Below, in pieces: positions 1 through 64,000 of a DNA stretch of 64,000 nt. Position numbers and translations under genes: made by a program. The DNA lies in contig OY764159.1 of the NCBI GenBank assembly GCA_963668175.1, positions 2,336,001-2,400,000 of the forward strand, read 5' to 3'. Under the pieces are notes generated by a model. That model was given only the letters and a program-made list of their open reading frames with translations. It was not told the DNA's origin and ran no database searches. Position 1 is the first letter of the stretch; every line of letters begins with the position of its first letter. The DNA is from Syntrophales bacterium (GTDB lineage Bacteria > Desulfobacterota > Syntrophia > Syntrophales > PHBD01).

Positions 1-122
1 GCCTTGAGTGCCTCCTCCGCCCGGCGGCGTTCGGCGTCCGCCCGTTCCAGTTCCTGGATCTTCTGCTTCAAAACGGCGTTTTCGTCGACCAGTTCCTGAT
101 AGGTCTTGGATCTACTGCTCAC
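1..122 (-). CDS. 5' end of a probable PAS/sensor kinase (runs off the window)
   Basis: GTG start after GGGGAGG. Translates VSSRSKTYQELVDENAVLKQKIQELERADAERRRAEEALK, a coiled-coil leader like that of the kinase at 2754-5186. Not in the ORF track. Confidence 0.7.
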   Translation of the reverse strand, partial: MSSRSKTYQELVDENAVLKQKIQELERADAERRRAEEALK

Positions 123-341
123 CGAAGGCCTCCCCGTAACGGTGCATGGTGTCCGCCCGGGCATGCGAGTCGGGCGGAACGGTATGCGGGCAATTGCACC
201 AGAAAGCTATAGGATAGCCGGCGAGATGTCAAAGGGAAAGTGGGGCCCGGACCCGGGCGCGGCGCGGACGTTTCTTGACACCGGCCGCCGCCTGTATTAG
301 ATATAGGGCATCATTCGCGGGCGACGGAAGGAGAAACGGCT

Positions 342-1883
342 ATGGCCTACACCGACAAGGACGGCATACTCAACCCGGGGCACAACCCCGTCGTCGAGAT
401 TAAGGATGCCAGGATTCCGGCGGGCAAGGGGTCCTGGTCCAAGATCAGCGGCTTCTGGGTCGGCAAGCACGACCTCTTCGAATGCCAGCCTTATCCGGCC
501 CAGATCGGCAGAAACGGCGGCTTTTTTACCGCCCTCTCCGCCGCCGAGACGCTGCTGCCCCTCTTTTCGGTGAGTGCGACGAAGGACCTCCGGGGCGGCT
601 CGGTGATCGTCCGGCTCTTCGTTCCCGGCACGGACCAGGTCGTCTTCTACAAGGTCGAGAAGAACCTCTTCGCGAGCAAGGAAATCCCGGACCACAGGCA
701 TTCGGCCTATTGGGTCTACATGATGGAGAAGGCCTTCGCCTGGCACCGGATGCAGTACAACCTTCCCGCTCCCGACGGCGGCAAGCCCAAGGACTACCTG
801 GCGGCGCTTAAGGGAACGACCTTTGGCAGCGCCTTGCAGATGCTCGTGGGCAAAACCAGGGCGGGCGAACTGACCCGCGACCGCCAGGTGCGCGTCCGGG
901 CGGTGGAGCGCCTCCACGACCTCCACCATTTCGACGACTATGCGGCGCGGGCGGTCCAGCTCATCATGGACCCCAACGCCGTGGACCAGGACTGCTTCGG
1001 CGTCTGCGGCATGGCCTCGACCATCCACGTCGTCCTCAAATTCCGGCCGGGACGCTTCGCCGACATCCTCCATTCGGTCTTCAACGGCGAGGACTTCAAG
1101 GGCGGCGTCGGCAAGCTGAAAATTCCCATCAAGATCAGCGCCCATGCGGCCAACTACCAGGAGGTGATGAAGGATATCCAGACGGGTCCCGTCGCCGCGG
1201 GCGAACCGCCCACCGACGTCAGCGCCCTTTTGACGAAGCGGATCGACCAGTACAAGCACAAGATGGCCGTCAAGCCGTCCCAGAAGCCCTGGGCGAAACT
1301 CGATTTCATCGTGAGCCGGTCCCTCGCCAGGATGCTCAAGATCACCGATTCCGCCCTCTACAACGACCAGAAGGAATTCACCAAAAAGTTCGCCGACCCG
1401 GCCAAGCCGAACGTCGACCTTGTCAAGATGGGGGATATGGCGTTCACCGAGGCGGGCATCGTCTACGTCCTTACGGACATCGTCGGCGTTCCCGAGTTGA
1501 GCTTCGTCGCGAACCCGAGCGGGCCGGAGAACATCGTCAAGGCCGTCAACGCCTGGTTCGACAGGTACGGCGACCATGGGGCCTTCGGCATCGCCGCCAT
1601 CAACCCCTTCTACGAAACGAAGGACGACAAGCGCTGGTGGTTCTTTCCCGACGGCCGGAACGTCTACCCGGGCCTGAAGTCGCCCGTCCGGGACTGGGTC
1701 CAGCCCGCCTGGCAGCCCTACGAGTTCGCCCACTGGATCGTCATAGAAGGCAAGATCGAGGACCGGAACTTCTGGTGGCTCCCGATCTGGACCTGGGCCC
1801 GGCAGTGGGAGGGACGGCTCCACAAGATCCACACGGCGGGCTACCTCCATTCGGTGATCCTCGCGCGGCTGGAGCCGGAATAA
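342..1883 (+). CDS. Hypothetical protein: calpain (C2)-like N-terminal subdomain plus a second papain-like Cys/His domain
   Basis: 513 aa with SD AAGGAG. Motifs WVYMMEKAFA and ALQMLVG are calpain-like. DQDCFGVCGMAS, HWIVI and IWTW fit a papain-like fold. Confidence 0.6.
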   Translation: MAYTDKDGILNPGHNPVVEIKDARIPAGKGSWSKISGFWVGKHDLFECQPYPAQIGRNGGFFTALSAAETLLPLFSVSATKDLRGGSVIVRLFVPGTDQVVFYKVEKNLFASKEIPDHRHSAYWVYMMEKAFAWHRMQYNLPAPDGGKPKDYLAALKGTTFGSALQMLVGKTRAGELTRDRQVRVRAVERLHDLHHFDDYAARAVQLIMDPNAVDQDCFGVCGMASTIHVVLKFRPGRFADILHSVFNGEDFKGGVGKLKIPIKISAHAANYQEVMKDIQTGPVAAGEPPTDVSALLTKRIDQYKHKMAVKPSQKPWAKLDFIVSRSLARMLKITDSALYNDQKEFTKKFADPAKPNVDLVKMGDMAFTEAGIVYVLTDIVGVPELSFVANPSGPENIVKAVNAWFDRYGDHGAFGIAAINPFYETKDDKRWWFFPDGRNVYPGLKSPVRDWVQPAWQPYEFAHWIVIEGKIEDRNFWWLPIWTWARQWEGRLHKIHTAGYLHSVILARLEPE

Positions 1884-1908
1884 GCCGCCCCGGAATCACG
1901 CAGGCCTT

Positions 1909-2559
1909 TCACTTCCTCAAGATCGCGGCGATGGGGCCGTAGCCTATGACCTCGAGCCCCAGGCGTTCGGCGATCCATTTCAGCGTCCAGTAGCAGAAGA
2001 ACGAGATGTGGGTCGCGTCGTCCTTGAACCACCAGGACCGGAACTGTTCCACGGCGTCCCGGGAGTGGATGAAGGCGTCCGTGAAGGAACTGGTCAGGAA
2101 GATCATGCCCCCCTCTTCGAGGACGCCGCAGAGCATCGCGATGTCGGCGCACGGTTCGGACAGGTGCTCCAGGACCTGGTTGGCGACGACCACGCCGAAA
2201 CGGCCCGTGTCCTCCCTTGCGCCGAACGCCCCGTGAATCCTGGGTTCGAACGACTCGACCTCGTAGCCCATGTCCCTTAATGCTTCCGAAAGCCGTCCTT
2301 CGCCCGAACCGAAATCCAGTATCCTGCCGGGCGCGGCGAACTGCGAGGCAAGCTCGACGTATGTTTCCGCCACGCGCCGCCAGAAGGCCGGGTCGTCCTT
2401 GTCCTGGGCCCGGTAATGGCGGTCCTGTTCTTCCCGGCCTGCCGTTTCTCCCGTGAAGACGAGATAGCACACCGGGCACTTGTAGTAGGCGCGCCAATCC
2501 TCGAAGAATAAATCGGCGGGCGCTGCGCAGACCCTGCAAGGGGGTCGGTCGTTTCGCAT
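1909..2559 (-). CDS. Class I SAM-dependent methyltransferase with N-terminal Zn ribbon
   Basis: CRVC...CPVC, ILDFGSGEG (motif I), QVLEHL, THISFF. Confidence 0.85.
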   Translation of the reverse strand: MRNDRPPCRVCAAPADLFFEDWRAYYKCPVCYLVFTGETAGREEQDRHYRAQDKDDPAFWRRVAETYVELASQFAAPGRILDFGSGEGRLSEALRDMGYEVESFEPRIHGAFGAREDTGRFGVVVANQVLEHLSEPCADIAMLCGVLEEGGMIFLTSSFTDAFIHSRDAVEQFRSWWFKDDATHISFFCYWTLKWIAERLGLEVIGYGPIAAILRK

Positions 2560-2753
2560 CGGGTCACCTCGCCGGTCCTTGTACCACGTCCCGCGTCCGG
2601 ACGCCACCGGCAAAGAAGAGGGGGCCGCCCGGAGGCGGGGCGCGGCAGACCGCGGCGCAAGCAGTCATGCCGGGAAAAAACCGTTGTATGGGACCTATGG
2701 GGTGGAGATGCCGTCAGGCCAAACCTGTGTCCGATGCTTATGCAAGCTATCGC

Positions 2754-5186
2754 CTACTTCTTGTCCAACTCCCGCCGGACGGCCATGCCGATCCTCTCTT
2801 TGATGTAGGGTTTCCGGACGAAGGAGCCTGCGCCCAGGGACTGGGCCGCTTTTACGCGCTCCGTTTCGGCGTAGCCGCTGACGATGACGGCCTTCTGCTT
2901 CGGCCGTATCTCCGAAATCCTGCGGTATGTTTCAAAACCGTCGATGCCCGGCTCCATGATCATATCCAGGATAACGAGATCGACTTCGTTCTCCCTGAGA
3001 TAAGCCGCCGCCTCCTCGCCGCTCGTCACGCCGTGAACGACGTAGTTGAGCTTCTGCATGATGCTGCTCGCCAGGTCGCATTGGGCCCGGATATCGTCGA
3101 CCACGAGAATCCTTTCGCCTTTGCCCATGTACCGGTCCACGGAGATCTCGCCTTCATACTCGACCTCGCTGCGAGTGGCCGGGAAATATAACGTGAATGT
3201 CGTTCCCTTGCCCGGTTCGCTTCGAACGTCGATATATCCGTCGTGATCCTTCATGGTTCCCCAGACGACGGCCAACCCAAGCCCCGTGCCGCTCCTTCCC
3301 ATGACCTTTTTCGTATAGAAAGGCTCGAAGATGCGTTTCCTGTCATTCTCTTCGATGCCTTCGCCTTCGTCGGAAACCGTGAGAACGGCGTAGTCGCCTT
3401 CCTCGACCTCGTCGTAGCCTGCAACCGGCCGGTCCTGGTAGCGGTTCTCCGTCCGGACGACGACTTCTCCGCCCGACGTCATCGCCTCCGCGGCGTTGGA
3501 AACAAGGTTCATGATCGTCTTCGCTACATGAGCCTGGGAGCCGAATATCCTGAGCAGCGCCTCGTCCAATTCCACCCTGACGCGGACATGGGGAAAGAGC
3601 GTTTTCAGTTTCGCGAGCTCCGGAGATTTGAGATACTCGGTGACAATCTTGTTCAGATTGACGACCTTCTTGGTTTGGACGCCCCGGCGGGCGAGGGTCA
3701 GGAGGTCCTGGACGATCGCCGCCGCCTGCTCGCCGCCGGAGATAATATTCCTGGCCTTCAGGCGCGAGGGGCTATTCTCCGCAAGCTCGTCGTGGAGGAT
3801 CTCCGCATATCCGACCAGAATACCCAAGGCGTTGTTGAGATCGTGGGCGACGCCTCCGGCCAGGAGCCCCAGCGCTTCCATTTTCTCGGCCCGCTGCAGT
3901 CTTTCCTCCAATTCCCGGCGATTGTCTTCGATCTTTTTCTGTTCGGTAATGTCGCGGGCGATGCCGACCGTGCCGACGCATTTGCCCGTTTCGTCGAACA
4001 GCGCCGTCTTTCTGGTTTGCATCCAGCGAACGTCGTTTTTTGTCCGCCATGCTTCCTCCGTTTCCAGGGACCGGCCCGTGGCGATGACCGTCCTGTCGTC
4101 CGCCAGGTATCTGGCGGCGAGGTCTGGCGGATAAAAGTCGGCATCGCAATGTCCCGCTATGGCTTCGGGGGCGATACCGATGGCCTCTGCATAGCGTCCG
4201 TTGCAGGACACATAAACGCCGTTCATATCCTTGTGCCATAAAAAATCGGGCATATGTTCGGCGAGGGCGCGGTACTTCCGTTCGCTTGCCCTGAGCGCCT
4301 CCTCCGCCTTCTCCCGGTCGGTGATGTCGATGTGCTGGATGACGGCGTTCGTAATCCTGCCCGCGGCGTCCCTCACGGGAAAAATGGTCACGTCGAGGAA
4401 GAGGGACACATGCTTCGAAAGGTCGAGATCGCTCAGAAGCGATGTGTCGTAGATGAGCTTGAATCTCGCTATTCTGCCCTCCTCGAAGACGCTTTTCACC
4501 AGGGGAAGATGACCCTGGGCTGCGACGATGTTGTCGTTAAAGACGTTATATTTTCCCACGACCTCCTCGTCCGAAATATGAAAGAGGGCCTTGCAGGCGG
4601 GGCTGATCCTGAGCAGGGTTCCCTGGGCATCGGAAATCCACATGGGGTAGGGGCCCTGTTCGATCATGCTGTTCAGGAAGGATTCCGTCGACCGCAGGGA
4701 ATCCTCCGTGCGCTTACGATCGGTGATGTCGCGCACCAGCGCGACAAAACGGGCGTCGTGGGTCTTGTGGTCGCCCTTGGCCGCGATGGACATCTCGTAC
4801 CACCTTGTCTCTTTGCCGCCGGGCAGGCTGTAGACCGTCCCGAAATGCGAACCGTGCCGCGACGCTTCTCCGATGGCGCGGAGAATGTGCTTCGCGGCGG
4901 CGGGCGGCAGCACTTCCTTCACCGTCTTGCCCATAAAGGCTTCGGGTTCCGCATACAAGTTCGCTTGCAGGGATGTGCCGTAATTGAAGATGCGTCCGTG
5001 TCGGTCGACCTCGAAGCGCAGGTCGGGGATGGCCTTGACCGTTGCGTCCAACTCGTCGAACATCTGCCGGAGGTGTTCTGCGGTCCTCCGGTGCTCCGCC
5101 TCCGATCTTTCCAGTTCGCGGATCCGTTCTGTCAGAGCGGAAATCTCCCGGAGCAACTTTTTCTCCGTCGGGGAAGGATCTGCCAT
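2754..5186 (-). CDS. Cytoplasmic multi-PAS hybrid histidine kinase with receiver domain
   Basis: Three PAS/PAC repeats ending DITD/DITE; H-box GGVAHDLNN; G-boxes DEGEGI and GTGLGL; receiver VILDMIM...KP. Confidence 0.95.
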   Translation of the reverse strand: MADPSPTEKKLLREISALTERIRELERSEAEHRRTAEHLRQMFDELDATVKAIPDLRFEVDRHGRIFNYGTSLQANLYAEPEAFMGKTVKEVLPPAAAKHILRAIGEASRHGSHFGTVYSLPGGKETRWYEMSIAAKGDHKTHDARFVALVRDITDRKRTEDSLRSTESFLNSMIEQGPYPMWISDAQGTLLRISPACKALFHISDEEVVGKYNVFNDNIVAAQGHLPLVKSVFEEGRIARFKLIYDTSLLSDLDLSKHVSLFLDVTIFPVRDAAGRITNAVIQHIDITDREKAEEALRASERKYRALAEHMPDFLWHKDMNGVYVSCNGRYAEAIGIAPEAIAGHCDADFYPPDLAARYLADDRTVIATGRSLETEEAWRTKNDVRWMQTRKTALFDETGKCVGTVGIARDITEQKKIEDNRRELEERLQRAEKMEALGLLAGGVAHDLNNALGILVGYAEILHDELAENSPSRLKARNIISGGEQAAAIVQDLLTLARRGVQTKKVVNLNKIVTEYLKSPELAKLKTLFPHVRVRVELDEALLRIFGSQAHVAKTIMNLVSNAAEAMTSGGEVVVRTENRYQDRPVAGYDEVEEGDYAVLTVSDEGEGIEENDRKRIFEPFYTKKVMGRSGTGLGLAVVWGTMKDHDGYIDVRSEPGKGTTFTLYFPATRSEVEYEGEISVDRYMGKGERILVVDDIRAQCDLASSIMQKLNYVVHGVTSGEEAAAYLRENEVDLVILDMIMEPGIDGFETYRRISEIRPKQKAVIVSGYAETERVKAAQSLGAGSFVRKPYIKERIGMAVRRELDKK

Positions 5187-5327
5187 CGTATCTCTCCTGC
5201 CGTGCCGAGTAAGTGGGGAGATTGCAAATGAACCAGCGACAATTGTTTCATCTCAGCGGATTGCCATCTGAAATCTAGCGGATAGACGCCAAGATGTCAA
5301 ATGTGTCTTTCTTCCGGCGAAATCCCT

Positions 5328-5356
5328 TTGACAAGAGCGTGATGTTTTGGTATATG
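5328..5356 (+). promoter_or_regulatory. Sigma70-type promoter of the IclR/uronate operon
   Basis: TTGACA (5328-5333), 17-nt spacer, TATATG (5351-5356) preceded by TGG. Confidence 0.65.
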
Positions 5357-5362
5357 AAACAA

Positions 5363-5381
5363 CGTTCCGCAATACGGAACG
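5363..5381. promoter_or_regulatory. Palindromic operator, probable IclR site
   Basis: Perfect 7-5-7 inverted repeat CGTTCCG-caata-CGGAACG at the predicted transcription start. Confidence 0.65.
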
Positions 5382-5512
5382 GAGGGCGTCATCGCCCGTC
5401 GACCCGATTCAAGACAGTTAAGCATCGCTGAAATGCATATCCAATGCGGACCGGCAGCGCTTCAAGCCGCCGCTTGAGTCCTCTGCGCGGAAAGGATTGC
5501 CGGAAAGGATCT

Positions 5513-6307
5513 ATGGACCAGAACCGCCTCCAGGCCAAACCCGCCAACCTCATCCAGACGATCGAAAGGATGGACGCCATTCTCGAAGCCGTCGGGCGGG
5601 ATCCCCACGGGGCGAGCATCAAGGACCTTTCCGCCGCCCTCGCCCTTCCCAAGGGCACCGTCCACCGCATCCTCTCTTCCCTTTCCTATTTCGGCTACGT
5701 CCGCCAGCATCCGGAGACGAAGAACTACGGATTGGGCCTCAAAGTGATGGAACTGGGGTCCCGCCTCGGCAGCCAGCTCGATCTCCGGCGGATCGCGGCG
5801 CCCTTCATCCGGACGCTCGTCGACAAGACCGGCGAGGCGGCACACCTTGTCGTCCTGGACGGCGGCGACGTGGTCTATATCGATAAAATCGAAGCACGGG
5901 AAAACTCGGTCGGCCTCGTCATGGCCTCCCGCGTGGGCTCCCGGAACCCGGCGCACTGCTGCGCCGTCGGCAAGGTGCTGCTCGCGGGCCTGCCGGAGGG
6001 GGATCTGGACGCCATTCTCGGAGCGATGGAGCTGGCCCGGCGGACGGCGAACACGATCACGGACCCCGTGCGTCTGAAGGAGCACCTGCGGACCGTCCGG
6101 GAGCAGGGGTACGCCGTCGACGACGAGGAGAACGAACGGGGCATCCGCTGCCTTGCGGCCCCCATCTTCGACGGGAAGGGCAGGGCCGTGGCGGCGGTCA
6201 GCATTTCGGGGCCGTCGTTTCGCGTGACGAAAAAGGTCGTTCTGGAGTCCGTCAGGAAGGAAGTCACCAAGGCCGCCGCGGAGATATCGCGGCAGCTAGG
6301 GTTTTAG
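5513..6307 (+). CDS. IclR family transcriptional regulator (KdgR-like)
   Basis: HTH LPKGTVHRIL; effector domain HCCAVGKVLLA and GYAVDDEENERGIRCLAAPIF. Start set at the ATG after AAGGA. Confidence 0.93.
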   Translation: MDQNRLQAKPANLIQTIERMDAILEAVGRDPHGASIKDLSAALALPKGTVHRILSSLSYFGYVRQHPETKNYGLGLKVMELGSRLGSQLDLRRIAAPFIRTLVDKTGEAAHLVVLDGGDVVYIDKIEARENSVGLVMASRVGSRNPAHCCAVGKVLLAGLPEGDLDAILGAMELARRTANTITDPVRLKEHLRTVREQGYAVDDEENERGIRCLAAPIFDGKGRAVAAVSISGPSFRVTKKVVLESVRKEVTKAAAEISRQLGF

Positions 6308-6396
6308 AGAATTTCCGGCGGCTATGTTTCGGGGGAAAGCTGCCGGGCCGGGAAAACAACGATCGTCAAAATTCATGGACAAGGAGGAGGAGAAAG

Positions 6397-7383
6397 ATGA
6401 AGAAACTGCTGATCCTGTTTTTGGTCTTGTTTATTTCCGTGCCGCTTGCGTACGGGCAGGCCGCGAAGCCCATCGAGATGAAGATCGGCCATTTCGCCGC
6501 CGATTCGCATCCGGGCAATCTTGCCGCCAAGATGTTCGCCGATGCGGTGGAAAAGCGGACGAACGGGCAGATCAAGATTAAGATCTACCCGAACAACGCC
6601 CTCGGTTCGCCGCCGGAAGTCCTGGAGCAGAACATCCTGGGCGCCGTGGACATGAGCCTTCCCACCCAGGGGCAGCTCGGCAAGTATTCCAAGAAATTCA
6701 ACTGCGTCATGCTTCCCTTCGTCTTCAAGAATTACGCCCAGGCCGACAAGGTCCTGGACGGTCCCTTCATCAAGTGGGCCGTTGCTGACCTGGACAAGGC
6801 GGGCCTCGTCTTCCTCTCCAACTGGGAATGGGGTTTCCGCAACCTGACGAACAGCAAGCATCCCGTGAACGTCCCCGCCGACGTGAAGGGCCTGAAGATC
6901 CGCACCCCGCCTGAACTGCCGACGCAGGCGGCCATGGAGGCCCTCGGGGGCGTCGTGGCGACGATCAACTTCAACGAGCTCCAGATGGCCCTGAAGCAGG
7001 GCGTCGTCGACGGCCAGGAGAACCCCATTGCGGTGATCTACTCGAACAAGATTTACGAAACCCAGAAATATCTCGCCATGACGGGGCATAATTACAACAC
7101 GATGGTCCACGTCATAAGCAAGAAGACGTGGGACAAGCTGACGCCCGCGCAGCAGAAGATCGTCCGCGAGGAAAGCCACAAGGCCGGCGTGTGGATGAAG
7201 AAGTCCATCCGCGATGCCGAGGCGAACCAGATCAAGGAGCTGCAGAAGCTCGGCATGCAGGTCACGTATCCCGACAAGGCCAAGTTCAAGGCCCTGATGA
7301 AGCCCGCCTACGACAGGATGAACGCCATCGCCGGCGAGGACAACATCAAGGCGTTTGTGAAGATGGTCGATCAGGTGAAATAA
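6397..7383 (+). CDS. dctP: TRAP transporter substrate-binding protein
   Basis: Signal peptide; GFRNLTN, GLKIRT, ALKQGVVDGQENP. Confidence 0.95.
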   Translation: MKKLLILFLVLFISVPLAYGQAAKPIEMKIGHFAADSHPGNLAAKMFADAVEKRTNGQIKIKIYPNNALGSPPEVLEQNILGAVDMSLPTQGQLGKYSKKFNCVMLPFVFKNYAQADKVLDGPFIKWAVADLDKAGLVFLSNWEWGFRNLTNSKHPVNVPADVKGLKIRTPPELPTQAAMEALGGVVATINFNELQMALKQGVVDGQENPIAVIYSNKIYETQKYLAMTGHNYNTMVHVISKKTWDKLTPAQQKIVREESHKAGVWMKKSIRDAEANQIKELQKLGMQVTYPDKAKFKALMKPAYDRMNAIAGEDNIKAFVKMVDQVK

Positions 7384-7501
7384 CGAGTATGTGTTGGAGG
7401 GGAGACCGGGAACGGCTCATGCTTTGCCGGACCCGGTATCCCGCCCGACTCCGTGTGAAGGGCTCCGGACGCCGCCGGGGTCCGTGAAGGAATCTTGCAG
7501 A

Positions 7502-8785
7502 ATGCTTACGCTGTCGATCTTCGCCGTTCTTCTGATCCTCATCATGATGAACCTCCCCATCGCCGTGGCCATGGGACTCACCGCGGTCGGGTTTTTCGTC
7601 TACCTGGGCGACGCCGACCTGCTCACAATGCTGCCGCAGCGGATGTACGCCTCGACGACGGGATTCACGCTCCTTGCCATCCCGTTCTTCATCCTGGCGG
7701 GGAACCTCATGAACACCGGAGGCGTCACGACGCGGATCTTCCGCTTCGCCAAGGCCGTCGTCGGCCACATTCCGGGCGGGATGGGGCAGGTCTGCGTGAT
7801 CGCGAACGTCATCTTCTCCGGCATGTCCGGCTCGGCCATCGCCGACGCGGCGGGCCTGGGACAGGTCCTCCACAAGGCGATGGTGGACAACGGCTTCAAG
7901 CCGAAGTTTTCGGCGGCCATCGTGGCCTCGGCTGCGACGATCGGCCCGGTCATCCCGCCCAGCATCCCGTTCGTCCTCTACGGGGCCTTGACGGGCGTAT
8001 CCGTCGGCAAGCTTTTCCTCGCCGGCTTCGTCCCGGGAGTGCTCATGGCAGCCGCCATGATGATCGCCATCGCCTTCCTGGCGAAACGCTACAACCTGCC
8101 GAAGGAAAAACGTGCCGATCTCCGGGAAATCGTCGCCAGCGTCAGGGGAGCGTTCCTTGCCCTCATGACGCCGGTCATCATCATCGGCGGCATCCTCACG
8201 GGCGTCTTCACCCCGACGGAGGCCTCGGTTGTTGCGTCGCTGTATGCGCTCTTTCTGGGGTTCCTGTATCGGGACCTGAAGCTCAAGGATCTGCCCGGCA
8301 TCTTCTGGGCGTCCATCCGGCAGACGGTGAGCCTCATGTTCATCATTGCCGCCGCGGGCTTCTTCGGCTGGCTCACGATCCACCAGCAGATCCCCGACCA
8401 GGTGATCTCGTCGCTCACCGTCATGAGCGCGACGTCCGCGGGCGTCATCGCCATGGTCATTATTATCGTTCTCATTTTAGGCTGCTTCCTGGAAGGCAAC
8501 GCGATCTTCATCATCACCATTCCGATCTTCGTACCGACGGCCGCGCAGTTCGGGATCGACCTCGTCAACTTCGGCGTCGTGATGACGCTTCTCATCATGA
8601 TCGGGAACCTGACGCCCCCCGTCGGCATGTGCCTCTTCGCCGTGTCGGCTTTCAGCAAGGTCAGGATCACGACGCTGGCCGTCGAGGTGTGGCCCTATCT
8701 CTTAGGCATCCTGATCGTGACGATCGTCATCGCCTACGTTCCCGGGATAGCGCTTTTCGTTCCGAATCTCTTCATGTCCGGTTAG
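7502..8785 (+). CDS. dctM: TRAP transporter large permease
   Basis: LLAIPFFILAGNLMNTGG, GMSGSAIADAA, IPPSIP, FTPTEA, LTPPVG. Confidence 0.95.
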   Translation: MLTLSIFAVLLILIMMNLPIAVAMGLTAVGFFVYLGDADLLTMLPQRMYASTTGFTLLAIPFFILAGNLMNTGGVTTRIFRFAKAVVGHIPGGMGQVCVIANVIFSGMSGSAIADAAGLGQVLHKAMVDNGFKPKFSAAIVASAATIGPVIPPSIPFVLYGALTGVSVGKLFLAGFVPGVLMAAAMMIAIAFLAKRYNLPKEKRADLREIVASVRGAFLALMTPVIIIGGILTGVFTPTEASVVASLYALFLGFLYRDLKLKDLPGIFWASIRQTVSLMFIIAAAGFFGWLTIHQQIPDQVISSLTVMSATSAGVIAMVIIIVLILGCFLEGNAIFIITIPIFVPTAAQFGIDLVNFGVVMTLLIMIGNLTPPVGMCLFAVSAFSKVRITTLAVEVWPYLLGILIVTIVIAYVPGIALFVPNLFMSG

Positions 8786-8796
8786 GAGGCGAGACC

Positions 8797-9309
8797 ATGC
8801 CGACGATCACAGCTATACTGAAACGGCTCGACAAGATGCTGCTTGCCGCCCTCAAGACGGTCTGCATTGCCTGCTTTGTGCTGCTGACGGCCCTCATCAC
8901 GGCCAACGTCTTCGTCCGCTTCTTTCCCGTCGCGTCCCTGCACTGGTTCGACGAGATCATCGAACTGCTCTACGCCTACCTCGTCTTCTACGGGGCGGCG
9001 GCGCTGTGGATCACGCGGGAGCACATCAGCGTGGGCGACTGGATCGGCGGCGCGGTCGTGAAGAATATGAGGCTCCGGCATGCCTTCGGGGCCGTCGTGG
9101 AGATCATGGTCCTGATCTTCGTTCTCGTATTTTTCTATTATTCCCAGCAATTGACCGAGCGGGCCATCGACGTGACCAACGTCTTCGCCATGCCGAAGAA
9201 GATCCTCTATTCGTGCATGCCGGCCGCCGGCGCCGTGATGATCGTCTATACGCTGAGAAACATCGCTGTCGAGGTGGCGAACGCCGTTAAACCCGACACG
9301 AAAGGTTAA
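8797..9309 (+). CDS. dctQ: TRAP transporter small permease
   Basis: Four hydrophobic segments, NVFVRF...WFDEI...HISV; SD AGGAGG. It is the C-terminal part of track ORF 7495-9309. Confidence 0.88.
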   Translation: MPTITAILKRLDKMLLAALKTVCIACFVLLTALITANVFVRFFPVASLHWFDEIIELLYAYLVFYGAAALWITREHISVGDWIGGAVVKNMRLRHAFGAVVEIMVLIFVLVFFYYSQQLTERAIDVTNVFAMPKKILYSCMPAAGAVMIVYTLRNIAVEVANAVKPDTKG

Positions 9310-9321
9310 AAGGAGTCACAC

Positions 9322-10152
9322 ATGGACATACGTTATTCGATCCATCCGGATCATATGAAACAGTTCGATACGGAAACGGTCCGCAAGCATCTTTTGATCG
9401 AGAGGCTGTTCGAAAAGGGCAAGATCGACATGGTCTACAGCCACGTGGACCGGATCATCGCCGGGGGCGCCTGCCCCATCGGCTCGCCGCTGGCGCTCAC
9501 GGTGACGAAGGAGCTGGGCGTGGAACATTTCCTCGAACGGCGGGAGATGGGGATCGTCAACATCGGGGCGGCGGGGACCGTCGCCGTCGACAAGAAGGAG
9601 TACAAGCTCGCGAACAAAGAGGTCCTCTACATCGGTATGGGCGCGAAGACCGTCGCCTTCAAGAGCGCAGACCGGGCGAACCCTGCCAGGTTCTATTTTC
9701 TATCCACACCGGCCCATGCGACGTATCCCACGGTCAGGCTCTCCATGAAGGACGCCCAGCAGGTCGAGATGGGAAGCGCGGACCAGGCCAACGCCCGGAC
9801 GATCTACCAGTTCATCCACCCGGCGGTCATGAAGAGCTGCCAGCTTGTCATGGGCTTCACCGTGCTGAAGACGGGGAGCGTCTGGAACACGATGCCGCCC
9901 CACACCCACGACCGGCGGATGGAGGTCTATCTCTATTTCGACCTGCCCGCCGACGGCCTGGTCTTCCATCTGTGCGGCGAGCCGCAGGAGACGCGCCACA
10001 TCGTCGTCCGGAACGAGGAAGCGGTCATATCCCCCAGCTGGTCCATCCACGCCGGGGTCGGCACGGTCAGCTACACGTTTATCTGGGGCATGGCGGGCGA
10101 GAACCAGACGTTCACCGACATGGACCATTGCGAACCAGCGCAGTTAAAATAA
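9322..10152 (+). CDS. kduI: 5-dehydro-4-deoxy-D-glucuronate (DKI) isomerase
   Basis: YSHVDRII, FLERREMG, SCQLVMG, WNTMPPHTHDRRMEVY, SPSWSIH, FIWGMAGENQ. Confidence 0.96.
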   Translation: MDIRYSIHPDHMKQFDTETVRKHLLIERLFEKGKIDMVYSHVDRIIAGGACPIGSPLALTVTKELGVEHFLERREMGIVNIGAAGTVAVDKKEYKLANKEVLYIGMGAKTVAFKSADRANPARFYFLSTPAHATYPTVRLSMKDAQQVEMGSADQANARTIYQFIHPAVMKSCQLVMGFTVLKTGSVWNTMPPHTHDRRMEVYLYFDLPADGLVFHLCGEPQETRHIVVRNEEAVISPSWSIHAGVGTVSYTFIWGMAGENQTFTDMDHCEPAQLK

Positions 10153-10173
10153 TCATCGGAAGGAGGTTGGACG

Positions 10174-10935
10174 ATGATCCTTCAGGCATTTAATTTGGCG
10201 GGAAAGGCGGCGATCGTGACGGGCGCCCGGACGGGGCTGGGGCAGGGGATGGCCCTGGGGCTGGCCGAAGCCGGGGCCGACATCGTCGGCGTCGACCGGG
10301 AGCCTTTGGCGGAGACGGAAAAACGGGTGAGGGAAACGGGCGGCCGTTTCCTGGGGATCGAGGCGGATTTGTCCGACATCGGCGCGATCGACGGGATCGT
10401 CAAGCGGACGGTCGAAGCCTTCGGCCGGCTCGATATCCTGATCAACAACGCCGGGATCATCCGCCGCGCCGACGCCATCGACTTCGGCGAGAAGGACTGG
10501 GACGACGTAATGGCCGTGAACTTGAAGACGGTCTTCTTCTTCGCCCAGGCCGCGGCCCGGCAGTTCCTCAAGCAGAAGACGGGCGGCAAGATCGTCAATG
10601 TCGCGTCGATGCTCTCCTTCCAGGGGGGCATCCGGGTGCCGTCCTACACGGCAAGCAAGAGCGGCGTCATGGGCATTACGAGGCTCCTGGCCAACGAATG
10701 GGCGCAGCACAACATTAACGTCAACGCCATTGCTCCGGGCTACATGGCGACGGACAATACGGCTGCCATCCGGGCGGACGCGGCGCGGAGCGAGGCCATC
10801 CTGGAGAGGATACCGGCGGGGCGGTGGGGCGTGCCCGACGACCTGAAGGGCGTCGCCGTCTTCCTGGCCTCGGAGGCCTCCGCCTATGTGAACGGCTACA
10901 CGGTGGCCGTGGACGGCGGATGGCTCGCGCGTTAG
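10174..10935 (+). CDS. kduD: 2-dehydro-3-deoxy-D-gluconate 5-dehydrogenase
   Basis: SDR with NNAGIIRR and SMLSFQGGIRVPSYTASKS; follows kduI. Confidence 0.95.
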   Translation: MILQAFNLAGKAAIVTGARTGLGQGMALGLAEAGADIVGVDREPLAETEKRVRETGGRFLGIEADLSDIGAIDGIVKRTVEAFGRLDILINNAGIIRRADAIDFGEKDWDDVMAVNLKTVFFFAQAAARQFLKQKTGGKIVNVASMLSFQGGIRVPSYTASKSGVMGITRLLANEWAQHNINVNAIAPGYMATDNTAAIRADAARSEAILERIPAGRWGVPDDLKGVAVFLASEASAYVNGYTVAVDGGWLAR

Positions 10936-10968
10936 GCGCGCCGGAAGGCCGAAAGAATGAACCGATTA

Positions 10969-11063
10969 TCAGCTTGTTGAAAAACTCGATTTTGAGCCCC
11001 CTATGCAGGGGGCAAGTCCCCTGAAGGGGATAAACAACAGATGGACGTTTTTCAGCAGCCTGT
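10969..11063. mobile_element. Short MITE-like element, short copy
   Basis: Imperfect terminal inverted repeats CAGCTTGTTGAAAAA / TTTTTCAGCAGCCTG flanked by TA. Its ends match those of 14341-14500 in reverse orientation. Confidence 0.7.
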
Positions 11064-11079
11064 TATGGAGAAAGCGACC

Positions 11080-12123
11080 ATGAAGAAAGCGGCCGTGAAA
11101 AAGGTAGTGACTTTCGGAGAGATCATGCTGCGGTTGAGCCCGCCGGGCTTCCAGCGCTTCGGCCAGGCCCGGTCGTTCGAAGCCGTCTTCGGCGGCGGCG
11201 AGGCGAACGTTTCTGTGTCCCTCGCCAATTACGGCGTCGCGACGGATTTCGTGACGAGGCTTCCGGACCACGACCTGGGCGACGCCTGCATCGCACACCT
11301 GCGCGGCTTCGACGTGGGCACCGGAAAAATCGTGCGGGGCGGCAGCCGCATCGGCATCTATTTCCTCGAATACGGCGCCGTGCAGCGCGGAAGCAAGGTG
11401 ATCTACGACCGGGCCGGTTCGGCGGCCTCGCAGATTGCGCCCGGCATGATCGATTGGGACGCGGTCTTTGCCGATGCCGACTGGTTCCACTGGTGCGGCA
11501 TCACCCCCGCCGTCAGCGCCAGCCTCTACGAGGCGTGCCTGGAAGGCCTTGCCGCCGCGAAACGCAGGGGCCTTACGGTTTCCTGCGATCTCAACTACCG
11601 GGCCAAGCTCTGGAAGTGGGGAAAATCGGCCGGGGACGCGATGTCCGGCATGGTCGGACTTTGCGACGTCGTCGTGGCGAACGAGGAGGACGCGGAGCTG
11701 ATCTTCGGCATCGAGGCGCCGAAGGGGGAAAGCGGCACGGATACAGGTAAAAAGTTCGGACCGGTCGCGGCGGAATTGAAAGCGCGGTTTCCGAATCTGA
11801 ACCTCGTCGGCATCACCGTGCGCGGAAGCGTGAGCGCGACCCACAATACGTGGACGGGGATTCTCTATGACGGGAAGGATCTGTATGTCGGGCCGCGGTA
11901 CGAGATCACCGACATCGTGGACCGCATCGGCACGGGCGACGCCTTCACCGGCGGCCTGATCTACGGCCTGCGCACCTATGGCCGCGACTTGCAGAAGGCC
12001 CTCGACTTCGCCGTGGCGGCCTCTTGCCTCAAGCATTCGATCGTCGGCGATTTCAACCGCGTTACGGTCGATGAGGTGGAGAAGGTCATGGCCGGCGAAG
12101 GGTCCGGACGGGTGGCGCGATAA
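11080..12123 (+). CDS. kdgK: 2-dehydro-3-deoxygluconate kinase (PfkB family)
   Basis: FGEIMLRLSP, GGGEANV, DLNYRAKLW, DRIGTGDAF. Start placed after the MITE, at the ATG downstream of GGAG. Confidence 0.92.
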   Translation: MKKAAVKKVVTFGEIMLRLSPPGFQRFGQARSFEAVFGGGEANVSVSLANYGVATDFVTRLPDHDLGDACIAHLRGFDVGTGKIVRGGSRIGIYFLEYGAVQRGSKVIYDRAGSAASQIAPGMIDWDAVFADADWFHWCGITPAVSASLYEACLEGLAAAKRRGLTVSCDLNYRAKLWKWGKSAGDAMSGMVGLCDVVVANEEDAELIFGIEAPKGESGTDTGKKFGPVAAELKARFPNLNLVGITVRGSVSATHNTWTGILYDGKDLYVGPRYEITDIVDRIGTGDAFTGGLIYGLRTYGRDLQKALDFAVAASCLKHSIVGDFNRVTVDEVEKVMAGEGSGRVAR

Positions 12124-12145
12124 AGGGAAAACGGAGGTTTACGGT

Positions 12146-12829
12146 ATGGCAAGATTCAGGAGGATGGACGTCCTGCAGGCGATGATCGGGGACGGCCTCG
12201 TTCCCGTCTTCTACCACGATTCGCCGGAGACGGCGAAGAAGATAGCCGCGGCGGTCGCCGCCGGCGGCGCGCGGGTCCTCGAATTCACGAACCGGGGCGA
12301 CGGGGCCTTCCGGGTCTTCTCGGAACTTGCCGCCTGGTGCGCAAAAGAAATCCCGCAGCTCATCCTGGGCGTCGGCTCCGTCGTGGAGCCCGAGACCGCC
12401 GCGCTCTACGTCAACGGCGGCGCGAACTTCGTCGTGGGGCCGGTGCTCTCCGCCGACATCGCAAAACTCTGCAACCGGAGGAAGATCGCCTACTGCCCCG
12501 GCTGCGGCTCGACGAGCGAGATATCGCAGGCGGAGGAGTACGGCGTCGAAATCTGCAAAATCTTCCCGGGCAGGGAAGTGGGCGGTCCCGGATTCATCAA
12601 GTCCGTCCTCGCCCCGATGCCGTGGAGCCTCCTCATGCCCACCGGCGGCGTGGAGGCCACGCGCGAGTCGGTGACGGCGTGGATTGCGGCGGGGGCGGCC
12701 TGCGTCGGCGTAGGTTCCAACCTGATTTCGGGCGACCTTGTCGCAGCGGGCGAATTCGCGGCCATCTCCCGGAAGACCGCCGACATACTGCAATGGATTA
12801 ATGAGGCCCGGGCGGGGAAGAAAATCTAA
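12146..12829 (+). CDS. eda: KDPG/KHG aldolase
   Basis: LEFTNR, GVGSV, KIFPG, MPTGGV, VGVGSNL. Confidence 0.93.
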   Translation: MARFRRMDVLQAMIGDGLVPVFYHDSPETAKKIAAAVAAGGARVLEFTNRGDGAFRVFSELAAWCAKEIPQLILGVGSVVEPETAALYVNGGANFVVGPVLSADIAKLCNRRKIAYCPGCGSTSEISQAEEYGVEICKIFPGREVGGPGFIKSVLAPMPWSLLMPTGGVEATRESVTAWIAAGAACVGVGSNLISGDLVAAGEFAAISRKTADILQWINEARAGKKI

Positions 12830-13031
12830 ACGGGCGTTCGCCGCGCTGACCTTTCGGTGCGAAAAAAGACTGGCCTTTGCGAAGGTTTCGCTACCACCGA
12901 TGCGTTCAGGCCATGTCCCGGGGCGGCACGTCCCGGTGTCATATCGTTTTTCATTTCCGGCGTGAGGGGGAGAGAGACAGATTTCATCGGACGGGCGCAA
13001 TCGCCCGCATTTGCTCATGGGGGAGACGCTT

Positions 13032-13964
13032 ATGAAAAAGAGAATCTTTGTTGCGTTGATCGGCATCGTGTTTTGCGGAACGGTGATGGCGGCGGACGTC
13101 GCTGCCGCAGGCAAGGAGAAGATCGTCCTTAAAAAGTATCCGGATTTCAAAATCGGCATCCTGGCGAACAATTTCATCAAGCCCCTGCCGCTCACCAAGG
13201 ACAACATGAAGAAGATCATGGACTGGACGAGCGCCAACGGTTTCGCCTGGATGGAGATCCGCGACCCGCGGGCGGACCTGACCTACGCGGAATGCAAGGA
13301 GCTCGCGGCCTACGCGGCGAAGAAGAAGATCGAGATCGTCTACGCCCTGAACATCGGCTTCCTCGACCCGCAGTTCGACGAGGTCTTTTACCGGGGCTGC
13401 GCAAACGCCCTTTTGTTCCCGGGACCGAAGGTGATCAGGACGTCGGCCCCCGGCCCGGAATTCAACGCCGACCCGAAAAAGGCGACATGGACCAGAGAGG
13501 AATTCGGCAGGATTCTCACGGTGGCGAACAACGCCGCGAACATGGCAAAGCTGACGGGCCTTGATCTGGTCATCGAGCATGCCTTCGAGGCGATGCAGGG
13601 CGATGGCGCGACGGCCTTCGGGATGGTGGAGCTTCAGACGAAAGGGAACTCGAACATCGGCTCGCAGTACGACACGGCGAACTTCTTCGCCGTAAGCCGT
13701 GCGCCGGTGTCGGCCGATGCCGCGAAGGGGTACTTCGAGAAATTCGCACCGAAGACCCGCTACGTCCATATCAAGACCTGCGGTGCGAACAACGTGGTGA
13801 CGGACAGTATCACGGACAACGTGCTCGACCTGGGCGCGATCTTCGACATTGTGGCAAAGGCGAAGATCCGTTATCTCGCGATCGAAATCCCCCAGCAGGC
13901 GAAGTTCGAGGACGTGGAGACGAATCTCAAAAAGAGCGTGGCCTATCTGAAAAGTAAATTCTGA
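13032..13964 (+). CDS. Secreted xylose-isomerase-like / AP-endonuclease-2 TIM-barrel protein
   Basis: Sec signal (MKKRIFVALIG...VMA); metal-site pattern WMEIR, VIEH, QYDTAN, YVHIK, LAIE. Confidence 0.75.
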   Translation: MKKRIFVALIGIVFCGTVMAADVAAAGKEKIVLKKYPDFKIGILANNFIKPLPLTKDNMKKIMDWTSANGFAWMEIRDPRADLTYAECKELAAYAAKKKIEIVYALNIGFLDPQFDEVFYRGCANALLFPGPKVIRTSAPGPEFNADPKKATWTREEFGRILTVANNAANMAKLTGLDLVIEHAFEAMQGDGATAFGMVELQTKGNSNIGSQYDTANFFAVSRAPVSADAAKGYFEKFAPKTRYVHIKTCGANNVVTDSITDNVLDLGAIFDIVAKAKIRYLAIEIPQQAKFEDVETNLKKSVAYLKSKF

Positions 13965-14070
13965 ATTTGGTTCATCCGGGCCTTGGAACGGAGTCGGGGG
14001 AGGGATGTCGAGGGGGCCCCCGCCTTCGCCGAGGCCCGAATCAAACCGATGCCGGGACACGGCCTGGGCG

Positions 14071-14097
14071 AAAAAAGGGACGAATGTCCCTTTTTTT
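14071..14097. terminator. Bidirectional intrinsic terminator
   Basis: AAAAAAGGGAC-gaat-GTCCCTTTTTTT between convergent genes. Confidence 0.75.
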
Positions 14098-14189
14098 ATA
14101 CCGGGGATCGGGCGTGGGAGCGGGCAGCGAAAAAAACAGGGCGCTATCTGTTTTCCTCTTGGCAGTATCTCATCACAGCACGCAGCCGT

Positions 14190-14545
14190 AGAAAATTCTG
14201 AACAGCGGAATTGTTGGGTTCACCTACAACTCAACGGGAGCAAAGGCTATGAGAAACCATGATAACCATTCGTACTATTGCATCCGATGTAAGCGGCAGA
14301 AAAGCGGCGGGCGATCATGTTCACATGTTCATTTCATTTAACCGGCTGTTGAAAAACGCCCATCTGTTGCGCGTGCCCCCTGCATAGGGGGTTGCGCTTC
14401 GGCTCTCGGATGCTCACGTACATTTAAAGTACGCTCCGCTCCTCAGCCCTTGCGCGCCCCCGGCATAGGGGGTTCAAAATCGAATTTTTCAACAAGCTGT
14501 TAGACCCAGCCGGGATATCGGCCAAATCATGACAGCGAACCGTAT
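14190..14545 (+). pseudogene. Degenerate IS200/IS605 tnpA (Y1 HUH transposase) remnant interrupted by a MITE
   Basis: Reads DHVHMFISF before the MITE and RPSRDIGQIM after it, in frame once the element and one TA are removed. Outer boundaries are approximate. Confidence 0.5.
14341..14500. mobile_element. 160-bp MITE-like element, longer copy
   Basis: TIRs ACCGGCTGTTGAAAAA / TTTTTCAACAAGCTGT; TA on both sides; two internal CCCCC(T/G)GCATAGGGGG hairpins. Confidence 0.75.
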
Positions 14546-14570
14546 AAAATCTGCTGCATTGCGAATTGAA

Positions 14571-15836
14571 TTATCTTAGTGCCCGTTTAGCGTCATACTG
14601 CCTCTCGCCTTCGTCTATGGCTTTGAACATAACCGTGGCAGCCTTTCTTTCCTCCTGCGTTCCTTTCCCTCTGCCAAGACAGTAATCGCTGTAGAGTCTT
14701 CGTATGACCTGTTTTGAGGCATCAAACGCATTCTTGTCACCGATGAATTCGGCCACGACCATCTTTTGATAATAGTAAAGGAGATTTTCCCGGAGTCGTT
14801 CAAAATACTTGTCTTGCAACATGCCGCTTTCCGCCTGGATGAATGCGTCCATCGCCTCGCGCAGGCATGCAAGCCGCATCTCCCTATGCTGTTCAACGTC
14901 TTTGCCGAGGTCTTCGATCTTGCGATGGTATTGCGATTGCGTAATATGTAAAAGGCCTTTGAAATAATGGTAACTCGCCTTCTCGTCAGCCGGGGCCACT
15001 GTCAAAAATGTCGTGACAAAGTCTATTCCCAATGAGGCAGCAATAACGGCATCCTCATAGGTACGCTGCTTGGAGAAAAGGCGATGCCCCTCCAGTCCGG
15101 CTTGGGCCGCTATGCGGAATCTTCTGTCAACCGTCTCTTGCATCGCTGCGACGTATTTTTCTTTGACATCCAATCCCCTTGAGTCCCGCCACGATTCATT
15201 ATCCCTGTTATAAGTGCGGAATCCTTTCTCCTGGTTTGCATAAAGACAGGCCGGGCATATCTTTATGGAAAAGAGGGAATAGTCGATATAGGTCCGGTTG
15301 CCTGCGGCCTCCGTGTACTCAGTCATGTAAAAATCGTCCAGTTGAGACTGCGCCCCTCCATATTTCAGCCCCGGCGAGAAAAACACCGTCTTGTCAAATG
15401 GACATGAGAGTTGGTAATTAAAAAGGACCTCTGTAGAAGATTTTTCAATACCTCTGAATTCTGCAGGAAAAAGGGTGGGGGCAGGTTTCTGATCGGCGTC
15501 TGCGCTTAGCTTCGGCAGGGCTTTGTCAAGAATCGGGATAATGACATCCTCTATCGTGATCTGCCTGGTCTCTTGATAAGCGATAAACCTTGCCAAAAGC
15601 GAAGAGGGGATTTTGACGAGACGGGAAACAAAGTTTCCTGTCGGTTCCGCTGTCTTTGCAAAGAATCCGTCAGGGAACGACGTTTCCGTGATATTACCGG
15701 TTTGCGGTGTCAATCTCTCAAGCAGCGGAATGATAATTCCTTCAATGCTTAAGTGTTTCGATTGTTGAAACGCATCAAGCCGCGCAAACAGCTTCGAAGG
15801 AAATTTTATCGGTTGTTCAAAATAATCGACGCCCAT
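14571..15836 (-). CDS. Hypothetical protein: two tandem ribbon-helix-helix-like repeats plus DUF2225-like Zn-ribbon/helical domain
   Basis: Repeat at aa 8-45 and 72-109; LSCPFD...DDFY...IKICPACLYAN; visibly AT-richer than the flanks. Confidence 0.65.
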   Translation of the reverse strand: MGVDYFEQPIKFPSKLFARLDAFQQSKHLSIEGIIIPLLERLTPQTGNITETSFPDGFFAKTAEPTGNFVSRLVKIPSSLLARFIAYQETRQITIEDVIIPILDKALPKLSADADQKPAPTLFPAEFRGIEKSSTEVLFNYQLSCPFDKTVFFSPGLKYGGAQSQLDDFYMTEYTEAAGNRTYIDYSLFSIKICPACLYANQEKGFRTYNRDNESWRDSRGLDVKEKYVAAMQETVDRRFRIAAQAGLEGHRLFSKQRTYEDAVIAASLGIDFVTTFLTVAPADEKASYHYFKGLLHITQSQYHRKIEDLGKDVEQHREMRLACLREAMDAFIQAESGMLQDKYFERLRENLLYYYQKMVVAEFIGDKNAFDASKQVIRRLYSDYCLGRGKGTQEERKAATVMFKAIDEGERQYDAKRALR

Positions 15837-16244
15837 GTTATCTTAAGTGAAGTACCGCGAAAGCTCTATGATTTTCAAGTCAAGTAAACGGGTTTCTCCC
15901 GATCTACGGGTTAAGGGTTTTTCATTTCGTACCAGGTTTATGCTGCAAGTCCGCCTTTCAAACCCATGGAACTCAAGAACCTGATTTGAAACACATGATC
16001 GAGAAAGTTTTTGCCTGTAAAGAATCGTTAGCAGGATGAATGATTACGCCTTGTACTCTAGCATGAATGGCGGAAAATGGACATGCTTTGTTTCAGGAAG
16101 TAATCAACGGATGTTCCGAAAGCGGAAATGAACAGATCGGTAACGGCTTATTCCCTGCGGGAAAAATGCCGTGCGGCGGCCTCTTGGGGGCAGGTCGGGG
16201 GCGGATGCGTCCGGATTGCCGTCGCGCCGGAAGCGCCTGCCCGT

Positions 16245-16433
16245 TCAGGATTCGTCTATCCAAGCGTGCTGTGCTTCTTCCTTCCGGTTGCGCATCTGCT
16301 CTTCCATGACCATCTGCGCCAGTCTCTTCTGGCTTGAGATGAACTCGCCCGATACGATGTCGCGGGGACGCGGCAGGTCGATTGGCACGACCTCCTTGAT
16401 CGTGCCGGGGCGGAACGTCATGACCGTGATCCG
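16245..16433 (-). pseudogene. 3' fragment of an ABC ATPase, diverged duplicate of the end of 20063-20875
   Basis: Translates RITVMTFRPGTIKEVVPIDLPRPRDIVSGEFISSQKRLAQMVMEEQMRNRKEEAQHAWIDES*; no matching 5' part. Confidence 0.85.
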
Positions 16434-16628
16434 GCTGCGGAACTCGCGTCGGAAAGGAGAATATCCTCATGCCGTTTTCGCCGGTCAGTCCCGTGCCGCA
16501 GCATGCGGCCGCGCAAAAGACAGTCGCAAAGGCGAAACGGCCGGCGTCACCGACTGCCCTGCAAGCCGATCGTATTCCGCAATAACCGGCGTCCCCGCAT
16601 GCGGAGTATTTACATTGTCCCGACCGGT

Positions 16629-18296
16629 TCAGCGCACCTTCGTGAATTCATAGCGGCCGGCGGGGATTTCGATGCTCTGCCACACCATCTTGCTGCCGCT
16701 GATGGTGATTTTATAGGGCGAACGCTCTCCGTAATCCGTTCCCGCGAGTCCGCTTATCGAGAGGGTGTTCCCGGAAATCTTGTACTTGAAATTGAGTTTC
16801 ATGCTGTCCCTTTCCGCGAACCCGCCCGTCGTCCATACACCCGCGCCCCCGCTGAACGTCCATTGGTTCATCAGCGTCGCCGTGCCCATCTTCCAGACGC
16901 CGTCCACGCCGGTTACCGTGGCAGGCGCCGCTTCAACCGGTTTGGGGGTTGCGGGTTTCTTTTCCGCCTGGGCGATCTTCCTGTTGGGTACGGTTGCTTC
17001 CGTCTCCGCGTACAGCAGATCCGGCATTGCGGAGGAAGCTGTTACCTGAAGCTTCAGTTTGCAGGACGCATCCTTCGGCTCTATTTTCCACTCCCCGCCT
17101 TTCAGATTTCCCTTGGCGGGAAGGTTCCCCGCGGGTTGAACGGCGCTGTCGGCGCCGGCCAGGCTGCACCCGGAGACGGTAAGCTTCATTTTCACATTCT
17201 CGAACGCGGCGTTCGCACGGTTGGAAATATTCCCCGCCACATGGATGCCGTCCTCCTTCTCCTGCGTCACGATTTTCGGTTTCATGGCGGAGAAGGAGGC
17301 CCGCCACATCGTGTAAACGGCGCGGATGGCGTGATTCATGATGGGTTGCGGGTTATCGAAAAAATAGAGCAGCCTGGAGCGCGTCAGTGTGGCCGCCGCG
17401 ACGGCCAGGTGCGATGTCTCCTCCGCCTGGACGTCGACGGGTTTGTCGAAATCGCTGCGCCCGTTCTTCCAGGACGTTTCGTATCCGCTTAAGGTGTAGG
17501 GTCCGGGGTTGACGACGGTTTCCCAGGCGATGTGGCTTGACGTCTGGGTGACGAGCGGGGTCGTGCCGTTATAGTACCAGGGATCGAACCAGTCCTCCCC
17601 CCGCTCCAGGTAGCGGTCGATGTCGCTTCGGAAATTATGGCTGAGGGATTTGACGGGCGAGAGATAACTCATCTTGTCCGATCCCTTGATATCGTCGGTG
17701 ATGTAAACGGCGCCCTCGGACGTCGTTCCCTTATGTTTGGCGAGCTGGTCCTTGAGCAGCTTCTGGGCCGATGTCTTGTACATGCCCACGACGTGCATCG
17801 GGCAGTGCATATCGGCGAGAAAGTGGGCGCTCCAGGCGGCCGCCTGCGGAACAGGGGCCCTCTTGCCTTTGAGCATCCCTTCCGACAGGTAGCGGAAGTA
17901 CTTGCCGACGGCCATGGGGCCGTTGCCCTCCGTGGTGACGGGGTTGTAATAGTGCCAGGAAAACGGCGAATTTCCCTTGCTGTCCGGCCCAGGGCCTTCA
18001 AGGAGCGTGACGTCCGGCATCACGCCGTAGCCCGAGCCCGTATAATCGGCGCCGGCCCAGTTGACGCCCTCGTGGGCGAGGATTTCCTCCAGCTTGGGAA
18101 ACAAGTTCGGATCGAACGCCGCATCCGCCGTCAGAAGGCGGTATGCCTCCTTCAGGATATGCTGGTGTGTCTGTGCGGGAGAAAGAACGCCCCAGGATAA
18201 AGCACTGGGGGGTGCGCCGATGAAGGCCGATAACAGAATGACGACAATTGCGGAAACCAGATAGGGTTTTGTTCGTGTTCCCCGGCGGCTGCTCAT
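16629..18296 (-). CDS. Secreted Zn-dependent phospholipase C / P1-nuclease-fold protein with C-terminal beta-rich domains
   Basis: Signal ending ALS then W-x8-H; GPD; WHYYNP; HFLADMHCPMH; HIAWE. Confidence 0.72.
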   Translation of the reverse strand: MSSRRGTRTKPYLVSAIVVILLSAFIGAPPSALSWGVLSPAQTHQHILKEAYRLLTADAAFDPNLFPKLEEILAHEGVNWAGADYTGSGYGVMPDVTLLEGPGPDSKGNSPFSWHYYNPVTTEGNGPMAVGKYFRYLSEGMLKGKRAPVPQAAAWSAHFLADMHCPMHVVGMYKTSAQKLLKDQLAKHKGTTSEGAVYITDDIKGSDKMSYLSPVKSLSHNFRSDIDRYLERGEDWFDPWYYNGTTPLVTQTSSHIAWETVVNPGPYTLSGYETSWKNGRSDFDKPVDVQAEETSHLAVAAATLTRSRLLYFFDNPQPIMNHAIRAVYTMWRASFSAMKPKIVTQEKEDGIHVAGNISNRANAAFENVKMKLTVSGCSLAGADSAVQPAGNLPAKGNLKGGEWKIEPKDASCKLKLQVTASSAMPDLLYAETEATVPNRKIAQAEKKPATPKPVEAAPATVTGVDGVWKMGTATLMNQWTFSGGAGVWTTGGFAERDSMKLNFKYKISGNTLSISGLAGTDYGERSPYKITISGSKMVWQSIEIPAGRYEFTKVR

Positions 18297-18553
18297 ATCA
18301 TACCTCCTGTTGTGGATGTGATTGGTAACAGATAAAATCGTTTTCGGCAACATGAATCGGCGGCATCCGGACGATTGTCACGATTCTCCCCTGCTGTGAG
18401 GGGACGGAATGTCGTGACGGCGATCCCCTGTTATTTTGAGACATCTCGGGATGATCGGCGTCATCGTCCCTATTTCCGGAGAGCATGTATTGACAAAATC
18501 GGTCAAATCTGATTAAGAGCGTTTCACCGTAAAGGTTCCATACCTTTTAGAGT

Positions 18554-18601
18554 GGGCGATGGAGTTCGCCGTAACCGCCTTCGATGCTGATAACTCCTAC
18601 C
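18554..18601 (+). ncRNA. Fluoride riboswitch (crcB motif)
   Basis: GGCGATGGAGTTCGCC-gtAACCGC...GCTGATAACTCCTAC fits the known consensus. P1 is GGCGA/TCGCC; pseudoknot is GGAGT/ACTCC. TTGACA upstream at 18490. Confidence 0.92.
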
Positions 18602-18625
18602 AAATTCACGATAAGGAGTTATCGC

Positions 18626-19828
18626 ATGGAAGCCATCTATCTCGTGGCGGCGTTCTGGTTTCTCGCCGCCGTCCTTTCGACCGTCCTGGCCAACCGCCTG
18701 AAAATCTCGATCGCCCTGATGGAAATCATGGTCGGCTCCGTCATCGGCTGCGCTGCCTTCCGGCTCGGCTTTCTCGACAAACTCGCCCTGAACGCCGACT
18801 GGATGAAGTTCTGCACGGGTCTCGGCGCCATGCTGCTCACCTTTCTTGCGGGCGCGGAGCTGAACCCCGACGTCATGAAAGCCAAGATCAGGGAGGTGTC
18901 CGCAATCGGGCTGATCGGATTCTTCGCGCCGTTCATCGGCTGCTTTCTCGTTTCGTTCTACCTCGTCGGCTGGGGGATGGAGGCGAGTCTCCTGTGCGGC
19001 ATTGCGCTCTCCACCACGTCCATGGCCGTCGTCTACGCGGTCATGCTCGAATACGGATTCAACAAGACCGATTTCGGCAAAGGGATTCTGGGCGCCTGTT
19101 TTGTGAACGACCTGGGAACCGTCATCGCCCTGGGCCTCATCTTCGCCCCGTTCACGTATAGGTCCGTCGTCTTCATTGCCGCGACGGTCCTGATGATTTT
19201 TCTCCTGCAGCCAATGACGGCCTTCGTCATCCGCCGCTTCGCCCACAAGACCGCCGCCATCCGCGCGAAGTGGGTCATCTTCGTCCTGATGTCGGCGGGC
19301 GTGCTGGCCCTGTGGTCCGGCAGCGAACCGGTGCTGCCGGCCTACGTATTCGGAATGGTCCTGGCAAGAACGATGGAAGAAGACGGCCATTTCGTCCGGA
19401 GGCTCCGGACCTTGACCGTGGGCTTTCTGACCCCGCTCTATTTTCTCAGGGCGGGCGCGCTGGTGTCCATTCCCGCTTTGGCCGCTTCGCCCGTCGTCTT
19501 TCTTCTGCTCTTCGGCGGGAAAGTCGCATCGAAGATATGCGGACTCTATCCGGCCATCCGTAATTTCCGGGACGACAAGAAGGAGAAATGGTATTACACG
19601 CTGCTCATGTCCACCGGGCTCACGTTCGGAACCATATCCGCGCTGTACGGTTTGACGAACCGCATCATCACGCAGGAGCAGTATTCCTTTGTCGTCGGGG
19701 CGGTCATCGCCAGCGCCGTGATTCCGACCCTCATCGCCAACAGATTTTTCCTTCCCGGCCATCTGCTGCAACAGCCGGTTCTGGACGATCAGGCGCCCGA
19801 CGAAAAGGATATCGTGAACAGATTGTAA
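18626..19828 (+). CDS. Cation:proton antiporter (CPA2 / Na_H_Exchanger family)
   Basis: About 12 TM segments; LTFLAGAE, GIALSTTSMAVV, FVNDL, PLYFLRAG; SD AAGGAG. Confidence 0.92.
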   Translation: MEAIYLVAAFWFLAAVLSTVLANRLKISIALMEIMVGSVIGCAAFRLGFLDKLALNADWMKFCTGLGAMLLTFLAGAELNPDVMKAKIREVSAIGLIGFFAPFIGCFLVSFYLVGWGMEASLLCGIALSTTSMAVVYAVMLEYGFNKTDFGKGILGACFVNDLGTVIALGLIFAPFTYRSVVFIAATVLMIFLLQPMTAFVIRRFAHKTAAIRAKWVIFVLMSAGVLALWSGSEPVLPAYVFGMVLARTMEEDGHFVRRLRTLTVGFLTPLYFLRAGALVSIPALAASPVVFLLLFGGKVASKICGLYPAIRNFRDDKKEKWYYTLLMSTGLTFGTISALYGLTNRIITQEQYSFVVGAVIASAVIPTLIANRFFLPGHLLQQPVLDDQAPDEKDIVNRL

Positions 19829-20062
19829 TATGGCATTTGATCGACGCGGTTCATGACGTTCGCGCCCCATCGGCCTTTCAGGTCAAAACGGCGCATGCTC
19901 ATGAAACTTATCCTGCGCCCGAACTTATGAAGCAATCGGCGGATGTGTCGAAACGTAATGAAAGGTGTCTGAAACAGTCTTTTCTCTACGGGAATGACGC
20001 CGTGCGGCGGCCTTTCGGGGGCGGGTGCGCGAAATACCGTCGCACCGGAAGCGCTTGGTGCG

Positions 20063-20875
20063 CTATGCTTCGTCGATCCGCGCGTGCGCCGCTTCGTCCT
20101 TCTGGTAGCGCATCTGCTCCTCCATGACCATCTGCGCGAGCTTCTTCTGTATCTCGATGAACTCTCCCGATACGATGTCGCGGGGGCGGGGCAGGTCGAT
20201 CGTCACGACCTCCTTGATCGTGCCGGGGCGGAACGTCATGACGGCGATCCGGTCGGCAAGGTAGATCGACTCCTCGATGCTGTGGGTGACGAAGACGATG
20301 GTCTTCCTGAATTCCATCCAGATGCGGAGCAGCTCTTCCTGGAGGGCGCGGCGGGTGAGGGCGTCGAGGGCGCCGAACGGCTCGTCCATGAGGAGGATCG
20401 GCGAGTCGAGGGCCAGGGCCCTGGCGATGGCGACGCGCTGACGCATGCCGCCGGAGAGGTCTTTCGGGAAGCGGTCGCCGAATTCCGTGAGCTGCAGCTT
20501 GGCGAGGAGGGCCGCTACTTTGTCGCGGATCTCGTTCTTCGGGACTTTCTTGATTTCCAGGCCGAAGGAGATGTTGGCAGCCACCGTCATCCACGGGAAG
20601 AGGGCGTACTCCTGGAAGACCATGGCCCGGTCGGGGCCCGGCACGGCAACCTCCGCGCCGTTGGCGATCACCCGGCCGCTCGTCGGCAGTGAAAAACCGG
20701 CGATGGCGTTGAGGAGCGTCGATTTGCCGCAGCCCGAGGGGCCGAGGAGGCAGACAAACTCGCCTTCCGAAATCGTGAGGTTGATGTCCCTGAGGGCGAC
20801 GACTTCATTCTCGCCTGCGCCGAAAATCTTGTTGACGCCTTCAATGCAAAGCTGGGTGCGGCAGGTTTCGTTCAT
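20063..20875 (-). CDS. NitT/TauT family ABC transporter ATP-binding protein
   Basis: GPSGCGKST, LSGGMRQR, LMDEPFGALD, FVTH. Confidence 0.95.
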   Translation of the reverse strand: MNETCRTQLCIEGVNKIFGAGENEVVALRDINLTISEGEFVCLLGPSGCGKSTLLNAIAGFSLPTSGRVIANGAEVAVPGPDRAMVFQEYALFPWMTVAANISFGLEIKKVPKNEIRDKVAALLAKLQLTEFGDRFPKDLSGGMRQRVAIARALALDSPILLMDEPFGALDALTRRALQEELLRIWMEFRKTIVFVTHSIEESIYLADRIAVMTFRPGTIKEVVTIDLPRPRDIVSGEFIEIQKKLAQMVMEEQMRYQKDEAAHARIDEA

Positions 20876-20881
20876 GGCGCC

Positions 20882-21730
20882 TCAATGCTCCAGGCCGCGG
20901 TGCCAGCGCAGGAGATAGCGGTTGATGCGGTCCATGCCGGTGTCGATGGCGAGACCCAGAAGGCCGATGGTGATCATGCCGGCGATGATCTTGTCGGACC
21001 ACATGAATTCTCGGGCCTCCAGGATGCGGAAGCCGAGGCCGTTGTTGACGGCGATCATCTCCGCCACGATGACGACGATGAAGGCGACGCCGAAGCCCAC
21101 GCGCAGGCCCGTTAAAATATGGGGCGTGGCGGCGGGCAGGATGACCCGGAGAAAGAGCGTTGCCCCGCTTGCCCCGAGGTTGCGGGCTGCGCGGATGTAG
21201 ATCATGTCCACGTTGCGGACGCCGGAAATCGTGTTCATCAGGACCGGGAAAAAAGCCCCGAGGCTGATCAGGAAGAAGGCCGGCGGGTTGCCGAGGCCGA
21301 ACCAGAGGATGGCGAGTGGGATGTAGGCGATGGGGGGGATGGGCCTCAAGAGCTGGATCAGGGGATTCATGAGCCCGTAGATCCGCTGGCTTCCGCCCAT
21401 CAGAAGCCCCAAAGGCAGGGCCAGGCCCGCGCCGATGGCGAAGCCGCCGAGCACCCTGAAGACGCTGGCCAGCGCGTCGGTGGGGAGTTCGCCCGAGAAG
21501 AACCAGGCGATGTAGCTCGTGCCTGCGGGGTCGTACGGCTCAAGGGGCTGCAGGTATTCGATCCACTTCCAAAGGACCTGCGACGGCGCCGGCAGGACCT
21601 GGGGGTTGATGACGCCGCCCCTTGTCAGGGCCTCCCAGATAATAAGGACCACGATCGGTACGATGCTTCCGTGCAGGGTCCGTTTGAGAACCGACTTCCA
21701 TCTGTTCGAGAGGCTGTCTTTGTCCGTCAC
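20882..21730 (-). CDS. NitT/TauT family ABC transporter permease
   Basis: LRPIPPIAYIPL, EAA-loop-like RAARNLGA, IVAEMI. Confidence 0.93.
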   Translation of the reverse strand: MTDKDSLSNRWKSVLKRTLHGSIVPIVVLIIWEALTRGGVINPQVLPAPSQVLWKWIEYLQPLEPYDPAGTSYIAWFFSGELPTDALASVFRVLGGFAIGAGLALPLGLLMGGSQRIYGLMNPLIQLLRPIPPIAYIPLAILWFGLGNPPAFFLISLGAFFPVLMNTISGVRNVDMIYIRAARNLGASGATLFLRVILPAATPHILTGLRVGFGVAFIVVIVAEMIAVNNGLGFRILEAREFMWSDKIIAGMITIGLLGLAIDTGMDRINRYLLRWHRGLEH

Positions 21731-22695
21731 TTTATCTTTAACGACTTCTTCGCGTTGTTCAGCAGATCCAGTTTGACGTAATCTTTCGCCGCCGGCGGTT
21801 TCGCAAGCTTGCCGATGCCGTATTTGACCATCATGTCGGTGGAAACCTGGACCTCCTTCACCGTAACGTTATAGGTGAAGGGCGAGTTTTCCATGGCGAA
21901 TTTGTAGTCCTGGGAGCTGAGCTGATTCTTGAACATCTTTTCCCGTACGTACTTCTCGGCGAGGGCCGGGTTGTCGATGAACAGCTTGGTCGCCTCGACG
22001 AAGCATTGCAGGAAGCGCTGGGCGACGTCCCGTTTCTTGTTGTACATTTCCTCGGTTATGATCAGGGTCCGCACCGGCTCGCCGATGGGCGTGTCGTAGG
22101 GCTTGTTGATCTCCACGCCGAATCCCTTGCTGATCGCCTGCGAAGACTGGGGTTCCGACTGGCACATGGCGTCGATGTCCTTGGCGAGCAGCGCCTGGTT
22201 CAGGTCGGCATAGGCCATGTAGACGAGCTGGACGTCCTTGCCCGGCTTGTCGGCGTAGGTCAGATTGTGTTTGCCCAGCTCCGCGAGGAGCACGAGTTCC
22301 TGGGCGCCGCCGCGGGCCACGCCGACCTTCTTGCCTTTCAGGTCGGCTACCGATTTCCATTTCATGTCGGGCCGTCCGACGATCCGGGCGCCGCCTTTCG
22401 CGAAACCGGCCACGATATAGACCGGCACGCCGCTGGCCCGGGCCGCTATGGCGCCGTCCACGGCGCTAGCCGCCGCGTCGATCTCGCCGGCCACGATGGC
22501 GGGGATGATGTCGATGCCTTTGGGAAAGATCTTTTCCTCGATTTTTAAATTATATTTCGGGGCGATCTCCTTCATGTACCAGATCGCGCCGTAATGGGCG
22601 AACTTCAGGTTTCCCAGACGGACGACGTCGGCGGCCATGGCGGACGAACAACCGAAAGCGAACAGCAGGAAAATCGTGAATACGGTCTTTTTCAT
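21727..22695 (-). CDS. NitT/TauT family ABC substrate-binding protein
   Basis: Signal peptide; VADLKGKKVGV, IDAMCQSEP; overlaps the permease start. Confidence 0.9.
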   Translation of the reverse strand: MKKTVFTIFLLFAFGCSSAMAADVVRLGNLKFAHYGAIWYMKEIAPKYNLKIEEKIFPKGIDIIPAIVAGEIDAAASAVDGAIAARASGVPVYIVAGFAKGGARIVGRPDMKWKSVADLKGKKVGVARGGAQELVLLAELGKHNLTYADKPGKDVQLVYMAYADLNQALLAKDIDAMCQSEPQSSQAISKGFGVEINKPYDTPIGEPVRTLIITEEMYNKKRDVAQRFLQCFVEATKLFIDNPALAEKYVREKMFKNQLSSQDYKFAMENSPFTYNVTVKEVQVSTDMMVKYGIGKLAKPPAAKDYVKLDLLNNAKKSLKIK

Positions 22696-23080
22696 AGGTA
22701 TCGCTCCTGACGATTGGCGGAATCCTTGTTTACGGGCGGCGGGGTTTCGAATATCCGGCGGCCGCATCCGGGGCGGCAAACGTCCCGGCCGGTACGGTCC
22801 CCGGCTTCCGCTTCCGGCCGCACGCGGCGTTCCCCGGGCGCATGGGCGCACCGGGACTTCCCTGTGCTGATGATGATCAGAATATTGCTTTTGTACAGGG
22901 CCAGTAACACAGACCGGGCTGTAAGTCAATGGGAAACCGGGAAAAATGGGCGGAGAAAAACAAAAGGGAAACCGATCCGTTATCGGAGCGAAGGGGTCTG
23001 TCTGCGGTGACGTGCTTTGTGCAAGGCGTCCCGCCGTCCCGATCCGGCAGCAGCGGCGTGTCCGACGGAAGATGCACGCG

Positions 23081-23608
23081 TCACAACGCCATCATCGCCT
23101 CCATCCTTTTGGCGAGATACGGGCTGGATTCCGCCAGCGCGCTGTGGATCGCGGCGGCCTCCTGCCGGTACGATTCGATCCTCTGCCGGTTCCAGTGGGA
23201 CGGGAAGGGCAGGTGCAGGTTGGTGATCCGGTCGGCCATCTTGACCATCCAGACTTCCCGGGGCTGGGTCCGGATGCGCCGAAGGCTGTCCGCCATCCGG
23301 TCCTCCTTCGCCAGCTTCTCGTCCTTGCTCAGGGCCGACACGCCGTCGGCGACCTGCTGCCCGAACGTTTCGCGAACCTCGCCGTAAGTCGTGGCCGTAT
23401 CCTCGATGACGTCATGAAGCAGGGCGCACTGGAGGGCCAGTTCCGCGTCGTGGTCGTTTTCGTATTGAAGGGCCGCAATGACCTCCATCGTCACAAGCGT
23501 TACGTGCACGATATACGGCAGTTCCGTGCCGGGCAGAAACTGCCCGTTATGCACGGCGGCGGCGAACCGGTAGGCCTTCGTATACGTGTCCTGACGCCAG
23601 ATGGTCAT
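23081..23608 (-). CDS. HD-domain protein, small alarmone hydrolase (Mesh1/SpoT-HD-like)
   Basis: HNGQ...PYIVH, ALLHDVIEDT, VKMADRITNL; no synthetase domain. Confidence 0.85.
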   Translation of the reverse strand: MTIWRQDTYTKAYRFAAAVHNGQFLPGTELPYIVHVTLVTMEVIAALQYENDHDAELALQCALLHDVIEDTATTYGEVRETFGQQVADGVSALSKDEKLAKEDRMADSLRRIRTQPREVWMVKMADRITNLHLPFPSHWNRQRIESYRQEAAAIHSALAESSPYLAKRMEAMMAL

Positions 23609-23712
23609 TGCGTTTTCCTTTCATGAATCGCGGCTGCGGTATCGCGTAAAGAGGCGGGGAAACTTTCTCGCGCACCGTTATCCCGTCCCGGACCGGGTCC
23701 CGGTGCGGTTCT

Positions 23713-25080
23713 TTACCGGGGCGGCGGCGCGGCCGATCCGGTAAGCTTTCGGGCGAGATCCGGCATGCTTGAGAGGAATTCCTCTTCATGCCCGGCGGCG
23801 CACCTGAGGGAACCGAGGCCCAGGGTGCCCATCGTCCGGATGTCCGTGCGCTTCGCCTGGAGGATGTAGGAATTGCCCAGCACGGCGAGCCTTCCCGTGA
23901 CGGACTCGTTCGCCGCGAGCCATTTGCCGAGCTGCACGGCCTGCTTTTCGTCGGTAAGCCCAGATTGCTGGAGCTTCATTTCCCCGAGCACCTTCACCAT
24001 GTCCTCGCGGTTGACCAGGCTGAACCGGCCGAGGATGAAAAGCTCTTCCCGGAGGGCCTCGGCGAGAATGAGGGAGACGACCTGGAGCCGCTCGGCGGCA
24101 TCGAAATCGTGGACGACCAGCCTGGCCTTGCCTTTCGCGGATTCCGCCTGCGGGTCCTCTTCGAGCATCTTCTCGAAATCCCGGCGTTTGACCTCGTCCG
24201 TCCGTTCGGGCGGCGGGGATGTCTTTACAGCGTCTTTAGGCAGCTCCGGCGCGCTCTTCTGCGGAGGCGGTTCTTTAGGTATGGAAGCGACTTCTTTCTC
24301 CATCGCCCGCTGTTTCTTCACATCCGCAGCCGTTGGGGGAGGCGGAGGCATGGGTGTCTTTGCCGTCTCTTGAGGCCGATCCGCCGGAGTCTTCTGCGGG
24401 GGCGGCTCTTTGGGTACGGAGGCGCTCTCTTTTGCCTTCGCCTTCGGTTTTGTTACGTCCGCATCCGAGATGAGCCCGGCCTTGCGCACCGCCGTAGCCA
24501 GGATATCTCCCTTTGCGTCGTAGAAGATCTTGCGGTAGCAGGTTTGAGCGATGGCCATGGAGGTATCCCTTGCGGTCTGGGCGTCGGCGAGGAGCGGCTT
24601 CGACATGAAGCCCGAAGCCTCGTATTGCACTCCCGTCCCGATATTGACGAACACCATCCTGGGGACATAATTGTTCGCTACGAACCTTCTTTCGTAAATC
24701 ATGGCGTAGTCGGCGTGCAGGAGCCCTCCGACCTGCTTGAGGAGGGCCATGTCGCCGCCGAACCACCGCCATCCGGGAATGTCCTCTCGGCCGACGACGG
24801 CCTCCACATCGGCCTCCGGCACGATCTCGTAAACGCCGATGTCCTCCATGAATTTACGGACGCCGCGAACCGCATTGGCCTTGAATTGATCGTGGGGCAC
24901 TGCCCAGGCCCGGCCGTGCGCGGTATTCCCCGTCACGGGCATGACAAAGACGCGCACCTTGGCGGAAGCGGGCGGCGGCGGAATCGTGCCAAAATGCGCC
25001 GCGCAGGCGTTCAGGCAGAGAGCAATGAAAATGAAAAAAGGGACAATGGCCGTCGGAGACGCAATGCGATATGTTTTCAT
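23713..25080 (-). CDS. Lipoprotein with Pro/Lys-rich repeated linker and C-terminal CsgG/TolB-N-like domain
   Basis: Lipobox LNAC; FSLVNREDMVKVLGEMKLQQSGL...AVQLGKWLAA is a CsgG-like pattern. Confidence 0.7.
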   Translation of the reverse strand: MKTYRIASPTAIVPFFIFIALCLNACAAHFGTIPPPPASAKVRVFVMPVTGNTAHGRAWAVPHDQFKANAVRGVRKFMEDIGVYEIVPEADVEAVVGREDIPGWRWFGGDMALLKQVGGLLHADYAMIYERRFVANNYVPRMVFVNIGTGVQYEASGFMSKPLLADAQTARDTSMAIAQTCYRKIFYDAKGDILATAVRKAGLISDADVTKPKAKAKESASVPKEPPPQKTPADRPQETAKTPMPPPPPTAADVKKQRAMEKEVASIPKEPPPQKSAPELPKDAVKTSPPPERTDEVKRRDFEKMLEEDPQAESAKGKARLVVHDFDAAERLQVVSLILAEALREELFILGRFSLVNREDMVKVLGEMKLQQSGLTDEKQAVQLGKWLAANESVTGRLAVLGNSYILQAKRTDIRTMGTLGLGSLRCAAGHEEEFLSSMPDLARKLTGSAAPPPR

Positions 25081-25422
25081 ACATGACCCTTTAAGAAGAG
25101 ATATGGATGCAAACAAAACAGCCGAGACCGCGAATGGTTGATTTCAGGTTATCCATATCACGTCCGCGTTATCTTTTCATCAACAGAATTCAAGAACACG
25201 AAGCACGATAAATATTTAACTTTACGTTCATTGCATTACCGGCGATGAACGTCCCTTCGGGCACGTCATCGGCGATTGCGCCGGAACGTTACACTTGCCG
25301 GATACGGAAAGAAGATCGTTGCGAATGACTCGGATGTGCCGCATTGATTCGTCCCAGGCCGCTTTCTCTTTCGAAGGAACCCTTGCGAACCGGCGGCGGG
25401 AGGGAGCGGCCGCCTTTCTTCG

Positions 25423-25884
25423 TCATACCCCGTCGTCTGCTTCGGATTTGCCTCCCGCCGTTTCGTCGCTCGGGCTGTAGCGGACGGCGAGGCTCCGGAT
25501 GATGCCGAGGCAGAGCAGGAGGAATCCGAAAGCGGCGATCGTTTCCCAGGGCATGTTTTCATGACCGTAAAGCTTCACGATCAGTTCGCGGATGACGAAG
25601 ACGATGGCCGGGTCGATCATCGTGTTGAGGCGGAACCGGTGCGTCTCGAAGTAGACGACGAATCCGCGGAACAGTTCGATGATGACGAGGAACGACAGGA
25701 TATTGATCACAATGACGTTGAGGGACTGGCCGATCGATTTGGCGACGAAGTAATCCTTGATCTCCCAGATGGTCTGAAACAGCCCGGCCATCAGGACGAC
25801 GATGATGAAGAGCGTAAGGACGACGACGATGATTTTGATGGAGAAATTGAACACCTCGAACATGGTTGGAATCTTCATTTTCAT
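25423..25884 (-). CDS. PsiE-family membrane protein
   Basis: Four TM segments; VIIELFR and IVFVIRELIV. Confidence 0.8.
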   Translation of the reverse strand: MKMKIPTMFEVFNFSIKIIVVVLTLFIIVVLMAGLFQTIWEIKDYFVAKSIGQSLNVIVINILSFLVIIELFRGFVVYFETHRFRLNTMIDPAIVFVIRELIVKLYGHENMPWETIAAFGFLLLCLGIIRSLAVRYSPSDETAGGKSEADDGV

Positions 25885-26277
25885 AAATCCACCCTTCCTT
25901 CAATCAAGATTCCCCTCATTGAACCCGGCGGCAACGCCTCTCGACGGGAGAGGCCGGATTTGGCCGGTCCGAATATTTCGCGGGACCGGGTTATGCGCTG
26001 CGCCGAAAGAGCATGTGCGCCGTACCGATCGTCGGCGCCGCCGGCGGACAGGAAACCGCTCTCAAACACCATGAGTATAGGGGGACGCCGTTCGGCCTGT
26101 CAAGGGGAATGTACGGCCGGCCGCTGTTGCGGCGCGGGTTATTGCGCCGGCTTTAGAGGAGGGGCTGGCGGAGGGTCGGCGGGCGGCCTTGTCTTCCGCA
26201 CCGGGCGTATGTCGGCGGATTGCCCACGGCTGCTTGCGGGAGCGTCATGAGCGCTTTGCCTACCAGTTCCCTCCCGT

Positions 26278-26997
26278 TTATCTGAAACGGAACATGAAAT
26301 AGTCGGAATCGAAGGACCCGGCATCGTGAATATGCTTCAGGAAAAAGAAAAAAGACCCTGTCGCTTTGGAGGAATGAATCTCGCGGGCTTCGGGATATGC
26401 ATCCAACGCATTCATGAATCTCCCCTCAGCATAACCGGGCCAGGTTGTCTCGCTCGGGAATAACCTTGTCTGGAGCGTTGAGGCGGTCTCATAGAAATCC
26501 CTGTCCGCCTTGGCGATCAGCATACATTTTTTTAAATCGAACAGCATGATCTCACAGCGGACCTTCGTCGTCGTCGAAGATTCGTAAGTCTTGTCTTTCA
26601 AAGAATCGGGTCGCCCCGCGAGCGTCCTTTCCTCCCAGTTCTGCACTTTACGGGAACCTTTGGAAATGATTGGACCGTGTTCATAGGTTGCCATGACGTA
26701 TTCGATGTTCGGGTATTTATTTTTCAGGGCGTCGCAATTCAGGATATCCTGCCTGTCGAACGTCAATATCGTATCGGCAGACAGGTCATGGAAGCGAAGC
26801 GGCGTCCCTGCGAATGTCAGCAAATCCTCCGTCATCACCGCCTTGAGACCTTTTATCTGGGGGTTGTGCATGGAAATGCCGATATCGGGCGCCTGCACAA
26901 GATTTGTCCTGTCGAAGGAAACACTGGCCTTGTACGAATAGGAAGTGGTGCAGCCGGCGAGGAACAGCAAAAATATGAGCAGGGTCGTTTTCTTCAT
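26278..26997 (-). CDS. Hypothetical lipoprotein
   Basis: MKKTTLLIFLLFLAGC lipobox; SD GGAGG. Confidence 0.75.
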   Translation of the reverse strand: MKKTTLLIFLLFLAGCTTSYSYKASVSFDRTNLVQAPDIGISMHNPQIKGLKAVMTEDLLTFAGTPLRFHDLSADTILTFDRQDILNCDALKNKYPNIEYVMATYEHGPIISKGSRKVQNWEERTLAGRPDSLKDKTYESSTTTKVRCEIMLFDLKKCMLIAKADRDFYETASTLQTRLFPSETTWPGYAEGRFMNALDAYPEAREIHSSKATGSFFFFLKHIHDAGSFDSDYFMFRFR

Positions 26998-27028
26998 GTT
27001 GTATCCTCCAGGGATGCGGCCGCCCATG

Positions 27029-27898
27029 TCATTGCCTTTCCTTCTCTTTCGATACGTTTTTCGGCGGTAAAAGGTACAAGTTCTTGAAGAGCCATATTCG
27101 GTCATAGAATTCCTTCTCGGTAAAGACGTCGTTTTGCCGTTGCGAATAATTCGACCAGAGAATCTCGCCCGTAGAGGAGTCGACAAGCGCGATATAAGAG
27201 TCTAGCACGGACACGCGGTAATCGGAAGATGATACCATGCCGAGCGACAACGACAAGACGAATTTTACAAGCTCGGTTGCCGCTTCCTGAGCTATGGGCG
27301 AGCCGAGAGGCATGTTGATGCCATGTCCCACGAGCAGAAGGATCGCATCGGCTCCGGATGCTTTCGCGACCGCGACCACGGCTTCTTTCAAATCCGAATT
27401 GCCGCAGCATATGTCGGATGGAGGTTTGTCTCTCTGGGCCACGGCGGCCGCCGCCCACGGCATGATCTTCAATAGGGATGCACGACAAGCCGGATCGGAC
27501 GCCAGTCCCTCTGCGACAAATAAGGGCGGGGGCATTTCTTTCACCGCGCCCCCTTCTTCGGGCATATACTTCAGCGGGCGGGCCGGATTCTTGAAACTCC
27601 CGACAAGCGGAGCTTCGGCAAGGACGACCTCATAGCCCTTATCCTTGAGAACGGTTTTTGCCCTTTCCGCCATGTGTTGCGCGGCGGCCCTGGAATCCTT
27701 CACGGACCAATAATTGTCGCCCGCGACGACGTTCCGCAACAGGCAGACATCGGCGATAACGGCTATTTTCTTGATGTGCGGCAGCAATACGTCGTGATTC
27801 GGTCCGGTGCGAACGAACCGTTTATCGGGGACGGCGGCGCAGGCGGCAACCAGGACGATCGACAGCAGCGCAGAGACATTGAAAATACCCTTTCGCAT
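27029..27898 (-). CDS. Hypothetical lipoprotein
   Basis: Lipobox VAAC; C-terminal ALVDSSTGEILWSN. Confidence 0.75.
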   Translation of the reverse strand: MRKGIFNVSALLSIVLVAACAAVPDKRFVRTGPNHDVLLPHIKKIAVIADVCLLRNVVAGDNYWSVKDSRAAAQHMAERAKTVLKDKGYEVVLAEAPLVGSFKNPARPLKYMPEEGGAVKEMPPPLFVAEGLASDPACRASLLKIMPWAAAAVAQRDKPPSDICCGNSDLKEAVVAVAKASGADAILLLVGHGINMPLGSPIAQEAATELVKFVLSLSLGMVSSSDYRVSVLDSYIALVDSSTGEILWSNYSQRQNDVFTEKEFYDRIWLFKNLYLLPPKNVSKEKERQ

Positions 27899-27985
27899 GT
27901 TTTCCTCGCGACTATGTACAGGTCGTTCTTCCCGTAAAGCTCTTACCGCAAACAACCGCGACTTCACGATCCCTGCCGCATCGAT

Positions 27986-28486
27986 TCAAGGATCTTTGGT
28001 TTCGCAGCACCTTTCGCAGTGAAGAACAAAACGCGACATGACATCCACGACGGGAAGGTTCTTTTCCCACTCGCCGGCCGGCGTCCCGAATGTCGAAATC
28101 AAGAAGGCGTTCTTTTCGTTCGACCGGAAGAGCGAATAGAGGATGCGATAGTCGATCGTGCCCGACGTGCTCTCGATGCGTTCCGAGGTTTCCAGGCAAG
28201 TGCGCGTGAACGGACCGACAGAGACCGGCGAACATTCGCGGATAATCTTCTGCGCGCCGCGTTTCTTGTCGGACATGACCTGCCGGGCAAAACTCTCGGG
28301 CGAGTAATCCTTCGTGTATGCCGATAAGTTATGAATGTAATAGATGCGCATGCCGGTTTCGTAGCGGCCCACCTTCACATTCTCCCTGGCTATGATCCAC
28401 TCGACCCTGTTCGCGTCGCCGGACCAGGAATAGAACCAGCCCCGCGGTTTGGCTATGCACCCCTTGACCGCATCCAGCTTCTGCAA
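27986..28486 (-). CDS. Hypothetical protein, start uncertain and possibly 5'-damaged
   Basis: 166-aa ORF between co-oriented genes. The frame stays open about 100 nt upstream of the TTG without another start codon. Confidence 0.5.
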   Translation of the reverse strand: MQKLDAVKGCIAKPRGWFYSWSGDANRVEWIIARENVKVGRYETGMRIYYIHNLSAYTKDYSPESFARQVMSDKKRGAQKIIRECSPVSVGPFTRTCLETSERIESTSGTIDYRILYSLFRSNEKNAFLISTFGTPAGEWEKNLPVVDVMSRFVLHCERCCETKDP

Positions 28487-28594
28487 TTCGTAGCCGTCCG
28501 GTATTTCGATCGTCTCCGTGTGTATCTCAAGAGGCCCGAACCGAAACTTAAGGTGATGGCCGGTTCTCCTGGAGACGGCTGTCGTTGTCTGTGT

Positions 28595-29338
28595 TCACCT
28601 TACATACCGGGCCACCACGCCCTCGATGGCGGCCTGATAGGCCATGGTCTTGAGAAGGGCGACCTGCTGCTGGTCGGAACGGGCACGGATGAGGGAAGCG
28701 CTGTAGGCCTTGTCTTCAAAGGTTTTCGGCGCAAAAATTTCCCACTGTCCGGTCCTGACATCGACCAGGGCGACCTTCAGGCGAATGCGCAGCTCCTGCG
28801 CTTCGTCGGGAATGACCATGCCGACGATGGGCACCCAGGAGACGGTCTTCGTCCCGAGGTTCGTCGTCCCCGATTCGAGGACGCCCCAATAGACAACGAT
28901 TTTATCGATGCCCGCCCTGGCGGCGGCGAGGCGAAGAGCCTTCGCATAGCTCTCGTTGGTTTTTTTGTCCTGTTCGGGCACGCCGGTGAAGATACTGACG
29001 GAAAAATATTTCTCCGCGCTTGCGGTCATGTCCTGATCGGGGATCATGGCGCCCGATTGGATGAGGAGGATGGCGTCGCCTTTCCGCAGGGTGAGCCGGC
29101 TTCTGCCGGTATTGGGGGCAGCGGCGGCAGCGGCGATCTCCTGCTCCGTAATGTCCTTTTTGGCATCGATGCCGAGGATGTCGAATTCGCTCAACTCGCC
29201 TTTATAGAGCGGGTTGTCGCTTCCCCGGCCGTAATAGCCGCCGGGCGACCTGTAGCCCGAGTCGGAGATGGACCGCGTGGAGCATCCGGCGAGGAGGATC
29301 AGGAACAGAAGCAGCATCAACAAAACCGTTTTTTTCAT
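28595..29338 (-). CDS. Hypothetical lipoprotein
   Basis: Lipobox LAGC; SD AAGGAG; C-terminal ALVDVRTGQW. Confidence 0.8.
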   Translation of the reverse strand: MKKTVLLMLLLFLILLAGCSTRSISDSGYRSPGGYYGRGSDNPLYKGELSEFDILGIDAKKDITEQEIAAAAAAPNTGRSRLTLRKGDAILLIQSGAMIPDQDMTASAEKYFSVSIFTGVPEQDKKTNESYAKALRLAAARAGIDKIVVYWGVLESGTTNLGTKTVSWVPIVGMVIPDEAQELRIRLKVALVDVRTGQWEIFAPKTFEDKAYSASLIRARSDQQQVALLKTMAYQAAIEGVVARYVR

Positions 29339-29448
29339 GGGTATCTCCTTTCTGCGATAACGATGCATTTATGAAGCTGATCGGAAATCGCAACATCCTG
29401 TCCGGCGAAGGGGTTTCTGCATCGGTCCATTACAAATGACGGGTAGGT

Positions 29449-29988
29449 TTAGGCTTCCCTTTCCGGTTTACTTTCCGCGTTTTTCTTTCTCTTTTCCATC
29501 TCTGCCTTGAGTTCCTTGGCGAATTCCTCGATGACTTTCATGAGTTTCGGTTGTATCTCCGGCATGTGTTTTTGCGCGATGGACATGCCTTGCTGCGTTA
29601 ACGCCGGCATTTTGTCGATAACCGACTGGCCGACCGGGCTCTTATAGAACGCCAGCATGCCCTTCAGTTCATCTTCGGTGAACGTCTGTGCGTAGAGATT
29701 GATCATATCGTCTTTCAGGGTTTGCCAGCTCAGATATTGCTCCATGATGTCCACGATCTTGTCGGTGTATTTCTTCAGCAGAGGCCGCAGATCCTCCGGA
29801 GCGCCCATCTCCGTGAACTGCTTCTCCACCATGGATCGCATCGCGGTGTAAAAGGGCTTTAACATCTGGTCGACTTTCATGGTTTGCAGCAAATCTTCCG
29901 TGATCGCCCTCTGGGAAGCGGTGTCGGCATGGGCAACGGGAATAGAGACGGATAGAGCGATAGCAAACGCCAAGAACAGTTTCTTCAT
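29449..29988 (-). CDS. DUF2059-like secreted protein
   Basis: Signal peptide AHA; YAQTFTEDELKGMLAFYKSPVGQSVIDKMP. Confidence 0.85.
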   Translation of the reverse strand: MKKLFLAFAIALSVSIPVAHADTASQRAITEDLLQTMKVDQMLKPFYTAMRSMVEKQFTEMGAPEDLRPLLKKYTDKIVDIMEQYLSWQTLKDDMINLYAQTFTEDELKGMLAFYKSPVGQSVIDKMPALTQQGMSIAQKHMPEIQPKLMKVIEEFAKELKAEMEKRKKNAESKPEREA

Positions 29989-30459
29989 CTACACCTCCGG
30001 TATCCTTCGGAATTCAGCGAGACACATGACCGTTTGGAGCTCGATGCAATGTTCGCGGATTTTACAACATAGTATGTTAAAAAGAAAATATATTTATTGG
30101 CATAATCTCTATAAAGATATGCGTGGCATAACGCATGTCGTATCCGTCGGGATCGGAATCGAAATCGGCAGATACGGGCAAAGCGGCGGGACCGGGCGAT
30201 GCACGCGATTGGAAATGCCGGATGTTTTCTTCATGACCGGCGCACCGGCTTCGCGAAAAACCGGGGGCGGCGGATGGCCCGTGTATCCGCATGATACGCC
30301 CGAAATGGCAAATGATTTGACTTTCCCCTGCAACTGGGGCACATTGACCCGTAATACTTGTTGTCCCCCCACCTGTAAGACATATTGAAAACCGTAGTAT
30401 TTTGTTTTTCGTAAAGCGGTTACAGCACAAGAAAACCGAATAGCGTAAGGAGCAGGATC

Positions 30460-31056
30460 ATGAGAAGCATCGAAAAGGCGCTTTGGGGATTTCCGGCGGC
30501 ACTGTTTTGCGTTTTCCTGGCCGTGTCCGGTGTCTTTGCCCAGGAAGAGACAATCCGCGCGAAGATAGGCATCGTGGCGTCGTCGGGAAGCAAGTCATGG
30601 CTCGCCAAGTCGCGCGACCAGGTGGCAGCGGGTGTGAAGCTTCGCGTTTACGTCCGACCCGAGGTTAAGGCCCACGTCTATGTCGTCCATACGGACGGGA
30701 AGGCCGTAACGCTCCTCGCCTATAAAGTCGTTCAGGATTCCACGCTGGTCCTGCCGTCCGAGAAGGGCGCGTATGAGATCGACGGCGAGAGCGCTTCGGA
30801 GGCCTTTACCGTCGTGTGCGGCCTGAAAGAGATCGAAGAACTTTCCGCGTTGAAAGACACGGCGATGCCGTACAAGCAATGGGCGGCGCTCGAGGAAAAG
30901 CTGATCCGTCAAAGCAGGATCGAGATGGGTAAGGCGGCGGATAAACCTGTCGCGATTGCGGGCAGCGTCCGCGGCGTTCAGCCGGACCGTTCCATGCCGA
31001 CATTCTCCGCCAGGGCCGCGATCGTGAAGAAATATGCATTCAGCGTTAAAAAATAG
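30460..31056 (+). CDS. Secreted DUF4384-like beta-sandwich protein
   Basis: Signal VFA-Q; HVYVVHTDGKAVTLL...LVLPS...YEID...E pattern. Confidence 0.6.
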   Translation: MRSIEKALWGFPAALFCVFLAVSGVFAQEETIRAKIGIVASSGSKSWLAKSRDQVAAGVKLRVYVRPEVKAHVYVVHTDGKAVTLLAYKVVQDSTLVLPSEKGAYEIDGESASEAFTVVCGLKEIEELSALKDTAMPYKQWAALEEKLIRQSRIEMGKAADKPVAIAGSVRGVQPDRSMPTFSARAAIVKKYAFSVKK

Positions 31057-33226
31057 GAAGCACCTGAAGGTCATCCTTGCGGTCTGGTCTGTGCTCCTCT
31101 TGGCTGTCACGGCCTGTCTGTTCTTCCAGGGAAGCGGCTGGACGACGTACGATTTTCAGGTCGTCGACTATTTTTATCGCTCGGCCATACAGCACGGCCA
31201 CGGTCCCCGGAAGTCCGACAGGATCGTTCTGGTGCCGATCACGGATCGTTCCTACCGCTATTTCGGCAAAAACTATCTCGACCGCGGCGACCTGGCCCGG
31301 GTGAACGATGCGCTTGCGGAGCTGGACGTCCAGGCCGTCGCCTACGACATCATCTTTCCGTTGCCGAGCAGCAAAATCTCCGACGACGCCTTCGCTGCGT
31401 CCATAGGCAGGCTGGGACGCGTCTACCTGCCTGCGGGTCTGCAATACGGCGACTCGAACGAGCCTTTCAGAATCCCGTCCGGGGAAAAGGAGAACAACGG
31501 ATTTTCGGACCGCCTGCGCAAACCGCGCGAGGGGGGTAAAGGATCTCCGTTTTACGGAACGAAGGCGGTTCTCCAGTACCGGCCGTTTACGAAGGCCGCC
31601 TTCAATGCGGGTCATATCAGCGATTACGGCGATCCGGACGGGACGCACCGCCATGCGATCCTGCTGATCAAGGTCGGCGACGGCTATTTCCCCGCCCTCA
31701 GCCTGGCCATGTTTCTCGATTCCATCGGGGTGCCCTTCGAACAGGTCACGGTGGACTGGGGCCGCGGGATCGTCATCCCGGCGCTTCCGGGCGGCGCGCT
31801 GGAGAAGGAGGTGGTCATCCCCATCGACAACCGGGGCCGCGCCTTCATCCCCTTCCCGGACGTCTGGGAGAAGGGGTTTCCGATGATAGAGGCCGAGCGG
31901 CTTCTCGAACTGGCTGGCGACGAGTCCGTGAGGGGAAACCTCATGGAGTTCTTCGAGGGGAAGTTCGTCCTGATCGGCGATATTTCGACGGGCATCGGCG
32001 ATCTGGGCAATACGCCCCTGGAGGGCAACGTGCCCCTCGTCATGACGCACGCATCGCTGGTGAACGCCATGCTGACGAATTCCTTCTACACCCCGTGGAC
32101 ATTCCGGAAGGTCGTCGTCGCCGTCTGGCTGATTGCCGTCCTGATCGGCTTTTCGGCCTGTTTCAAGTCCTGGTGGGCGCCTTACGCAGCGGGCGCCGCC
32201 GTGCTCGCAGGCGTCCCGGTTCTGGCCTGGGCGCAGATGATCCATTTCACCCTGGTCCCCGTATTCACGATAGGCGCTTCTTCCCTTTTCATCTTTGTCG
32301 GATTGGTCTGCGGTTTGGAAGTATCGACGGGCAGGGACCGGACGCGCATCCGGAACATCTTTTCAAAGTACGTCCCGAAGGAGGTCGTCGACCGGCTGCT
32401 TGAAAAACCGGAACTGCTGAGCCTGGGAGGCGAGGAGCGCGTCGTCACCGTGCTTTTCGCCGATATTGTCAATTTCACCGTCCTGGCGGAAAAGACGGAA
32501 CCGGGGCGGCTGGTCGCGCTCCTCAACGAATACCTCGGCGAGATGACGAGCATCGTCTTTTCCCACGGGGGCATCATCGACAAGTATATCGGGGACAGCA
32601 TCATGGCCGAATACGGCGTGCCCCTGCCGATTCCGGACCACGCGGACCGGGCCGTCCGGACGGCGCTGGCCATGCAGAAACGGCTGGGAGAGCTTCGCGC
32701 CGCCTGGATGGATCGGGGCTATCCGGAGATCGACTGCTGCATCGGCATCAATACCGGATCTGTGATCGTGGGCAACATGGGGTCCCGCGAGATACTGGAC
32801 TACACGGTCATCGGCGACTCGGTCAATCTCGCATCGCGTCTTGAGGGCATCAACAGGCACTACGGCACGCGCATCCTCGTTTCGGGATTCACGCTTGAGA
32901 GCACGACGCCCGGTGCGTTCAAAACGCGACTCGTGGACATCATCAAGGTGAAGGGCAAGTCCGAAGCGGTGAGCATCCACGAAGTCTGCGGCGACGGCTC
33001 GACCGTTATCGGTCCGGATGATACCGCCTATTACGGGGCCTACCGGGAGGGATTCGAAGCTTATCGAAGCCGGCGGTTCGACGAGGCGCAGGAAAGATTT
33101 AAGGAAGCTTTGGCGTCAAGGCCGGGCGACCTCGCCGCAGGTGCGATGATCGCGAGAATCGACGGCATGAAACACGAAAAGCCGCCGGAAGACTGGGACG
33201 GCTCCTTCCTCTTTTCCGTGAAATGA
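31034..33226 (+). CDS. CHASE2-domain class III adenylate/guanylate cyclase
   Basis: CHASE2 motifs (AYDIIF, DPDGTHR, GKFVLIG, NTP); three TM segments; cyclase motifs LFADIVNFT, DKYIGD, YTVIGDSVNLASRLE, VKGK. Confidence 0.93.
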   Translation: MHSALKNRKHLKVILAVWSVLLLAVTACLFFQGSGWTTYDFQVVDYFYRSAIQHGHGPRKSDRIVLVPITDRSYRYFGKNYLDRGDLARVNDALAELDVQAVAYDIIFPLPSSKISDDAFAASIGRLGRVYLPAGLQYGDSNEPFRIPSGEKENNGFSDRLRKPREGGKGSPFYGTKAVLQYRPFTKAAFNAGHISDYGDPDGTHRHAILLIKVGDGYFPALSLAMFLDSIGVPFEQVTVDWGRGIVIPALPGGALEKEVVIPIDNRGRAFIPFPDVWEKGFPMIEAERLLELAGDESVRGNLMEFFEGKFVLIGDISTGIGDLGNTPLEGNVPLVMTHASLVNAMLTNSFYTPWTFRKVVVAVWLIAVLIGFSACFKSWWAPYAAGAAVLAGVPVLAWAQMIHFTLVPVFTIGASSLFIFVGLVCGLEVSTGRDRTRIRNIFSKYVPKEVVDRLLEKPELLSLGGEERVVTVLFADIVNFTVLAEKTEPGRLVALLNEYLGEMTSIVFSHGGIIDKYIGDSIMAEYGVPLPIPDHADRAVRTALAMQKRLGELRAAWMDRGYPEIDCCIGINTGSVIVGNMGSREILDYTVIGDSVNLASRLEGINRHYGTRILVSGFTLESTTPGAFKTRLVDIIKVKGKSEAVSIHEVCGDGSTVIGPDDTAYYGAYREGFEAYRSRRFDEAQERFKEALASRPGDLAAGAMIARIDGMKHEKPPEDWDGSFLFSVK

Positions 33227-33297
33227 CGGGGTCGCGCAAGAGTCTTGTTCAAGATCGGGAGGACATTTGCCCTCTGTGACGGCGGCGATGGAGGCGT

Positions 33298-33483
33298 CCG
33301 CTCTGTCCTGGCAAATATGCACACGATGATCGCCTTTTGCCTGGATTTGAATTCAGATGTCTGTCGGTAGGTTTTAAATCCATCAATAACCGGATCCATG
33401 ATCATGTCCATGATAATCGGATAGGCATCATTTGTCTTCAGGTATTCAACAGCCTTCTTCCCGCTCGATGCCGCAGTGACGTC
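33298..33483 (-). pseudogene. Decayed receiver-domain fragment of a hybrid kinase
   Basis: SSGKKAVEYLKTNDAYPIIMDMIMDPVIDGFKTYRQTSEFKSRQKAIIV aligns with TSGEEAAAYLRENEVDLVILDMIMEPGIDGFETYRRISEIRPKQKAVIV of 2754-5186. Confidence 0.75.
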
Positions 33484-33553
33484 TGGCTGAGCCGCGATAG
33501 AATCTTTATCCCTGGGATCCGCCAAATAAAGATAAAAGGTTGTTCTTCTCTAT

Positions 33554-33886
33554 TCAGTGCGGCACTGCTTTGGAGAATAGGTTTAGTATTGCGACACCAG
33601 CGACAATCAGGGACATGCCTAAAATTGCCGGGGCATCCAGATGCTGCCCGAAGCATAGCCAACCGACAAACGCGATCAGGACTATTCCTGCACCGCTCCA
33701 TATCGCATATGCAATACCTACAGGAATCGCGCGAAGCGTCAGCGATAGAAAGAAGAACGCTACACCATAAGCGACAATAGTCAATAATGACGGCCATAAC
33801 CTACTGAAGCCTTCGCTCGCTTTGAGACCCGACGTTCCAATCACTTCCGCAACTATCGCTGTCAAAAGGTAAATCCAATTTTTCAT
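33554..33886 (-). CDS. SMR family efflux pump, Qac/EmrE subtype
   Basis: 110 aa, four TM segments, Glu14 (IVAEVIGT), IPVGIAYAIWSG; AT-richer than the flanks. Confidence 0.92.
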   Translation of the reverse strand: MKNWIYLLTAIVAEVIGTSGLKASEGFSRLWPSLLTIVAYGVAFFFLSLTLRAIPVGIAYAIWSGAGIVLIAFVGWLCFGQHLDAPAILGMSLIVAGVAILNLFSKAVPH

Positions 33887-34045
33887 CATGTTTCCTTTCA
33901 CACTCGGGAAATAGCGGATGGTTGTCCCTTTATGTATATTACAAATTCACCCCCATCTATCCTGTTTTGCTTCTCTTGATTACTCATATTCCATTTCGCG
34001 GACATCAGGAAGCGATCGCCGGACCTAGGCGTGTTTTTAATACAC

Positions 34046-34091
34046 GAAGGCCGCCCCTGGGGTTTCGGGAAACCGTGCAGGGGCGGCCTTC
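34046..34091. terminator. Hairpin terminator, repeat family copy A
   Basis: 14-bp perfect stem GAAGGCCGCCCCTG/CAGGGGCGGCCTTC with inner GGTTTC/GAAACC, downstream of the rhodanese gene. Confidence 0.6.
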
Positions 34092-34185
34092 GTTTGTTAA
34101 GATTCATGGATGCGCAGGGAAATGTCTTCCCGGCTATTCTGCGTGTAAACGGGCCGCTGGTGGCGGCTTGGCCCGCGACTGCCCG

Positions 34186-35472
34186 CTACTTGGCTCGCCA
34201 GCCTTCGAACTTCCCGCTGAAGAAGTCGATGTTCCGGTACCCCAGCATGGTCAGAACCGTGTATGTGTGCGTCAGCTGGAAGCCGGCGCGCGCGTAGATG
34301 ATGACGCGCTTGTTCGGCGACAGGCCCGCCTTCGCATAGACGGCGCGCAACGCCTCCGGCGCCAGCAGACTGCGGTCGGTGTCGAAGGTATCGTTCCAGA
34401 AGACGTTAACCGACGTCGGGATGTGGCCCCAGTCGTAGTCGGCCGGTGAGCGGACATCGATGATGACCACGGTCTTGCGGTTGTCGTCGATCGCCGCCTG
34501 CAACTCCTTTCGGTCGACGAAGCGCGGGCTCGTTTTATTGTCCATGCTGCTGTAGGCAGCCCCGAAGGTGTAATTCGCCACGGAGATTTCCTGCTTCGCT
34601 TTCGGCTCGCGGCTCCACTCGTCCCAGCTGGGATCGTAGAAGACGATGTTCTTGTAGCCGAGATTGCGCATCGCCAGGAAATTGTTCGCCGCGTAGACGC
34701 CGCTGCCGCAGTAGGCGACGACCTGCTTGGTGCCGTCGACGCCGGCGCGTTTGAACAGGCGCGCAACTTCGTCGACAGGTTTGAGCTTGCCCTGCGCAGT
34801 CAGCAGAGAGGCTTGCGGCATGGACCGCGCCGTCGGAACGTGGCCGTCGATATAGGCGGACTCGTCCCGGCCGTCGATGATTATCGCGTCGACCGCGCCG
34901 ATCTTCGAGGCCACATAGGCCATGTCGACCCGCGGGTCGCTCTTCTTTGTCATGCGGAAGCTGCCGGGAGTCACGTTCACCGGTGTCTTGCTGAGTTCGC
35001 CGTTCCACCCTTTGATGCCGCCGTCGAGGACGTGGATGCGCCCGCCGAACCCGGCATATTCTAACATCACATAGGCCCGGCCCGGCAGCGCCGATGTCTC
35101 GTAGACGAGCAGGGTGTCCTTGTAGGTGAGGCCGGCGTCGGCGATCGTTTTCTCGATCACCTGGTCGCTCGCGAATTCATTGCGGATGCCGTTTACCTCA
35201 CCCACGTTCATTGCCCGCCACGGGAAGCTGATGGCGCCCGGGATATGACCAGCAGCGTAGTCCTTGCCTGAGCGCAGGTCGAGAACCTTGGCACCGCGCG
35301 CGATCAGCGACTGGGCCTGAGCCGTGGAGACGATGATGGGCAGGTCGGGACTCTTCGCCTGTGCCGCTTCGATGGGAACAAACAGCAGGCTTGCCATAAA
35401 GAGAGCGGCGGCAACCAATGCCGTCCCCGGACGCAGCCCTTCGCCGCGAATGCCTTTCAGAGATAATGTCAT
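34186..35472 (-). CDS. Exported sulfurtransferase with three rhodanese domains
   Basis: Signal AQA; three D(L/G/V)R...GH(I/V)P repeats; YCGSG loop and YDPSWDEWS in domain 2. Confidence 0.9.
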   Translation of the reverse strand: MTLSLKGIRGEGLRPGTALVAAALFMASLLFVPIEAAQAKSPDLPIIVSTAQAQSLIARGAKVLDLRSGKDYAAGHIPGAISFPWRAMNVGEVNGIRNEFASDQVIEKTIADAGLTYKDTLLVYETSALPGRAYVMLEYAGFGGRIHVLDGGIKGWNGELSKTPVNVTPGSFRMTKKSDPRVDMAYVASKIGAVDAIIIDGRDESAYIDGHVPTARSMPQASLLTAQGKLKPVDEVARLFKRAGVDGTKQVVAYCGSGVYAANNFLAMRNLGYKNIVFYDPSWDEWSREPKAKQEISVANYTFGAAYSSMDNKTSPRFVDRKELQAAIDDNRKTVVIIDVRSPADYDWGHIPTSVNVFWNDTFDTDRSLLAPEALRAVYAKAGLSPNKRVIIYARAGFQLTHTYTVLTMLGYRNIDFFSGKFEGWRAK

Positions 35473-35855
35473 AACTCCTCCTTCCGTTCGAGATTGAATC
35501 GATACAAACTTGCCTTTGATGTTACGGAATATAGAATCGCAGTGTTGACCTGTCAAGGGTATTCTTCATGGAAAACCGGGGACCCCCTATGCAGGGGGCG
35601 CGGCGGCGAGACTTCTTGAGCGAAGAATGCTTAAGCTGCCGCGGTCCTGTTCTAAGTCTTAAGATTCATGTTTGGCCCCCTTGTCTGTCGGAAAGGCATT
35701 TCCCGCCTCCGCGGTTTCGGAGAAACCGGGCAGGGGCGGCCTTCTTTTCAACGGCAAATTTAACGCCTTAAATAAGATTCATTAATGCGCAGAGAATCGC
35801 TTTCCCGGGCGCACTGCGGGGAGCGAGCCGGCGACGGTGTCCAAAGACGTTTCGC

Positions 35856-36704
35856 TCAATGGTTGTTTGCCCCGAGGCCCGTGAGTTTTTCGCTCAGCGT
35901 CCGCAAGCGGCGCCGCGCCTCCGCGTCGTAGGCCTGGGCGTCGGCGCGCGACTTCTGTGTCCCGTTGAAATAAGCCCCGGTTACGCCGTCAAGCTCGGGG
36001 GACAGGGCGACGTATTCCACGGCGCGTGCGCCCTCCTCGACGGTGCTCATGGGGCCCCCGAAAAAATCGCTCTCCAGCACCATCCGCGTGTTCATGAGTG
36101 ACGCGGGATGAAGGCTGTTGACCGTAACGCCGCTATCGCGCAACGCTTCGGCGAGATCGAACGTGAACATGATCTGCGCCAGCTTGCTCTGGCGGTAGGC
36201 CCGCAGGCCGCTATACCCGCGCTCAAGCATGACGTCGTCGAAATCGACGGCCTGCTGGCCTACGGAAGCGACGTTGACGATGCGGCTGGGAGCCGACCGG
36301 CGAAGGAGCGGCAGAAGCTTGTGCGTGAGAACGTAATGGGCCAGGTAATTGACGGCAAACCTCAGCTCATGTCCGTCCGCGCTTAGTTCGCGTCCGGTCT
36401 GGCGATAGCCCATGCCGGCGGCGGCGTTATTGACGAGCACGTCGAGACGGTCCTGGTCGTGCAGGATTTCCCCGGCCAGTCTCCGGACGGCGTCCAGCGA
36501 GGAGAGGTCGGCGTTATAATAAACGAGATTGCCGTTTCCGGTCGCATTGAGGATTGCGCGCATGGCGGCTTCCCCCTTCAGCCGGTCCCGCCCGTGCAGC
36601 AGGATTTTTGCTCCCCGCGCAGCCATGTCGAGGGCGACCTTCATGCCGAGGCCGGCGGTTGCGCCCGTAATGAAGAAGACCCGATCCTCAAGTGCCTGAG
36701 CCAT
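35856..36704 (-). CDS. SDR family oxidoreductase (retinol-dehydrogenase-like)
   Basis: ITGATAGLG, LVNNA, IVNVAS, YRQSK, SLHP. Confidence 0.92.
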   Translation of the reverse strand: MAQALEDRVFFITGATAGLGMKVALDMAARGAKILLHGRDRLKGEAAMRAILNATGNGNLVYYNADLSSLDAVRRLAGEILHDQDRLDVLVNNAAAGMGYRQTGRELSADGHELRFAVNYLAHYVLTHKLLPLLRRSAPSRIVNVASVGQQAVDFDDVMLERGYSGLRAYRQSKLAQIMFTFDLAEALRDSGVTVNSLHPASLMNTRMVLESDFFGGPMSTVEEGARAVEYVALSPELDGVTGAYFNGTQKSRADAQAYDAEARRRLRTLSEKLTGLGANNH

Positions 36705-37003
36705 ATCTATCGCTCCCTTTTCGGTAAGTAACATTCGACGGACAGGCTCCCGGCGGAACCGGTCCGCTTTTTCCTTTTCATTTGCGAAACGATCGGAAGA
36801 CGGACGATCTGCGACCGGTATAGGTCAGCCATCATTCCTTCGTCAACGCGATGCCGGCGGCCGTCCGAAGGCATGCCGTTTCCGGGAGCCGTCCCCGCCG
36901 ATTCCGGAACACAGGCGGGGGTGCCTTCGCGTTGCGGTATGATGTCGTTGTCTGCCTGCGGGCGTTCTTGCTCTGCGTCGCCCGCCGGCGGCTGTCGGGA
37001 ATC

Positions 37004-38596
37004 CTATTTCCAGGGTTTCAGGGCCGCAGCGTTTTCGCCGGCAATGCGGCCGAAGGCGATACATTCGCCAATATTGGCCCCTCCCTGGGGATACTGCACA
37101 TAAATGGAACCGAGTTCCCCGGCGCTGTACAACCGGGGAATGGGTTTCCCGAAGGGATCCACGATCTGCGCCCGGGCATTGCGCCTGGGACCGCCGAAAG
37201 TGTTGTTCAGGCCCGGCCACAGCGGCACGGCGTAGAACGGCGCGGCCTCCAGGGTACGCATCGTGCCGGCGGGCCGCCCGAAATCCTCATCCCTGCCCTT
37301 TTGAACGAAGGCGTTGAATTTCTGCACCTCGGCCGCCAGGGCCGCGGGGTCCAGCTGAATCTTCTTCGCCAGTTCTTCTATGCTTCCGGCTTTGACGATC
37401 CAGCCCCGCTCGATTTCCTTGCTGTTGTCCTTGCTCCAGTCGTACATGCCCAAGGGGCCGGCGGCGCCGAGATTGTTGCGGATCAGCGGTCCGGAAGTAC
37501 GCCGGCTCTCGTCGAAGATCCAGTAGGACGGGATGCGGGGCCAGGTATAATTGACGGTATCGTACATCAGTGCGTTCCAATAGCCTGAATACCCGCCGAG
37601 CTGGTTTTCCGCCTTGAATCGCTTCCCCGTCTTATCGACCACGATATAACTGCCGATGCCGAAGGCCTCGCCGAAAGCGGTGGGGAAATCGGGGAACTTC
37701 AGCTTGAATCCTCCCCCCAGAACGGCCATATGCCAGAGGTCCGCCCCCACCTCCTGCGCCATGCGGACGCCGTCGCCGGTATTGTCGGGATTGCCGTAGA
37801 ATGTCAGGGGGTAGGCGGGGAAATAGGCCTTGAGGGCCGCCTGGTCGAATTCAAAGCCGCCGCAGGTCAACACGACGGCCTTCGCCGCCCTGATGGTAAT
37901 ATCCTTGCCGTTCGCCTTCGCCAGGACGCCGGCGATATGCCCGTTCCTGTGCTTGATCAGTCTGGTCACCGGCGACTGCCAGAGGATGTCGATTTTCCTC
38001 TCTTTGACCTTCCCGTCGAGAAAGCCGAAGAAGTCGGTGCCGACGCCGGGAGTACGATCCGCCCTTCTGATCTGATAGGCTTTCATGGCGTCGTTGCCGG
38101 GCCATTTCGGGTCACGCCCCTTTGCGGCAAACATGAAGAAATCTTTCACCCCCAGTCCGGCGAGCCAATCCTTGTTCTGGGACATGTACTTTGCCCATAC
38201 TTCGATAACGTCGTCATCGATGTCCTTCGACTCCGGCATGTCCACATTCACGCGCGATGCGACCTGCATGTACGCAACGGCATCGGGAATGCTGGACGGG
38301 CTCATAAAGGCGCCCAGGCACATCTGCGTGTTGGATGTATGTCCCTTCTCGGACTGTTTCTCCAAAATGAGGACTTTAGAGCCTTTGTCGGCGGCCGTTA
38401 TGGCCGTCACCGCCCCGGCGCCGCCGTACCCGACGACCACGATGTCGGTCTCCCTGGTCCATTTTTTCGGCAGAGGCGCATCGGCGGCGGCCGAGACGGC
38501 ATTCATGCCGGCGACGGCCAGTGCGCCGGTGCCCACAGCCGCTCCCTTCATGAAATTTCTCCTGCTGATTCCTTGTTTCGGATCGTCCTTCTTCAT
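37004..38596 (-). CDS. Tat-exported FAD-dependent oxidoreductase (fumarate reductase / KstD superfamily)
   Basis: SRRNFMK Tat motif; VVGYGGAG; TCGGF; NTGDG; PRLYSAGE. Confidence 0.9.
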   Translation of the reverse strand: MKKDDPKQGISRRNFMKGAAVGTGALAVAGMNAVSAAADAPLPKKWTRETDIVVVGYGGAGAVTAITAADKGSKVLILEKQSEKGHTSNTQMCLGAFMSPSSIPDAVAYMQVASRVNVDMPESKDIDDDVIEVWAKYMSQNKDWLAGLGVKDFFMFAAKGRDPKWPGNDAMKAYQIRRADRTPGVGTDFFGFLDGKVKERKIDILWQSPVTRLIKHRNGHIAGVLAKANGKDITIRAAKAVVLTCGGFEFDQAALKAYFPAYPLTFYGNPDNTGDGVRMAQEVGADLWHMAVLGGGFKLKFPDFPTAFGEAFGIGSYIVVDKTGKRFKAENQLGGYSGYWNALMYDTVNYTWPRIPSYWIFDESRRTSGPLIRNNLGAAGPLGMYDWSKDNSKEIERGWIVKAGSIEELAKKIQLDPAALAAEVQKFNAFVQKGRDEDFGRPAGTMRTLEAAPFYAVPLWPGLNNTFGGPRRNARAQIVDPFGKPIPRLYSAGELGSIYVQYPQGGANIGECIAFGRIAGENAAALKPWK

Positions 38597-38805
38597 GGCT
38601 GGCACCTCCTTGAAAAGCTTCCTTGCGGGTCATGTTTCCCTTCGACACAAATAATACTATACATTCTTCAGACTCCGCAAAACAATAGAAAATATCCCAT
38701 CTCAGAACGCGGTATAGCGGCCGGATGCATCCTAGCATATCAAGCAAGATGTAATGTGTATTGAAAACAGGAAGAAATCGTGGACCGGGTTGGTGTTAAT
38801 ACGGC

Positions 38806-38849
38806 GAGGCCGTCCCCGCCGGTTCGGGAAACCGGCGGGGACGGCCTTC
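38806..38849. terminator. Hairpin terminator, repeat family copy C
   Basis: AGGCCGTCCCCGCCGGTT / AACCGGCGGGGACGGCCT long perfect stem just downstream of 38871-40391. Confidence 0.7.
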
Positions 38850-38870
38850 ATTTTAACCGATACAAAGAAA

Positions 38871-40391
38871 TTATCTCGCTGCGGGCTTTTTGGCGGGTGC
38901 CGCCTTTGACAGCACGGCGGCTTCCTTGCCGCAGACGCGCCCCATGACGAGGCAGTTGCACAGGGAGGCCCCGGCGAAGTAGTCGTCGTAATAGACGCCG
39001 CCGGCCGTCTCGCCGCAGGCGTAGAGCCCCGGGATGACGATCCCGTCCGCTTCCTGCGCTTGACCCTTGCCGTTGATCTTGATGCCGCCGAAGGTGAGCG
39101 TGATCCCCGGGACGAGGGGATAGAAGGCGTAGAACTTGGGCGTCTCGATCTTGAAGGCCACGGCCGTTTTCGGCGGCTTGGCGGCAAGCGCCTTGCCGTC
39201 CTTGACGCCGTTGTTGAAATCCGTCACGGTCTGGACGAGCTTGTCCGCCGGGCAGCCGATCTTCGCGGCCAGTTCCTGGAGGGTGTCCGCCTCCTGGAGC
39301 TTGATGCCCATGCGGGCGAAGGTGTCCATGGAGATCTGGACGCCCTGCTTCTTCTTCAACTCCTCGTCGAAGATGAGCGCCACGGTCTGGCCGGGCTGTT
39401 TCAGGGCCGCTTTGCCGTGGGCGACGTAACCCAGGGATTCGTTGACGTAGCGCGATCCGTCGCGGTTGATGCCCAGGCAGAAGGGAACCGCGCGGGAGGG
39501 GTTGCCCGAGGCGGTATTGTCCGGACTGACGGCGGCGATGTGCAGGGAGGTCAATCCGCCCATGGCGACCCACATGGCGCCCGCTTCATGGGCCATCTGC
39601 ATCCCTTCGCCCGTTGCCCAGGGCGTCCCGCGGACCATCATCTCGTCGGCATTCGGGTCGACGAAGGTTTCGAGCATCTCCTTGTTGCCCGCGTAGCCGC
39701 CCGTGGCGATGACGACGGCGTCGGCCATGTAGTCGATCAGGCGGCCGTCGGGGCCCGCCGCCCTGACGCCGATCACCTTGCCGCGGTCGTCCATGATGAG
39801 CTGTTTGGCCTTGGTGCGGAAGATGAATTTCCCGCCCGCCTTCACGAACTTGTCCTTCATCTTGGCCATGGCCCCCGGCATCCCCGCAAACTGGGCGGGC
39901 GCGACGGTCGCGGTCTTTACGCGGTAGGGCGCCGCGTCGAGGGGGGGCAGGATGTCGACGCCGCAACCCTTGAACCAATCGATGGACTCGAAGATGTTGT
40001 CCGCGATGACGCGGGATATCTCGGCGTTTCCCTTGCCCTGGCTCTTTTTCATGAAGTCTTCGTAATAGGCGTCGATCCCCGCCTTCGAGCGGTCCGGCGG
40101 CAGGCACAGCGCCCCGCCTGCAATCTTGGAGTTGCCGCCGTCCTTGCCGTTCGCCATCTTCTCCAGGACGACGACGTCGGCCCCGTCCATCCGCGCCTGC
40201 AGGGCGGCGGAGAGTCCGGCGAGTCCCGTCCCGATGACCACGACGCCGTGTTTTTCCGTCTTGGCCCCCTTGGGGAGCAGGGCCGCCTCGACCATGGTGA
40301 ACTGGCCCAGCGTCAGCACCCCCGCGCCGATGCCGATGCCTTTGATAAACTCCCTCCGGTTGAGGGTTCCCTTTCCGCTTGTCTTCTTCAT
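38871..40391 (-). CDS. Tat-exported FAD-dependent oxidoreductase (TcuA-like)
   Basis: NRREFIK Tat motif; VIGTGLAG; GGNS; ATGGY; PGITLTFGG; GLYACGE. Confidence 0.9.
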   Translation of the reverse strand: MKKTSGKGTLNRREFIKGIGIGAGVLTLGQFTMVEAALLPKGAKTEKHGVVVIGTGLAGLSAALQARMDGADVVVLEKMANGKDGGNSKIAGGALCLPPDRSKAGIDAYYEDFMKKSQGKGNAEISRVIADNIFESIDWFKGCGVDILPPLDAAPYRVKTATVAPAQFAGMPGAMAKMKDKFVKAGGKFIFRTKAKQLIMDDRGKVIGVRAAGPDGRLIDYMADAVVIATGGYAGNKEMLETFVDPNADEMMVRGTPWATGEGMQMAHEAGAMWVAMGGLTSLHIAAVSPDNTASGNPSRAVPFCLGINRDGSRYVNESLGYVAHGKAALKQPGQTVALIFDEELKKKQGVQISMDTFARMGIKLQEADTLQELAAKIGCPADKLVQTVTDFNNGVKDGKALAAKPPKTAVAFKIETPKFYAFYPLVPGITLTFGGIKINGKGQAQEADGIVIPGLYACGETAGGVYYDDYFAGASLCNCLVMGRVCGKEAAVLSKAAPAKKPAAR

Positions 40392-40561
40392 CTTCCGATC
40401 TCCTTTCGTGCTGGCGGACCATTGCCCGCTTGTCTGCGCGTTATTTGCGTTATTGACCTATCCCTGTCTTATATCATATTTGAAGTCGGACGTCCGTTAT
40501 TTTGATGGATGGGGGAGGATGGCAAGAGAAGATGGCTTGCGGCGGCGGCGCGCTTTGGACG

Positions 40562-42166
40562 TCAGACGGAGACCTGGACGGCATAACGCTTGTGGCAGTG
40601 CACGCAATAGGCGAGGACGTCGTAGGTCCCCGCTTCTGCGCCGATATCGAGGGGATACAGGTATTCCGACTCCAGGCCACAGTGCGGGCAGAAGGCGACG
40701 ATCCGGACGTTCTCCCTTTTGCGGTCTTCCGGAGCCGTGCGATCCGCGTGGCAGGTCCCTTGCCTTTCCGCGGATGCCGCCCTTACCGCCAGGAAGTCCG
40801 ACAGCTGCGTCAGGGCCGAACCCATGACGTCCCTGAAAACCGGGGTGGGCATGGACGTCATGTTGAAGACGGCGGCCTTGTCCCTGCCCATGACTTCGTA
40901 ATAGGCCTTCCGGTCGGAGATGAGGCCGCGATCCACGCACGACTGAAAGAGGGAACTGCCGGGGTAGGGCACGACGAAACCGATGGAGACCATATGGTCC
41001 TTGAAGCGGGTCTCGTAGGCGCGGCGCGTCTGTCTTACGGATGTAACGGTCTCCGCGACATCGCCCAGGATGAGGTTCCCCTGGAATCCCATGCCCGCTT
41101 TCTCCGTCGCTTCGAGGGCGCTCATGATCTCCATGGGCGTGATTCCCTTTTTCATGCTCGCGAGGACTTCGGGGCTCGCGCTTTCCAGGCCGTACATGAT
41201 GTACGCGCAGCCCGCCTCCTTCATCTCCCGCAGGAGGTCCTCGTTCACGCCGCTGTCCACCCGGAGGCTGCACGTCCAGTCGAAGTCCATGCTGTGTTCC
41301 TTCCTCACCCGCTTCAGCCCTTCGCATAGGGCGTGCAGCCGTCCCTTGCGGGCCGCCAGCAGCTCGTCGTAGATGAAGAGGAAGTTGAACAGGTAACGCT
41401 TGTAGAAATGAACGACCTCGGCGAGGAAGCTTTCGATGCTGCGCATCCGGTATTCCTGCCTTCCCCATCCCGCGGCGTCGAGGCAGAACGTGCAGCGGTG
41501 GGGGCAGGATCGTCCGAGGGAGATCGGCAGGACCCGCGGATGGGTGCGCGTGTGCAGGAACGTGTCCGTCACCGCCGGGGACTGGGTCGCCATCTCCAGA
41601 TATCGGTCGTAATCGAAAATGTCGTACAGGGGGTAGGGCAGCCTGTCCAGATCGCGGGACATCTGGCGCTTTTCCGTCATGCGCATTTCCCCCGCATCCC
41701 GGTAAAGAAGATTGGGGACCGTTTCCAGGTTTCCCTTTTTCTCCAGGCAATCGAGGAGCATGACGAACGATTCCTCCGCGTCGCCCATGAGGGCGTAATC
41801 GGGGGCAAGATCGGAAAAGACGAAGGGCGCGTCGAAGGTGATGAGGCCGCCGCCGCAGACGATCGGCGTGCCGGGCGCCCATTTCCGGGCATGGGCGATG
41901 GCGTCGCGGACAAAGAGGTAGTCGGAGGTCAATCCTCCCATGGCGACGACGTCGGGGCGGTGTTGCGCGACGGCCGCCTTCAGGCAATTTTCCAGCGCTT
42001 GATTTGCCGAAGGGACGCACCATTCGTAATTGACGGTCGCGCCGAACACGTCGTGCCCGGCGGCCGCCGCCGATGCCGCGATGTAGGGAAGCCCCTGCCC
42101 GAAATGCATCAGGGAGGGCTCGACGGCCGGGTAATTCGATTTTGTCTGCAAGAAGAGAATGCGCAT
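40562..42166 (-). CDS. B12-binding radical SAM protein with C-terminal Zn ribbon
   Basis: N-terminal cobalamin-binding-type domain (IVCGG, GDAE); GRSCPHRCTFC; YGLES; PYPGS; CPHC...CVHC. Confidence 0.9.
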   Translation of the reverse strand: MRILFLQTKSNYPAVEPSLMHFGQGLPYIAASAAAAGHDVFGATVNYEWCVPSANQALENCLKAAVAQHRPDVVAMGGLTSDYLFVRDAIAHARKWAPGTPIVCGGGLITFDAPFVFSDLAPDYALMGDAEESFVMLLDCLEKKGNLETVPNLLYRDAGEMRMTEKRQMSRDLDRLPYPLYDIFDYDRYLEMATQSPAVTDTFLHTRTHPRVLPISLGRSCPHRCTFCLDAAGWGRQEYRMRSIESFLAEVVHFYKRYLFNFLFIYDELLAARKGRLHALCEGLKRVRKEHSMDFDWTCSLRVDSGVNEDLLREMKEAGCAYIMYGLESASPEVLASMKKGITPMEIMSALEATEKAGMGFQGNLILGDVAETVTSVRQTRRAYETRFKDHMVSIGFVVPYPGSSLFQSCVDRGLISDRKAYYEVMGRDKAAVFNMTSMPTPVFRDVMGSALTQLSDFLAVRAASAERQGTCHADRTAPEDRKRENVRIVAFCPHCGLESEYLYPLDIGAEAGTYDVLAYCVHCHKRYAVQVSV

Positions 42167-42422
42167 CGCCGGGGTCACCTGTGATAAAAGCTCGTTTTCG
42201 CGTCAAGAGTAAGTTCGTCGGGCCTGAATGTCAACGGAATATTGAGCGTAACATGCGGAACGCGGCGCAGTGGACGGGTAAAAGCAGGCCTATACCGTCC
42301 GTCGTTTTACGCGGACAGAGCGCCTGGGTGAAGAAGGCTAACGTACCAGGATGGGGCATGAACGGGCACGCGCCGCACCAAGCCTCCTGGAAGGATTTCA
42401 ACTAGAATACCTACCGCAAACT

Positions 42423-42791
42423 TCATTCCTTCTCATCTGACTTTTTGGGCCGTCTAAAAAGATAAATTGGATTCCTTGTTGAAACGCCCCCTGCTAAAAA
42501 GAATGAAAAAAAGCAAATAAATATAATGATCCGAATGATTAAAATCTCTTCGTAGACTGAAAAAACAAAAACGAACGGGACTATTGTGATGACTAACCAA
42601 TCCACGAGTAATAGCGATTTTAATCCAAGAATGATTTTCTTCTTTGGAGAAAATATCCGAAGACAGGTAACGGAAAAGAAAGTAACAATAGAAAGAAAAT
42701 CAGCGTCCGAAGCATGGAAGTGCGAAAGACTGAAATAAACACCTGCACCGAAGAAGCTGCCAATTGCAATACTCTTGATGATTTCTGCCAT
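42423..42791 (-). CDS. Small AT-rich hypothetical membrane protein
   Basis: About four hydrophobic segments; SD AGAGG; directly after pbpC. Confidence 0.6.
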   Translation of the reverse strand: MAEIIKSIAIGSFFGAGVYFSLSHFHASDADFLSIVTFFSVTCLRIFSPKKKIILGLKSLLLVDWLVITIVPFVFVFSVYEEILIIRIIIFICFFSFFLAGGVSTRNPIYLFRRPKKSDEKE

Positions 42792-42842
42792 TTCCGTTTC
42801 CTCTTTGAGCATAAATTGGAATCCGACGAAACGAAGAACCGC

Positions 42843-44999
42843 TCACCGCACCACAAAAGTGACCGAATCGAGGATGCGCTCTTCTTCGTCCGTGATGGCG
42901 AGGATGTGGGTGCCGCGCTCCGGCTTCCAGAGGAAGGCGCTGCCGGAGGCGACCGTCCTTTCGTCGAGGCGCCAGGCGAAGCGCCGCCCCTCGGGTCGGG
43001 CGCTGAAGGATACGCGCTGGTGATCCTCGGGGATGTCGGGGTCGATGGTGATGATGCTCCCGCGGACGGGATACGCGATGGACGGCTTCTCGTGCCTCAG
43101 GTTTCGGGCTATGGCCGTATCCGGCTCGGAGCCTGCGACGAACCATTCCTGCCGGTCCGGTTCGATGCCGTCCGCGAATTGGACCTTCTTGGCAACAACG
43201 CCCGGCGTGGGCTTCGGCGGCCGCGAACCCGTCGATGCGTGGAGGGCGTTCATCGTCTCCGTCCAGACCGGCGCCGCGCCGCTGATGCCCGTGACGTTCC
43301 ACATGGGCTCGCCCGCGAAGTTCCCGATCCAGACGCCCACCGTGTATCTCTCCGAATAGCCGATGCACCAGTTGTCCCGCATGTCCTTGCTGGTGCCGGT
43401 CTTCACCGCCGTCCAATAGCGCGTGGACAGGAAATTTTCCAAACCGAACGTGGCGCTTCTCGACTCCCTGTCGGAGAGGATGCTCCCGATGATAAACGCC
43501 GCGTCCCTGTCCACGATCCGTTTCGGTTTCGCCCGCGCCTCGCCGGGAAGCAGTCTGAGCGCCGACCATTCGCCGCCGTTCGCCAGAGCCCGGTAGGCGT
43601 TGGCAAGCTCGTAGAGGCTGACGTCGATGGAGCCGAGGGCCGCGGAGTAGCCGTAGTAGTAAGGCTCCCTGCTGATGCTCTCCAGGCCGAGCGCTTTGAG
43701 ACGCTCCACGAAAGGCTCCACGCCGACGAGCAGCAGCGTGCGCACGGCCGGGATATTGAGAGACGACGAGAGCGCCGTCCGGACGGTCACCGGCCCCAGG
43801 TAGTCGTTGCCGTAGTTCTCCGGGACGTAAAGGCCCGTCGGCGTCGGGATCTGGAGCGGCGCGTCCTCCAGGATCGACGCGGCGGTGAGGAGCCGCTTCT
43901 CGACGGCAAGGCCGTACAGGAACGGCTTGAGCGTCGAGCCCGCCTGACGGACCGCCCTGATGCCGTCCACGTGGGAGGCCGACGAAGCCGGGCCGCTGTT
44001 TCCCACGTAGGCCAGGATGTCGCCGGTTTTGTTGTCGAGGACGATCACCGCGCCGTCATGGACGTTGCGGCCGGAGAGGTCGCCGAGGCGGCGGTTGAGG
44101 ATGTCGTAGACGCGCTCCTGGAGCCTGCCGTCGAGGGTCGTCCGCACGCGCTGGCCGCTCTCGGAAAGCAGCATGCGCGCCACATGGGGCGCGAGGGCGA
44201 TCTGGGGCCGGACGAGGTAGGGCCGGCCGATCTTTTCGCGGACGAGGGCGGAAATCTCTTCCGCCGACGCTTGGGACCCCAGGGACTGGCCGATGAGATA
44301 GGCGCGGGAGGCGATGCGCTCAAGGGACGTCCGGGCGGAAGGTATCAGCGCGGCCAGGATGCAGGATTCGCTGTCGTTGAGGCCGGAGGGCTCCTTGTCG
44401 AAGAAACCCCTGGACGCTGCGGCGATGCCCTGGACCTCGCCCCTGAAGCCGATGAGGTTGAGATAGCTTTCGAGGATTTCGTCCTTTGTCCACGTCCTTT
44501 CGATCTGCCGCGCGTAGCGCATCTGGCGGAGCTTCTCGCGGAACGTTCTCCGGGCGTGCCGGGGCCGCAGGTCCTTGTCCAGACGGGCCGCAAGCTGCAT
44601 GGTGATCGTGCTCGCGCCCCGCGCTTTTCCGCCTGTCAGGCGCTTCGCGGCGGATGCGGCGACGGCCCGCCAGTCCACGCCGGAATGTTCGCGGAAGCGC
44701 CTGTCCTCTGCATGGACGACGGCCTTGACGAGCGCGGGCGAGATGTCCGCAAGGGCCGTCCAGTCCAGGCGCCGGCCCTGGGGGTCGACGCGGAGTTCAT
44801 GGATCACCCGGCCGTGCCGGTCGAGGAGGACGGCGTCCGAAACCTTGAAGCTCTCTTTCACTTTCGCGAACGTCGGGCAGGGCGGCCCCGCCTGTCTCAG
44901 GAACAGCGCCGCCGCGGCGAAAAGCAACAGGACGCCCGCGCCGAGAATCGACGCCGTCCATATGACGAATTTTCTGTTAACGACGATACGCATGGTCAT
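42843..44999 (-). CDS. pbpC: Penicillin-binding protein 1C
   Basis: Transglycosylase EDRRF and GASTITMQLA; transpeptidase STLK, SLN, KTGT; follows alpha-2-macroglobulin. Confidence 0.95.
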   Translation of the reverse strand: MTMRIVVNRKFVIWTASILGAGVLLLFAAAALFLRQAGPPCPTFAKVKESFKVSDAVLLDRHGRVIHELRVDPQGRRLDWTALADISPALVKAVVHAEDRRFREHSGVDWRAVAASAAKRLTGGKARGASTITMQLAARLDKDLRPRHARRTFREKLRQMRYARQIERTWTKDEILESYLNLIGFRGEVQGIAAASRGFFDKEPSGLNDSESCILAALIPSARTSLERIASRAYLIGQSLGSQASAEEISALVREKIGRPYLVRPQIALAPHVARMLLSESGQRVRTTLDGRLQERVYDILNRRLGDLSGRNVHDGAVIVLDNKTGDILAYVGNSGPASSASHVDGIRAVRQAGSTLKPFLYGLAVEKRLLTAASILEDAPLQIPTPTGLYVPENYGNDYLGPVTVRTALSSSLNIPAVRTLLLVGVEPFVERLKALGLESISREPYYYGYSAALGSIDVSLYELANAYRALANGGEWSALRLLPGEARAKPKRIVDRDAAFIIGSILSDRESRSATFGLENFLSTRYWTAVKTGTSKDMRDNWCIGYSERYTVGVWIGNFAGEPMWNVTGISGAAPVWTETMNALHASTGSRPPKPTPGVVAKKVQFADGIEPDRQEWFVAGSEPDTAIARNLRHEKPSIAYPVRGSIITIDPDIPEDHQRVSFSARPEGRRFAWRLDERTVASGSAFLWKPERGTHILAITDEEERILDSVTFVVR

Positions 45000-45068
45000 G
45001 GCGCAACTGCGCTATTTCCGGTCATCATCCGGCGAACCCGCAGACTCTCCCGCGGGCGCGCCCGCCGC

Positions 45069-48000
45069 CTATTGGCCGTTCGCCGGTTCGACTTTCACGT
45101 CCCGGTTGGGGACCTCCCCGAACATCTCCGGAGCGTAGAGGGCCTCGACGCGCGTGGCGGGCAGCTTGAACGACCCCGGATTGTTGAGGCGGATCGTGTA
45201 TTCCACCGACCACTTGCCCTTCGGGATGTATTCGTAGTAGCTGCGGAACGCCTCGAAGGTGCGCTCCGTGTAGGCCGGCCACGCCCAGCCCGTGCTCTTC
45301 TCCTTCGCCGTGAGGAGCGACGAGCCGCCCATGTCGGCCCTTAGGATGCCCGCTCCGGCCGGTATCGGGTCGTTCACGACCACCCACGTCATGTCGGCCT
45401 GCGCCTCCATGTCGAGATTAATCCGGAGGACGTCGCCGCGGCTCCACTTGCCTTTCACCTTCTGCTCCACGGCCGTGACGGTCTTCTTGATCTTGTAGCC
45501 GCTGGAGAAGGGCTCCTTCAGGGGGATCGCGGCCATGCTCCGGACCACGGCCCACGGCGCGCCCGTTCCCTTCTGGGCGATGCGGAGCGTCTCTTTGCCG
45601 CGAGGCCAGCCGAACGAGAGCGTCCTGCCCTCCGGCGCGCCCGCCCAATCGACCGAGGCCGTATTGCCGTTGAGCGTTGCCGATGCGGTGCCGGTCACGG
45701 CCGTCGCTTCGTACTTCTGCGAGAATTTCTCCACGGCCAGCACCCCCCAGGCGTTTGCCACGGTCGTGTCCCAGTGGCCGCGGCGCATGCGGTTCATGGC
45801 CCCCGCCGTCAGGCGCGGGATGTCCTCGTCCCAGCCGGGGGCGTCGAGGAGCGCCAGGATCGCCTTCATCGTGCTGCTGTCCAGGGATTCCATGAGCCAC
45901 CAGAGGGAGCTTATCGTCTCCGTGGAGAGACCCATCGTCGTCCCCTGGAGGTTCATCCGCGAACGGAGGATCTGCCGCGCGGCCTGGAGCCTGGCGTCCC
46001 TGTCCTTGAGCTTCTCTGCCCGCGCCAGGACGTTTGCCCAGTTGACGACCGCCGACGTGGGCCAGAGGTTCGGCTCGACGGGGATGGAACTCAGGTCCTT
46101 ATCGGAAAGGTTGACATAGCGCGAAAGGGCCTCCGCCGCCGCGACCTTCCGGATGGAGAGGTCCGCCGTGGGCAGGGCGCCGTAGCGGACGACGCGCCCC
46201 TCGATGAAGCCCTTGAGCCCGCCGGTCGTTCTCTCCTTCAGATAGTCGGGGAATTCGTAGCCGGCCTCGTTCGCGACCGAAAGAACGTAGGCCGTCAGCA
46301 CGTCGCTCCCGTTGGTCATGACCGGGAAGTACTTGAGGAGGCCCGCGCCGTCGAGGTACGAAGGCATGTCCCGGACGATCGCCGCCCACATGGCCCTGTC
46401 GCGCAGCGCGACCGCCCTGGACACCCGCTGTTCGAGGCAGGTGTATGGATAGTAACTCATGTACTCCCGGACGCCCGCAAGGCTGCGCGAAAGCGTGGGT
46501 TTCACGTCCACGTGGACGCCGCCCCTTCCGGATACGGCGTCCTTCGGCTTTTCGACGTCCGTGCGGAACGCGTCCTTCACCTGGACGAGCGTCGCCTGGA
46601 ACGTCCGCACGGGCACGGCCTTGGCGACCTTCTGGGATACCTTCATGCGGTCGGAGGCCTCGCCGCCTTTCTCCTTCACGGCGATTTCGTAATCGAGGCG
46701 GTCCACGTCGAAGGGCACCGTGACGGGCCACGCAATCTCCTTCGCTTCGCCTGCGGCGATCTTCGCCGAAACGGTTTCCTGCGGCTGTTTCTCCTTGCCG
46801 CCGACGGACAGCGTCAGCTCGACGTCCATCGGCCTTTCCGAGGCGTTCCGCACCGTGAAACCCGCCGCGAAGGAATCGCCCTCGCGGACGAGCTGGGGCA
46901 GGCCCGACATCAGCATCAGGTCCTGCGACGTTCTGACGGTGGCCTCGCCCGTGCCGAAGAGGCCCGTGCCGCCGTCGGCCACCGCGACGATCCGGAAGGC
47001 CGTCAGGGAGTCGTTGAGGGGAATCTTCACGGAAGCCTCGCCGTTCGCGTCCAGCGCCACGCGCCCCTTCCAGAGGAGCAGCGTATCGAACAGCTCGCGC
47101 GTCGTCTGCCTGCCGCCGCCTCCGCCGTGAGCGAGGGCTTTGAGGCCGAAGTGGCGTTTGCCGACGACCATCGCCTGCGCGGTCGAGGTCTCGATCTCGT
47201 AGGCGCGACGGCCCATCATGGCGTTCAGGAGCTTCCAGCTTTGATTGGACATGAGGAGCAAAAGCCCCTCGTCGACGGCCGCGATGGCGACCTCGGTCCC
47301 CGCCGGCGGGGCAAGGCCCCCGGCCTTCATGGCCTTCACGCGGACGTCCATCGTCTCGCGTATTTTGTAGACGCCCTTGTTCGGCCTCACCGAGACGAGA
47401 AGTTCGTGGTCCTTCCAGCCGACGTTGATCTCGCCGATGCCGATCTTGTAGGCGGGCCTGCCGGGATCGAAGGTCGCCGTCGGTTTCGTGTCTCCGACGC
47501 GACCGCGCACGACAAGGACCGAGACGTAGACGTTCGGGGCGTAGTGCGGTTTCACAGGCACTTCGACGACGGGCGCTTTGCCCGATAGCTTCTGCGTGAA
47601 CGTATCGACGACGCCTTCGCGCTCCACGGTCACGAGGGCCGTGGCCTCGCGGAAGGGCATCCGGACCTGGAAGCGCGCCGTTTCGCCGGGTTCGTAGCGC
47701 TTCTTCTCCGGCAGGACGTCGATGCGGTCCTCGTTCTTCGCCGCGAACCACCACTCGTCGCTCCCCGCCACCCACAGCGTGTAGTTGGCGGAGGCCGTGT
47801 TGCCGGCGGCGTCCTTCACTTCCGCGTGAAGGATGATGCTTCCCGACGCAGGCGGTTTCCCTTCGCAGACGAGGATGCCGTTCTTCCCGGTCTTGCCTGC
47901 GAAATGGCGGCCCAGGGCCTTGATCTCCGTTGTGTGCCGGTAGGCGTAGAATCCGCCGACGAGGCGGACGCGGTGGGAGATGGTGCTTTCCTGGAAGACG

Positions 48001-51000
48001 TCGACGGTGACGTCCGCGCCCTCCACGGGATTTCCCTTGAGATCGACGACGGCGACATTATACTTGACGACGTCCTTCGAGGCGACCCACGAGTCGGGCT
48101 TGATGCCCACGAGCCTGCCCGAAGGATACAGGGCGATATTCGCCGTGGCCGTCTTGGTTTCGCCGTTCGGGTCGCGGAATTCCATCTCTGTGTGGATTTC
48201 CCTGGCCGCGACTATTTCGGGAAGCTTCCCGAACGTCGCCCTGGCAACGCCCGCCGCGTCGAGCGTCACGTCCCGGGTCGGGAGGCGCAGCGTTTTGCCG
48301 GAAGCGGGCGGCGTTTCATCCTCGCCCTCTTCGGCGAATTCCTCTTGGTCCCTCCGGTCCGCGGCGCTGACCGTGCCCGCCTTGACGGGGCCCCCAGCGA
48401 AGACGTAATCGTCAAAGTCCGGGAAGGAGACGTTCCTCTCCCGGATTTCGGCCCGCAGCCGGACGGGCAGGTACGCCGCCCCGCCGCCGGAGAGATATGA
48501 CACGGAAAGATCGACGTTCGCCTCCTTCGGCCGGACCAAAGGCGAGGCGGGGCCCTGGACGATGCCCTTCATCAGCGGGACGCGGAACTCCTCCACGCGG
48601 AACGAGCCCGACGCCCGGGACATGCCCGAATACCTGCGGCGCGCATTACCGTCGCTCTCCTGCTTCCTGCCCAGGGCGATGCTGTAAGTCCCGAGCTTCG
48701 CGCCGTCCGGTATCTTCCAGGTGGTTTCGGCGACGCCGCGGGCGTGCCACGCGAGGGGGAAGCGGTACTGCTGGTCGCTCCCCTGGTGTTCGATGACGAT
48801 CTCGTCGGGCCTCTGCTCCGCGGGCACCTGGGCGAACCCGCCGATGGTGTGCCTGCGGAGGAAATGCTTCATGTGGACCGTTTCGCCCGCCTTAAACAGG
48901 GCCCTGTCGAGGACCGTATGGACGATGATGCCGTCCTGTGCCTCGTAAGAGGTGGGAAGCTGGAAGCGCCAGGGCTCGATGCCCTCGTGCCAGCTCGAAT
49001 GGGTGAAGGTCATGTCGCCCGCGGTCCGGGCGAAGACGTAGAGGCCGCCGCCCAGGTTCCCCAGGGCGTGCGACGCCTCGCCGTAGTTGGCATGGATCTC
49101 GCAGCGGGGGAGCGCATCCGCCGAGGGCAGGAGGGTGTTGACGAGGGCGACGCCCCGGCCGTCGGTCTTCCCGCGCCAGAGGGCGTTCCCTGTGCAGTCC
49201 CGGATGGCAACGTCCGCGCCGGGCACCGGCTCCGCGCGGTCGAGCGACGTGACCCAGACGAGGGACGACTCCCGGCCCCACTTGAAATGGGCGGCGAGGT
49301 TCGTGACCAGCGCGGCCGCCTGGACGTACATGGTCGGATGCTCGCCCAGCCCGCGGAGTTTCGCTGCGCCCTTGACGGCCCGGCGGTTGCGTTTGGGCGC
49401 TGCGCCGTCTTCCTCCTGGAATTCCTTGGGCAGCTTAAGCAGCCGGTCGCCCAGGATGCGGCTTTCGATCTCGACGACGTAGAATCCCGGGCCGCCCAAC
49501 GGTATGCCCATGACCTCGAAGGCCCTGGCCCCGCCCGGCTTCGGCACGGTGAGGGCCTTCCCTTCGCCGCTTTTGAAGATCGATTTCTCGCGCTCGGCCG
49601 CGGCCGTCTTGTGGAGCCACTCGATCACGCGCACGTCGCTGTCTGCCGGGACCATCCGGACCTTGCCCGCCATCTTCTGCGGGAGACTGCCCGCCGGGGG
49701 CGCGTCCGCGCTTGTCTTCGCCGCATCGCCCTGCGCTTCAGCCTGTTCGTCGTCGTTTTCACTTGTCCCCTTCAGGGGAGCCGCTGCTTTGAGAAGCCGG
49801 TTCTTGATGTCCGCCTCGATGTTCCGCACCGTCACGGGAAGCAGGCCGTCGCCCTTCGACTCGATGATGCCGAAGCGCGAGGAGAATTTCGCCAGCGGCG
49901 GGTACGTGTGCGTGCGCACTTCCAGCGGGAATTTGCCGATGTTTGAAAGCGCCCGGCCAGAGTCGTCCCTGACCGTTTTGGGAACGACCAGGGAGAAGAC
50001 GGCCTTCTCCGGGAACGGCCCGTTGAAGATCACGGAACGGATGAATGTCGCGTTGTCTTCGTCGTCCTTCTCGAACGCCGGTTTCCAGACCTTGCCGCCC
50101 TTGCCTTTGAGGACGATCTGCCTGGCAAGGTTGACCGGCACCGAAGCGGAGAAGTAGAGCTTCATGGGCAGTACCGGGATGCAGCCGACGCCCGGCTTCT
50201 CGCGGCCGCACGTGAAGTCCGCCTTGAAAGGCGACCGGACCTTGAAGGCCAGGACCTGGTCATCCGTCGTGGCGACGCCGCTTGCCGAGGCCACGCCCGC
50301 GCCCCAGACGAGCTTCACCTGCGCGGACGAGGGGAACCGCTGTTTCGCCTGGACGAGGACGAGGTGGCTGTTTTCCGTTTTTTTATGGACGATCCGGTAG
50401 CGGAGCTTCCCGATCCAGACGCTCGCGCTGTCCTTGCCGCGCGGGTAGATGGCCTCCATGATGGCGTCGCGCTCCTTGCCTTTCACGATCCTTGCGCCGA
50501 CGCGCTCCTTGATGCCTTCGACGGAGAAGTAGACCTGGCTCGCTATCGTCTCTTCGCGGGCTTCCGCGTCGAGGACGAGGGCGAAGATCTGCTGCTCGTC
50601 GATCTCCTCGTTGCCCTCATAGGGGTTGACGCCGATGACGGCGGGGCCGCCGGTGGAGAATTGGAATGTCCTTTGGCCCGTGACCTCTTTGCCCGCGAGG
50701 GTTTTGACGCCGGGCTTCAAAGCGAACTCGCAGACGACCCCCGCCGGGAGGTTGCGGGCGAAGTCGAACGACCAGTTGCGCCCGTCGATCCAGCGGCCCT
50801 GGCCCTTTTCCGGGCATTTCACATCGAAGGGATCTGTCAGGCGGGGATCGCCGAAGGCGACCATCTGCTCGGAGAACCGGGCCGTCGCCTGGCGGACGCC
50901 CTTGACGACGCCCTGCGGCGAGAAGAGGTCCACCGTGGCCGGCCCCTGGGCCATAACGGGATTCGTGAGAAGGGAAAAGAGAACGGCCGCCGCAATCAGA

Positions 51001-51014
51001 AGCCTTTTCGCCAT
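45069..51014 (-). CDS. Bacterial alpha-2-macroglobulin
   Basis: 1981 aa with signal peptide; MG domains (FRVEEFR); thioester motif YPYTCLEQ; C-terminal EALYAPE. Confidence 0.95.
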   Translation of the reverse strand: MAKRLLIAAAVLFSLLTNPVMAQGPATVDLFSPQGVVKGVRQATARFSEQMVAFGDPRLTDPFDVKCPEKGQGRWIDGRNWSFDFARNLPAGVVCEFALKPGVKTLAGKEVTGQRTFQFSTGGPAVIGVNPYEGNEEIDEQQIFALVLDAEAREETIASQVYFSVEGIKERVGARIVKGKERDAIMEAIYPRGKDSASVWIGKLRYRIVHKKTENSHLVLVQAKQRFPSSAQVKLVWGAGVASASGVATTDDQVLAFKVRSPFKADFTCGREKPGVGCIPVLPMKLYFSASVPVNLARQIVLKGKGGKVWKPAFEKDDEDNATFIRSVIFNGPFPEKAVFSLVVPKTVRDDSGRALSNIGKFPLEVRTHTYPPLAKFSSRFGIIESKGDGLLPVTVRNIEADIKNRLLKAAAPLKGTSENDDEQAEAQGDAAKTSADAPPAGSLPQKMAGKVRMVPADSDVRVIEWLHKTAAAEREKSIFKSGEGKALTVPKPGGARAFEVMGIPLGGPGFYVVEIESRILGDRLLKLPKEFQEEDGAAPKRNRRAVKGAAKLRGLGEHPTMYVQAAALVTNLAAHFKWGRESSLVWVTSLDRAEPVPGADVAIRDCTGNALWRGKTDGRGVALVNTLLPSADALPRCEIHANYGEASHALGNLGGGLYVFARTAGDMTFTHSSWHEGIEPWRFQLPTSYEAQDGIIVHTVLDRALFKAGETVHMKHFLRRHTIGGFAQVPAEQRPDEIVIEHQGSDQQYRFPLAWHARGVAETTWKIPDGAKLGTYSIALGRKQESDGNARRRYSGMSRASGSFRVEEFRVPLMKGIVQGPASPLVRPKEANVDLSVSYLSGGGAAYLPVRLRAEIRERNVSFPDFDDYVFAGGPVKAGTVSAADRRDQEEFAEEGEDETPPASGKTLRLPTRDVTLDAAGVARATFGKLPEIVAAREIHTEMEFRDPNGETKTATANIALYPSGRLVGIKPDSWVASKDVVKYNVAVVDLKGNPVEGADVTVDVFQESTISHRVRLVGGFYAYRHTTEIKALGRHFAGKTGKNGILVCEGKPPASGSIILHAEVKDAAGNTASANYTLWVAGSDEWWFAAKNEDRIDVLPEKKRYEPGETARFQVRMPFREATALVTVEREGVVDTFTQKLSGKAPVVEVPVKPHYAPNVYVSVLVVRGRVGDTKPTATFDPGRPAYKIGIGEINVGWKDHELLVSVRPNKGVYKIRETMDVRVKAMKAGGLAPPAGTEVAIAAVDEGLLLLMSNQSWKLLNAMMGRRAYEIETSTAQAMVVGKRHFGLKALAHGGGGGRQTTRELFDTLLLWKGRVALDANGEASVKIPLNDSLTAFRIVAVADGGTGLFGTGEATVRTSQDLMLMSGLPQLVREGDSFAAGFTVRNASERPMDVELTLSVGGKEKQPQETVSAKIAAGEAKEIAWPVTVPFDVDRLDYEIAVKEKGGEASDRMKVSQKVAKAVPVRTFQATLVQVKDAFRTDVEKPKDAVSGRGGVHVDVKPTLSRSLAGVREYMSYYPYTCLEQRVSRAVALRDRAMWAAIVRDMPSYLDGAGLLKYFPVMTNGSDVLTAYVLSVANEAGYEFPDYLKERTTGGLKGFIEGRVVRYGALPTADLSIRKVAAAEALSRYVNLSDKDLSSIPVEPNLWPTSAVVNWANVLARAEKLKDRDARLQAARQILRSRMNLQGTTMGLSTETISSLWWLMESLDSSTMKAILALLDAPGWDEDIPRLTAGAMNRMRRGHWDTTVANAWGVLAVEKFSQKYEATAVTGTASATLNGNTASVDWAGAPEGRTLSFGWPRGKETLRIAQKGTGAPWAVVRSMAAIPLKEPFSSGYKIKKTVTAVEQKVKGKWSRGDVLRINLDMEAQADMTWVVVNDPIPAGAGILRADMGGSSLLTAKEKSTGWAWPAYTERTFEAFRSYYEYIPKGKWSVEYTIRLNNPGSFKLPATRVEALYAPEMFGEVPNRDVKVEPANGQ

Positions 51015-51213
51015 GTCTTCGCCTCGCTTTCTGCGTGTTTTATGTGATGAATTTCAATGTCGCATATTGCTATTCCGTACTATGCATCAATTTGAGGGAG
51101 GTTTCAAACTGTTTGTGGGGTTGTTCATGGGGGTGGGTAAGGTGGTCAGCTGCCAAGCCGGGAGATAGCGCTATGCACAGGCAGGCAAAATGGATATAGC
51201 GGGTCTTGATTGA

Positions 51214-51972
51214 CTAATAGAGTTTGATAGAGCGTTTTAATTGAATATTGGTATCTTGGTACGTAATCGGAGGTGTCTCATTCCAGTAACGGCCGTCAAG
51301 AAGCCGTCCTGCCTTTTTCTTGTTAGGTCCTCCCCATTGCTTGAAAAAGAAAGAAACGCCATTAGATACACACTCATCCCTGATTTCGCGAACCCAGTCA
51401 GAATTCATTTCTCGTGCGCGTGTACCTGATTCACCGCCGACGATAACCCAATTGATACCCGACAGGTTCAAGCGACTCATGGGACCGAGAAGAGGCTCAA
51501 AAGAGATGAACTTTGTTTTGGCGGAACATTGCCGCAGGATATCAATACGTTGAAGATAAGAGTATTCTTCCACTGTCACGCCCATCCAAATATTATCTGC
51601 CCAAAATAATTCATCATTTAATTCCATAAGCCGATTTGCCCTTTTTGTTAGGACTTGAAAGCTGTGCCAGTGTGCAAGCTTCATTGTTTTGAAGACCTTA
51701 AGTATGAATTCAGTCGGTACATCAGGGTGGAACAAATCGCTCATCGAATTAACAAAGATTCTTTTCGGCGTTTTCCAGCTTAAAGGAAGAGCCAACATAT
51801 GTTCATGAACTGTCAATTTAAAACCATTCCTATAATTTATTTGCCCCATCGCTTTAAGCCGGTTTGACATAACCTCGGCATAACAATTATTGCAGCCAAG
51901 ACTGATCTTGTCGCATCCAGTACAGGGATTCCATGTAGCTTGCGTCCATTCGATTTTTGATTCAATACCCAT
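51214..51972 (-). CDS. DUF5131 / phage Gp37-Gp68 family radical-SAM-like protein
   Basis: IEWT..TWNPCTGCDKISLGCNNCYA (Cx6Cx2C), IFVNSMSDLFH, QVLTKR, SFEPLLG, WVIVGGESG, FFFKQWGG. Confidence 0.92.
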   Translation of the reverse strand: MGIESKIEWTQATWNPCTGCDKISLGCNNCYAEVMSNRLKAMGQINYRNGFKLTVHEHMLALPLSWKTPKRIFVNSMSDLFHPDVPTEFILKVFKTMKLAHWHSFQVLTKRANRLMELNDELFWADNIWMGVTVEEYSYLQRIDILRQCSAKTKFISFEPLLGPMSRLNLSGINWVIVGGESGTRAREMNSDWVREIRDECVSNGVSFFFKQWGGPNKKKAGRLLDGRYWNETPPITYQDTNIQLKRSIKLY

Positions 51973-51973
51973 T

Positions 51974-53089
51974 CTATCCTCGTTTCGGAAAGGAAACTCT
52001 TATATGATCCGCAAACCCACGAGAAACTTTCCGTCCATGTGTTTGGATTTTGCCAGATCGTTCCATCTTTATGAGCGCATCTTTATAATTCTTTGAAATA
52101 AACGGCCTGTCTACGCTATGGTCTTCATATATTCTACGCATTGTAAGCGTCTGACCTGCATACTCTTCTAGAAGCATATCCTCCAAGTCATCGAGAGGGC
52201 GATTTAATTCGAAAAGAAACATCTGTCTATTATTTGCTGCCGGACTGAAAGTGAAAGATGAAATCCCCTGATTTATTTCTGAGCTTGCCTTTGACATGAC
52301 ATCTTTCATCACTTCGTATCCTTTGAATTTTTTACTGACAAAAATCAAATGATGAGTTGTTCGTTTACCATTCGAATTTTTAAAGCAGAAGGGCAAGACA
52401 TACCGATGCCCAAAAGCTTTGAGAGCAAGGCTTAACTCATTTACAATTGTAGCTTCTCTCTCCATTGGCGTCAATGTTTCTAATTCATCTCTTAATTTCT
52501 CAGAGCGTTCAGGACCAAATAACGCGGCCATATGCTCCTGAACCATTGGGTTGCTGAGTCCCGCATTTATTCTGGAATAATTGAAAAAAAAGATACAATC
52601 ACAACCCCAATCTTTCAAGAAGGCATCAACCAGTCGAAGAGACAGGCCCTTATAGCCCCATGGATCGATGAAGGCAAGCATTGGTATTTTGTCAATTTGT
52701 TCAAATTCTGAAGCTATCTGATCTCCAACCTCTTCATTCCATATGATCGGTTGGTGCACAAGTTTTTCTATATTTGGAAGCTCATTTATCGCAGCCGAGA
52801 GACTTCGAATTTTCTCTTCATCTTTGTCATTGAATACTGTTACAAGTCTCCTCGAATAGACAGGATTTTCTAATGCCTTCATAAGCACTCGAAGTGGTGT
52901 TGATATCGCACCATCTTTATATCGCCCCGGTCCGGCAAATAGGTCAACGTAGCCGATTCGATTGTCGCCTCCGAAACGATTCTGCGTCGCAGTAATTATG
53001 CCCGCCCAGGCGTCGAAATATTTCTCGACAATTTCAGCTTTAACAATGGATTGTTCTCTCGACTCATCAAAAAACTTCTTTTTCACCAT
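51974..53089 (-). CDS. tcmP: Three-Cys-motif partner protein (methyltransferase-like fold)
   Basis: YVDLFAGPG, STP, FIDPWG; adjacent to DUF5131 with a 1-nt gap; SD AGGAGG; AT-rich. Confidence 0.85.
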   Translation of the reverse strand: MVKKKFFDESREQSIVKAEIVEKYFDAWAGIITATQNRFGGDNRIGYVDLFAGPGRYKDGAISTPLRVLMKALENPVYSRRLVTVFNDKDEEKIRSLSAAINELPNIEKLVHQPIIWNEEVGDQIASEFEQIDKIPMLAFIDPWGYKGLSLRLVDAFLKDWGCDCIFFFNYSRINAGLSNPMVQEHMAALFGPERSEKLRDELETLTPMEREATIVNELSLALKAFGHRYVLPFCFKNSNGKRTTHHLIFVSKKFKGYEVMKDVMSKASSEINQGISSFTFSPAANNRQMFLFELNRPLDDLEDMLLEEYAGQTLTMRRIYEDHSVDRPFISKNYKDALIKMERSGKIQTHGRKVSRGFADHIRVSFPKRG

Positions 53090-53563
53090 TTTTTTCCTCC
53101 TAACAATCTGTGGAGACGGAGAGCCGCCATCAATAACCAAATATCTGTCTCAAGTAATCAATCGCGATAGGATTGGTGTGAATGTTTTCATACAAGAAAC
53201 CCCGCGCTTTCTAGTGAGCTACGGGGCTTCGTGACGTCGATCCATTTTTCGCCTCTCAAGTTCATTGAAAAGGGAAACCGGTTCTGTCCTTAGGATACTC
53301 CTGAAATGTATAAGGAAAGTATACCGGAATTCGCGAATAGTCAAGCCATTTGCTGACGAATACTGCCTTTCTGCCGATGCTGTCGTCTACGGGGGACGGG
53401 GTCGGGAGAAGTAGCGAGCGGGGCGGACGGGGCGGGCAGGGGACCGCCACACGCCGCGCCTCCCAAATTTGCTTAATTAACCGCTGGACAAGTAACTTTA
53501 CTCATGGTATGTAAATGACCGGTGGTAAGTTGTTTCCGATCCATAAAGAATGGAGGAAGAGCG

Positions 53564-54232
53564 ATGCCGCACAGTCAGGACGAACATAAGGCGGTCTGCC
53601 GCCAGAGGCGCGAGCGGGAAAAGAGCCAGCGGATTCAAAGCATCCTCGACGCCGCCCGCAGGGTCTTTGCATCCAGGGGCTACCTGAAATCGACCATGGA
53701 CGAAATCGCCATGGCCGCCGAGATCACGAAGCCCACGGTCTACCTCTATTTCAGGACCAAGGACGACCTGCTCCTCAGCCTCATGCAGCCCCTCATCGAC
53801 GACATCCGGGGCGAGTTGGAAAGCGTCGAGGCGAGGCTCGATGCCGGGAAGATCGGCGACGGCGGCGTCCTTTTCGACGGCATCGTCACGGCCTTCTACC
53901 ACGGCTACGAATCCCTGCCGGAGACGTTCCGCGTCGTGCAGCTCTTCCAGCAGCGGGACCTGATCGGCGAGCTTCGGCCCGAAATCCGCGCGGCCCTCGA
54001 CGACAGGGGCCGGATCAACTTCGACATCTGCCGCCGCCTCCTGACGAAGGGCATGGAAAGGGGCCTGATCGGGCCGGTGAACGTCCATGCGATGGCGGAC
54101 CTGATCTGGGCGCTGGTGGTCGGCGTGATCCAACTGGAGGACTTCAAGGGCGACGAACGGAAGGGGCATCGGTTGAAAAGAAAAACGTTCGCGCTGGCGA
54201 AACGCCTGATGGCGGATGCGCTGGCTCTGTGA
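53564..54232 (+). CDS. TetR/AcrR family regulator
   Basis: ILDAARRVF...TMDEIA...KPTVYLYFRTKDDL. Confidence 0.93.
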   Translation: MPHSQDEHKAVCRQRREREKSQRIQSILDAARRVFASRGYLKSTMDEIAMAAEITKPTVYLYFRTKDDLLLSLMQPLIDDIRGELESVEARLDAGKIGDGGVLFDGIVTAFYHGYESLPETFRVVQLFQQRDLIGELRPEIRAALDDRGRINFDICRRLLTKGMERGLIGPVNVHAMADLIWALVVGVIQLEDFKGDERKGHRLKRKTFALAKRLMADALAL

Positions 54233-54297
54233 ACGTCGGAATATGAACGCACCGGAGAAACCGGCGAAACGATAAAAAAGGGGGGGAAAGACCAGGC

Positions 54298-56484
54298 ATG
54301 AACAGGAAGTATGTCGGCGAAAAACTCGAACGTGCCCGCAGGGAAGGGCGGCTGATGCTGACGGAGGCGGAATCGAAGGCAGTGCTGGCCGCATACGGCA
54401 TTCCCGTGGTGGAAGAGGCCGTGGCCGCGAGCGAGGACGACGCCGTCGCCCGCGCGAAGGGCATGGGGTTTCCCGTCGTCCTCAAGGGCCACGGAGCAAG
54501 GCTTGCCCACAAGACGGAACGGGGGCTGGTCAAGCTCAACCTGCGCTCCGTGACGGAAGTGCGCCGCGCCTACCGCCGGATCAAAACGGCCGCGGGCGGC
54601 GACTGGGAAGGGTGCCTCGTGCAGCCGCAGGTCGAGGGAAGGCGCGAATTCGTCGCCGGCATGTTCCGGGACCCCCAGTTCGGCCCGACGGTGATGTTCG
54701 GCCTTGGCGGCGTTTTCGCCGAGGCCCTGGCCGATGCGGCTTTTTGCATCGCGCCGCTTTCCGACGTCCAGGCCGACGACCTCCTCGACGACATCAGGGG
54801 CGCAAAGCTCCTGGGCGATTTTCGCGGGGAGAAGGCGGCGGACCGGACGGAACTGCGCCGCGTGCTCAAGGGCCTTTCGCAACTGAGCCTGGACCGCCCG
54901 GAAATCGCGGAGGTGGACATCAACCCCCTCATCGTCGCACCCGACGGCCGGGTGAAGGCCGTGGACGCCCTCGTCGTCCTGTCCGAAAACGGCGTTTCCG
55001 CAGCGGACGGGCCGGGGGAAGGAGTCCCGGAAGCGGAGGCCCTGGCGATCCGCCGGGACCTCGACGCCGCCTTCAACGCCAAATCCGTCGCCGTTGTGGG
55101 CGCTGCGCCTCCCAGGGAGAAGGGTTTCATGGGTATGTATGCCTGCGTTCGCGATTTCGGCTACGCCGGGCGGCTCTATCCCGTCAACCCCAACCTGGAC
55201 GAGATCGACGGCGTCAAGGCCTATCCGGACCTTGTGTCCCTGCCGGAGCCGGTGGACCTGGTCGTCGTCTCCGTCCCGGCTCCCCATGTGCCGGACGTGC
55301 TCCGGGATTGCGTCGCCGCGGGCTGCAAGACCGTCCACATCTTCACCGCCGGTTTCAGGGAAACGGGGGAGCCGGAAGGCATCCGGCTGCAGGAGGAAAT
55401 GGAGAAGATCGCGCGGGAAGGCGGCCTGCGGGTGATCGGCCCCAATTGCATGGGGGTTTTCGCGCCCAGGACGCAGCTCGTAACGTGGCCGGCGGCCCTG
55501 AAGGGAGCCGGTTCGCTGGCGTTTGTCAGCCAGAGCGGGGGCAACGCGCAGGAATTCACGAAGTATGCGGCCTCACGCTACGGCATCCATTTCAGCAAGG
55601 CCGTGAGCTACGGAAATGCGCTCACGCTCGACGGCGCGGATTTCCTCGATTACCTGTCCCGCGACGATGAAACGGAGATCGTCGGCATGTATATCGAAGG
55701 CGTGAAGGACGGCCGGCGGTTCCTGAAAATGGTCGGGGAGACCAACCGTCGCAAACCCGTCATCATCTTCAAGGGCGGGCTGTCCGAAACGGGCGCCCGG
55801 GCCGTATCCTCCCACACGGGGGCCCTGGCGGGCGGCGCAAAGATCTGGCGGGCCTTCTTCCGGCAGACGGGAGCGGTGCCCGTCGATTCGATCGAAGAGA
55901 TGGCCGATGTCGCCCTGGCCTTCCATTGCCTGAAGGAGATACGGGGAAACAGGACATGCGTTCTGGGATACGGAGGGGGATCGGTCGTCTCCGTGGCGGA
56001 CAACTGCGCGAAAGCGGGGCTGACGCTGCCCGCCTTTTCGCCGGCCCTGTTCGGCGAGGTGAGGAAACTGGTCCCGCCCGTAGGCGCCATGATCCGCAAC
56101 CCGATCGATGCGGCCGTGGCCTTCCAGGATGTCGACGTCATGGGGAATATCCTGCGGCTGCTCGCCGCGTCGGACGAGATCGACAACATCATCGTATTCG
56201 TGCCTATCGACTGGCTGATGAACGAGGGCGACGGCGGCGGCCGGCATATCGAGAAGGTCGCGCGTTTCCTGGCCGGGCAAGGGCGGAAGCTGGCCGGAGG
56301 CAAACCCGTCGTGGGCGTATGGAGACAGTTCGTTCCCGATCCGGAGAACCGGAAATGGGTGCCTGTCCTGGAAGAGATATTGCTCTCGGCGGGAATTCCC
56401 GTCTACAAGGGCGTGCCCAGGGCGGTCAACGCCCTCGCCAAAGCGGCCGCCTATTACGCCTTTCAAGAGCGCCGCGGTTCGTGA
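54298..56484 (+). CDS. ADP-forming acyl-CoA synthetase, beta-alpha fusion
   Basis: N-terminal ATP-grasp (HKTE, DPQFGP, DINPL), then CoA-binding (YPVNP, GPNCMG, SQSG) and phospho-His SHTGALAG. Confidence 0.9.
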   Translation: MNRKYVGEKLERARREGRLMLTEAESKAVLAAYGIPVVEEAVAASEDDAVARAKGMGFPVVLKGHGARLAHKTERGLVKLNLRSVTEVRRAYRRIKTAAGGDWEGCLVQPQVEGRREFVAGMFRDPQFGPTVMFGLGGVFAEALADAAFCIAPLSDVQADDLLDDIRGAKLLGDFRGEKAADRTELRRVLKGLSQLSLDRPEIAEVDINPLIVAPDGRVKAVDALVVLSENGVSAADGPGEGVPEAEALAIRRDLDAAFNAKSVAVVGAAPPREKGFMGMYACVRDFGYAGRLYPVNPNLDEIDGVKAYPDLVSLPEPVDLVVVSVPAPHVPDVLRDCVAAGCKTVHIFTAGFRETGEPEGIRLQEEMEKIAREGGLRVIGPNCMGVFAPRTQLVTWPAALKGAGSLAFVSQSGGNAQEFTKYAASRYGIHFSKAVSYGNALTLDGADFLDYLSRDDETEIVGMYIEGVKDGRRFLKMVGETNRRKPVIIFKGGLSETGARAVSSHTGALAGGAKIWRAFFRQTGAVPVDSIEEMADVALAFHCLKEIRGNRTCVLGYGGGSVVSVADNCAKAGLTLPAFSPALFGEVRKLVPPVGAMIRNPIDAAVAFQDVDVMGNILRLLAASDEIDNIIVFVPIDWLMNEGDGGGRHIEKVARFLAGQGRKLAGGKPVVGVWRQFVPDPENRKWVPVLEEILLSAGIPVYKGVPRAVNALAKAAAYYAFQERRGS

Positions 56485-56553
56485 GGGAATTCGTCTCCGG
56501 CTGCATCGCCGTCGCGTCAGCCGTGAGGGGCGGCGCGGCATGCTGAATTTTCG

Positions 56554-57999
56554 TTACTTTTCCCCGGCGGCGTTCCTGCCCGCGATGCGGCCGAAGACGA
56601 CGCAGTCCGCCGTGGCGTTGCCGCCCAGGCGGTTGGCTCCGTGGATGCCGCCGGCGACCTCGCCCGCCGCGTACAGCCGGGGGATCGGGTCGCCCCAGAT
56701 GTCGATCACCCGCGCCTGCGTGTCGATCCGCAGGCCGCCCATGGTGTGGTGGATGGAGGGCCATTGGGCGACGCCGTAGAAGGGGCCCTCGGCAAGGGGG
56801 ATCATCTGGCCGGTGATCGGCTTGTTGAAATCGGTGTCCTTGCCGCCGGCAAGGAAGCGGTTGTGTTTTGCAATCGTCTCCGCGAGCGTTCCGGGCGGCA
56901 GTCCCATCCTTTCCGCCAGCTCCTCCACGGTATCCGCCCGCCACAGGCGCTTCCGGGCGATCCCCCTTTCGATCTGCTCCGGGGTCGTCATCATCGGCAC
57001 CATCGGCTGGTTGAAGATCGTGTAGGCCGGTTTCCCGCCCAGCCGGATTTCGGCGCGGGAGACGACGTCGCGCCGCTCCATCTCGCTGACGAAGCGCCTG
57101 CCTTCCCGGTCGACGAAAACGGCCCCGTTGCTGGGGGCCCGCGACGGGTAGAGGGCCCAGGCGTCGAGGACGCCCCGGTTGGGCTCCGCCGTCGGGTAGA
57201 GCTGGATGAAGGCCAGGTGCAGCGCGTCGGCTCCGACGGCCCGGGCGTAGCGGATCATCTCCCCTGTGGCCCCGGGATGGTTGGTGGTCGTGTACTCGGG
57301 GCCGAGGCTCGGGTTGAGGGACATCCGCATGGCGATGTCGCGGCTGAAGCCGCCGGAGGCCAGGACGACGGCCCTGCGCGCCTTCATGTTCAGAAAGCGG
57401 TCGCCGGTTTTTATCCGGACGCCGAGAACGGGACCTTCCCAGCCCCGCCGCCATATCCAGGTGACCTCGCTCTCCAGGCGCAGCGCTGCGCCGTTACGTC
57501 CGGCGATCCTCTTCAAGGCCTGGACAAAGGATTTGCCCTTTCCGTCGCTGCTGACGTGGCTCCGGTAGGCGGAATGGCCGCCGATGCGGTTCAGCATGGG
57601 GCGAAGCTCCAGGCCGCCCTCGTCCATCATCCAGGCAAGGGCATTCGGGGACTCGTCCACAAGGATACGGACCAGGGCGGGGTTGTTGTAATAGTCGCCC
57701 CCCTTCATGGTGTCCTCGAAATGGAGCTGGGCGCTGTCTTCGCCACGGTTCAACCGACGGCGGAGGTCGAGCTTGTCCGTCCAGGCGCAGTAGCCGCCGC
57801 CGCTGATGATGGAATTGCCGCCGTAGACCGGCCTCTTGTCGACGACGAGCACCCTGCCGCCGCGGGCAGCCGTCTCCGCTGCGGCCGCGAACCCGGCAAA
57901 CCCGGAGCCGGCGACGATAACGTCGTATTCCTCGTCCCATTCGGACGGCGGCTCCTTCATGCCGCGCCCGACGCCTGCCTGCGTATCCGTTCCGTTCAA
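56554..57999 (-). CDS. Flavocytochrome-c-type flavoprotein (soluble fumarate/urocanate reductase-like), no export signal
   Basis: GSGFAG, GGNS, HHTMGG, GGIHGANRLGGNA. TTG start after AGGAGG; alternative ATG at 57960. Confidence 0.88.
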   Translation of the reverse strand: MNGTDTQAGVGRGMKEPPSEWDEEYDVIVAGSGFAGFAAAAETAARGGRVLVVDKRPVYGGNSIISGGGYCAWTDKLDLRRRLNRGEDSAQLHFEDTMKGGDYYNNPALVRILVDESPNALAWMMDEGGLELRPMLNRIGGHSAYRSHVSSDGKGKSFVQALKRIAGRNGAALRLESEVTWIWRRGWEGPVLGVRIKTGDRFLNMKARRAVVLASGGFSRDIAMRMSLNPSLGPEYTTTNHPGATGEMIRYARAVGADALHLAFIQLYPTAEPNRGVLDAWALYPSRAPSNGAVFVDREGRRFVSEMERRDVVSRAEIRLGGKPAYTIFNQPMVPMMTTPEQIERGIARKRLWRADTVEELAERMGLPPGTLAETIAKHNRFLAGGKDTDFNKPITGQMIPLAEGPFYGVAQWPSIHHTMGGLRIDTQARVIDIWGDPIPRLYAAGEVAGGIHGANRLGGNATADCVVFGRIAGRNAAGEK

Positions 58000-58265
58000 A
58001 GGGGCCTCCTTTTTTAGCCGTTGGTTCAATGACCTGTCGATTTTTACACGGTCCGCTGTCCCCCTGTCAATTTTGAAATTGCGCGGCGTCGAAGGAAATA
58101 TCCGATGCGGAGCGAACGCGGCCCGCGGCCCTTGCGGCGGAGGGCCGCGGCTCTCACGGACGTTCTGCATGATTTGGCGGAAGAAACGCGGATGATGTTT
58201 TACGAGAGGGGGCTGGAAGCGGAGAAAGACGGCCCGGCGGCGTCCGGCGGAAGACGGGCCGACGG

Positions 58266-61200
58266 TCAGCGGGCGGGAGCCGCATCGCCCATGATCTTCT
58301 TTACGGCCTGGGCGATGACGGGAAGGGAGACGGGCTTCATGATGAATTCCCGGATGCCGATACGCTTCGCCTCGTCCTCGTCGATCCGTTCGCTGAATCC
58401 CGTGGTCATGATGATGGGGAGGTCCGGCCTGATCTTCAGCATCTCGCGGGCCAGATCGGCGCCGGTCATATTGGGCATCGTCATGTCCGTGATGACGAGG
58501 TCGAACCTTTCCGGCCGCTCCCTGAATTCCGACAGGGCGTCGAGGCTGCCGAACCGAGCGATCACGTCGTAGCCCAGGGAGGTCAGGATGTCCCTTTCCA
58601 TCGAGGCGATGAGGGCTTCGTCGTCGACCAGCAGGATGGAGCCGCTGCCTTTGGGGACGGTCGTGATCTCCTGGGAGTCGTTTTCGTTGCGGATGTCGAT
58701 CAGAGGCAGCAGGACCGTGAAGGTTGTCCCCCGGCCGGGTTCGCTTTCCATGGCGACCGCGCCGCCATGGTCCCGGACGATGCCGTACACGACGGACAGG
58801 CCCAGCCCCGTTCCCTCGCCCGGCTTCTTCGTGGTGAAAAAGGGATCGAAAATCTTCTCCCTGATGGCGGGGTCGATGCCCTCCCCGGTGTCGCGGACCG
58901 TCAGTTTCAGATAGCTTTCCTGGGTGAGGCGCACATCGTACGGCGGATGGTCGCCGGATATCCGTTCATGGCTTAAGATGACTTCCAGTATCCCTTCGCG
59001 GTCGCGCATGGCGTAGGCCGCGTTCGTGCACAGATTCATGATCAACTGATGGATCTGGACGGGGTCGGCAAGGACGGTGTCGAACCGGGTGTCGCTGTGC
59101 TGGCGGATTTCGATCGTGGTCGGTACGGACGACCGGAGGAGCTTCAGGGCCTCCTGGACGATCGGTGCGACGGCGACCGGCCTCTTCTCCTTTTCCCTCT
59201 GGCGGCTGAACGTGAGGATTTGCGATACAAGATCCTTCGCGCGGTTGCTGGCCTTGAGGACCTGATCCAGATAGCCGAGGATGGTGACGTCGGCCGTCTT
59301 GTATTTTGCCAGCTCGACGTAGCCCATCATCGCCCCCAGCATGTTGTTGAAGTCGTGGGCGATGCCGCCGGCCAGGGTGCCGATGGCCTCCAGTTTCTGC
59401 GCCTGGCGCAGCTGGTTTTCGAGCCTGACCGAATCGGTGACGTCCCTCTTCACGGAAACGTAACCCGTGTGCTCGCCTTCGGCGTTGACCATGGGGCTGA
59501 TCGTGACATCGTCCTGGATGAGCCTGCCGTCCCTGTGCCTGTTCGTGATGCGGCCGGTCCATATCCCGCCGCCCTTGATCGTATTCCACAGGTTTTCGTA
59601 GAAGGCCCGGTCGTGGACGCCGCTTGCCATCATGCTCGGGTTCTTCCCGAGCGCTTCCGCACGGGAATAGCCGGTGATCTTTTCGAAGGCGGGATTGACG
59701 TACCGGATGATCCCTTCCGGGTCGGTGATGACGACCTCCTCGGCGGCCTGCTCGACGGCGATGCTCAGCCGCTGCAGTTCCTCTTCCAGCCGTTTGTGTT
59801 CGGTGACGTCGCGGACCGTGATCGTGAAGCCGGAGATGACGGGATCGTCGTAGAGATTCCTCCCGACGCCCTCCATGATGAGGATGGTGCCGTTCTTATG
59901 CAGCAGGCGGAAGCTGTTGGGCACATCGCTGCCCGACGTCCCGGCAGCGGCCTCGAAATCCTTCGCGGCCCGGCGAAGGTCTTCCGGAACGATCAGGCTG
60001 AAACCGCTTGTTCCTGTCAATTCGTCGGGCCGATAGCCGAGAACGCGCTCCACCGAGGGGCTGCAATAGGTGATCGTTCCCAGTTTGTCCACGATGAAAA
60101 GGACGTCGACGGAATTCTCGGTGATCGCCCGGAAATATTTTTCGCTCCGCCGCAGGGCCTCCTCGGTCGCCTTGCGTTCCGTGATGTCGAGAATCTGCCC
60201 GATCGTAGTCACTTTGCCGGATGAGTCGCGTACGGCCACGGCGTTCGTCTCGAAATACAGCTTCCGTCCGCCCTTGGCGACGCCGACGAATTCGTAAGAG
60301 GAAGGCACCTCCCCGCCCTTCCGCCTTTCTTCGTAGCGCTTCGCGACGAGCGGCAGGCTCTCCTCGGCGACCAGGTTGCGCATATCCATGCCCATGAGCT
60401 CTTCGCGGGAATATCCGGATATCTCGCAGAGCTTGTCGTTTACGTAGGAGAAGCGGAAATCGTCGGCGGAAGTGTAGATGCCGGCATAGGACAGCTCCAC
60501 GATGGAGCGGAAGAGCCGCTCCGAATCATGGAGCTTCTTCTCGATGTTCTTGCGCTCCGTGATGTCCAGCCCCATGGAAAGAAGACAGGGTTCGCCCTCG
60601 ATGTTCACCAGTTCGCGCGACACGAGCAGCGTGGATATCCGGCCGTCTTTGCTTGTGGAGGTCACCTCCCTGCTCTTCACCGAGCGTTTCTCCCGGATTT
60701 CTTCGACGATCCCGCGCCAGGTATCCTCGTCGTAAATGCCAAGCTCTACGGGCGTGCGGGCGATGGCCTCCTCCCGCGTGTAGCCCGTGAGCTTCTCCCA
60801 GGCGTCGTTGACCTCCAGATGTTTCTGGGTGTCCATGTTGGCGATAGTGATCCAGGCCGGGCTGTTCCTGAATACCGTGGAGAACCTCTCCTCGATGATC
60901 CGCCGAGCCTTTTCCGCGCACTTGCGTTCGGTGACGTCCCTCGACACGCCGTGGATGCCGACCAGAGCGCCCCGGTCGTCGCGGATGGGATTCAGGACGC
61001 TTTCCATCCATAAGGCGGACCCGTCCTTGTGGAGGAATTGGAGGTCGACCTTGACACTCCTGTCGGGGTCCGCGCCGCCCGTATGCTCCCGCTCAAACTC
61101 GGCGGCGAGGATGGCCATGCCTTCGGCGAAAGATTCGGGCGCGACCCGTTCGCGGAAAGGGCGGCTCCGGTATTCGTCCGGCGTGAAGCCCAACGTTCCA

Positions 61201-61970
61201 TATACGGAGGGACTGATGAACGTAAGCATGAGATTCAGATCCGTCGTCCAGACGATATCGCTCATCCTGTCCGTCACGAAGCGGTACTGCCACTCGTTCC
61301 GGGACAGGCTGGCCGTCTGTTCGTTCACCTGCCGCGCCATGTCGGCGAGGGACTCGCGGAGCGCCTCATTGGCCGTCCGCAGCCTGCCCTGGTCCTTCTC
61401 CCGGTTTCTCTCGTAAAGGTACGATAGCGCCGCCACCAGCAGGAAGGACGGGATGAAACTGGAGGCGAATCCCAGGCTGTAGGTGGTCATGAAGGGTGTT
61501 TCGGGGCGCAGGAAAAGGAGAAGGGAAACGGGTGCGAGAAAGAGCATTGCGGCGGCTGCGCCCCGCCGGGCGTTCAGGATGAACATGGCCGTCATGGGGA
61601 AGAGATAGGACCAGAGATAGACGGGCCGTTCGATGCCGCTGAAAAAGAAGAGGAAGAAGCAGAATATCCCGGAAACCGCTATCCCGGCGATATTGACCGT
61701 ATCGTGGCGGATGATCGCTCTTCTGTGGCAGGACAGAAGGCCGGCGATGACGAAGGCGAACAGCCAGGAGCCCCAGCCCATGGCCGCTTCCCGCATGATC
61801 AAGCTGACGCTGCCGATGACGGCCAGCGCGAGCAATACGACGCCTGCGCTTGGATAGACGATGCGGGCGATGCGGTACGATTCCTCGTTGCCGGGCTGAA
61901 AGAGCCACTCCGGAAGAATCGCCCCTTCAATCCGGTTCAGGGCGGCGTTTGATGTTGCGTTGTCGGTCAT
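58266..61970 (-). CDS. Membrane-bound multi-PAS hybrid histidine kinase
   Basis: N-terminal multi-TM region; five PAS/PAC repeats; GGIAHDFNN; FFTTK; GTGLGL; receiver ITDMTMP...KP. Confidence 0.94.
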   Translation of the reverse strand: MTDNATSNAALNRIEGAILPEWLFQPGNEESYRIARIVYPSAGVVLLALAVIGSVSLIMREAAMGWGSWLFAFVIAGLLSCHRRAIIRHDTVNIAGIAVSGIFCFFLFFFSGIERPVYLWSYLFPMTAMFILNARRGAAAAMLFLAPVSLLLFLRPETPFMTTYSLGFASSFIPSFLLVAALSYLYERNREKDQGRLRTANEALRESLADMARQVNEQTASLSRNEWQYRFVTDRMSDIVWTTDLNLMLTFISPSVYGTLGFTPDEYRSRPFRERVAPESFAEGMAILAAEFEREHTGGADPDRSVKVDLQFLHKDGSALWMESVLNPIRDDRGALVGIHGVSRDVTERKCAEKARRIIEERFSTVFRNSPAWITIANMDTQKHLEVNDAWEKLTGYTREEAIARTPVELGIYDEDTWRGIVEEIREKRSVKSREVTSTSKDGRISTLLVSRELVNIEGEPCLLSMGLDITERKNIEKKLHDSERLFRSIVELSYAGIYTSADDFRFSYVNDKLCEISGYSREELMGMDMRNLVAEESLPLVAKRYEERRKGGEVPSSYEFVGVAKGGRKLYFETNAVAVRDSSGKVTTIGQILDITERKATEEALRRSEKYFRAITENSVDVLFIVDKLGTITYCSPSVERVLGYRPDELTGTSGFSLIVPEDLRRAAKDFEAAAGTSGSDVPNSFRLLHKNGTILIMEGVGRNLYDDPVISGFTITVRDVTEHKRLEEELQRLSIAVEQAAEEVVITDPEGIIRYVNPAFEKITGYSRAEALGKNPSMMASGVHDRAFYENLWNTIKGGGIWTGRITNRHRDGRLIQDDVTISPMVNAEGEHTGYVSVKRDVTDSVRLENQLRQAQKLEAIGTLAGGIAHDFNNMLGAMMGYVELAKYKTADVTILGYLDQVLKASNRAKDLVSQILTFSRQREKEKRPVAVAPIVQEALKLLRSSVPTTIEIRQHSDTRFDTVLADPVQIHQLIMNLCTNAAYAMRDREGILEVILSHERISGDHPPYDVRLTQESYLKLTVRDTGEGIDPAIREKIFDPFFTTKKPGEGTGLGLSVVYGIVRDHGGAVAMESEPGRGTTFTVLLPLIDIRNENDSQEITTVPKGSGSILLVDDEALIASMERDILTSLGYDVIARFGSLDALSEFRERPERFDLVITDMTMPNMTGADLAREMLKIRPDLPIIMTTGFSERIDEDEAKRIGIREFIMKPVSLPVIAQAVKKIMGDAAPAR

Positions 61971-62389
61971 GGCTGCCTGGTCGATCTCCAAAAACACGAT
62001 CGGACGGCGTGAGTAGCCGACACACTTTCCCGGCCGGCTGCCGTATAAGCCCACATTAACCAATTATCGTGCCAGGATGCCCGGAAGCGCGGAATAAGTA
62101 AAAAAACGACGAATAATAGAGTAGTTATACAGGATGGGGGGATGCGCCGGGCGGTGCGGTCCGGCCATAATCCGCCCGGAACGTCCATTTTAACGGAATA
62201 CGTCCGAAAAAGTGGACGGGTTTTAAGGCTTTATGATGTTGACGGGGAATAACGGCCGGGGGCTCAATCTTGAGGTATCGGGACGGCGAGAAGCGAGGGC
62301 AAAAGACGGGAGCCGGGCCGGACGGTTGCCGGTCCCGGCCGACTCCCTTCGGGAAAATCGCGTTCAAAGATGCCTTGTCCCGCCCGTCG

Positions 62390-62635
62390 CTGCGATTTGA
62401 GGACCTTATAGACCGCGCAGAAATCCTCGTCCGCCAGGCCTTCCTGTTTCGCCTGCCTGCACGGTTTGTGCGTTGCGGCGGCCGTGAAGAGCGGCAGGTT
62501 GAGCCGGTCGCCCAGGCCATCGCGAGCCGCATGTCCTTCTGCATGTGTTTCACCGGGAAGGCTGCGGTGCAGTTGCCCCGGGAGATAAGGTTCCCATTCA
62601 TGAGGAACATGCGATTGCCCGCGGCGCCGGCGTGC
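62390..62635 (-). pseudogene. Frameshifted 3' remnant of a beta-hydroxyacid dehydrogenase (3-hydroxyisobutyrate/glyoxylate reductase family)
   Basis: AGAAGNRMF...AAFPVKHMQKDMRLAM, then in a shifted frame LGDRLNLPLFTAAA...GLADEDFCAVYKVL. Confidence 0.75.
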
Positions 62636-62644
62636 TCAGGACGA

Positions 62645-64000
62645 TCATCGGCCGGGAGCGGGCAGCCGTGCCTGATTCCGGCCGAACAGTGAGGCGGTGA
62701 AGGCGTCTTTCTTTCCGATGAGGAATGCGAGGGACATGACGGCCTCCTGGAGCGCCTGCACCTGGCTGTTCAACCCCTGCGTCACCGAGGCGGCCCTTTC
62801 GGCGCTGTCCGCCGTCTGCTGCGTGTTCCTGTCGATCTCCGTGATCGCCTTCCCGATCTGTTCGATGCCGACCTTCTGCTCGTTGTTCGCCTTCGCGATA
62901 TCGCGGATGGCCTTGGTGACCCGCTGAGATATATCCTGGTTGTTGCGGATTTCGCCGGAGATTTCGTCAAAAAGCACGGATGCCGTCTTGATCTTGGAAG
63001 CCGAATCGGTGATCAGCCCGGTCGTATTCTTCGCCGCATCCGCCGCCCTCATGGCCAGGTTCCGCACCTCCTCGGCGACGACGGCGAACCCCGCCCCGAC
63101 CTCGCCCGCCCGGGCCGCTTCGACGGCGGCGTTAAGGGCGAGAAGATTGGTCTGGAAGGCGATTTCGTCGATGGTCTTGACGATATGGGTCGATTCCTCG
63201 CTGGACGTCACGCTTTGCCGGATGGCGTCCTGCATCTTTTCCATGTTCCTGACGATGGTATCCAGGCTGTCGGCCGCATCCGTCGCGATCAGCCGGCTTG
63301 CGTCCTCCGCATAGGTCACGTTGCTGTCCGTCACTTCCGTCAGCTGACCCAGCGATGCGGAGGTTTCCTCGACGGCCGACGCCTGTCTCTGGGCGCTGTC
63401 CGAGAGGCCTTCCCCGGCGTCGGCGATATCGCCCGAGGCCGCGACCAAATGGGTTGCGCTCTCCATGAGGCTGTCCGCCACGCGCACGATGGGTTTCGTC
63501 ACGGAGCGCATCAGGAAGAACCCGAGGGCCGTGGCGAAAAGGATGCTTATGCCCGTCGAAATCAGGAGGCCCCATTCGACCGTCTTCGCCTGCCTGTCGT
63601 TGCTCTCCGCGACTTTCTGCGCGTTTTCCCGGGTCATGTTGAGGAGCGCCGTCAGACTCTGTTCCACCCCTTTCGCCGCCGTCGTTCCGGTGGAACTGAT
63701 GGCCGCCATGGCTTCCGCGGGTTTCCTCTCCCTGACGAGCTTGACGTACATGGGCCGGCGGTTGCGTTTGTAATCCGTCAGGCTTTCCTTGAGGGCCGAA
63801 AACTCCTTCCTGATGGCCTCGTCCGCGATACCCTTTTCGGCTTCCGCCATTTCCTGATCCATTTTTTCGGTGAGCTGGTTCAGTTCGCTTTCGGCCTTGT
63901 CCCAGCCCTTGCCTTCCGTGTCGATGATCATATTGCGGGAGATCACCCTGGTCTTCTGGTAGAGGATGCCGACGTTGCCGATATGGATGATGGGTCTGGT
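62645..64000 (-). CDS. Methyl-accepting chemotaxis protein (5' end outside the window)
   Basis: Four-helix sensor, TM segment, signalling hairpin [37 protein letters not shown]. Confidence 0.95.

Follow-up and report, generated by a model that had tools for sequence, protein, structure and literature searches.

A fluoride riboswitch with a predicted anti-Shine-Dalgarno helix in front of a NapA/KefC-like antiporter gene

According to the accessible parts of earlier work, Na+/H+ antiporters rank second in frequency among the gene classes controlled by fluoride riboswitches, where they serve pH homeostasis (PMC11139923), and 'K+ transport' genes were listed for the crcB motif already in 2010 (PMC2864571). 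The pairing of riboswitch and antiporter is not new, having been in print since 2010-2012 (PMC2864571, PMC11139923). Among the matches listed in our full-text literature searches there was no paper on the function of these riboswitch-linked antiporters, and the accessible parts of PMC5533749 and PMC9971707 do not cover antiporters. Either Fluc or CLC-F is reported in >85% of representative (GEBA) bacterial genomes, those without tending to be reduced symbionts (PMC11139923, accessible part).

Here, we describe such a pair in a window of 64 kb, meaning the whole stretch of DNA that was analysed, with a 400-aa antiporter (P0001) as the regulated protein. Its closest described relative in sequence and fold is NapA of Thermus thermophilus, a CPA2 Na+/H+ antiporter (4bwz, 5bz2, 5bz3), which ranked first among the PDB sequences (E 4.8e-11 when P0001 alone was the query, 1.3e-18 when the clade profile was used) and gave Foldseek TM scores of 0.71-0.79. 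The two proteins are of about equal length, carry no extra domains and share the aspartate equivalent to NapA D157. They differ in that P0001 has an ND instead of a DD motif, shows 21% identity, belongs to a clade with two invariant lysines in TM10, and reads 'STGLTFG' at the second crossover where NapA has 'GMAPRGEVG'. To our knowledge, NapA has no link to a riboswitch. KefC, the K+/H+ exchanger of E. coli (8bxg, 9emb, 8by2), also resembles P0001 in profile (E 6.3e-12 with the clade profile) and fold (TM 0.73), with source-given names of the relatives being KefB/KefC and with a single acid in the X-D motif plus a lysine aligned to K307, a combination read as electroneutral in the accessible part of PMC11150392. 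In contrast to KefC, P0001 has ND and not QD, lacks an RCK/KTN domain and glutathione gating, and is regulated by an RNA instead of a ligand-binding domain. With Fluc (CrcB) and CLC-F it has the regulator and the presumed physiological purpose in common, but their folds and families are unrelated; neither PF02537 nor PF00654 matches P0001, and none of the CLC-F signatures given in the accessible part of PMC11139923 (GNNLI/GMGLI, GREGT/V, GEVTP) applies to it.

The leader would serve as a clean textbook case of translational control by a fluoride riboswitch before a long-linked gene class. New are the near-universal riboswitch linkage of the clade, a host carrying three fluoride riboswitches without Fluc or CLC-F, and the counts of co-occurrence with exporters.

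Fluoride aptamer and anti-Shine-Dalgarno helix

The features of the locus are as follows:

18491-18496, + strand: TTGACA, possible -35 hexamer; a perfect hexamer, some 50 nt ahead of the aptamer
18546-18606, + strand: fluoride riboswitch aptamer (crcB motif, RF01734); cmscan, full-length model
18555-18570, + strand: aptamer helix P1 (GGCG...CGCC); cmscan structure line and sequence
18561-18565, + strand: 5' pseudoknot strand GGAGU, sitting in the P1 loop
18584-18627, + strand: whole sequestering hairpin; 14 pairs, interrupted by one bulged base, up to the first two bases of the start codon (A and U)
18589-18598, + strand: switching strand GAUAACUCCU; either 18593-18597 (ACUCC) in the pseudoknot or the whole strand on the Shine-Dalgarno (SD) sequence
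18614-18623, + strand: SD region AGGAGUUAUC; exact complement of 18589-18598
18626-19828, + strand: gene of P0001, 400-aa NapA/KefC-like cation/proton antiporter; translation, PF00999, PDB and fold matches

A cmscan search of the whole 64-kb window yielded only one RF01734 match, which covers model positions 1-64 of 64 at 18546-18606 (+), scores 53.5 bits where the gathering score is 34 (E 5.1e-12) and was recovered again in a genome-wide search. Both pseudoknot strands are present, GGAGT (GGAGU in RNA) at 18561-18565 and ACTCC (ACUCC) at 18593-18597, and the RNAalifold consensus from 107 aptamers of the order is exactly this helix. The second aptamer helix is short here, with two positions marked as non-canonical by cmscan; otherwise the element corresponds to the standard RF01734. 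The element is confirmed as a member of the fluoride riboswitch family: the consensus aptamer that the original prediction had placed at 18554-18601 lies inside the match obtained by the Infernal search it had proposed, and each of its statements about the sequence was borne out. A full-model match above the curated cut-off, the GGAGU/ACUCC strands, a 5'-leader position before a gene of a class listed earlier (PMC2864571, PMC11139923, accessible parts) and a predicted ON logic in which the 3' strand of the aptamer competes with the expression platform are all shared with known fluoride riboswitches.

As had been predicted, GATAACTCCT at 18589-18598 finds its exact reverse complement, AGGAGTTATC, at 18614-18623, including the SD sequence. 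The MFE fold of 18546-18640 includes the corresponding 10-bp anti-SD helix and, again as foreseen, continues it beyond a single bulge (U18588) by four further pairs, 18584-18587 with 18624-18627, into the A and U of the start codon. This region folds with -33.4 kcal/mol compared with -20.95 +/- 3.1 for 200 shuffled sequences, none of which reached the native energy (z -4.0); the hairpin 18584-18632 folded on its own gives -16.8 kcal/mol, and in the free ensemble the bases of the SD motif AGGAGU are unpaired with a mean probability of 0.02. In 19 related leaders of the P0001-like clade, each of the ten core pairs is kept in 17-19 of the 19, and 88.5% of the cells are paired, falling to 35-54% when the partners are slid by 1-3 columns. 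A single compensatory pair was found among them (pair 58/93: AU in 8, GC in 8, GU in 3). By its MFE helix, its folding energy and its conservation in the 19 leaders, this part of the leader was classed as an expression platform competing with the aptamer.

Since ACUCC is common to both helices, the pseudoknot and the SD-sequestering helix need the same bases (18593-18597) and are mutually exclusive, as the original prediction had held. Because the anti-SD helix excludes the aptamer pseudoknot, a translational ON switch would be the natural reading of this leader, with the response to fluoride taken over from the known family. In the absence of fluoride, the aptamer's 3' strand would pair with the SD sequence and, past the bulge, with the start codon, blocking ribosome loading; with fluoride bound, ACUCC would be held in the pseudoknot by GGAGU, setting the ribosome-binding site free. 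SD-sequestering fluoride riboswitches are known elsewhere, for example before eriC-F of Pseudomonas syringae.

The start codon, ATG at 18626-18628, is in frame with a listed ORF at 18584-19828, the start of which was rejected, as it lies inside the aptamer and as ATG 18626 has an SD sequence 7 nt upstream and fits the N-termini of the relatives. The gene is monocistronic, the next genes forming a convergent ABC transporter operon. An antisense ORF of 448 aa (18524-19870) has no Pfam family and was regarded as a frame left open by chance in DNA rich in G+C. For TTGACA at 18491-18496, the promoter scan returned no acceptable -10 or sigma-70-type promoter on the + strand, and a promoter at this site is not established.

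The antiporter and its ion site

P0001 matches PF00999 (Na_H_Exchanger) with 106.8 bits against a gathering score of 26.2 (E 1.5e-30), residues 13-369 aligning with profile positions 2-367 of 375, and this is its only Pfam family, no KTN/RCK domain being found. The NCBIfam CPA2 model TIGR00932 gave 94.1 bits, short of its cut-off of 238.3, and the equivalog models of KefB (39 bits, cut-off 804) and KefC (31.6 bits, cut-off 752) were missed as well. Of the label 'CPA2 antiporter' in the original prediction, the part resting on PF00999 stands, whereas the TIGR00932 score and the replacement of DD by ND do not agree with it. As the TIGR00932 cut-off was missed, we name P0001 CPA2-like (NapA/KefC-like) and not a certified CPA2 member. 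The AF2 model (pLDDT 85, pTM 0.84) has broken helices at 129-132 and 329-332 and, together with the Foldseek matches, displays the NhaA-type fold, in which two broken helices cross; the top listed fold matches are all cation/proton exchangers, namely NapA, PaNhaP, KefC, SLC9C1, NHA2, and MjNhaP1.

Profile alignments place the clade motif 'fvnD' on 'viDD' of NapA and 'lfqD' of KefC, and K303 on K307 of KefC. D162 thereby aligns with NapA D157 and KefC D156, the essential ion-binding aspartate according to the accessible part of PMC11150392. It is invariant, as are T130, T131, S132, K299, and K303, in 27 of 27 sequences of both paralogue clades. Of these 27 sequences, 24 read ND and three TD at the X-D motif, in place of the DD that forms a lysine salt bridge in electrogenic CPA2 antiporters of the NapA and NhaA type; the lysine itself is present (K303, besides K299). 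K299 and K303 of TM10 stand one helical turn apart, where the alignments with NapA and KefC show one lysine, so that ND and two lysines would give the site a more positive formal charge than known cation exchangers have. The QD motif and the C-terminal KTN/RCK domain of Kef systems are both absent from this 400-aa protein with ND and a single Pfam family. A putative cation site would keep D162, the T130-T131-S132 crossover and K303, with Asn replacing the first Asp of DD.

In the accessible part of PMC11150392, ND and DD are assigned to Na+/H+ exchangers and QD to K+/H+ exchangers, while a lysine without a charged partner implies electroneutral exchange. The ion specificity, exchange direction, and stoichiometry considered here for the clade are predictions; by the logic of the KefC paper, P0001 would be predicted to perform electroneutral Na+ or K+/H+ exchange.

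Fluoride exporters and distribution of the clade

The host genome is complete (4.57 Mb, one contig, 100% by markers) and of free-living size, which makes the combination of three fluoride sensors and no known exporter a striking context. Two of its three PF00999 genes are controlled by fluoride riboswitches. Within these 4.57 Mb there is no PF02537 match for CrcB/Fluc, a family to which P0001 does not belong either, and tblastn with 13 CrcB proteins returned nothing below E 0.1. The only CLC of the genome (C1:2055761-2056798, outside the window) is canonical, with GSGIP, GREGP, GVFSP and a CBS tail and without the CLC-F signatures, and a profile from four signature-bearing CLC-F proteins found nothing in the genome at E<=1e-10. 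The absence of a Fluc or CLC gene, which had been claimed for the window, is correct and extends to a genome without Fluc and without CLC-F.

In the window's own order, P0001 has 28 matches at E<=1e-40, distributed over 27 of 151 genomes, and all 28 lie directly downstream of a same-strand RF01734 match. Across about ten phyla, a riboswitch was found upstream in 68 of the 80 best loci, and one more has a sub-threshold Rfam match; the search model R1, derived from an RNAalifold consensus with no more than six pairs, acts mostly as a sequence profile, and 18 loci were checked with Rfam itself. The survey that the original prediction had called for thus came out in favour of a shared riboswitch: judged by these sequence matches, the clade is almost always riboswitch-linked and dedicated to the fluoride regulon. 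A same-strand crcB lies within 1.2 kb of the antiporter in 14 of the 80 best loci (12 downstream, two upstream), which suggests a role complementary to Fluc and not redundant with it.

Both exporters are absent from most clade-bearing genomes. This holds for 22 of the 27 in the window's order, for 34 of the 50 examined across phyla, and for 11 of the 14 in a Nitrospira-type order, most of the surveyed genomes being MAGs of unstated completeness. In the Nitrospira-type order, three of 14 clade-bearing genomes carry a known exporter versus 52 of 87 others (Fisher p 0.009, uncorrected for kinship). No such anticorrelation is seen in the window's order (5/27 versus 23/124), where just 28 of the 151 genomes sampled have a known exporter and where, of the 71 genomes with a riboswitch, 34 contain no exporter and no member of the P0001 clade.

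Role of the antiporter and mode of control

We consider it probable (roughly 0.65) that a fluoride-ON translational riboswitch controls a single-gene cation/proton exchanger, of a clade dedicated to the fluoride regulon, which handles the proton/cation side of HF stress. Instead of moving F-, P0001 may either expel the proton left by each entering HF or, in the manner of Kef, admit protons in exchange for K+/Na+, so that the F--trapping pH gradient shrinks. The original prediction had left the choice between F- export and countering of HF acidification; the latter fits better, since all 27 clade members keep the aspartate of the cation site, the Thr/Ser of the crossover and the lysine of TM10, the top PDB fold matches are exclusively cation/proton exchangers, and the crcB neighbours suggest a complementary role, while direct export of F- by P0001 is unlikely. 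Taken as a whole, that earlier interpretation is partly supported, with the riboswitch, the anti-SD platform and the genome without Fluc/CLC-F upheld and the CPA2 label only partly right. Counted against our preferred reading are an ion site unlike that of every solved relative (ND versus DD/QD; K299 and K303), a complete host genome without any known fluoride exporter, the lower share of exporter carriers among the clade-bearing genomes of the Nitrospira-type order, as substitution would predict, and the missed TIGR00932 model. As most clade-bearing genomes lack both exporters, a pure helper role would leave the exit of F- unexplained.

Fixing the direction of exchange gives a sub-case of this reading, in which a Kef-like valve, induced by fluoride, would let K+ (or Na+) out and H+ in, acidify the cytoplasm, collapse the pH gradient and reduce F- trapping, conferring resistance without an exporter. 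We regard this as a tentative possibility. The profile match to KefC, the alignment of K303 with K307 and of 'nD' with 'qD', and the KefB/KefC-type database names of the relatives are in line with it. According to the accessible part of PMC11139923, accumulation is driven by the permeation of HF and by delta-pH, and yeast adapted to fluoride copes with a more acidic cell interior. Such a valve would also explain how genomes without exporters cope. On the other hand, P0001 has no KTN/RCK gating domain in its 400 aa with one Pfam family, its ND motif is the one assigned to Na+/H+ exchangers and not QD (PMC11150392, accessible part), and at the crcB-adjacent loci proton extrusion is at least equally plausible.

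Considerably more doubtful is the idea that P0001 is a third kind of fluoride exporter beside Fluc and CLC-F, moving F- (with or against H+) out of cells in which both are absent. It draws on the complete genome with three fluoride riboswitches, no CrcB and only a canonical CLC, on the control of two of the three PF00999 genes by riboswitches, and on an ion site with one acid fewer (N161) and one invariant lysine more (K299) than NapA. Known exporters occur in just 5/27, 16/50, and 3/14 clade-bearing genomes, compared with the >85% of GEBA genomes mentioned above (PMC11139923, accessible part), and the tendency towards mutual exclusion in the Nitrospira-type order, though uncorrected for kinship, is the pattern that substitution predicts. 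Against export stand the invariant D162, the cation/proton exchangers that make up all top sequence and fold matches, the crcB genes adjoining the antiporter, which argue against redundancy, and the lack of anticorrelation in the window's order. There, the 34 riboswitch-bearing genomes with neither exporter nor clade indicate that a lack of exporters does not single out P0001, and the genomes surveyed are mostly MAGs with completeness unstated. We hold it improbable that this riboswitch-dedicated 'ND / double-Lys' clade is a third, unrecognised fluoride-resistance transporter replacing Fluc/CLC-F, in which an NhaA-type fold, its binding site one acid poorer and one lysine richer, would conduct F-, alone or together with H+. 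If it were, the clade would stand in for Fluc/CLC-F in many free-living bacteria that have fluoride riboswitches and neither exporter. The transport activity of this riboswitch-tied clade bears on the choice between proton-only fluoride resistance and a third exporter family.

As to the mode of control, platforms vary within the clade, one of its members (G013) having a stem and, behind it, a U-run in the interval from aptamer to gene, and among the 68 cross-phyla leaders a T-run occurs in 17 and a short anti-SD duplex in only 15, a crude sorting which serves only to show that platforms differ. Nevertheless, it is very improbable that the helix described here is incidental, with control exerted at transcription or the element being non-functional, as no terminator-like site is present in 18200-20100, only 19 nt separate the aptamer from the start codon, and the exact 10-bp helix is conserved in the relatives with one compensatory pair.

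Fluoride riboswitch and anti-Shine-Dalgarno switch

The leader of the antiporter gene matches the Rfam fluoride riboswitch (crcB motif, RF01734) at 18546-18606 on the forward strand over the whole model, scoring 53.5 bits where the gathering threshold is 34 (E 5.1e-12), and is the sole above-threshold Rfam match in the 64-kb window. This covariance-model match confirms the aptamer, and the pseudoknot strand, the anti-Shine-Dalgarno (anti-SD) strand, the SD region and the start codon all lie where the original prediction had placed them.

Leader elements, read from the sequence, and translated gene of the antiporter P0001
18491-18496, +, TTGACA, possible -35 element only
18561-18565, +, GGAGU, 5' strand of the aptamer pseudoknot
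18589-18598, +, GAUAACUCCU, anti-SD strand
18593-18597, +, ACUCC, middle of the anti-SD strand and also 3' strand of the pseudoknot
18614-18623, +, AGGAGUUAUC, SD region, exact complement of GAUAACUCCU
18626-18628, +, AUG, start codon
18626-19828, +, P0001 gene from its ATG, 400 residues

Because both use ACUCC, the aptamer pseudoknot and the anti-SD helix are mutually exclusive. The 10-bp anti-SD helix is part of the minimum-free-energy fold of 18546-18640; it gains four further pairs beyond a one-base bulge and so reaches into the start codon. The fold has an energy of -33.4 kcal/mol, compared with -20.95 +/- 3.1 for shuffles (z -4.0; none of 200 as good), while the sequestering hairpin by itself has -16.8 kcal/mol, with an SD unpaired probability of 0.02. 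The helix and the shared ACUCC bear out the anti-SD switch first proposed, and it is near certain that the switch is as described; the riboswitch class, its ON logic and its association with antiporters are already known (PMC2864571; PMC11139923). A scan of 18200-20100 revealed neither a terminator-like site nor, on the forward strand, a recognisable sigma-70 promoter.

Across the leaders of 19 P0001-like genes, standard pairs fill 88.5% of the cells of the 14-pair helix, versus 35-54% with the partners slid by 1-3 columns, and the ten core pairs are each kept in 17-19 leaders. One pair alternates between A-U (8), G-C (8) and G-U (3); most positions cannot vary, since the aptamer constrains one strand and the SD the other. 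Of the 19 leaders, those from the genomes G013 (a stem plus a U-run) and G062 do not fit the helix, and a crude sorting of leaders showed that expression platforms vary across phyla.

Genes behind the riboswitch

The window's own genome, G000, is a single contig (C1) of 4,567,304 bases rated 100% complete and has three RF01734 matches, one in the window and two elsewhere. Two of its three PF00999 genes are under riboswitch control.

Riboswitch loci of G000 outside the window (L005, a stretch of C1)
C1:3402229-3402289, -, second riboswitch, before a 398-aa antiporter paralogue 43% identical to P0001
L005:3743-6289 = G000:C1:3399743-3402289, -, paralogue cassette
C1:3405331-3405421, -, third riboswitch, before a 562-aa dynamin-family GTPase and enolase
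L005:7621-9309 = G000:C1:3403621-3405309, -, the 562-aa GTPase (Pfam Dynamin_N), enolase next

Downstream of the paralogue come a universal stress protein (PF00582) and a prenyltransferase-like protein of 313 aa, and this antiporter-universal stress protein cassette recurs in relatives and, across phyla, in 16 of the 80 loci described below. The P0001 gene stands alone, with a convergent ABC-transporter operon downstream; the divergent ORFs upstream of its riboswitch, 16629-18353 (-, 574 aa) and 14571-15836 (-, 421 aa), match no Pfam family at E<=0.001.

For the window's order, one sample of 151 genomes was used throughout. RF01734 occurs in 75 of these, above the cut-off in 71, with 111 above-cut-off matches in all. 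A search with P0001 at E<=1e-40 gave 28 matches in 27 genomes. The first ORF behind each riboswitch was picked by script and classed by BLASTP against the G000 proteins, with DNA for 108 of the 111, the other three being too near a contig end.

First gene behind the 111 riboswitches of the order
Dynamin-family GTPase (commonest): 56
P0001-like antiporter: 19
Paralogue-like antiporter: 9
Enolase: 1
Other: 20
No DNA or no ORF: 6

According to Pfam, the 20 others include MutS-like (3), NADH-dehydrogenase-like (2), HEAT-repeat (2) and CrcB (1) proteins, an H+-pyrophosphatase and further families, with no CLC among them. No paper in the full-text literature searched mentions both the fluoride riboswitch and dynamin. 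Other little-known cargo (L086:1906-3608, L010:1885-2379, L055:1944-2402, L035:176-3116) comprises a 230-aa protein that matches no Pfam family, with a GGGtGRT protein (PF14057) behind it, HIT-domain proteins, DUF1232 proteins, and DUF6062 together with an MFS transporter. Fluoride "islands" were also seen: G124 (L076, G124:C7:207500-222043) packs four riboswitches into about 11 kb, and G045 (L033, G045:C3:600060-610500) and G055 (L040, G055:C95) each have three in about 7 kb, with every riboswitch at the head of a separate unit (GTPase, MutS-like, HEAT-repeat, antiporter).

When one-genome-per-species contigs were searched for the pattern of the clade alignment, at least 600 stretches matched, 599 of them confirmed by tblastn, and the best 80 were studied. 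These best 80 of at least 599 loci share 49-83% identity with the query and span Syntrophaceae/Smithella, Bacteroidota, Spirochaetia, KSB1, Nitrospira, Planctomycetota, Omnitrophota, Actinomycetota, Acidobacteriota, Chlamydiae and others. The original prediction had proposed a survey of whether homologs share the riboswitch. A model derived from the order's aptamers (107 of 108, a 91-nt one omitted) located the riboswitch upstream, on the strand of the gene, in 68 of the best 80 loci, and in 64 of those within 140 nt of the match start; within the order sample, comparison of the coordinate tables placed all 28 P0001 matches directly downstream of a same-strand riboswitch. Rfam confirmed the riboswitches in the loci rechecked and added a sub-threshold match in L158 (30.6 bits), while 11 of the 80 have none upstream, two of them with less than 230 nt of upstream sequence. 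Same-strand neighbours within 1.2 kb in the 80 loci are universal stress protein (16), crcB (14; 12 downstream, 2 upstream), enolase (10) and dynamin-family GTPase (6). Two same-strand riboswitches precede one antiporter gene in L151 (678-738 and 1051-1111) and L136 (142-214 and 1068-1143); in L136 the first heads crcB, whereas L151 may be a tandem arrangement, as no known gene was found between its two.

Fluoride exporters in clade-bearing genomes

A search of the whole G000 genome gave no PF02537 (CrcB) match, and tblastn with 13 CrcB proteins found none (best E 0.16). Its sole CLC (585 aa) displays GSGIP, GREGP, GVFSP and a long C-terminal tail; the CLC-F signatures are GNNLI/GMGLI, GREGT/V and GEVTP (PMC11139923). 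G000 yielded no match at E<=1e-10 to a profile of four CLC-F proteins that are linked to riboswitches and carry the signatures. Judged from these searches, both known fluoride exporters, Fluc/CrcB and CLC-F, are missing from G000.

In the order, CrcB is present in 6 of 151 genomes and a CLC-F-like protein (full-length match of >=268 bits in a frame of about 450-610 aa; all other CLC matches <=142 bits) in 25, plus one fragment. Only 28 genomes carry either, though 71 carry an above-cut-off riboswitch, a scarcity at odds with the exporter reported for >85% of representative genomes (PMC11139923). A known exporter occurs in 5 of 27 clade-bearing versus 23 of 124 other genomes, revealing no association (Fisher p 1.0), and exporter and clade are both absent from 34 of the 71 genomes with a riboswitch. 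Outside the order, with repeated families thinned, whole genomes were searched for 50 of the 80 loci; at unstated completeness, CrcB is found in 15 and CLC-F-like in 4, with at least one exporter in 16 and neither in 34.

As a control, we took the order of G162, a Nitrospiraceae MAG, in whose 101 genomes the clade occurs in 14, CrcB in 43 and CLC-F-like in 20 (3 partial). Here 3 of 14 clade-bearing versus 52 of 87 other genomes have an exporter (Fisher p 0.009), which is a hint of exclusion and not a test, because related genomes are not independent. In the Nitrospira order, a second antiporter copy (G285:C18:19584-20711, -) is broken by one in-frame TAG.

While the antiporter association is known for the class, we found in the literature searched no earlier report of the near-exclusive riboswitch tie of this ND-type clade, on which Baker 2012 and its supplement may bear, of the Fluc/CLC-F scarcity in the order, or of most clade carriers being without both exporters.

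Predicted ion-binding site and function

P0001 matches Pfam Na_H_Exchanger (1.5e-30), but scores 94.1 with the NCBIfam CPA2 subfamily model (cut-off 238.3) and far under the cut-offs of the KefB/KefC equivalog models; the original label "CPA2" thus agrees with the Pfam family and not with the subfamily model. The nearest solved proteins are NapA (4.8e-11; 1.3e-18 with the clade profile) and KefC (6.3e-12). With 27 relatives as input, AlphaFold2 gave a model (pLDDT 85, pTM 0.84) with predicted broken helices at 129-132 and 329-332, whose best fold matches are NapA (TM 0.71-0.79), PaNhaP and KefC (0.73), then other cation/proton exchangers.

Among 27 aligned clade members (19 P0001-like, 8 paralogue-like), the invariant residues include E33, E78, T130, T131, S132, K152, D162, K299, K303 and the stretch M328-x-T-G-L-T-F-G335, while position 161 carries Asn (24) or Thr (3). 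In profile alignments, the clade's "fvnD" falls on "viDD" of NapA and "lfqD" of KefC, and K303 on KefC K307; K299, a further invariant lysine one helical turn away, is without counterpart in both. The two lysines lie on TM10 (codons at 19520-19534), where aligned NapA and KefC have a lysine at only one position. According to the KefC paper (PMC11150392), the essential ion-binding Asp is D156 in KefC and D157 in NapA, ND/DD marks Na+/H+ and QD K+/H+ exchangers, and a Lys without charged partner implies electroneutral exchange. These site rules point to electroneutral cation/proton exchange by the clade.

Direct export of F- by the clade would fit the lack of both known exporters in the complete G000 genome and in most clade-bearing genomes, the exclusion hinted at in the second order, and a more positive site with ND plus two lysines. 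Nevertheless, we consider it unlikely, as the retained cation site, the fold and the frequent placement beside crcB favour P0001 being a cation/proton exchanger, which would handle the proton brought by each HF or the pH gradient that traps F-. A role in pH homeostasis is also the published reading for the riboswitch-linked Na+/H+ antiporter class (PMC11139923).
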